Positions 1 through 37,568 of a stretch of DNA of 37,568 nucleotides are shown here, one piece after another. The stretch covers positions 1-37,568 of the forward strand of contig CP120465.1 in assembly GCA_034226945.1 (NCBI GenBank). The letters run 5' to 3'. Positions within the stretch are counted from its first letter, which is position 1. Each line of letters starts with the position of its first letter. A program made the position numbers and the translations under genes. The notes beneath the pieces are model-generated. The model was given only the letters and a program-made list of their open reading frames with translations. It searched no databases and had not been told where the DNA came from. Source of the DNA: Picochlorum sp. SENEW3 (lineage: Eukaryota).

Positions 1-336
1 TTATCCTATGGTATGTTTGAACATCGTTGTTCCACACGAGTATCTCAAGATCTTCTTGAATTTCCTCGATACCGTCGTGTTCGTCGTCATTTTCAAGGTC
101 TTATTTCATCACAGGGTGTTCCATCACCTCGACCAGATATTCTTATTCTTTTGAATCCAGGGGATACACCCTATATTGTGGATGAGGCAGCACGCATGCA
201 TATTCCCGTGATTGGTTTTGTTGAATCAGATACACCATGTACACATATTCACTATCCAATTCCTGTATCTATGGGACATGTATCTCAAATCTATCACACT
301 CTTGTGCTATTACTTGGTATGTGTTCGCGGAAATAG
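1..336 (+). CDS. rps2: ribosomal protein S2, C-terminal part (continues from 37224..37568 across the origin)
   Basis: Open frame from base 1 with PDILILLNP...IVDEAARMHIPVIGFVESD...IHYPIP, the uS2 C-terminal motif; in frame with the 345 nt at the window end. Confidence 0.9.
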   Translation, partial: LSYGMFEHRCSTRVSQDLLEFPRYRRVRRHFQGLISSQGVPSPRPDILILLNPGDTPYIVDEAARMHIPVIGFVESDTPCTHIHYPIPVSMGHVSQIYHTLVLLLGMCSRK

Positions 337-398
337 CTCAGTGGTAGAGCGCTGCCTTGCCAAGGCCGAGGTCGAGGGTTCAAATCCCTTTTTCCGCT
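327..398 (+). tRNA. trnG: tRNA-Gly(GCC)
   Basis: Cloverleaf GCGGAAA/TTTCCGC, anticodon loop TT-GCC-AA, TTCAAAT T-loop. Confidence 0.95.
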
Positions 399-445
399 GA
401 TATCGTCTATCTATGTATCTCTTGTTCAAAAACACAACGTGTTGT

Positions 446-757
446 ATGTCTCGTACTCGTTCCGCTTGTATGAATCGTGATCTTGCTCGTCGACGCTTGT
501 ATAAAGAGTATGAAATTCGCCGACGTGCTCTTATGGTGTTGTATCACGATCAACATCTCAACCCACACCAACGAAGTTGCGTGATGCAAGCTCTTCATGA
601 TATAGCACGAAGTACATCACTCACACGTACTCATCGTCGATGCATTGTCTCTGGTCGAAGTCGTGGTGTGGTACGTCGATATCGTGTCTCTCGACTTGTA
701 TTTCGACGTCTTGCTGCTCAAGGACGTCTTCCAGGTGTGTATAAAGCTAGTTGGTAA
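446..757 (+). CDS. rps14: ribosomal protein S14
   Basis: RCIVSGRSRGVVRRYRVSRLVFRRLA...LPGVYKASW uS14 signature; start placed at ATG 446. Confidence 0.95.
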   Translation: MSRTRSACMNRDLARRRLYKEYEIRRRALMVLYHDQHLNPHQRSCVMQALHDIARSTSLTRTHRRCIVSGRSRGVVRRYRVSRLVFRRLAAQGRLPGVYKASW

Positions 758-769
758 TTCTATGTCTAG

Positions 770-843
770 GGTGAATATAACTTAGTCGGTCAAAGTGTCA
801 GACTGTGACTCTGAAAACACGGGTTCAAATCCCGTTATTCGCC
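770..843 (+). tRNA. trnH: tRNA-His(GUG), with encoded G-1
   Basis: Anticodon arm TCAGA-CT-GTG-AC-TCTGA; acceptor GTGAATA/TATTCGC, C discriminator. Confidence 0.95.
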
Positions 844-919
844 CATGGGTATCGACAGTATCAACACATCATGATGAAACACGATGTTTTTGCCATAGTT
901 GATCTCTTGACTCTGGTAT

Positions 920-990
920 GCGGGTATGGATTAATGGTAAATTGTCTGCCTTCCAAGCAGCTGATATGGGTTCGATTCCCATTACCCGCT
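920..990 (+). tRNA. trnG: tRNA-Gly(UCC)
   Basis: GCGGGTA/TACCCGC acceptor, anticodon TCC. Confidence 0.95.
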
Positions 991-1047
991 TGTATAGCTG
1001 TGATACCACACACATGCTATACGTCAAGCGTTGATCTATATCATAAG

Positions 1048-1121
1048 CAGGGTGTAGCGCAGTTTGGTAGCGCGCCTGTTTTGGGAACAGGAGGTCGTAG
1101 GTTCAAATCCTGCCACCCTGA
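1048..1121 (+). tRNA. trnP: tRNA-Pro(UGG)
   Basis: CAGGGTG/CACCCTG acceptor, CCTGT-TT-TGG-GA-ACAGG arm. Confidence 0.95.
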
Positions 1122-1188
1122 GAGATTATATTGTTTATATATTAATAAAGCGTGTGTAATATATCTACTGTACACAATGTTCTGTGGA

Positions 1189-1566
1189 TTATGTTCGTCG
1201 ACGTCGAGGAACTCGGCATCCATTATGGGCAATTGGTGTTGTATCGTGAATACGAAGAATCTCCATACCCGATTGTGCAAGAGCACGAACACAGCTATCT
1301 TTTCCATAGCCAAGACCTTTGACACGAACATACACACGACGAATACCCATACCAAGGGCAATTGTTGCCATATATTCACCCACTGCTTGAGCACCATATG
1401 TGGTGGATTTTCGACTATGACGAAACCCCAAGCTACCTGCACTTGTCCATGCGAGTGTATGACCAGAGGTATCAGCAAGTGTCACTATAGTATTATTACT
1501 TGTTGATTGAATAGTCATAATACCAGGTGCTCGAGCTGGCCGCGCAAATTTGTCTGATTGGTACAT
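1189..1566 (-). CDS. rps11: ribosomal protein S11
   Basis: STSNNTIVTLAD...SAGSLGF...RKST...IHDTTPIAHNGCR uS11 motifs. Confidence 0.95.
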   Translation of the reverse strand: MYQSDKFARPARAPGIMTIQSTSNNTIVTLADTSGHTLAWTSAGSLGFRHSRKSTTYGAQAVGEYMATIALGMGIRRVYVRVKGLGYGKDSCVRALAQSGMEILRIHDTTPIAHNGCRVPRRRRT

Positions 1567-1723
1567 AAATAGTATGTATATTTTTATAGCTTTGATATAG
1601 ATGTGTGTAGTATACACAGAATATACATATCAAGTATATATACGATGTAAACATGTGTTGAATCGTCCATAGACTACAAGAACAGTATAGAACACTCTAG
1701 CGTGTTCCATACTTATGTACGTG

Positions 1724-1800
1724 ACGTTGCTGTAACACGTGGACTATGTCACGTTGTTGTAACACGTGGACTATGTCACGTTGTTGTAACACGTGGACTA
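1724..1800. repeat. 27-bp tandem repeat, about 2.9 copies (ACGTTGTTGTAACACGTGGACTATGTC), duplicating the rps13 3' end
   Basis: Copies at 1724, 1751 and 1778 (partial) read directly. Confidence 0.95.
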
Positions 1801-2135
1801 CGTCGTCGACTTCGTGCATTCGTATGAGTTCGTTGTCCTCGAACTGGAAGATGAGCAACATGACGAAATCCACGATACGTTCCCATAGCAATAAGACGAC
1901 GAATAGCTTGTACGCGACGTCGATATGTGTCTTGACCTGTATGATAGTAGGTAGATACAAGTTGTTGCATGTGTTCCCAATCATGTTGGGAAATTTCACA
2001 TACTCGCATTTGTGTTGAAAACCCCATTTCATCACAGATTTGAGATGCTTGATACATACCAATCCCAGGAATATCTTGAAGAGCTTGTGTGACCAAAACA
2101 GATGGAGATACATATCGTTGAAAAAGATATGCCAT
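1776..2135 (-). CDS. rps13: ribosomal protein S13
   Basis: ALQDIPGIG...YRGFRH...LPVRGQRTHTNARS uS13 signature. Confidence 0.95.
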   Translation of the reverse strand: MAYLFQRYVSPSVLVTQALQDIPGIGMYQASQICDEMGFSTQMRVCEISQHDWEHMQQLVSTYYHTGQDTYRRRVQAIRRLIAMGTYRGFRHVAHLPVRGQRTHTNARSRRRSPRVTTT

Positions 2136-2144
2136 ACAAATCAA

Positions 2145-2684
2145 TTATTTTCGTTTGCCTGTTTTACGGCGATAGTGTACACCATGGGCATAGTAAATAC
2201 CTTTAGATTGATAGGCTGACGGAGGTCGAAGATGGGTTAATGACGCTGCAATTTGTGTGATTTGGCCGCGATCAACACCAAACAGGACAATACATGTGGG
2301 ATCGGGGGTATACACACGAATACCTTGAGGAAGACGATACATAATATCATGACTGGTCCCCACTTTAAGATAGATATACTCATCACGAACTTGAGCTCGA
2401 TATCCAATACCTCGAAGATAGAGCATAACACTATGGCCACGAGTAATACCATGGATAATACTTGCAAGACGTCCACGCCATAAACCTACCAGGGCCGGTG
2501 TTGTGCCAATAATTGTTAGAGCATGTTCTGTATAGTGCCATGCAATACAACCATGGGGATCCATATGAGCAATGTCTAGGGTTAGAGACCCCAATGGCCC
2601 ATGAAATGTCCAACCACCATGATGACTTTGAAATGTCACGTGGGATGGTAAACATAGGGTATATGTTGATGTTGTACGTGCCAT
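2145..2684 (-). CDS. rpl6: ribosomal protein L6
   Basis: GPLGSL...LRGIGYRA...LRPPSAYQSKGIYY...RRKTGK uL6 motifs. Confidence 0.92.
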   Translation of the reverse strand: MARTTSTYTLCLPSHVTFQSHHGGWTFHGPLGSLTLDIAHMDPHGCIAWHYTEHALTIIGTTPALVGLWRGRLASIIHGITRGHSVMLYLRGIGYRAQVRDEYIYLKVGTSHDIMYRLPQGIRVYTPDPTCIVLFGVDRGQITQIAASLTHLRPPSAYQSKGIYYAHGVHYRRKTGKRK

Positions 2685-2691
2685 GGATATA

Positions 2692-3225
2692 TTACATTTT
2701 TACAGGAATGGCAAGTCCACTCCACAAACATGCTGCCAATGCGGGAGATGTGGGAGAACATACAAAACTCATATCAAGGCCTTGAACACCAGGAATATAT
2801 TCCCATAAATATTCCACTTCAGGGTACATAAAAACATCACGACATCCAATGCTCCAATGACCGAGAGTATTCATGGATGTCATAGAGAGACCTTGGTAAT
2901 CTCGATGTCGAGTCCAAGCCATATGGACTACTTTATGCATAAAATTCCACATTATGTCATGACGTAATGTAACACGGCATCCTAAAACTTGGTCTTGGCG
3001 AAGTCGAAATCCTGCCATTGCAGTACGAGCTCGGGTCCATTGAGGACATTGACCAGTAATAGATGTCACCAGGGCACCACTCGCTACAACATGGTCTACT
3101 TGAGTTCCTGGTGTTGTATGCACATGAATACTTTGTGGGTAGGGTGTTGTATGAGGGGTATATGTATATCCTTTATACATCATATCCTGTGCCACAATAG
3201 TTGTATAATATGTTGCCGATGTCAT
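2692..3225 (-). CDS. rpl5: ribosomal protein L5
   Basis: ITGQCPQWTRAR..AGFRLR...GCRVTLR...YPEVEY...GLD uL5 motifs. Confidence 0.92.
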   Translation of the reverse strand: MTSATYYTTIVAQDMMYKGYTYTPHTTPYPQSIHVHTTPGTQVDHVVASGALVTSITGQCPQWTRARTAMAGFRLRQDQVLGCRVTLRHDIMWNFMHKVVHMAWTRHRDYQGLSMTSMNTLGHWSIGCRDVFMYPEVEYLWEYIPGVQGLDMSFVCSPTSPALAACLWSGLAIPVKM

Positions 3226-3317
3226 CCTTGATGTTTTTGTCCAACAATATGAGAGATGCTATGTCGCTCTATATGAGATGCACACCAGATCTATAGTCCA
3301 GTCTCTCCACATATCAT

Positions 3318-3389
3318 GTCCCCTTCGTCTAGTGGTTAGGACACTGCCTTTTCAAGGCAGGAACACGGGTTCAAACCCCGTAGGGGATA
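3318..3389 (+). tRNA. trnE: tRNA-Glu(UUC)
   Basis: GTCCCCT/AGGGGAT acceptor, CTGCC-TT-TTC-AA-GGCAG arm. Confidence 0.95.
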
Positions 3390-3446
3390 CAAGACCATAT
3401 AGATCCTTGTCGTATGGTCGATGCCCTGATTTAGACTCAAAGATAG

Positions 3447-3682
<236 letters not shown>

Positions 3683-3726
3683 TGATATCAACAGAGATGC
3701 TATGCGTATCGTAGACGTATAGCATT

Positions 3727-3781
3727 GTCTCTAGAGATCTAGTCTCTAGAGATCTAGTCTCTAGAGATCTAGTCTCTAGAG
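3727..3781. repeat. 15-bp tandem repeat, about 3.7 copies (GTCTCTAGAGATCTA), built from palindromes
   Basis: Copies at 3727, 3742, 3757 and 3772 (partial). Confidence 0.95.
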
Positions 3782-3786
3782 TATGT

Positions 3787-3903
3787 TCAAGGGATTTTCT
3801 GAGATAGAGTGTGCTACACCCGAACCCAACTGACTTCGATATGTGACCCCACTCTATACTATATGTACTGCATCCCGCGGGAGACGTAGGTAAAGTCCCT
3901 TGA
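3787..3903 (+). rRNA. rrn5: mitochondrial 5S rRNA
   Basis: Terminal stem TCAAGGGATTT/AAAGTCCCTTGA; CACCCGAACCCA, TCGATATGTG, ATATGTACTG and CGGGAGAC motifs typical of green-lineage mitochondrial 5S. Confidence 0.88.
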
Positions 3904-3908
3904 CATAT

Positions 3909-3981
3909 GGCGGAATAGTTCAATTGGTAGAACATTGGAGTCATAATCCACAGGTTGGGGGTTCAAGTCCCTCTTTCGCTA
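3909..3981 (+). tRNA. trnM: tRNA-Met(CAU), elongator type; followed by genomic CCA (3982-3984)
   Basis: GGCGGAA/TTTCGCT acceptor; GGAGT-CAT-AATCC anticodon region resembling alphaproteobacterial elongator Met tRNA. Confidence 0.85.
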
Positions 3982-5608
3982 CCACGACACATATGAGAGG
4001 GCATATCGTGGATGCCTTGACATATTGCATGGGACGTACTCGACAACGAAACGCCATGGCGAGCTGTCATGATGCTGAGACCCATGGATTTCCCTGGAGA
4101 AAACTCCATTGATTTACATACACCCAGCCAACTGAAACATCTAAGTAGCTGGAGGAAAAGACATCAACCGAGATTTCGTTAGTAGTGGTGAGCGAACGCG
4201 AAATAGGCCCTGTATACACATTATCCATAGAATGTGGACTAAATAGGTGGAATCCTATACCAAAGAGGGTGAGAGTCCCGTTGTTCATACATGAAACATT
4301 GGTATACAGTATATGAGTACCACGAACATCCGAGTTTGTGGGAATATAGGGGGACCACCCTCTAAGCCTAAATATTGCAATATGATCGATAGTATAGAGT
4401 ACCGTGAGGGAAAGGTGAAAAAGTACCCCGAAAGGGGAGTGAAATAGATCCTGAAACGGTGTGCCTACAAGCAGTCGAAGCCCGCTATGTGTAGTGGGTG
4501 ACGGCGTACCTTTTGCATAATGGGTCAGCGAGTAGATAGAGCGTGCACGCTTAAGCCAGTAGGTGGAGGCCTAGTCAACGCGAGTTGTCACACAACATAG
4601 ACATGTACGTTCTATCTGACCCGAAACCAGGTGATCTCGTTATGTGCCGGTGGAAGATCTACTATCCTAGATCAGAGGACCTCACTCACGTCTGTGGCAA
4701 TAGACGGAGATGACATGTGACGAGGGGTGAAAAGCCAATCGAACCTGGAAATAGCTGGTTTTCTGCGAAATCTATTGAGGTAGAGCCCATTGTACGATGT
4801 ATGGGGGGTAGAGCACTTTTTGGTGACAGGTGGCCCAAAGCTTGACTGTCTCCAGGAAAACTCCAAATACCCATACCATCATCAATGGAGACAGACACAG
4901 GGTGCAAAGGTCCTGTGTCGAGAGGGAAACAGCCCAGACCGAACGCTAAGGTTCCCAAACCATATCTGAGTGGGAAAGGAAGTTTTCACGCTTTGACAAC
5001 CAGGAAGTAGGCTTGGAAGCAGCCACCTTATGATGATAGCGTAATAGCTCACTGGTCGATGCGTGAAAGCGCCAACAATGTCACGGAGCTCAAGATATGT
5101 ACCGACGCGGCGGCTTATAGTCATGTATACCACAGTGTGGTATATCCATAGAAACTATAAGGGTAGCAGAACGTTCTGTATATTGTATGAAGGGGGTATG
5201 TGAATACCCCTGGAGATTTCAGAAGTGAGAATGCTGACATGAGTAACGACATATCCTGTGAAAACCAGGATCGCCGAAAATTCCAGGGTTTCTACAGTAC
5301 GGTATACGGTGTAGAGTCAATCGGCCCCTAAGGCAGCCGGTGAACACCGTGGGCTGATGGGTAGTATGCACTATGTGACGACATCGGGATGTCTAGATAC
5401 TGTTTGTGGAACTCAATATCTAGACAGACCATGTCCAGGAAATAGCATAGTGCCATGCATATAACCGTACCCCAAACCAACACAGGTGAATTGGTGTAAG
5501 TGCACTCAGGCGATGAGATACGTATATTGAAGGAACTCGGCAAATTGCCTCCGTACCTTTGGAATATGGAGGACCATGCATATGCATGGTGGCACAGTAT
5601 AGGGGGTA

Positions 5609-5639
<31 letters not shown>

Positions 5640-5655
5640 CAAGTGGTAACACGAC

Positions 5656-5686
<31 letters not shown>

Positions 5687-5947
5687 TACCGAACAGGACA
5701 GGTTCACGCTTGAAATCGAAGGTCCAGTAAACGGCGGCCGTAACTCTGACGGTCCTAAGGTATCGTGTGATGTTCACAGATCAACGCAAGCCTTAGTAAA
5801 ACCAAACTATATGCTGGAAACTCCTCCAAAACTTTTCAATACTCATATCAGTATGATATAGTAAAAATTTGAAAGACATGGGGACAATCAGCAGGAAAGA
5901 CGTATAGAATCTATACGAATCCCCAGAGACGATACGTTTGGAAACAT

Positions 5948-6380
5948 ATGACAATACAACTACAAACACAATGGATTGTAGGTTTTGTGGATGGTGAAGG
6001 ATGTTTTCATATTGGTATTTCAAAACATCCAGAATGTACCCTTGGATATCAAGTACTTCCAGAATTTACTGTGGTACAACATGCTCAAGATGTACAAGTT
6101 CTCTATGCTCTGAAACATTTTTGGGTGTGGTGTTGTACGTCAACACGGTGCTACAACATGGTGCTATCGTGTTCGTCAACGAACACATTTAGAGACCATG
6201 ATTGTACCATTTTTTGAAAAGCATACGCTCAAGACAAAAAAACGTCTTGATTTTATTCAATTTCGAAAAGTACTCATCTGGATGCATCGAGGAGACCATT
6301 TAACATCAGCAGGTTTAGCACGTATTCGTGAGACTCAACGTCGTATGAATACACGAGCACCTGTACTACATCGCTACTAA
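5948..6380 (+). CDS. intron-encoded single-motif LAGLIDADG homing endonuclease, frameshifted at T5 6118-6122
   Basis: QWIVGFVDGEGCF motif; after the shift it continues GCGVVR...IVPFFEKHTLKTKKRLDFIQFRKV...HLTSAGL. Confidence 0.88.
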
Positions 6381-6417
6381 TTCACGTGGAGTAATTCACG
6401 TGGAGTAATTCACGTGG
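6378..6417. repeat. 14-bp tandem repeat, about 2.9 copies (TAATTCACGTGGAG), starting at the endonuclease stop codon
   Basis: Copies at 6378, 6392 and 6406 (partial). Confidence 0.93.
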
Positions 6418-6777
6418 GGCGTAGCACGTCTATGTTTAAGATAGAGTCCACCTCTGTATGAAAATACAGGGAGTATGTGAGCGAAATTCCTTGTCGGGTA
6501 AGTTCCGACGTGCATGAATGGTGTCACGACTGCCCCGCTGTCTCCAATATACACTCAGTGAAATTGAATTCTCCGTGCAGATGCGGAGTCCCCAAAAGTA
6601 GACGGTAAGACCCTATGCACCTTTACTGCAATGTATTATTGATACTGGATACACGTTGTGTAGCATAGGTGGGAGCCTTATGGCACTCTTGAAATACCAC
6701 CCTGCGTGTCTCTTGTATCTCACCTACATATCTGTAGGAAACGTGATACATGGGTAGTTTAACTGGGGCGGTTGCTT

Positions 6778-7857
6778 TATACGGAGCCCACGTATGGTAA
6801 CATACGTGTGATACATTCGGCTATATGCTGGAACGTCTGTTCATCCATACTAGAAAAACCCCACAAGACGCGCGTTACATTTTCTAGATATGAGATGGTG
6901 ATACATACTCAAGAAAGAGTCTAAAGAATCTCTACAACTCCGCCCGAAACATATATGTCTCCTATGGAGCAGACAGTAGTAGAGTGCAGATAATCAGCAG
7001 GAAACCAAAGTACACTTTGGTGTATGAGTAGGATCCTCAACGACTACACGCCGAACATCCTATAGAACATCATGACATATCTCTATGTGTATCCACGAGA
7101 GAGCGTGCATGCATGTTTTTAGGATGATGATATAGTCTGAACTACCAGGCGACTGGTAGAGTCTATGGTGGTGTGATACAACACACTGTAGACCTTATGG
7201 TGGGTACACATTGTTGAGTGTGTTTCGAAAACGTCTATAGAAACAATATCCCTATCACAATATCAACAAGATGTTCTTTATGGTTCTCTTTTAGGAGATG
7301 GACATCTTGAAGCATATCATGGTCGGACATCAACGTCCTACCGATATATTCTTGTTCAATCCACGCGAAAATCAATCTATATACGTTGGATGCAGAGTGT
7401 GTTTGCACCCTATATCACGCATGCATTGTATGTACGATATTGTCCCACACAACAAGGATACACAAGTACATATCGACTTTGTACACGACGTCATATTGAT
7501 TTTCAACCCGTTGGGCATCTCTGGTATCCCCATGGCACAAAATGTGTTCCACGTACAGCGCATATATGGTTAACGCCTCGTGCATTGGCCGTATGGTATA
7601 TGGAAGATGGAAGTATAAAATCCAAGATATCCAAAGGAGTGTATCTGAATACACATGGATTTACACGAGATGATAGTGAGTATCTGTGTGATGTATTGAA
7701 CACACGCTATAGAATTCAATGTTGGCCAGTTCCAGATCGACATCAGTATCGTATCTATGTCTCTGGACATAGTTATACGTGTCTATCTCGTTTGATTGTA
7801 CCGTATTTCACATCAGATATGATGTATAAATGGCCACCACCACGAGTAACATCATTG
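6778..7857 (+). mobile_element. group I intron at LSU position about 2262, 1080 nt
   Basis: Interrupts GGGGCGGTTGCTT^CCTAAAGAGTAACGG; P1 GCTT/GAGC with a U.G pair; terminal G; AATCAGCAGG, TCAACGACTACA and GATGATATAGTCTG core elements. Confidence 0.9.
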
Positions 7858-7869
7858 CCTAAAGAGTAA
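7192..7869 (+). CDS. intron-encoded two-motif LAGLIDADG endonuclease (I-SceI-like); start codon unclear, stop lies in the downstream rRNA exon
   Basis: Frame open from 7192; motif 1 DVLYGSLLGDGHL (about 7270) lies upstream of the first ATG (7390); motif 2 LTPRALAVWYMEDGS. Confidence 0.85.
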   Translation, partial: TLWWVHIVECVSKTSIETISLSQYQQDVLYGSLLGDGHLEAYHGRTSTSYRYILVQSTRKSIYIRWMQSVFAPYITHALYVRYCPTQQGYTSTYRLCTRRHIDFQPVGHLWYPHGTKCVPRTAHIWLTPRALAVWYMEDGSIKSKISKGVYLNTHGFTRDDSEYLCDVLNTRYRIQCWPVPDRHQYRIYVSGHSYTCLSRLIVPYFTSDMMYKWPPPRVTSLPKE

Positions 7870-8099
7870 CGGAAGCGTGCAAAGGTAAGTTCACATGGGA
7901 CGGAAACCCATGGTAGAGCGTAATGGTATATGCTTGCCTGACTGCAAGACTTACAGGTCGAGCAGAGACGAAAGTCGGCCATAGTGACCCGGGAGTACCA
8001 CGTGGATGGGCTCTCGAGTAACGGATCAAAGGTACGCTAGGGATAACAGGCTGATGACTCCCAAGAGCTCCTATCGACGGAGTCGTTTGGCACCTCGAT

Positions 8100-9114
8100 A
8101 AGCGATAGTCGAGGATAAAGTGGGTGAATTGTCAAGAATCTCTCCGTCCATACTGGTCTATTCAAAACCAGCGTGTGGTTGTGACCACACGACTATGATG
8201 GACTGAGACAACTTGCAGCGAAGTTTTATAGGACTGTATCCCATGTCATACATACATGATGATAATCTATAAAAAACGTTCAACGACTAGAGGGTGAGTT
8301 CAGTCAACAATACTCCCTCCACGAGCGCCCACCAAAGATATCGTACCTATGACATATACATCACGAGCATGGATTCGACATGGATATCATCTTAATAGTC
8401 GGTATTGGCAACAATGGAAATTACAGCGTCCACCACTTGCACCATATCTTCAACACTGTCTGTTGGGGATATGTTTAGGAGATGCGCATGTATTTCGCTC
8501 AAGCCGACATGCAGCGTTGAAATTCCAGCAAGGCGCTCATCAGTATGAATTTATTCAATATCTTTTTATACTATTTCAACAATGGAGATGGATGCCTACT
8601 CTTGGTATTCGATATACATCTACAGGTGATATCAAGAGTTACTGGTTTAAAACCTTTTCACATCCCGAATTTACACCCTACTACACTGCTCTCTATCCAG
8701 TAGGACATACATCACGACAGATTCCCACGATGTGTTTACACCGTCTTGGGCTGTCACCTATTGTGCTTGCCTATTGGATTATATGCGATGGTGGTTTACA
8801 TCGGGATGGACGAACACTCACGCTTCATACACAATGTTGGACATATACACAGCAACAGGAGTTGGTATCCTTGTTTTATACATTTTATGGATGGCACGTC
8901 CAGTGTCGACGTCATAAAAATAAGTATTGGGTCTTAGAAATCCCAGCTCCATATAGTGATGCGTGTGCTCGGTATATTAGTCCGTGGATACTACCATCTT
9001 TTGCCTATAAAGTACCACGAGAGACATCTACACGATATCTTTGATGACATAGTCTGAACTTCAAGGTGACTTGAAGAAGTATAGGATAAAGAGCCTATAC
9101 GATAACATATATTG
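8100..9114 (+). mobile_element. group I intron at LSU position about 2500, 1015 nt
   Basis: Interrupts GGCACCTCGAT^GTCGACTCATC; P1 CCTCGAT/GTCGAGG; terminal G; TTCAACGACTAGA and GATGACATAGTCTG core elements. Confidence 0.94.
8349..9044 (+). CDS. intron-encoded two-motif LAGLIDADG endonuclease/maturase
   Basis: LLGICLGDAH and SPIVLAYWIICDGG motifs, YWFKTFSHP, TLHTQ, ILPSFAYK; intact 231-aa ORF. Confidence 0.9.
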   Translation: MTYTSRAWIRHGYHLNSRYWQQWKLQRPPLAPYLQHCLLGICLGDAHVFRSSRHAALKFQQGAHQYEFIQYLFILFQQWRWMPTLGIRYTSTGDIKSYWFKTFSHPEFTPYYTALYPVGHTSRQIPTMCLHRLGLSPIVLAYWIICDGGLHRDGRTLTLHTQCWTYTQQQELVSLFYTFYGWHVQCRRHKNKYWVLEIPAPYSDACARYISPWILPSFAYKVPRETSTRYL

Positions 9115-9475
9115 GTCGACTCATCGCATCCTCGAGCTGAAGAAGGTTCGAAGGGTTCGGCTGTTCGCCGATGAAAGCGGTACGTGAGTTGGGTTTAATA
9201 CGTCGTAAGACAGTATGGATCCTATCTCTTTTGGGTGTATACAACTGCGGAGGGCGTGTTCTTGTACGAGAGGACCGACCACGACAAACCTCTGATGGAC
9301 CAGTTGTCTCGCCAGAGGCACAGCTGGGTAGTTACGTTTGGGAGCAACAACTGCTGAAAGCATCTCAAGCAGGCAATCTCTCTCCAAAACATGTTGTATC
9401 AATCGTAGAAGACGACTACGGAATAGGTAGAATGTCGAAGCATAGTAATATGTGTGCATATCTATACTAATATAC

Positions 9476-9506
9476 TGTGATAGACTCCTTTTGGAGTCTA
9501 TTCACA
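9476..9506. terminator. stem-loop immediately 3' of rnl (possible terminator or processing signal)
   Basis: TGTGA-TAGACTCC-TTTT-GGAGTCTA-T-TCACA inverted repeat; function inferred from position only. Confidence 0.45.
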
Positions 9507-9703
9507 TAGATGTACTGTATAGAGATATAGTATACAATCTATTGATATAGAGAACCATGATATATCTTGTTTCAAGTAGTCTCTAGGTGTATGGTATTTT
9601 GTTTCATACAAAAATATCGTACACATACAGACTACATACAACACCATAGAATGTGTCTAGACGTTGTACATATGTATAGATGTAAAAAAAATTCGTGTTT
9701 GAT

Positions 9704-10608
9704 ATGGGACAAAAAGCACATCCAATTGCGCTTCGTCAAGCTAGTAAGTATCGACATCAAGATACTGTATGGTATAGTCGACGATATCGTCAACAATTGG
9801 CCGCTCGTGATATGGCATATATGGAGTATATGCAGACGTTACGTGCTCAACAACAGTTGCCAACACCACGACTTGCTATTCAACATGGTCCAACTGGAAC
9901 ATATATGTATGGTTTTATCTGTACACCTCATACAAATCGTGAACACATGGCAACATTATGTTATACGCCATATTCATCACCGATGTCAGTATCCAATCTA
10001 CCTATCTCTATGTGGGGGTATCGAGACGTATGTATGCCTTGCCACACATCAGGATATATGCCACCGATGTTGGGTGTGTCTGAGAATACGCTACAACAAT
10101 GGACTGCATCGCGTGTTGTAGGTTTGTATCCTATGGAACATCTTTTAGCACATCTTGTGGACTCTTCTCTATCATTGCCATGTCATACATCAGAATTTCG
10201 TGTATCTCAATGGATTGTTGATCATATGGGAAATCATATGGAACGTAGTTTTCAAGCACCTGTGCATTGGATGCCCATTGGTGTGACACACATGTGGCAT
10301 GATGCAGGATTTGTTGCTGATGAAATTGTCTGGTTTTTAGAACGTCGTGTGGGATTTCGTCGTATTAAACAAGCACTTGCTCGACTGGTGGAATCAATGC
10401 CTTCTATTCAAGGTGTTCGTGTAGCTGTATCAGGTCGTGTTGGTGGTCGTTCTAAAAATCTCAGCGAGCTCGATGTGATGTCTGGAAATATGGAGCAACA
10501 CCACTTCATGTATTTTCACAACGTATTGACTATGCCCAACGAATTGCTCGAACACATCTTGGAACGTCTGGTGTTTCCGTGTGGCTGGTGTCGCGTGAAT
10601 CCCGATAA
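9704..10608 (+). CDS. rps3: ribosomal protein S3; apparent 1-nt frameshift in the A5 run at 10454-10458
   Basis: MGQKAHPIALR start; IQGVRVAVSGRVGG; adding one A gives SKKSQRAR...YGATPLHVFSQRIDYA...GVSVW, stop at 10608. Confidence 0.92.
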
Positions 10609-10625
10609 AAAGTGTTTTTCTATCT

Positions 10626-11045
10626 ATGTTACAACCAAAACGTACACGATATCGTAAACATCATAAACCACCACATGTGAGTCCAACGAATAATACATCA
10701 CATTTATGTTTTGGTGAATATGGGATTCAAGCATGTACATCCGGTCGAGTGACCGCTCGTCATTTAGAAGCTATTCGACGTGTGTGTACTCGTGTATGTC
10801 GTCGTCAAGGAAAAATTTGGATTCGTGTATTTCCAGACTGGTCTGTCACACGTAAATCTGCAGAATCTCGTATGGGAAAAGGTAAAGGTGCACCAAGTTT
10901 TTGGGTGTGTCCTGTACCTGCCGGAACACTGGTAGTAGAACTCAGTGGTATGCCTCAAGAAACAGCACGCCGTGCTGCCTATCTTGCGGGATTTAAACTT
11001 CCTATGACAACGCGATTTGTCACACGGCATGGTATTGCTGGATAA
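10626..11045 (+). CDS. rpl16: ribosomal protein L16
   Basis: MLQPKRTRYRKHHK...KIWIRVFPD...RMGKGKG. Confidence 0.97.
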   Translation: MLQPKRTRYRKHHKPPHVSPTNNTSHLCFGEYGIQACTSGRVTARHLEAIRRVCTRVCRRQGKIWIRVFPDWSVTRKSAESRMGKGKGAPSFWVCPVPAGTLVVELSGMPQETARRAAYLAGFKLPMTTRFVTRHGIAG

Positions 11046-11063
11046 AAAAATGTAGTATATACT

Positions 11064-11291
11064 ATGACACGTTCTGCATGGAAAGGACCGTATACTCGCG
11101 TTGCCTCGACAGATCAGGTGATTTGGTCACGAGCTTCTATGATTACCCCCGAATGGGTTGGACGACGTGTATCCATTCATAATGGAAAAACCTATGTCTC
11201 TCTTGATGTCACTCAAGATATGGTAGGACATCGATGGGGTGAATTTGCGTCAACTCGACGTCGTGCACAACACCGTCGTGAAACACGATAA
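11064..11291 (+). CDS. rps19: ribosomal protein S19
   Basis: RSAWKGP...WSRASMI...IHNGK...MVGHRWGEFASTR. Confidence 0.96.
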   Translation: MTRSAWKGPYTRVASTDQVIWSRASMITPEWVGRRVSIHNGKTYVSLDVTQDMVGHRWGEFASTRRRAQHRRETR

Positions 11292-11437
11292 ATATCTATA
11301 GTCATAGAGACACTCTATAGAATAGATGATTTTTTATCGAATCATAGTACATCACTACGTGTCATACGCATATACAATGATGTCATAGAGATATATTTAT
11401 GAATCTGGGTATGATATGAAAAAAAAATATAGATGCC

Positions 11438-11959
11438 ATGACATCATATACTATGTCTCCAGTACACTATTATATGCAAAAGTGGCCCTATATGTTGCTC
11501 TATCAATATACAGGAATGCGTGTTGATCAATGGCAACATCTTCGTGTGTCTTTGGGACCACATGCGGCATGTATGGTCTGTAAAAATTCACATCTTATTC
11601 CATATATGTCTCATACTCATATGTGTCATGGGGCAACATGTATGATTGGTGTGTCATCCATGGAAGATATGCATCGTGTGCATACTTTAACCCAAGAATA
11701 TGGGTATTCTATGGTATTGATTGGTGGGTATTGGAACCAACAATGTCGAAGCTATCAAGATGTGATGCATCTTTGTACACTTCCATCACATACCACGTTA
11801 TATACAACGTTTCTTCAGTGTATTTCACCTGTATCCCACTTGGATTCAACACTTCAACACTCTCAAATTCAATGTGTGAATACTCTCGAGGCATCTCAAA
11901 CACGTCTCTATCATCTATTATATATGTATACGACAACACATTCCACATCTCACCACTAG
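11438..11959 (+). CDS. rpl10: probable ribosomal protein L10 (divergent)
   Basis: YQYTGMRVDQWQHLR...VCKNS...HGATCM...LIGG pattern matches the uL10 layout; lies at the end of the rps3-rpl16-rps19 cluster. Confidence 0.72.
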   Translation: MTSYTMSPVHYYMQKWPYMLLYQYTGMRVDQWQHLRVSLGPHAACMVCKNSHLIPYMSHTHMCHGATCMIGVSSMEDMHRVHTLTQEYGYSMVLIGGYWNQQCRSYQDVMHLCTLPSHTTLYTTFLQCISPVSHLDSTLQHSQIQCVNTLEASQTRLYHLLYMYTTTHSTSHH

Positions 11960-11979
11960 AGATTATATTGTTTATATAT

Positions 11980-13452
11980 AAAATAATAGTCAATCCAACC
12001 GCAGGTTCCCCTACGGTTACCTTGTTACGACTTCACTCCAGTTGATCTATGCGGTCTGGGACCCATGATGTACAGTGTATGATGTGTGTATTGTTCACAA
12101 TACACGTGGCATACACGGTATGTATAGGTACTTCCACTACATACATCTCCCAGAGTGTGACGGGCGGGGAGTACAAGGCTCAGGTACATATTCACCGTGG
12201 CGTGCTGATCCACGATTACTAGTGATTCCGGCTTGATGGTGTCGAGTTGCAGACACCAATCCGTACTGAGGTGTGATTTGGCGATTGGCTCCACCTTTCG
12301 GTCTTGCTACGTATTGTTCACACCATTGTAACACGTGTGTAGCCCAGTTCATAAGGGTCATGAGGACTTGACGTCATCCCATCCTGCCTCCAGTCTCTCA
12401 CTGGCGGTCCACATTGACATACGTGTGTATAGTGCAATGTGGCAGGGTTTCGCTCGTTCGGGAAATTAATCCAACATGTCACCACACGAGCTGACGACAG
12501 CCATGCAACACCTGTGATCCATAGGGATCATGTCAAGAACTGGTAAGGTTATGCGCGTAGTATCGAATTAAACCACATGTTCCACCACTTGTGTGAGCCC
12601 CCGTCTATTCCTTTGAGTTTTAATCTTGCGATCGTACTCCTCAGGCGGACCATTTACCGCGTTAGCTAACCCACATCCCTGAATCTCAGGAATATAGGGA
12701 ATGGTCATCGTTGACAGCGTGGACTACAGGGGTATCTAATCCCTTTTGCTCCCCACGCTTTCGCACCTCAATGTCAGGTACGTGCAAGAGCACTGCCTTC
12801 GCGTTTGGTGTTCCTTCCCAGATCAACACATTCTACCGCTTCCTGGGAAATTCCATGCTCCTTTCACGTCCTCAAGTGATATGATGTCTGTATCTATCGA
12901 CAAAACCTATGGTTTGAATACATACCACACCATATCACCACCTACGTGCGCTTTACGCCCAATCATTTTGAATAACGCTTGCCCCTCTCGTATTACCGCG
13001 GCTGCTGGCACGAAATTAGCCGGGACTTGGACACTTTACACGGTCAATGTCTATATAAAGTGCATAGGGTTTACAACGTATGTCGCCGTCATCCCCAAAG
13101 CGATATCACTGGATCAGGCTTGCGCCCATTGTCCAAGATTCCCCACTGCTGCCGCTCGTAAGCGTCTGGGCCGTGTCTCAGTCCCAGTGTGGCCGATCAT
13201 TCTCTCAAACCGGCTAGGCATCTCAGGCTTGGTGCGCCATTACCACACCAACAACCTAATACCCCGCAAGCTCATCCATAGCCGATATATATCTTGTGAT
13301 AGACACAGCAACATTTCGTTACAAGCTATGGGTAGATTCTCACGTGTTACGCACCCGTGCGCCACTCATATACATGTGTATATGCGTTCGACTTGCATGT
13401 GTTAGGTGTATCGCGAGCGTTCATTCTGAGCCAGGATCAAACTCATGTCATA
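11980..13452 (-). rRNA. rns: small subunit rRNA; ends approximate
   Basis: Reverse complement has GAGTTTGATCCTGGCTCAG, GTGCCAGCAGCCGCGGTAATAC, ATTAGATACCCC and AAGTCGTAACAAGGTAACC. Confidence 0.97.
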
Positions 13453-13647
13453 TAGTGGCATCTATCATAATACAATATCATTATGATAGATCATATATGC
13501 ATAGTATATATACTACATATATGTATAGTACAAACGGTTTGTTGATACATCATGTCAACGTGATGTATGATATAAAGAGTCTATCTCTCTTGAAACCGTG
13601 CATCTCCAAAGACATCTATCAGACAACAACATTCAATACGATGTCTA

Positions 13648-15249
<1,602 letters not shown>

Positions 15250-15376
15250 CTAGACAACAAAAGAAATAGGTGCTTCTCAAAGAGCTCTATATAGAGAGAC
15301 ACACAAAAGACTCACACATCGCATGATACACATCTACGTTGTCTATATACCACATAACACATGTGTGTACTCTATA

Positions 15377-16845
15377 CTAGAGACCATGATAAATGACATG
15401 AGCCACACTGCTATGCATGACGGAAAGATATGATTCGGGATAGAGCCCCATCCAAAGTACTACTAGGATGAGTGGTACAAAACACCAAAATTCACGTCGA
15501 TTGATATCAGCTGTAGTATTCATAAAATGGGGTTTTGGAACACCATATAAAACACGATTACACAACCATAGTCCATACCCAGCGCCTAAAATCATACCAC
15601 TTGCTGCAAGAGATGCTGCCCAAGTTGATGTTTGAAAAATACCAGCAAACACGAGAAATTCTCCTACAAAACTACTTGTTCCTGGAAGACTAATATTAGC
15701 CATGGTAAAAAAGACTAAAAAAAGAGCAAAAAGTGGCATAGTACGAGCCATACCTGCGTAGTATCGTAATACACGAGTTTTATGACGATCATACAGAACA
15801 CCAACACATAAAAAGAGTGCAGGTGATACCACACCATGGCTTAACATTAATACAATAGCACCTTCAATTCCCTGTGTATTGAGACTAAAAAGACCAAGTG
15901 TGACAAAATTCATATGGGCAACACTTGAATACGCAATGATTTTTTTTAAATCAACTTGTCGAAGTGTTGTTAAACTTGTATAGACAATAGCAATCACACT
16001 CATGGTGAGCATGAGTGGTGTAAAATAGAGTGTGGCATAAGGAAACATGGGAATTGAAAAACGTAAAAAACCATAGGTTCCTAATTTTAAAAGAACACCT
16101 GCTAACACCAGACTTCCAGCAGTAGGTGCCTCTACGTGAGCTTCTGGAAGCCAAATATGTACTGGAACCATAGGAACCTTAACAGCAAAACTGGCAAACA
16201 TAGCAACCCATAGAAGAAGTTCACGAGATTCACTCCATGTGGTTGTGTAGAGCATATCAATATCCGTACTTCCACATTGAAACGCCATGAGTAATACACC
16301 TAAGAGCATGAGCACGGAACCTAGAAGCGTATAGAGAAAGAATTGATATGCAGCACGAATTTTACGTTCACGTGCACCCCACACCCCAATAACCAAAAAC
16401 ATGGGCAAGAGCACACTTTCGAAAAACACATAGAAAAGCAGTAAGTCGAGAGCTGAAAATACAGCCATCACCATGCTTTCCATCAGTAAAAATGCAATAC
16501 AGTATTCACGAACACGATGTTGCACACTATGCCAACTTGCTAATATACAAATAGGCATTAAAAATGTGGTTAAGAGCACAAAAACAGTGAAATACCATCG
16601 AGACCAAATCGAAAGTGTGTTGTATCCAACATACTGCTAGCACCACCAAAGGAGACGTCAAACACATATTGATAAAGCGGTGTTGATGCATCAAATTCAA
16701 CCCATAAAACCAGTGACAGTACAAATGTCAACACCATAGTCCAAAGGGTCCACATTTTATAGGTGTTGGACATACCACGTGGAAGTATTGGTAACACCAT
16801 GGCACCAACAATAGGCATACACAGGACAAGGGCAAGAGGGGACAT
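15377..16845 (-). CDS. nad4: NADH dehydrogenase subunit 4; apparent 1-nt frameshift at 16580-16584
   Basis: GLDGISLF in ORF 16570..16845 joins HIWLPEAHVEAP and AYSSVAHM in ORF 15377..16579 when one T is added. Confidence 0.96.
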
Positions 16846-16860
16846 GAGATATATCTATTT

Positions 16861-18853
16861 TTAGAGCACCGGTGAAACCAGTCCAGACACCAGAAGAACA
16901 CCTACAAGACGAGCATCCATAGAAAGAGATGACATACTTGCCAGTGCAACACAGACCGTAACACCAAACAGCATCACAAGTGCATAGTGATACATATAAC
17001 CAGACTGTAGTTGACGAAGACGTTGTGCAAGCGCAAGACTACACTGCGAAAGACCTTGTGGCCCCATCATTTCTAAAAGACCACGATCGAGTGCACGAAA
17101 ACTCGTGCGATATCCCCATACCATTGCCGGACGACCCACATATGCATTATAGACCACATCTACAAACCAACGACGATTACAAAAACGCATCACCGAACGA
17201 TACCAGGGATGTGTGTGTAGAGACTCTACCCATGCCGGAGAAACCATACATGTGATATACGCTACACCAAGACCTGCCAATGTACCAAAGACTGGAACAA
17301 GACGAATCCATTGATCGAGATATTCTGATTCCACCATAGAGTCATGATATGGTGATGTATAGACAGCATTGCCCCAAAAATCTGTTCCAAGACCAATAAA
17401 CATATCTCGAGAAAGATATCCCACAAAAATACTTCCTACAGCTAAGATATATAAAGGTACAGCCATAGCAACTGGCGCTTCATGAACATGAGACATGGAT
17501 ACACGACTCGCACGTGGTGGTACAAGAAATACTAAAAAAGAAGTCGAAAACTATAGTAACTTGTTAGAAATACCACCAATGTAGTAATACACCATGCAAA
17601 ATTTCCCATGGATGTATATTGTCCACCAGAAATTTCTAGGATAACATCTTTACTATAAAAACCTGTAAGGTATGGCCATCCAACAAGTGCTAATGTACCA
17701 ATCAATGTCATAGCATAGGATAAGGGGACTAGTCGTACAAGACCTCCCATACGTCGCATATCCTGTTCATCTCCGAGTGCATGAATAACACTTCCAGCAC
17801 TTAAAAGAGAAGTGCTTTAAAAAAAGCATGATTGGCTAAATGATAGACACCAAGGGCATATTGAGACATACCACATGCTACCATCATATATCCCAATTGA
17901 CTGGCTGTAGAATAGGCAATAACACGCTTCATATCATGTTGAAATGCTCCGGTTGTTGCCGCAAAAAGACATGTCATAGCACCAATAATCGTAACACATG
18001 CAAGTGCTGTTGGAGATGATTCATAGAGTGGACTGAGACGAGCCAATAAAAAAACACCAGCTGTAACCATGGTGGCAGCGTGAATTAACGCAGACACGGG
18101 TGTTGGACCCTCCATAGCATCAGGAAGCCATGTATGAAGTCCCATTTGAGCAGATTTTCCCATAGCACCAATAAATAAAAGGATACAGGCTAAATCATTC
18201 CAATTCACTGGAATACCCCACATCATAAAGGTATGTTGATAACAGTGGGGTGCACATGCAAATACAGTAGCAAAATCCACACTTTGATACTGCATATAGA
18301 CAGCAAAGGTTCCCAGTGCTAGACCAACATCACCGATACGATTCATGACCATGGCCTTAATACTGGCCTTATTGGCAGCAACGCGTGTAAACCAAAAATT
18401 AATCAAAAGATAACTGGCAAGACCAACACCCTCCCAACCAAAAAAAAGTTGTACAAAATTATCAGCTGTTACCAACATCACCATGAAAAAGGTAAAAATA
18501 GATAAATAACTCATAAATCGTGGAATATGAGGATCTGCACTCATATATCCTGTGGAATAAAGATGTACTAAACTACTGACACCGGTAATAACAACCAACA
18601 TCACACATGTCAGTGTATCAAAATAAAAACCCCATCGAGCCTGAAATAAATCGGACACAAACCATGGACTCAGAGCAATACTACATGGACTTGCCTGAAA
18701 TCCCACTTCATACAAGGCCATCATAGAGAGACATGCGGTGATTGCCACACTTCCTGTGGTAATCAGTGCAGCTCCACGATGTCCAAGATATCGACCACCA
18801 AATCCTGCAGTCAAACTTGCCATAAGTGGCAGGGTGATAATCAGCAGATACAT
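16861..18853 (-). CDS. nad5: NADH dehydrogenase subunit 5; apparent 1-nt frameshifts at 17803-17806 and 17534-17539
   Basis: [45 protein letters not shown]; three ORF pieces join with one added T each. Confidence 0.96.
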
Positions 18854-18899
18854 TATTACTATTATGGTTTTTACACACCTGTACACGCATTGTCTACTA

Positions 18900-18973
18900 T
18901 ACACTCTGCAGGATTTGAACCTGCGACCCTCAACTTAGAAGGTTGGCGCTCTAGCCATCTGAGCTAAGAGTGC
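18900..18973 (-). tRNA. trnR: tRNA-Arg(UCU)
   Basis: GCACTCT/AGAGTGT acceptor, anticodon TCT. Confidence 0.93.
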
Positions 18974-18987
18974 TCGACATATTCACG

Positions 18988-19070
18988 TGCTCACTACCGG
19001 ACTTGAACCGGTATCCCATATGGGAACAGATTTTAAGTCTGTCGTGTATAGCCAATTCCACCAAGTGAGC
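18988..19070 (-). tRNA. trnL: tRNA-Leu(UAA)
   Basis: GCTCACT/AGTGAGC acceptor, ACAGA-CT-TAA-AA-TCTGT arm, long variable arm. Confidence 0.95.
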
Positions 19071-19088
19071 AAACACATGAGTAGACGT

Positions 19089-19634
19089 CTAGTCTGAAAG
19101 TGCCTCGAGAGCTCTGTGAATCACGTCAGAAGATACGCCAGAATCATAGAGACCATGTTCTAACATCACCAGAGCTGGAATTCCCATAGCAACCTGTTGA
19201 ACCATGCGAGATGTTTGTCCAGCTGACATATGATGCATATAGGCACATCGTTGATGAATACCACGACATACATCTTGGCGAACCATATCTGTACATGCTT
19301 GAGCATAGCCAGCGACATGATGTTGTACTGTATGCCCTAATGTGGCCATAGATGCTCCTACATGTGTGGTTGATGTATGCACATGTACCAGAGATTGAAG
19401 TGCTTGTTCACGTGTCACAAGGGACTGTTCCATTTCTTGAGCAATATCGTGTCCACGACTATCCATACTAGCACCAATACTGTCACCAGCATAGGTATAC
19501 ACAAGATAGACAAATAGAAAAAAACTCAGAGCTACAAGAGTTTCTTCATTATAGATTAAAATATGTTTACTGCTACAGACACACCATAGCAAAAATGCTG
19601 CTACATACCAGCGTACATCACGAGTGCGAACCAT
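19089..19634 (-). CDS. atp4: ATP synthase subunit 4 (b, orf25/ymf39)
   Basis: SSKHILIYNEETLVALSFFLF motif; adjacent to atp8. Confidence 0.9.
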   Translation of the reverse strand: MVRTRDVRWYVAAFLLWCVCSSKHILIYNEETLVALSFFLFVYLVYTYAGDSIGASMDSRGHDIAQEMEQSLVTREQALQSLVHVHTSTTHVGASMATLGHTVQHHVAGYAQACTDMVRQDVCRGIHQRCAYMHHMSAGQTSRMVQQVAMGIPALVMLEHGLYDSGVSSDVIHRALEALSD

Positions 19635-19654
19635 GTATATTACGTTTTCCAATG

Positions 19655-20113
19655 TTATCCACGAGTCTCACGAATAGCGCGTACCATATACGCTACACGT
19701 AGGGACAGAGGAGCTTGTGTGAGAGCATGATAATAGGCACATTCTTGGCTAACTACCTGTTGTGCCATGTGTCGCATATATGCAGCATCGGCACTACCAT
19801 AGTGATGCGTCATAATATCACGACATGTAGCATGAGTCCATGTTTGTGCTTGGGTTTGAGCAGTGTGCATGGCACTACGAGCTTCGTGATGAGCTTGGCT
19901 TAATACACCATGAACACTATGCTCTACATGCTGTACTTCTTCACTGGAGTCGCCAGCGTGGTGCTGCATATGGTGAATACGTGCTTGACGATACGCCATA
20001 ATACGACTTACACGAGGTAACCAATACTTTGTTGCACCGTAGTAAAGACCACCATAAAACACACATAGCCAAAAATATTGTGAAAGATAGGTCACATGAT
20101 CAAGTTGTGGCAT
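19655..20113 (-). CDS. atp8: ATP synthase subunit 8
   Basis: MPQLDHVTYLSQYFW N-terminus. Confidence 0.94.
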   Translation of the reverse strand: MPQLDHVTYLSQYFWLCVFYGGLYYGATKYWLPRVSRIMAYRQARIHHMQHHAGDSSEEVQHVEHSVHGVLSQAHHEARSAMHTAQTQAQTWTHATCRDIMTHHYGSADAAYMRHMAQQVVSQECAYYHALTQAPLSLRVAYMVRAIRETRG

Positions 20114-20170
20114 AAATATCTCGATTTTATCAGTCTATATCCATATATATTTCTATAGATATAGAATCTC

Positions 20171-20253
20171 TGGGAGAGGCAGGATTCGAACCTGCGTAGA
20201 CTACCGTCAACGGAGTTACAGTCCGTCGCCTTTAGCCACTCAGCCACTCTCCC
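20171..20253 (-). tRNA. trnY: tRNA-Tyr(GUA)
   Basis: GGGAGAG/CTCTCCC acceptor, ACGGA-CT-GTA-AC-TCCGT arm. Confidence 0.95.
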
Positions 20254-20378
20254 AGCACATATAGAATGCACACATCCACATGCACATCTATATAAAATAC
20301 ACAGAGATCTGTATGTTATATAGAGACAGCTCCACACTGCTGTACGTATCTCATAGACCTCTATACGACACATATGTG

Positions 20379-20452
20379 GAGCAAGTAACTCAGTTGGTTA
20401 GAGTACACGCTTGATAAGCGTGATGTCGGGGGTTCAAGTCCCTTCTTGCTCA
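20379..20452 (+). tRNA. trnI: tRNA-Ile(GAU)
   Basis: GAGCAAG/CTTGCTC acceptor, CACGC-TT-GAT-AA-GCGTG arm. Confidence 0.95.
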
Positions 20453-20533
20453 AATATTGTTGATGCTAGTCGTGATATATATATGTATATGGTATCGATA
20501 TGCTATGTATATCAAAAAATATCCCAATTCTGT

Positions 20534-21313
20534 ATGGCTCTAAAAATGTTTGTACTGGGTCTCTGTATGCCGGTGTATGCACGTATGGATGCGCCTGAAC
20601 CATGGCAAATGGGTTTTCAAGACCCTGCTACACCCATTGCCCAAGGTATTATGGATTTACACCATGATCTTATGTTTTTTGTTATCTTTGTGGCTGTATT
20701 TGTGACATGGATGCTAGCACGTACTCTGTATCACTTTCGTGCATCGCGTAATCCACTTCCACAAAAAATTATTCATGGTACACTTATTGAAGTACTATGG
20801 ACAGTGACACCCAGTTTAATTCTTGTTATGATTGCGGTGCCAAGTTTTGCGTTACTTTATAGTCTTGATGAAGTGGTTGATCCCGCAGTGACTGTAAAAG
20901 CCATTGGCCATCAGTGGTATTGGACCTATGAGTATAGTGACTATGCAGAAGGTGACGAAGACAGTATTCAATTTGATAGTTATATGATTCCCGATGATGA
21001 ATTGGAACTAGGACAACTTCGACTTTTAGAAGTGGATAATCGTATGGTCGTACCAGTACATACCCATGTACGTGTGGTTATTACTGCTGCCGATGTACTC
21101 CATAGTTGGGCTGTACCAAGCCTTGGTGTGAAATGTGATGCTGTACCTGGTCGTCTCAACCAAGTTCCTGTCTATATTCGTCGTGAAGGTGTGTTTTATG
21201 GTCAATGTAGTGAACTCTGTGGTGTCAACCATGGCTTTATGCCTATTGTGGTAGAGGCAGTGCCTTTAGAAAACTATGTGGATTGGATTGCTGAGCGTTT
21301 AGAGGACATCTAA
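20534..21313 (+). CDS. cox2: cytochrome c oxidase subunit 2 (unsplit)
   Basis: [36 protein letters not shown]uA site; start chosen at ATG 20534. Confidence 0.97.
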
Positions 21314-21399
21314 ACCGGTTGTATCCAAGAATTGTATTGTGTCTACTCTTTCAAACCTCAAGGTATACAAAGAGATAGTGATCTAAAAATAGACAATGT

Positions 21400-22190
21400 A
21401 TGTCATCAAAACATCCATTTCATCTTGTAGATCCCAGTCCATGGCCAATCTTTGCCAGTTTTGCAGCATTGGTTATGACATGTGGTGGTGTTATGTATAT
21501 GCACAGTTATGAACATGGAGGTCTTGTATTGAGTCTTGGTTTTAGCATGGTACTCTATGCTATGATTGTATGGTGGCGTGATGTTATTCGTGAAGCAAGT
21601 TTTCAGGGACATCATACTCAAGAAGTACAAACAGGACTTCGATATGGAATGTTACTCTTTATTGTGTCTGAAATTATGTTTTTTGTCGCATTTTTTGGGC
21701 ATTTTTTCATTCAAGTCTATCACCAACAGTAGATATTGGATGTGTCTGGCCCCCAAAGGGTATTGAAGCTGTGAACCCTTGGGATATTCCCCTATTAAAC
21801 ACTATGTTACTGCTGACAAGTGGTGCCAGTGTGACATGGGCTCATCATGCTATTGTAGCTGGTCATCAGCGTGAAGGTGTGTATGCTCTTGCTGCTACTG
21901 TGATTTTAGCGGCTATTTTTACGGGATTTCAGGCCTATGAATACATGGAAGCCCCTTTTACTATTAGTGATGGTATTTATGGTTCAACCTTTTATCTTGC
22001 AACTGGGTTCCATGGATTTCATGTCATGATTGGAACACTCTTTTTAACAGTGTGTCTCTATCGTCTTGCTCGTGGTCACTATAGTCCAGGTCATCATGTA
22101 GGTTTTGAATCTGCTGCATGGTACTGGCATATGGTCGATGTTGTATGGTTATTTTTATTTGTGTGTCTCTATTACTGGGGTGGTGCCTAG
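21400..22190 (+). CDS. cox3: cytochrome c oxidase subunit 3; apparent 1-nt frameshift at T6 21691-21696
   Basis: [21 protein letters not shown], one added T gives [29 protein letters not shown]. Confidence 0.97.
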
Positions 22191-22221
22191 TACCTAGTAC
22201 CTATAAAACAACGTGTGTGAT

Positions 22222-23418
22222 ATGGCTATTGAACAAGCGCTTACACCCCAGCGTGTAAAACACTTTACCCTGAATTTTGGTCCACAACATCCAGCGGCTC
22301 ACGGCGTGCTTCGTTTGGTTTTGGAAATGCAAGGTGAAGTGGTGGAGCGTGCAGATCCTCACATTGGACTCTTGCACCGAGGTACGGAGAAACTTGTGGA
22401 ATATAAAAATTATCTCCAAGCTCTGCCCTATTTTGATCGTCTAGACTATGTGTCTATGATGTGTCAAGAACACGCCTATTCTCTGGCGGTGGAGCGTTTA
22501 TTGGGCGTTTCCGTACCACACCGAGCACAATATATTCGTGTGCTCTATAGTGAACTTACTCGTCTTTTAAATCATCTATTAGCACTCACATGTCATGCCA
22601 TGGATGTTGGCGCTTTAACCCCATTTTTATGGGCCTTTGAAGAGCGTGAAAAACTCATGGAATTTTATGAACGCGTGAGCGGTGCTCGTATGCATGCGGC
22701 GTATATTCGTCCAGGTGGTGTTGCACAAGATCTTCCCATGGGATTAAGTCAAGATATTCATGCCTTTGCTCGTCAATTTGCATCTCGTATTGATGAAATG
22801 GAAGAAATGTTAACTGGAAATCGTATTTGGAAACAACGTCTTGTGGATGTCGGTCGTGTTACACGAGATCAAGCCCTTGATTGGGGTTTTTCCGGTGTGA
22901 TGTTACGTGGTAGTGGTGTTGCCTGGGATATTCGTAAAACAGAACCCTATGATGTCTATGGGGATATGGACTTTTCTGTGCCTGTTGGAACCCGTGGTGA
23001 CTGTTATGATCGCTATCTTATCCGTATGGAAGAAATGCGTGAAAGTCTGCGTATTATTGCTCAGTGTTTACATACTATGCCTACAGGACCAGTTCGTGTT
23101 GATGATCGCAAGATTACGCCTCCAAGTCGCGGTGATATGAAACAATCTATGGAAGCCCTGATTCATCACTTTAAATATTATACAGAAGGTGTTGTTGTTC
23201 CAGCAGGTCAAACCTATGTACCAGTGGAAGCACCTAAAGGAGAATTTGGCGTGTATCTGGTAAGTAATGGAACTCATCGCCCCTATCGATGCAAAATTCG
23301 TGCACCAGGATTTGCACATCTTCAAGGGATTGATTTTATGGCACGTGGACATATGCTTGCTGATGTGGTGACCATGATTGGAACACAAGATATTGTATTT
23401 GGTGAAGTTGATCGATAA
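22222..23418 (+). CDS. nad7: NADH dehydrogenase subunit 7
   Basis: [15 protein letters not shown]...GLLHRGTEK...DIVFGEVDR. Confidence 0.99.
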
Positions 23419-23458
23419 CAATTGAAACACCGTGAGTTGCTATACTTGTGGTTTTATT

Positions 23459-23803
23459 TTAAATATAAACAATACAATCCATGGTTCCCGGGCGAGTTAG
23501 TTGACACGTTATTTCAATTCCCGGAATATGGGCACGTTCTACAAGAGCCATAAATACATAGGCCATGGATGGTGTACACGTTGCATAGACAAAACGTGTA
23601 TGAGTACGTTCCATAAATTGTTCACGAGATTTCTTATTGACATGGGGAGACCGTAATACCGTACACAGAAATCGACGTTGTGGGCCAGGACCCATATGCT
23701 TATTTTGTGCATGACACATGGTAGCAACATGGTAACACCACATAGCAGCTTGTGCTACATGTGTCCATGTATATCCAGTTATTTTAAGATGCACATGATA
23801 CAT
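23459..23803 (-). CDS. rps10: ribosomal protein S10
   Basis: [16 protein letters not shown] uS10 signature. Confidence 0.93.
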
Positions 23804-23862
23804 GAGAGTGCTCCTGTTTTTCTTTCTATAGACTTTGAGCTATGTTTCTCTTTCTAGGTTTG

Positions 23863-25380
23863 TTAGGCACATACACATAGAGCAAGACGTTGGGCCAGAC
23901 TTTCAATAGGGGCTGGATACATCATGAAACATACCAGAACAACAACACTGCATGCTTGAATACATGCTGAAACATAACTCATACGAGGTGCTTCAGGCCA
24001 TGTCGATGAGGTTTCAAAATACATGACTTTAATCACACGAATATAATAAAAACAACTCACCACACTGGTTAACACCCCTAATACAGCAAGACTGTTCATA
24101 TGTCCCGCAACGGCACTATAAAATACCATAGCTTTGCTATAAAATCCTGCGAGTGGTGGAATACCAGCCATGCTAAACCACACCACGCATAAAGTTAGGG
24201 CAACCAATGGTTGTGTTGCACCGATACCTGTAAGATCTGTGACAAGGCGCGGACTTTGTCCACCTTGATGATTCCCAAGAATATATGCAAACATGGTGAT
24301 ATTCATACATGTGTATACAAATAAATAGAGAAACATGGCTTGCACACCTTCAGGAGTCCCTGTACTTAAGGCAGCTAACATAAAGCCCACATGACCAACA
24401 CTACTTAATGCAAGAAGTCGTTTCAGTCGTGTTTGTACAAGAGCTGCAAAGGCACCAACAATCATGGAAACAGCACTGGCAATCACGATTGCAGTTTGCC
24501 ATGTCTCCATAAAGTCATAACATGCACCATAGAGCACACGAACAAGAGCTCCCATAAACGCAATTTTTGGGACCATCATAAAATATGCTGTGACACTTGT
24601 TGGCGCTCCTTCATAGACATCAGGAGACCACATATGAAAAGGTGCTGCAGCGAGTTTAAAAAGCAATCCAGTAATCACTAATAAAAGTCCTAATTCACAT
24701 GTAGGCATTCCTTGGGTTGTAATCAGTGCTGTACCAGTACCACCAGCATATAACTGGGCCATATCCATAAAGTTTGTGGTTCCTGTTGCTCCGTACATAA
24801 GACTTGCTCCAAGAAGTAATAAACCACTTGAAAGAGCACCTAATACAAAGTATTTCAGACCTGCTTCGACAGCAAATTCTGAATGTCGCGCATACGCTGC
24901 TAATACATAAAAACATAAACTCTGCAGTTCAATAGCAAGGTAGAGGGACAATAAATCTTGACTCGACACCAATAACATCATACCTTGAGTCGCCAACAGA
25001 ATGAGCACAACATATTCATAACTATTCAGGCGAGATCGAATGCAATATCCCACACCACACCAGAGAGATACCATGGTTGTACACACAATGGCCATTTGAA
25101 GTGTTGTGGATACACTATCCAGACTCTGAGTATGATATAGGACTGTAGCAGAAATATCCGGTGCATTATAGAGTAATACACCTGTTAATGCCAAGATCCA
25201 TAAAGCCATATAGGTTACTGTAGACATAAGTACTGGGGCATGTCGATGGGCATTTGTAGAGTAATACACACCATATACCAGAATACCCAGTGTGGCAACA
25301 CTACAATAGAGAAATGGAAGAAGAAGTGGAAGATCCACATCAAAGACCATAGAAATACAGTTGGTGTATACGAGGTTCAT
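23863..25380 (-). CDS. nad2: NADH dehydrogenase subunit 2
   Basis: EAGLKYFVLG, FKLAAAPFHMWSPDVYEGAP, SMAGIPPLAGF. Confidence 0.98.
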   Translation of the reverse strand: MNLVYTNCISMVFDVDLPLLLPFLYCSVATLGILVYGVYYSTNAHRHAPVLMSTVTYMALWILALTGVLLYNAPDISATVLYHTQSLDSVSTTLQMAIVCTTMVSLWCGVGYCIRSRLNSYEYVVLILLATQGMMLLVSSQDLLSLYLAIELQSLCFYVLAAYARHSEFAVEAGLKYFVLGALSSGLLLLGASLMYGATGTTNFMDMAQLYAGGTGTALITTQGMPTCELGLLLVITGLLFKLAAAPFHMWSPDVYEGAPTSVTAYFMMVPKIAFMGALVRVLYGACYDFMETWQTAIVIASAVSMIVGAFAALVQTRLKRLLALSSVGHVGFMLAALSTGTPEGVQAMFLYLFVYTCMNITMFAYILGNHQGGQSPRLVTDLTGIGATQPLVALTLCVVWFSMAGIPPLAGFYSKAMVFYSAVAGHMNSLAVLGVLTSVVSCFYYIRVIKVMYFETSSTWPEAPRMSYVSACIQACSVVVLVCFMMYPAPIESLAQRLALCVCA

Positions 25381-25432
25381 AGATACATCTTGTTGTTATT
25401 TATAAAATATCACCATGAGACACAGAGAAAAT

Positions 25433-25503
25433 AGGTCGAGGGCAGAGTTGAACTGCCATTGTAGGATTTGCAATCCCACACATTACCATTATGTTACTCG
25501 ACC
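25433..25503 (-). tRNA. trnC: tRNA-Cys(GCA)
   Basis: GGTCGAG/CTCGACC acceptor, anticodon GCA. Confidence 0.95.
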
Positions 25504-25542
25504 AGTATAGAACATTGTATACTCATGGAGATCACACATACG

Positions 25543-26022
25543 TTATAATGTCCACCATTGATATCGAGTATAGGCACGATTTGCTTCAGCAATACGATGC
25601 ATTTCATATCGTTGTTGCACGGCCCAACCTTGACCACGAGCAGCATCTAAGAATTCATCACCAAGACACATGCCATACTCATACCCATGACGACGATGTG
25701 CGGCTTCGAGAATCCATCGTAATCCTTGAGCACGTGCTTGATGGGATGTGAGTAATTTTGGTACTTGAAGCGATGTACCTGCCACACGAACACGACGATA
25801 ACTGACAATCGGAGCGCACATATCTAGAGCTTGACACACCATGTGTTGAACATGAGCATGATCATGGGAAATATGTGTTATAGCTTGATTCCACACCCGT
25901 TGAGCACGACATGTATGACCACTCCGTGTAAGAAGTGACAAACACATACGTCGAATTTCCATATAGGAAGACATATCTACAGAAGTCATAAATACAGATT
26001 GTTGTCGTAAAAAAAAAGTCAT
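25543..26022 (-). CDS. rps7: ribosomal protein S7 (start uncertain; frame is open further upstream)
   Basis: RVAGTSLQVP...GLRWILEAA...EMHRIAEANRAY uS7 motifs; downstream of rps12. Confidence 0.92.
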   Translation of the reverse strand: MTFFLRQQSVFMTSVDMSSYMEIRRMCLSLLTRSGHTCRAQRVWNQAITHISHDHAHVQHMVCQALDMCAPIVSYRRVRVAGTSLQVPKLLTSHQARAQGLRWILEAAHRRHGYEYGMCLGDEFLDAARGQGWAVQQRYEMHRIAEANRAYTRYQWWTL

Positions 26023-26120
26023 AGATACGTATATACGATACCTATACAACACTATAGGTCTATGTATACAGTGTGTCACGTTGGAATATATACCCATATT
26101 AGATACAATACTATGGTAGT

Positions 26121-26260
26121 AGTCACGAGGTCGTGGTGTTAGTCACGAGGTCGTGGTGTTAGTCACGAGGTCGTGGTGTTAGTCACGAGGTCGTGGTGTT
26201 AGTCACGAGGTCGTGGTGTTAGTCACGAGGTCGTGGTGTTAGTCACGAGGTCGTGGTGTT
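26121..26260. repeat. 20-bp tandem repeat, 7 perfect copies (AGTCACGAGGTCGTGGTGTT), duplicating the rps12 3' end
   Basis: Seven identical head-to-tail units with no spacers. Confidence 0.97.
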
Positions 26261-26619
26261 CCATATTTTGATCGTGCTGTGCGACGTCCTTGCACGCCAC
26301 CAAGATCCAAGACACCACGACAGACTCGGTATTTTACTCCGGGTAAATCCTTAACACGACCACCACGAATTGTAACAACAGAATGCTCTTGAAGTGTATG
26401 ACCTTCTCCAGGGATATACGCAATAACTTCAATACCGGAACTTAAACGAATTTTTGCAACTTTTCGTAAAGCACTATTTGGTTTTTTTGGTGTACGTGTA
26501 TACACACGAAAACATACACCTCGTTTTTGAGGTGCAGCGCCAAGTGCGGGAGCACGGCGGCGGCGATGTGGACTTCGACGACGCGTTGCGTGTTTCATAA
26601 GTTGCATTCGTGTAGGCAT
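26239..26619 (-). CDS. rps12: ribosomal protein S12
   Basis: [33 protein letters not shown]. Confidence 0.98.
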
Positions 26620-26693
26620 GTACAACACAATATTTTTGGGACATGACATCTATAGATGTCTCTATCAAAGTTTGCATCAATAGATGTTGATGT

Positions 26694-27653
26694 TTATGAC
26701 ATAAAATAGGTATAGAGAACATCCATATCAAGTATAGCTGTCCAAACAACTCGTTGAGGTGCATAGAGATAGACCATGGACATGGTGCTATAATCCACTT
26801 CAATATGAGGCATGGCATACGCACCAGGCATAGGTTGTTCATATGTATGATCCATAGACTGTACATGTGTCCATACAACCCGCGCCATATGTGGGTCATC
26901 AAGCATGGTACTAAGACATGCATGAGCTACAGCATCAATATCTCCTACCCGAGGTGTATGGTGCGATGCGTTATGGTGCGTATCCAGACGTGCAAGACAT
27001 CCATAAGGTGATGTATGCATACGAGTACATGTTCCATGTACTGTGCAGTATGCCATGACATCCATGCTTGATACTATTGATACAGCATGCTGTTGTGATA
27101 TATACTGCACAAATGGTGTAGCGGGAGATGTTGTTCTAGACCATGTGTTTACAAGATCACGTTGATACTGAGATCGACGTTGCGAACACATAGCAATCAC
27201 ATCACCTGGTTGTACACTATACCTACTTTGAGTACATACGTGACCATTCACTGTAATGTGTCCACGACGTACCATATCGCGTGCCTGACTCGGGGATGTA
27301 GCCCAGAGAGCACGCCAGAGACAAATATCTAAACGACGTTCTAGAAGTTTAATAAAATTGAGACTCCAAACACCATGAGATTGATGGGCTCGTTGCGCCA
27401 CATGATGTAACTCTGTATATCCAAGACCACCATACATGGTAGACAACATACGCATATTTGTATACATACGACTGTAGAGACTACCTCGTGCTTCACCACC
27501 ACGTCGTGAAAATTGACCATGCCATGTATCCATACTCGCAAAAAACTCCACACTATCTGGGGTCCATGTGACATCATGTGGCCATGTATTCCCTGTGTGT
27601 GGTGTATGAATACAGTGTGCCATATGATATAAAAGACGAGTAATATGATGCAT
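26694..27653 (-). CDS. rps4: ribosomal protein S4 (divergent)
   Basis: LLERRLDICLWRA..ATSPSQAR..VRRGHITVNG...VQPGDVI S4 domain; PHIEVDY. Confidence 0.88.
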   Translation of the reverse strand: MHHITRLLYHMAHCIHTPHTGNTWPHDVTWTPDSVEFFASMDTWHGQFSRRGGEARGSLYSRMYTNMRMLSTMYGGLGYTELHHVAQRAHQSHGVWSLNFIKLLERRLDICLWRALWATSPSQARDMVRRGHITVNGHVCTQSRYSVQPGDVIAMCSQRRSQYQRDLVNTWSRTTSPATPFVQYISQQHAVSIVSSMDVMAYCTVHGTCTRMHTSPYGCLARLDTHHNASHHTPRVGDIDAVAHACLSTMLDDPHMARVVWTHVQSMDHTYEQPMPGAYAMPHIEVDYSTMSMVYLYAPQRVVWTAILDMDVLYTYFMS

Positions 27654-27822
27654 TGTAGAGACGTGCGTTTTTTATCGAATGTACATAGAGACATGTCAGA
27701 CAGAGGCGTCTATAGAGACATGTGTATGTCTCTCATATAGAGTAGACCTTGAGATACACTAGGTATTGTCTATGTCTCTCGTGTATACTCTCTATATCTA
27801 TTAGACCGACACTCTATTTATT

Positions 27823-28533
27823 ATGTCTTCTCTTGTACTCTATATACAGGAACTATACTATCGTGTGTGCTACGTATGTATAGCTCTGGCGCTGGCTTGT
27901 TGTACTGCTTGGATCTATCGTTACACCTATCTACACGCATATATTGCACCGGTCACGACCACGTTATATGTGTTGGATGTTGGAGAAGACATTCAAACGG
28001 GTGTCTCTATAAGTCTCTATCTTGGTTGTGTTTGGAGTGTAGGATATATCTACTATGTCTATACATGTTATACGGCTCCGGGACGATATGCGTATGAACA
28101 CACCTCTTTGATGTGGTCTCGTATCTGTATGTGGTTGTATATGTATGGCGTGTATATCTGGGGCGTATGGTATGCATGGCCGGAAGTGTACCGCGTGTTT
28201 CTTGGCATGCCAATAGGTGTGTCAGATATATGGGGTCTTTGTGTGGATACCATGCCGCGTGTTCGTTCGTTGGTGGCCTGGAGTATATGGGTACCTGTAG
28301 GGTGTGTATGTATATCCCTAGTTCCTATGTATGGATACGTGTATGTGGATAGTGTATGGATAACATACTATCGACGTACATGGTATCTCTGTAGCGCACT
28401 TTGTGTAAGTGCTCTATGCCCACCACATCCATGGTTTCAAATGTGTGTGTCCTTGATTTTCTGGCTTCTCTATGAATTCACATTAGTATGTGTGTGTATT
28501 CGCCAATGTGTGTCTAAAACATCTACAACATGA
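27823..28533 (+). CDS. tatC: twin-arginine translocase subunit TatC (mttB), divergent
   Basis: YIQELYYRV, APGRYAYE, YRRTWY, SALCPP...LLYEF follow the TatC motif order; ATGA overlap with nad6. Confidence 0.8.
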   Translation: MSSLVLYIQELYYRVCYVCIALALACCTAWIYRYTYLHAYIAPVTTTLYVLDVGEDIQTGVSISLYLGCVWSVGYIYYVYTCYTAPGRYAYEHTSLMWSRICMWLYMYGVYIWGVWYAWPEVYRVFLGMPIGVSDIWGLCVDTMPRVRSLVAWSIWVPVGCVCISLVPMYGYVYVDSVWITYYRRTWYLCSALCVSALCPPHPWFQMCVSLIFWLLYEFTLVCVCIRQCVSKTSTT

Positions 28534-29132
28534 ATACGCTTTTTTATGTTTTTGCGAGTTTAATGTTAGCCAGTGGTGTTATGGTGATTCAATCTCGTAA
28601 TCCTGTATATAGTGTACTTTTTTTAATTTTAGTCTTTTTTCATGGTGCAGCACTTTTATTACTTTTAGGGCTGGATTTTTTTGCCATGACATTTCTTGTG
28701 GTCTATGTGGGTGCTATTGCAGTGCTCTTTTTGTTTGTTGTCATGATGTTAGACATTAATATGGCAGAACTTCAAGAGCGTCGACTACGCTATTTACCCG
28801 TAGGTGGTGTACTTGGTCTGCTGTTTATTCTTGAGGGTCTTGTTATTGTGGATGTTGATCTTGTACCACTTCTCTATACGCAAAGTATGGATACATCCGT
28901 ATATTGGACAAATTGGACATATACTTTGGCACAAGTCAGCAATATGCATACTATGGGTCGACTGCTCTATACCTATTATGGTGTGTATTTTTTAGTGGCC
29001 AGTCTTATTTTATTAGTTGCCATGGTGGGGGCTATTGTACTCACACAACAACGCCGTCGTGGTGCTCGACGTCAACACGTGTATATTCAAAATACGCGAG
29101 ATTTTGCTCGTACGATTCGTAAAGTCTCGTAA
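28530..29132 (+). CDS. nad6: NADH dehydrogenase subunit 6
   Basis: [40 protein letters not shown]. Confidence 0.98.
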
Positions 29133-29153
29133 AAACATCCCAATACATTTTCT

Positions 29154-29455
29154 ATGGATATTGTCAATTATATTGCTGTTGCTCTAGCTCTTTTTTATTG
29201 GGTTTATGGGGTATTTTTATGAACCGCAAGAATATTCTCGTGATGTTAATGAGCATTGAACTGATGTTGTTGGCGGTGAATATGAACTTTTTAGTGTTTT
29301 CAGTGTACTTAGACGATGTTGTTGGTCAAATGTTTGCACTTTTTGTTCTTACAGTTGCCGCAGCTGAAAGTGCTATTGGTCTGGCTCTTTTAGTGGTGTA
29401 CTATCGTATTCGTGGCACCATTCAAGTGGAGTATATTAATCTGATTCGGGGGTAA
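29154..29455 (+). CDS. nad4L: NADH dehydrogenase subunit 4L; apparent 1-nt frameshift at T6 29191-29196
   Basis: [32 protein letters not shown] 29154 joins the frame with one added T. Confidence 0.96.
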
Positions 29456-29482
29456 CATATATCCATGCCGTGTGTCCAGCGT

Positions 29483-29556
29483 GTGCCTGTGGCTCAATTG
29501 GATAGAGTATCAGACTACGGATCTGAGGGTTGAGAGTTCAAATCTTTCCAGGCACG
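29483..29556 (+). tRNA. trnR: tRNA-Arg(ACG)
   Basis: GTGCCTG/CAGGCAC acceptor, TCAGA-CT-ACG-GA-TCTGA arm. Confidence 0.95.
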
Positions 29557-29558
29557 TG

Positions 29559-29631
29559 GCCTACTTAACTCAATTGGCAGAGTATCAGTTTTGTAAACTG
29601 AAGGTTATCGGTTCAACTCCGATAGTAGGCT
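29559..29631 (+). tRNA. trnT: tRNA-Thr(UGU)
   Basis: GCCTACT/AGTAGGC acceptor, TCAGT-TT-TGT-AA-ACTGA arm. Confidence 0.94.
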
Positions 29632-29728
29632 CCCAACGCCCTTTTTTTTTTACAGTATGTATCACGACACATTTTTGATACGTGGTAGTACATCGCTACA
29701 CCATATCCATGTATGCTAGGATATGTCA

Positions 29729-29801
29729 AGGAGAATAGTTTTAATGGTAGAATAATGGTCTCCAAAACCAGAGGTTAAGGGTTCGACTCCCTTTTCTCCT
29801 G
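29729..29801 (+). tRNA. trnW: tRNA-Trp(CCA)
   Basis: AGGAGAA/TTCTCCT acceptor, anticodon CCA. Confidence 0.94.
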
Positions 29802-29844
29802 ACCTCCCGGAGGCGAGGCATGATATGGATAACAAAAAAAATAA

Positions 29845-31377
29845 ATGTCACCTATGGCAGTATCTCTAAGTGAAATTTCAGTATTACTTGAACAAAAAAT
29901 TAGTGATTCCTACAGTCATGTAGCCCGCGATGAGGTGGGTCGTGTATTAAGTGTAGGAGATGGTATTGCTCGCGTTTCTGGTCTGGATAATATTCAGGCA
30001 GGTGAAATGGTGGAGTTTGCAAACGGTGTTCGCGGTATGGCTCTGAATCTGGAAAGCGACAACGTCGGTGTCGTGCTTTTTGGATCTGATGTGGCAATTC
30101 GTGAAGGCGATGTTGTGACACGTACTGGTGCTATTGTGGATGTGCCAGTAGGTCCTGGAACACTTGGACGTGTGGTGGACGGTCTTGGAAATCCAATTGA
30201 TGGTCGTGGTCCTCTAGAGAATGTGACACGTCGTCGTGCAGAAATGAAAGCACCAGGGATTATTGCTCGTCAAAGTGTGAGTGAACCTATGCAAACAGGT
30301 CTTAAGGCGGTAGATAGTCTTGTACCTATTGGTCGTGGTCAACGTGAATTAATTATTGGTGATCGTCAAACAGGTAAAACAGCTATTGCAGTGGATACCT
30401 TTTTAAACCAACGTGACGTGAATCAAACACAAGATGAGAGTAAAAAACTCTATTGTGTCTATGTTGCGGTGGGACAAAAACGTTCAACAGTTGCACAAAT
30501 TGTAAACACACTCACACAGGCAGGTGCCATGGACTATAGTATTGTTGTTGCAGCTACAGCAAGTGATCCTGCGCCACTACAATTTTTAGCGCCCTATTCA
30601 GGATGTGCCATGGGAGAATACTTTCGTGATAATGGTATGCATGCTCTGATTGTGTATGATGATTTAAGTAAACAAAGTGTGGCGTATCGTCAAATGTCTC
30701 TACTGCTTCGTCGTCCACCAGGTCGTGAAGCCTTTCCAGGTGATGTGTTTTATCTTCACTCACGTCTTTTAGAACGTGCGGCTAAAATGTCATCTGAGAT
30801 GGGTGGCGGAAGTTTAACAGCGTTACCAGTGATTGAAACTCAAGCTGGTGATGTGTCCGCGTATATTCCAACCAATGTGATTTCTATTACTGATGGTCAA
30901 ATTTTCCTAGAAACAGAACTCTTTTATAAAGGTATTCGACCAGCTATTAATGTAGGTCTCTCTGTGAGTCGTGTGGGTTCTGCAGCTCAAGTCAAAGCTA
31001 TGAAACAGGTGGCTGGAACAATGAAACTGGAACTTGCTCAATATCGTGAAGTGGCGGCCTTTGCTCAATTTGGTTCAGATCTTGATGCATCAACACAATA
31101 TCTTTTAAATCGTGGCGAACGTTTAACAGAGGTGCTGAAACAAGACCAATATCAACCAATTGATTTTGCGGTACAAGTGGTGATTTTATTTGCCGCAACT
31201 CGTGGCTATCTTGATAAAATTGCTGTCTCTGATATTGCTGCCTATGAAGCTGCTGTATGTGCCCAAGTGGACAGTAGTCTTGTGGACACAATTCGTCGTG
31301 AAAAGTCTCTTTCACCCGATACAGAAGCCAAATTAAAGGCGTTTTTTGATGATTTTGCAACTCGCTTTTCATCATAG
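29845..31377 (+). CDS. atp1: ATP synthase subunit alpha (start may be ATG 29854)
   Basis: [15 protein letters not shown] Walker [24 protein letters not shown]. Confidence 0.99.
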
Positions 31378-31411
31378 ACTCTATTGTATGTAAAAGATAT
31401 GTCCCAAGTGT

Positions 31412-32508
31412 ATGAGTGGTATTCTTGTAACAAGTGTGCTTAAAATTTTGGGTATTACAGTACCCTTACTCCTGGGTGTTGCGTTTTTAGTGCTTGCAGA
31501 ACGAAAAGTTTTAGGAGCCATGCAACGCCGTAAAGGACCGAATGTGGTTGGTTTTGGCGTGTTACAACCCATTGCTGATGGTGTGAAACTCATGGTCAAA
31601 GAACCTGTATTACCAAGCAATGCCAACACTGTACTCTTTGTGGGAGCTCCTATTTTAACGTTTCTTCTAAGTCAAGTAGCCTGGGCTGCTATTCCCTTTA
31701 GCCCAGGAGCTGTTTTAGCAGATCTCGATGTGGGTGTGCTCTACTTATTTGCTATTTCCAGTCTTGGGGTGTATGGAATTATTATTGCTGGATGGTCAAG
31801 TAATTCAAAATATGCATTTTTAGGAAGTCTTCGATCTGCCGCACAAATGGTGAGTTACGAAGTATCTATTGGTTTAATTTTAATTACAGTTCTTTTATGT
31901 GCTGGAACCTTAAACCTATCAACAATTGTACAAGCGCAACAGTATGTATGGTATGTTGTACCTCTATACCCCTTATTACTTTTGTTTTTATTTCATGTCT
32001 TGCGGAAACAAATCGTGCACCCTTTGATCTTCCAGAAGCTGAAGCAGAATTAGTAGCAGGATATAATGTGGAATATTCAAGTATGGGATTTGCTCTTTTT
32101 TTCTTAGGAGAATACGCCAATATGATGGTGATGAGTAGTCTATGCGTGATTTTTTTTCTTGGAGGTTGGCTTCCACCACTTGATATTGCCCTATTCTATT
32201 GGTTCCCACCAAGTTTTTGGTTTGCTCTGAAAGTTGCTGGTGTGTTATTTCTGTATATTTGGGTACGAGCATGTTATCCTCGATATCGATATGATCAACT
32301 TATGGGACTTGGTTGGAAAGTATTTCTTCCATTATCCCTTGCATGGGTTGTATTTGTTGCAGGAGTCCTACTGAGTTTTGACTGGCTTCCAAGCAGTGCA
32401 GCCATTTTTATTAAATATATAAACAATATCACCTTCTGGGTGTTGTGTATTTGGTGCAAGGGTTTCCCATGGACTTCCATATTCAAAATATCGAAATTCT
32501 TGGGCTAA
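31412..32508 (+). CDS. nad1: NADH dehydrogenase subunit 1; apparent 1-nt frameshift at T5 31985-31989; 3' end uncertain (homology ends near 32391)
   Basis: [60 protein letters not shown]. Confidence 0.96.
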
Positions 32509-33009
32509 TTCCACAGGTTCTGTGATCACACGTTTTTCGCTGTCACAATAACGTACTTCATGAAAGCCAGTGAGAGGAAAGTCTTTACGAAGTGGGTGTC
32601 CTTGAAATCCATAATCGGTAAGAATGCGACGAAGATCTGGATGGCCTTGAAAAAACACACCAAACATATCCCACACTTCACGTTCCCACCACCCCGCACT
32701 TTTATATAAACCGGTCATTGATGGAAGTGGTTGATTTTCGTAGACATCGGTACATACACGAACACGAGATGCATATTCCACACTTAAAAGATGATAGACC
32801 ACACGAAATCGACGTTGATGTTGAGGATAATCCACAGCTGTAACATCCACAAGACATTTATATTGAGTTTGACTATGATCACGAAGATAGGACAGACATG
32901 GAACAAGATGTTCTGGAGCCACGTATAGGGTGAGTTCACCACGACGCCACTGCGTTTCTTGAAGCCATTGAGGAATCTCTTGACGTAATGTTTGTGCAAA
33001 AGCGTGCAT
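32368..33009 (-). CDS. nad9: NADH dehydrogenase subunit 9; 3' end uncertain
   Basis: [38 protein letters not shown]. Confidence 0.97.
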
Positions 33010-33051
33010 ACAAATAGAGAGTTTTTATATCATACAAGGTTGTCATACAAA

Positions 33052-33109
33052 GTTGTATATCGTACAAGGTTGTATATCGTACAAGGTTGTATATCGTACA
33101 AGGTTGTAT
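33052..33109. repeat. 17-bp tandem repeat, about 3.4 copies (GTTGTATATCGTACAAG), with degenerate copies at 33026-33051, abutting the trnA 3' end
   Basis: Copies at 33052, 33069, 33086 and 33103 (partial). Confidence 0.93.
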
Positions 33110-33181
33110 GGAAACGACCGGATTTGAACCGATGACCTCATGCGTGCAAAGCATGCGTTCTACCAACTAAACTACGCTCCC
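33109..33181 (-). tRNA. trnA: tRNA-Ala(UGC)
   Basis: CATGC-TT-TGC-AC-GCATG arm; G3.U70 pair in the acceptor stem. Confidence 0.95.
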
Positions 33182-33195
33182 AAAACACACACTCT

Positions 33196-33282
33196 CGGAA
33201 GAAATGGGATTTGAACCCATGGTATACATGTGTATACGCTGATTTAGCAAACCAGTGCCTTAAACCACTCAGCCATTCTTCC
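33196..33282 (-). tRNA. trnS: tRNA-Ser(GCU)
   Basis: GGAAGAA/TTCTTCC acceptor, anticodon GCT, long variable arm. Confidence 0.95.
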
Positions 33283-33352
33283 ATACACGGTATGTATAGG
33301 TACCTAGAGTATCATACACTCTCGAGAGATACGTATGAGTATGTGACACATG

Positions 33353-33436
33353 TACGGATGGCAGGACTTGAACCCGCAAGGCATAGATGCCCCCAGAACC
33401 TAAACCTGGTGTGTCTACCAATTCCACCACACCCGC
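33353..33436 (-). tRNA. trnL: tRNA-Leu(UAG)
   Basis: GCGGGTG/CATCCGT acceptor, anticodon TAG, long variable arm. Confidence 0.94.
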
Positions 33437-33453
33437 ACATAGTCGATATGTAT

Positions 33454-33526
33454 TGAGCTCGAGTGGACTCGAACCACTAACCTTCTCGTTGTAAGCGAGC
33501 TGCTCTGCCAATTGAGCTACGTGCCC
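33454..33526 (-). tRNA. trnV: tRNA-Val(UAC)
   Basis: CTCG-CT-TAC-AA-CGAG arm; acceptor has an A5.A68 mismatch. Confidence 0.92.
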
Positions 33527-33641
33527 GAAATCCTACGTCTATACTATGATAGATGCACTGTGGATTCTATACATCGGATTCTACAGTACGTGTGGTATCA
33601 TGTATACGTGAATCATATGTATAGACGTTGATGTCGTGAAT

Positions 33642-33728
33642 CGGATGAGAAGGGATTCGAACCCCCGATACGGAATGCCGTATGTCGGTTTTCAAGACCG
33701 ATACCTTAAACCACTCAGACACTCATCC
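33642..33728 (-). tRNA. trnS: tRNA-Ser(UGA)
   Basis: GGATGAG/CTCATCC acceptor, TCGGT-CT-TGA-AA-ACCGA arm. Confidence 0.95.
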
Positions 33729-33834
33729 ACAGAACGTATCGCTATGGTGACATACATATGTCTCGTACCATAGTGTACACTGATATGCCATACACTGGAT
33801 AGACGCCGTGTATCTATGATAGAGAACATGGGTT

Positions 33835-33906
33835 TGTCTAGAAGAGGATTTGAACCTCTGACCCAAGGATTTTCAGTCCTTTGCTCTACCACTGAGCTAT
33901 CTAGAC
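33835..33906 (-). tRNA. trnF: tRNA-Phe(GAA)
   Basis: GTCTAGA/TCTAGAC acceptor, AAGGA-CT-GAA-AA-TCCTT arm. Confidence 0.95.
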
Positions 33907-33917
33907 ACCATGAAACA

Positions 33918-33989
33918 CTGGGGTGAAAGGATTCGAACCTTTGCCTGTCGGATCCAAATTCCGATGCCTTACCACTTGGCTACACCCCA
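33918..33989 (-). tRNA. trnQ: tRNA-Gln(UUG)
   Basis: TGGGGTG/CACCCCA acceptor, TCGGA-AT-TTG-GA-TCCGA arm. Confidence 0.95.
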
Positions 33990-33999
33990 TGCCTACACA

Positions 34000-34749
34000 T
34001 TAGTGAAGGTTAATAGCATCATTGAGATAAATACATAAAAGAATGGTAAACACATATGCTTGAAGACATGCCACACCAATTTCTAAACCAGTTAAAGCTA
34101 GAACAACGCCAAAGGGTACGACACTTGCAACAGCTAGAATACCACCAACGCTCAACATGGTCCATGCAAATCCACTGAGAATTTTCACCAGTGTATGTCC
34201 AGCCATCATATTGGCAAACAGTCGAACACCAAGACTTACAGCACGAAAACTATAACTCACCAGTTCTAATACCACAAGAAGTGGAGCCAGGGCTAAAGGG
34301 GCTCCCTTTGGAAGAAGAAAGCTTAAAAAGTGGAGTCCATGGGTTTGAAATCCAATCAATGTGACACCCACAAATAAACTTAGAGATAAACCAAAGGTCA
34401 CAACCATATGACTGGTTGCTGTAAAACTATAGGGAATCATACCAATTAAATTCGTACTGAGTAAAAATAAAAACGTTGTAAAAATCAGTGGAAAATATCG
34501 ACGTCCCACAGTACCAATTTGTTCGGATACAAGACCTACAACAAATTCATAGATCATTTCCACAAGACTCTGCCAACGACCTGGTACCACAAAACCTCCT
34601 TGACGTGTTACAGCATAGAGCAGTGTGGACACCAGAGCTGTTGCCAATAACATATACAAACTACTGTTGGTAAAGTTAAGATAGTAATGTCCCAGGTGAA
34701 GTGGAATAAAACTGACAATGGTAAATTGTTCAAGTGGTGTTGAAATCAT
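34000..34749 (-). CDS. atp6: ATP synthase subunit 6 (a)
   Basis: TPLEQF, NLIGMIPYSFT, SLGVRLFANMMAGH, LQAYVFTIL. Confidence 0.98.
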   Translation of the reverse strand: MISTPLEQFTIVSFIPLHLGHYYLNFTNSSLYMLLATALVSTLLYAVTRQGGFVVPGRWQSLVEMIYEFVVGLVSEQIGTVGRRYFPLIFTTFLFLLSTNLIGMIPYSFTATSHMVVTFGLSLSLFVGVTLIGFQTHGLHFLSFLLPKGAPLALAPLLVVLELVSYSFRAVSLGVRLFANMMAGHTLVKILSGFAWTMLSVGGILAVASVVPFGVVLALTGLEIGVACLQAYVFTILLCIYLNDAINLH

Positions 34750-35035
34750 ATGGACTATACGATGTTTTTTGATTTGATGCTCGAGTATGGCCAGTATCGT
34801 ATGACCATAGATCAAACCGTGACAAATGGCTGAAATACGTCTCTCTATTCATGTCTATCATATAGAGAAACACAGGACATTCTCACCCAGAAATGCTCCA
34901 TATTTCTCGCCTCTCTTGTCTATTGTATGGTGGTGGTGTATCCACAAGAATCCACCCAAAACACATAGAGATCAATCCCGCTGTGTCAACTCATGTGTAT
35001 CACGCATTGGACATATGAGTATATTGCAGGGTATA

Positions 35036-35107
35036 TCTCCAGTAGCTCAGTGGCAGAGCATGTGGCTGTTAACCATATGGTCGCTGGTTCAAATCCAGCC
35101 TGGGGAG
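35036..35107 (+). tRNA. trnN: tRNA-Asn(GUU)
   Basis: TCTCCAG/CTGGGGA acceptor, anticodon GTT. Confidence 0.95.
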
Positions 35108-35135
35108 ACCCTTGAGAAAACATATCAATCTCTTT

Positions 35136-36311
35136 ATGAAGCGCGTATCTATGATGAAACAACCGCTTTTATCCATTGTCAACGATCATGTATCAGATTA
35201 TCCATCTCCAAGTAATTTAAATTATTTTTGGAGCTTTGGAAGCATTGCTGGTATTTGTCTTGTGGTACAAATTGCTACAGGTATTTTTCTTGCCATGCAC
35301 TATACACCCCACGTGGATCTTGCTTTTGCAAGTGTAGAACACATTATGCGTGATGTGGAAGGCGGATGGTTTTTACGCTATATGCATGCCAATGGCGCCA
35401 GTATGTTTTTTATTGTGGTCTATTTACATATGTTTCGTGGTCTCTACTATGGAAGCTATGCTCAACCACGTGAATTATTATGGTGTATTGGTGTTGTTAT
35501 TTTATTACTCATGATTATTACCGCCTTTATTGGATATGTACTTCCATGGGGGCAAATGAGTTTTTGGGGAGCCACAGTGATTACCAGTCTTGCAAGTGCG
35601 ATTCCTGTGGTTGGTGATAGTATTGTGACATGGTTATGGGGTGGATTTTCCATTGATAATGCTACATTAAATCGATTTTTTAGTCTTCACTATTTATTAC
35701 CCTTTATTATTGCTGGAGCGAGTGTGGTCCATCTTGCAGCACTTCATCAATATGGATCAAATAATCCACTTGGTACAAATAGTGCTGTGGATAAACTCAG
35801 TCTGTATCCCTATTTTTATGTCAAAGATCTTGTAGCATGGGTGGTGTTTGCCATGGTGTTTTCTATCTTTGTGTATTTTTACCCAAATACATTAGGACAT
35901 CCAGATAATTATATTCCAGCCAATCCTATGTCAACACCGGCTCATATTGTACCAGAATGGTATTTTTTATGGGTCTATGCTATTTTACGTAGTATTCCCA
36001 ATAAATTAGGTGGTGTTGCAGCCATTGCTCTGGTGTTTATTTCACTCCTTCTTTTACCATTTATGAATACCTCACCAATTCGTAGCAGCAACTTTCGTCC
36101 ACTCTATAAACGTCTCTACTGGCTTTTAGTGGCTGATGTTGTGATGCTCAGTTGGCTGGGACAACAACCAGTAGAAGATCCCTATATTACCCTAGGACAA
36201 CTGGGAAGTGTCTATTTCTTTATCTATTTTTTAGTATGTATTCCACTTTTAGGCCGTGTAGAACATGCACTACTGACCTATAAGACATCAAACACAACCA
36301 TGTCGTATTAA
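35136..36311 (+). CDS. cob: apocytochrome b (no introns)
   Basis: [40 protein letters not shown]. Confidence 0.99.
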
Positions 36312-36424
36312 AGAGACATGGTCTATGTACAAAGAGTACATTGATACATATGTCAATGACATCTATTGTATCCATGTATGTCTATGTGCACATGTATTCT
36401 TATTCTTGTTGTAAGAATACATCA

Positions 36425-36498
36425 GAGGACATAGCTTAGTTGGTCAGAGTATTGGCCTGTCACGCCAAAGGTCGCGGGTTCGAGCCCCGTTGTCCTCG
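36425..36498 (+). tRNA. trnD: tRNA-Asp(GUC)
   Basis: GAGGACA/TGTCCTC acceptor, TTGGC-CT-GTC-AC-GCCAA arm. Confidence 0.95.
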
Positions 36499-36518
36499 AT
36501 GAAATACAAAATATATAT

Positions 36519-36872
36519 ATGCAAGAATTTCTAGGTATTTTTCTGTATTTTGCCATTGCCACAGCATTGGCAAGTGTGTTAGCAGGTGTATCCTATATCT
36601 TTAGTACACAACGGCCTGATGCGGAAAAAATTTCCGCATACGAATGTGGGTTTGATCCCTTTGATGATTCACGTGGTCAATTTGATGTTCAATTTTATCT
36701 TGTGGCCATTTTATTTATTATTTTTGATCTTGAAGTGACATTTCTTTTTCCATGGACAGTGGTTCTTGGAGAAATTGGTGGCGTTGGTTTTACATCCATG
36801 ATGGTATTCCTTGGTGTGCTCACAGTGGGCTTTGTGTATGAATGGCGTAAAGGAGCACTTGATTGGTCCTAA
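36519..36872 (+). CDS. nad3: NADH dehydrogenase subunit 3
   Basis: EKISAYECGFDPF, FIIFDLE, YEWRKGALDW. Confidence 0.99.
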   Translation: MQEFLGIFLYFAIATALASVLAGVSYIFSTQRPDAEKISAYECGFDPFDDSRGQFDVQFYLVAILFIIFDLEVTFLFPWTVVLGEIGGVGFTSMMVFLGVLTVGFVYEWRKGALDWS

Positions 36873-36939
36873 AGAGTGCTCTAGAAACATGCCTGATTGT
36901 GTATCTATGTCGACACCATGTCACGAGAGACACGAGTAT

Positions 36940-37012
36940 GGGTATGTAGCTCAGTTGGTAGAGCACCGGGCTTTTAACCTGATGGTCGTGGGTTCAAGTC
37001 CCCCCATACCCA
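36940..37012 (+). tRNA. trnK: tRNA-Lys(UUU)
   Basis: GGGTATG/CATACCC acceptor, anticodon TTT. Confidence 0.94.
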
Positions 37013-37018
37013 CAGGCT

Positions 37019-37092
37019 GGCGGAGAAGAGAAAATGGTTGTCTCGTCAGGCTCATAATCTGAAGATTGTAGGTTCGAGTCCTACCTCCGCTC
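37019..37092 (+). tRNA. trnfM: initiator tRNA-fMet(CAU)
   Basis: TCAGG-CT-CAT-AA-TCTGA arm and GAG/CTC D-stem as in green-plant mitochondrial fMet tRNA. Confidence 0.85.
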
Positions 37093-37223
37093 CAACACCT
37101 CTCTTTGAGATGATATATATATTTCGTGATACTCTCTCTAGTATGCATACAACACATGATACGTGCTCTAGCATATGTATATCGACAAGAGAGTGTCTGC
37201 TGGATTTTTAAAAACACCTTTTT

Positions 37224-37568
37224 ATGACACATTGGACATGGTTACCAAGTAGTGTATGGCAACACTCGCGACAAGGTATTGCTCGACATCGTGGATGGCA
37301 TCCCAGCACAACATCCCTCGTATACGGTGAACGGGACGGTATGGTGGTATCTACATCACCTCAATATCGTCGTGGTGTTCTACGTGCAGCTCGTGTGCTG
37401 TATGATATTATTCAACAAGGTGGTCACGTCTGGGTTGTGAATACATCACCTCAGTGTGCTTTTGTGGTTCAAGGACTCTCTCACATGCATCGTGAGTCTG
37501 TTAGTTATAGTAGTCATGCATGGACCCCTGGTACCCTGACAAACTGGTCTAGTGTGTCTCGTTCGGTA
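37224..37568 (+). CDS. rps2: ribosomal protein S2, N-terminal part (continues at base 1)
   Basis: ATG 37224 opens 115 codons with no stop: WHPSTTSLVYGERDG...GGHVWVVNT...WTPGTLTNW (uS2 motif); missed by the ORF track because it crosses the window edge. Confidence 0.9.
   Translation, partial: MTHWTWLPSSVWQHSRQGIARHRGWHPSTTSLVYGERDGMVVSTSPQYRRGVLRAARVLYDIIQQGGHVWVVNTSPQCAFVVQGLSHMHRESVSYSSHAWTPGTLTNWSSVSRSV

Follow-up and report, generated by a model that had tools for sequence, protein, structure and literature searches.

Nearly all protein genes in the mitochondrial genome of Picochlorum sp. SENEW3 are preceded by a short run of A that is real, linked to the start codon, under purifying selection and set in an unusually unstructured region. 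The window analyzed here, the whole stretch of 37,568 nt (CP120465.1), comprises the mitochondrial genome of this green alga as a complete circle, with rps2 spanning both ends. That the tract is a start-linked initiation element is well supported by its position, by the controls and by its retention in relatives in which change has saturated the remainder of the leader. Taken as a whole, our best explanation, to which we give a probability of about one half, is that the tract is a conserved translation-start element read at the exit site of the mitoribosome; a rewritten anti-Shine-Dalgarno (anti-SD) helix with sequence specificity is most likely not what reads it.

A-tracts upstream of the start codons

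An earlier note on this DNA had counted by hand a tract of four to nine A ending 7–18 nt before the ATG in 29 of the 33 protein genes. This count was reproduced when the second ATG of atp1 was used, with a median distance of 12 nt and 22 genes within 10–14 nt. The tracts are given below with coordinates, strand, length, gene and number of nucleotides between tract and ATG. Since 1-nt homopolymer slips are present in the assembly, tract lengths are to be read as ±1.

37210..37214, plus strand, A5, rps2 (ATG 37224), 9 nt between
428..432, plus strand, A5, rps14 (ATG 446), 13 nt between
1581..1585, minus strand, A5, rps11 (ATG 1566), 14 nt between
2148..2151, minus strand, A4, rps13 (ATG 2135), 12 nt between; in the end of rpl6
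2697..2701, minus strand, A5, rpl6 (ATG 2684), 12 nt between; within the rpl5 CDS
3234..3238, minus strand, A5, rpl5 (ATG 3225), 8 nt between
9684..9691, plus strand, A8, rps3 (ATG 9704), 12 nt between
10607..10611, plus strand, A5, rpl16 (ATG 10626), 14 nt between; within the rps3 CDS
11044..11050, plus strand, A7, rps19 (ATG 11064), 13 nt between; on the rpl16 stop codon
11419..11427, plus strand, A9 (A8 in one other run), rpl10 (ATG 11438), 10 nt between
15234..15238, minus strand, A5, cox1 (ATG 15222), 11 nt between
16858..16862, minus strand, A5, nad4 (ATG 16845), 12 nt between; on the nad5 stop codon
18868..18872, minus strand, A5, nad5 (ATG 18853), 14 nt between
19645..19648, minus strand, A4, atp4 (ATG 19634), 10 nt between
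20125..20128, minus strand, A4, atp8 (ATG 20113), 11 nt between
20514..20519, plus strand, A6, cox2 (ATG 20534), 14 nt between
21385..21389, plus strand, A5 (A6 in 4/4 other runs), cox3 (ATG 21400), 10 nt between
22205..22208, plus strand, A4, nad7 (ATG 22222), 13 nt between
23817..23821, minus strand, A5, rps10 (ATG 23803), 13 nt between
26633..26637, minus strand, A5, rps12 (ATG 26619; N-terminus MPTR, same in a relative), 13 nt between
27668..27673, minus strand, A6, rps4 (ATG 27653), 14 nt between
28516..28519, plus strand, A4, nad6 (ATG 28530), 10 nt between; within the tatC CDS
29131..29135, plus strand, A5, nad4L (ATG 29154), 18 nt between
29834..29841, plus strand, A8, atp1, 12 nt to the second ATG (29854), 3 nt to the first ATG (29845)
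31392..31395, plus strand, A4, nad1 (ATG 31412), 16 nt between
33022..33026, minus strand, A5, nad9 (ATG 33009), 12 nt between
34765..34770, minus strand, A6, atp6 (ATG 34749), 15 nt between
35117..35120, plus strand, A4, cob (ATG 35136), 15 nt between; leader begins 28 nt past tRNA-Asn
36508..36511, plus strand, A4, nad3 (ATG 36519), 7 nt between; leader begins 20 nt past tRNA-Asp

The tract was absent from atp9, nad2, rps7 and tatC, and none of the four unassigned ORFs of the window carried it. With atp1 taken at its first ATG, a run of at least four A ended 7–18 nt before 28 of the 33 curated starts; the count was 24 of 33 if every gene was blindly assigned its first in-frame ATG. The same interval held such a run at 23 of 756 internal sense-strand ATGs and at 116 of 2009 ATGs on both strands (Fisher p of 1.5e-32 for curated and 1.2e-25 for naive starts). 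Position by position, A was found in 23 of the 33 leaders at each of −17 to −14 and dropped to 10/33 at −10, and T occupied −1 in 22/33. The most enriched leader 5-mer was AAAAA, present in 21 of 33 leaders versus 1.8 expected.

The distance between tract and ATG was constant at 7–18 nt, while the gap to the upstream feature on the same strand varied from −32 to at least several hundred nt. In rpl16, nad6, rpl6, rps13, nad4 and rps19, the tract overlapped the upstream coding sequence, either within it or at its end, and tracts were also found 20–56 nt after tRNAs, where tRNA excision alone would set the 5′ end. For rps12, rps14, cox2 and nad4L, the listed ORF has another in-frame ATG ahead of the one that the tract precedes, and for rps12 the tract-preceded ATG was supported by alignment with a relative. 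The tract is thus tied to the downstream ATG and not to the end of the upstream gene, which identifies it as a start-site element.

Conservation was assessed in a relative (REL1) whose rns is 86–89% identical to that of the window. Most leader positions were identical between both genomes in 5–16 of 32 genes, that is, saturated with change, with the exceptions of −16 to −14 (identical in 21–22 of 32) and −1 (23 of 32). In REL1 itself, the tract preceded 21 of 32 starts versus 128 of 1329 ATGs.

The rns gene and its 3′ tail

The small-subunit (SSU) rRNA gene and the parts of its 3′ tail considered below are the following.

11983..13452, minus strand, rns, mitochondrial SSU rRNA gene (RF00177, 1213.5 bits, model positions 1–1533 of 1533)
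11960..11996, minus strand, 3′ tail of rns plus the spacer as far as the rpl10 stop: GGAUUGAC followed by U/A-rich UAUUAUUUUAUAUAUAAACAAUAUAAUCU
11980..11983, minus strand, U4 run, candidate anti-SD; 11983 alone within the end of the bacterial model

Read on the minus strand from 11996 to 11980, the tail is GGAUUGACUAUUAUUUU, and the next letters are AUAUAUAAAC; as the earlier note had stated, it has no CCUCC anti-SD. The bacterial SSU model RF00177 terminates at 11983 and positions 11980–11982 lie past its end, so just the first U of the U4 run is inside the model. A contig from another sequencing run covers 11000–12513 with one gap only, at 11419, so that the U4 run is not an assembly slip in that run.

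Alignment showed that the tail and spacer (11960..11996) are conserved across four relatives, block CAAUA (about 11962–11969) included. Because this conservation extends about 28 nt past GGAUUGAC and is not explained by the antisense strand of rpl10, the tail is probably functional and may be kept in the mature rRNA. Within this otherwise conserved tail, the U4 run varies most: the aligned run reads UUUU, UUUG, UUGG and AUUU in the four relatives, and the flanking tail columns are invariant. Duplex folding of the rns 5′ leader against the 3′ trailer produced long looped structures with no interpretable pairing. When the tail was used as a search pattern, it was found in seven land-plant mitochondrial contigs and one algal relative among genome contigs, and at least 112 times in metagenomes; among the metagenome matches listed, most were bacterial or plastid tails with CCUCC and few were algal loci with several genes. 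Against viral contigs, an 18-base pattern gave seven chance matches, in phage genes, and a longer pattern gave none.

Candidate readers of the tract and rival explanations

According to the explanation that we prefer, the element would comprise an A run at about −17 to −13, followed by a spacer rich in U and by U at position −1, and would mark the true AUG of each cistron, polycistronic and overlapping units included. The tract would dock the mRNA on the small subunit of the mitoribosome, at its exit side, where an A-preferring component of the exit site is a likelier candidate reader than a specific anti-SD helix. This reader would be either an RNA-binding protein of the mitoribosome, like that suggested for the A-rich 5′ motif of plant mitochondria, or a low-specificity contact with the U-rich rns tail. 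As for its descent, the tract would probably be the A-rich half of an old AAAGGA-type box, the G of which was lost in the clade along with the C of the tail. In plant mitochondria, 17 of 33 genes have the A-rich motif, at a distance of about 19 nt from the start, and binding of mTRAN1 to A/U-rich motifs in 5′UTRs has been reported. The plant protein model is disputed: a 2025 structure places mS83/mTRAN at the foot of the SSU, away from the mRNA exit. In a plant pre-initiation complex, the mRNA at the exit is held by proteins together with the 18S 3′ end.

The earlier note had proposed that initiation uses A:U pairing with a rewritten anti-SD. The start-linked element of this proposal is well supported, and the pairing with a rewritten anti-SD failed two of the tests named in that note. 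A minimal form of pairing is a rival explanation: in the SD cleft, a few A:U pairs would join the tract to the U-run in an extended 3′ tail of rns, as an eroded descendant of an AAAGGA:CUCCUUU interaction. We regard this reading, descent included, as possible but rather doubtful. The bacterial SD has an aligned spacing of about 5 nt, and one-to-one alignment of the tail to the end of the bacterial model, made with this rule, puts the U-run opposite −14 to −17. This is the observed A peak, and an SD helix would thus occupy the place of the tract. The conservation of the tail beyond GGAUUGAC also speaks for pairing, as does the depletion of G directly after the tract (2 of 28 in the window versus 26% background). 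Among the matches listed, AAAG or AAGG occurred at −20 to −4 in 9 of 11 starts with a C-U(n) tail versus 9 of 95 with an A-U(n) tail; this sample comprises 11 starts from four short loci, and deciding which A-run counts involved some judgement. Another 62 small ORFs of relatives, scanned with Pfam, gained few usable starts (rpl10 of L056; rps19 of L052 was confirmed). At one relative locus (L026, six genes only), the own tail performed better than shuffled tails, 5 of 1000 of which were equal. There is also precedent, since in jakobid mitochondria AAAGGA pairs with CUCCUUU at the rns 3′ end, 7–15 nt upstream of the start (Burger et al., 2013; PMC3590771), and the contact of the plant 18S 3′ end with mRNA at the exit points the same way. 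Against pairing, the duplex-energy minimum sought at −12 to −17 was not there: leaders bind the tail more weakly in this region than internal-ATG controls do (means of −0.85 to −1.2 versus −1.7 kcal/mol for 10-nt windows starting at −21 to −18), and even a U8 probe averaged only −0.35 kcal/mol at the tract. Neither in the window nor in REL1 did the specificity of the tail exceed what composition yields. In the window, the longest match between tail and leader was 5.42 nt for the real tail versus 5.15 ± 0.52 nt for shuffles, 329 of 1000 of which did equally well, and positional complementarity was 0.457 versus 0.446 ± 0.022, equaled by 659 of 2000 shuffles. The extended matches to the tail that had been quoted for rps13, atp1, cox3, nad4 and nad5 are present in the sequence, but are no more than shuffled tails yield. 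Nor does the U-run behave as a conserved anti-SD, given that relatives retain the tract even though their run has become UUUG, UUGG or AUUU within tails that are all still U-rich. In REL1, the longest U-run lies 5 nt closer to helix 45 and the A peak does not follow it (shift of at most 1 nt). Finally, tracts of 5–9 A are longer than the U4 run.

The alternative already raised in the earlier note, an unstructured A-rich element, was right in that start regions are weakly folded, but A is preferred at fixed positions, which points to a specific reader. In its passive form, with an A-rich, GC-poor leader that just keeps the start region unfolded and has no specific reader, we consider it unlikely. 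The minimum free energy of −30 to +20 was −4.23 kcal/mol for the 33 starts versus −8.57 kcal/mol for 744 internal ATGs (p of 6e-14), GC content was 0.33 versus 0.42, and shuffled start windows folded as weakly, all of which suit a passive element. However, the signal is A and not A or U, it is sharply placed with its fall from −14 to −10, AAAAA tops the enriched 5-mers, and those A positions are conserved while other leader positions change freely. A signal for mRNA 5′-end processing or stability, with an endonuclease cutting at or near the tract and leaving a short leader, is likewise unlikely: at rpl16, nad6, rpl6 and rps13, such a cut would take off the end of the upstream coding sequence; right after tRNAs, moreover, excision already defines the end. 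In favor of this option, the small subunit covers a stretch of mRNA upstream of the P site about as long as the distance from tract to AUG, and in the chlorophycean Pediastrum the ends of atp6 lie in a run of nine A (A9) of the genome. Phage-type polymerases often have AT-rich promoters, and the motif is AT-rich too, but there are 29 copies at a fixed distance from the ATG, some of them in overlapping genes and tight gene clusters, and the distance to the upstream gene end is highly variable. A role as promoter, or in terminating or polyadenylating the transcript of the preceding gene, is therefore very improbable.

Relation to known systems and significance

SD-poor Bacteroidetes have A-rich leaders, SD-independent initiation is said to proceed through local absence of structure, and mTRAN-bound A/U-rich motifs have reportedly been described in plant mitochondria. 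The start regions of the alga are, like structure-free SD-independent starts, far less folded than internal sites; unlike these and the Bacteroidetes leaders, its signal is base- and position-specific, and A is not enriched at −3 (7/33). With the bacterial SD/anti-SD it shares a box on the exit side upstream of the start, one per cistron in polycistronic units, at a fixed short distance before most starts (29/33, median of 12 nt), but it lacks the CCUCC core and the energy minimum, and its candidate anti-SD is not conserved in relatives. The jakobid motif is similar in that boxes at a fixed distance before most genes face a pyrimidine-rich rns tail; among the matches listed, relatives of the alga retain CUCCUUU(UU) tails and AAAG/AAGG boxes. 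It differs in that the tail of the window has no C and its box no G, that the box lies further upstream (last A at about −13 versus 7–15 nt for the entire jakobid motif), and that the pairing-energy criterion below −8.5 kcal is out of reach for A:U pairs.

The closest known element is the A-rich 5′ motif of plant mitochondria, for which mS83 has been hypothesized as the reader of an A/purine-rich motif (AxAAA, about 19 nt upstream) (Waltz et al.). The two motifs, each from mitochondria of Viridiplantae, are alike in being rich in A and in keeping a fixed position ahead of the AUG, and both rns tails start with GGAUUGA and have no CCUCC. The A peak of the alga at −17 to −14, with the first A at about −17 to −18, is near the position of about 19 nt upstream given for plants. 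In contrast, the box of the alga is a pure A run in 85–88% of genes, versus 17 of 33 in Arabidopsis, and is found in short leaders, even within upstream genes.

No earlier report of the A-tract in green-algal mitochondria was found in the literature searched, and one may exist outside that scope. How plant and algal mitoribosomes find the start codon is unsettled: an A-rich motif has been proposed, the protein that would read it is under dispute, and there is no anti-SD. The genome studied here presents the A-rich signal in its cleanest form, as a run of nothing but A whose distance to the start is fixed and which is kept in leaders that otherwise change freely. Together with the CUCCUUU-tailed relatives, the window constitutes a natural series in which to ask whether the plant-type motif descends from an SD box, and the same series bears on whether RNA pairing still contributes. 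We put forward only tentatively, as something we doubt more than believe, that green-algal mitochondria keep the bacterial SD/anti-SD interaction in a series of stages of erosion, with the A-tract still in a minimal A:U helix. Such a series would lead from the CUCCUUU(UU) tail facing AAAG/AAGG boxes in relatives to the U/A-only tail facing a pure A-tract in the clade, and the plant mitochondrial A-rich motif would then also be an SD remnant and not purely protein-read. As an aid to annotation, the tract shows which ATG is the true one for five or more genes of the window.

A start-linked A-run in the leaders

An A-tract, defined as a run of at least 4 A ending 7-18 nt upstream of the ATG, precedes 28 of the 33 start codons chosen for the protein genes, and 24/33 when the first in-frame ATG of each gene is taken, compared with 23 of 756 internal sense-strand ATGs used as a control. 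When all ATGs were counted by strand, a tract was found before 61/1028 and 55/981. Fisher tests of the enrichment gave p values of 1.5e-32 for the chosen starts and 1.2e-25 for the first in-frame ones. With atp1 begun at its second ATG, 29/33 starts carry a tract at a median spacing of 12 nt, 22 of them within 10-14 nt, which reproduces exactly the hand count of the earlier note. No tract was detected before atp9, nad2, rps7 and tatC (4 of the 33 protein genes), nor before any of the unassigned ORFs (0/4).

In the leaders aligned on the ATG, A occupies each of positions -17 to -14 in 23/33 genes, and AAAAA is the top enriched 5-mer in -30..-1 (21/33 leaders vs 1.8 expected). The base 5' of the tract is T in 16/28 cases, and the base 3' of it is C in 13/28, T in 13/28 and G in 2/28, followed by A in 19/28; G directly after the tract is thus depleted with respect to the 26% observed after A-runs genome-wide (binomial 0.013). 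Position -1 is T in 22/33 genes of the window and in 23/32 of REL1, a related mitogenome, and is conserved between both. T at -1 fits the idea of an extended codon-anticodon interaction known from plastids.

Measured to the ATG, the gap from the preceding same-strand feature varies between -32 nt and several hundred nt or more, but the tract keeps within 7-18 nt of the ATG. In rpl16, nad6, rpl6 and rps13 the tract falls within the coding sequence of the gene upstream; in nad4 and rps19 it overlaps the upstream stop codon, and in nad3, cob, atp1, rps14, nad5 and atp8 it comes 20-56 nt after a tRNA. From this fixed spacing despite a variable upstream context, we infer that the signal serves each start.

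REL1 is a 33,151-base circular contig whose cox1 protein is 94% and rns 86-89% identical to those of the window. Its leaders are saturated with change relative to the window, with the same base in just 5-16 of 32 genes at most ATG-aligned positions; the exceptions are -16..-14, shared in 21-22/32, and -1, shared in 23/32. In a sample of relatives that is small and uneven, with start codons assigned from homology and the closest ATG, tracts precede 21/32 REL1 starts vs 128/1329 ATGs, with an A peak of 26/32 at -14, and the leaders of two farther algal loci, L058 and L033 (15 starts each), are A-rich from about -23 to -10. The tract is therefore a start-linked A-run under selection, in an unstructured leader (start-region minimum free energy -4.23 vs -8.57 kcal/mol, p 6e-14).

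The rns 3' tail as a possible pairing partner

The small-subunit rRNA gene was placed as follows:
11983..13452, minus strand: rns, matched by the bacterial SSU model from first to last position

Downstream of helix 45 the rRNA reads GGAUUGACUAUUAU, and the bacterial model stops there, at 11983; past this point the rns strand goes on as UUUAUAUAUAAACAAUAUAAUCU as far as the stop codon of rpl10, which converges on rns. CCUCC is absent from this 3' tail, from helix 45 to the rpl10 stop. In an alignment of the window, REL1 and the algal loci L052 and L056, the tail past GGAUUGAC is conserved over about 28 nt, with U.UUAUU, A.A, UA and CAAUA as invariant columns. This conservation does not come from antisense rpl10, because the rpl10 stop is 1181 nt away in L052, and it suggests that the extension matters. 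A CAAUA(U/A)AA block about 20 nt 3' of GGAUUGAC (11960-11979 in the window) is invariant in the four trailers and, judged from sequence, may be a processing site or a piece of an extended mature tail.

A minimal A:U helix between the tract and this tail, which the earlier note had proposed for the U-run at 11980..11983 (minus strand), is possible but doubtful. Besides the conservation of the tail, geometry speaks for it. The best aligned spacing for the bacterial Shine-Dalgarno (SD) sequence is about 5 nt; if this spacing is applied and the tail is matched base for base to the last positions of the bacterial model, the U-run would lie opposite -14..-17, where the A peak is observed. Among the metagenome matches listed, tails of the types GACUCCUUUUU, GACUCUUUUU and GACUCCUUUC have a C directly 5' of the U-run, and AAAG/AAGG occurs at -20..-4 in 9/11 starts with such tails (L026 4/6, L050 2/2, L052 2/2, L059 1/1), a count from four short loci that are possibly not independent lineages, against a background of 12-20% of ATGs. 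In genomes whose U-run is preceded by A, it occurs in 9/95 starts (window 3/33, REL1 2/32, L058 3/15, L033 1/15), and in L056 in 2/4. Together with the depletion of G, this is the pattern expected if this clade had lost the G:C part of an AAAGGA:CUCCUUU interaction, as described in jakobid mitochondria. The own tail of L026 is more complementary to its leader matrix than 995/1000 shuffles, a figure from six genes with shuffles that mostly break the U-run.

Against the helix, duplex energies computed for three tail lengths against 10-nt windows gave no minimum at the tract with any of them, contrary to what pairing of this kind predicts, and leaders bind the tail more weakly than internal ATGs do: for the tail ending in UUUU, means were -0.85 to -1.23 kcal/mol in windows starting at -21..-18, vs -1.71 at 749 internal ATGs. 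Even a U8 probe gained -0.35 kcal/mol at best. The extended leader-tail matches listed in the earlier note do exist, but they are not specific to the real tail. For the distal tail against -26..-7, the mean length of the longest Watson-Crick match is 5.42 nt, compared with 5.15 +- 0.52 for shuffled tails (329/1000 do as well) and 5.27 for the REL1 tail on window leaders, and REL1 leaders suit the window tail over their own (5.59 vs 5.16). Positional complementarity in the best register was 0.457 vs 0.446 +- 0.022, equalled by 659/2000 shuffles, and by 1307/2000 in REL1. Such matches are thus the expectation for any U/A-rich tail. Tracts of 5-9 A (+-1 base, given homopolymer slips) exceed the run of four U, and in REL1 the longest U-run is 5 nt nearer helix 45 while the A peak shifts by at most 1 base. 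The U-run is moreover the variable part of the aligned tails (UUUU, UUUG, UUGG, AUUU), which all stay U-rich, in relatives that keep the tract.

Candidate readers of the tract

The tract would dock the mRNA on the exit side of the small subunit, where its reader may be an A-preferring exit-site protein or a low-specificity contact with no specific anti-SD helix, a reading to which we assign a probability of about 0.5. A purely passive unstructured region is improbable; the leaders are unstructured, and -16..-14 are kept within them. A role in processing or at the 5' end is a little less probable still. Chlorophycean mitochondrial mRNAs are mostly leaderless and the ends of Pediastrum atp6 are located in an A9 stretch (PMC8003010), but the same placement of the tracts across contexts argues against a cleavage site, as it does against a promoter or an upstream-gene end signal, which is very improbable.

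Comparable elements are known from plants. Waltz et al. (bioRxiv 10.1101/777342) found that 17/33 Arabidopsis mitochondrial genes carry an A/purine-rich motif, AxAAA, about 19 nt upstream and proposed the PPR protein mS83 as its reader, and mTRAN1 is reported to bind A/U-rich 5'UTR motifs acting as ribosome-binding sites (review PMC11389837; original, Tran et al. 2023). In a 2025 cauliflower structure, mS83 is located at the small-subunit foot, and the proteins placed at the mRNA exit are mS77 and mS86 (PMC12672651); a figure legend of a 2025 preprint names mS37, mS86, bS21m and the 18S 3' end as stabilising the mRNA at the exit (PMC12776268). The literature searched yielded no description of the tract in mitochondria of trebouxiophytes or other green algae; compared with the known kinds, the plant A-rich motif and the jakobid SD-like boxes, the variant that is new there is a run of A alone, present in 85-88% of genes and accompanied by a tail made up of U and A only.

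Other features of the records

The window contains the rRNA genes rns and rnl, the latter with two group I introns, plus 33 protein and 25 tRNA genes, a set typical of a green-algal mitochondrion, at 42% GC; since rps2 spans its ends, the record is a complete circle. REL1 (L124, then G001:C338) is likewise a complete circular algal mitogenome, with a terminal overlap inside rns, and is a contig of an assembly that carries the label of a marine bacterial MAG. Mitochondrial contigs of host plants account for seven other matches, in assemblies of Frankia and Burkholderia.

At 16579, 17533, 17802, 21384 and 21690 the window is one base short of what contigs from three or four other runs carry, and it has a further homopolymer slip at 11419. 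Such one-base slips account for the interrupted frames of cox3, nad4 and nad5 (two breaks in the latter); those of nad1 (31412-32508) and nad4L (29154-29455), which lie outside the stretch compared, are split likewise. A contig of another run agrees with the window to 11979 and then continues in unrelated letters, breaking at the edge of the U-run (11979/11980), which may reflect a variant arrangement or another strain.

Upstream of the tract-less tatC, a 17-base leader block, atctattagaccgacac, is kept in the window (27790-27822) and REL1, so this start region is seemingly of its own type. A 20-base unit (CACCACGACCTCGTGACTAA-like) is present in three tandem copies directly upstream of the rps7 ORF (26098-26160, minus strand), whose true start is uncertain. 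The rnl introns are:
6750-7159: first group I intron
8074-9076: second group I intron

Each carries a LAGLIDADG_2 ORF (7390-7869 and 8349-9044) with no A-tract at the usual distance.
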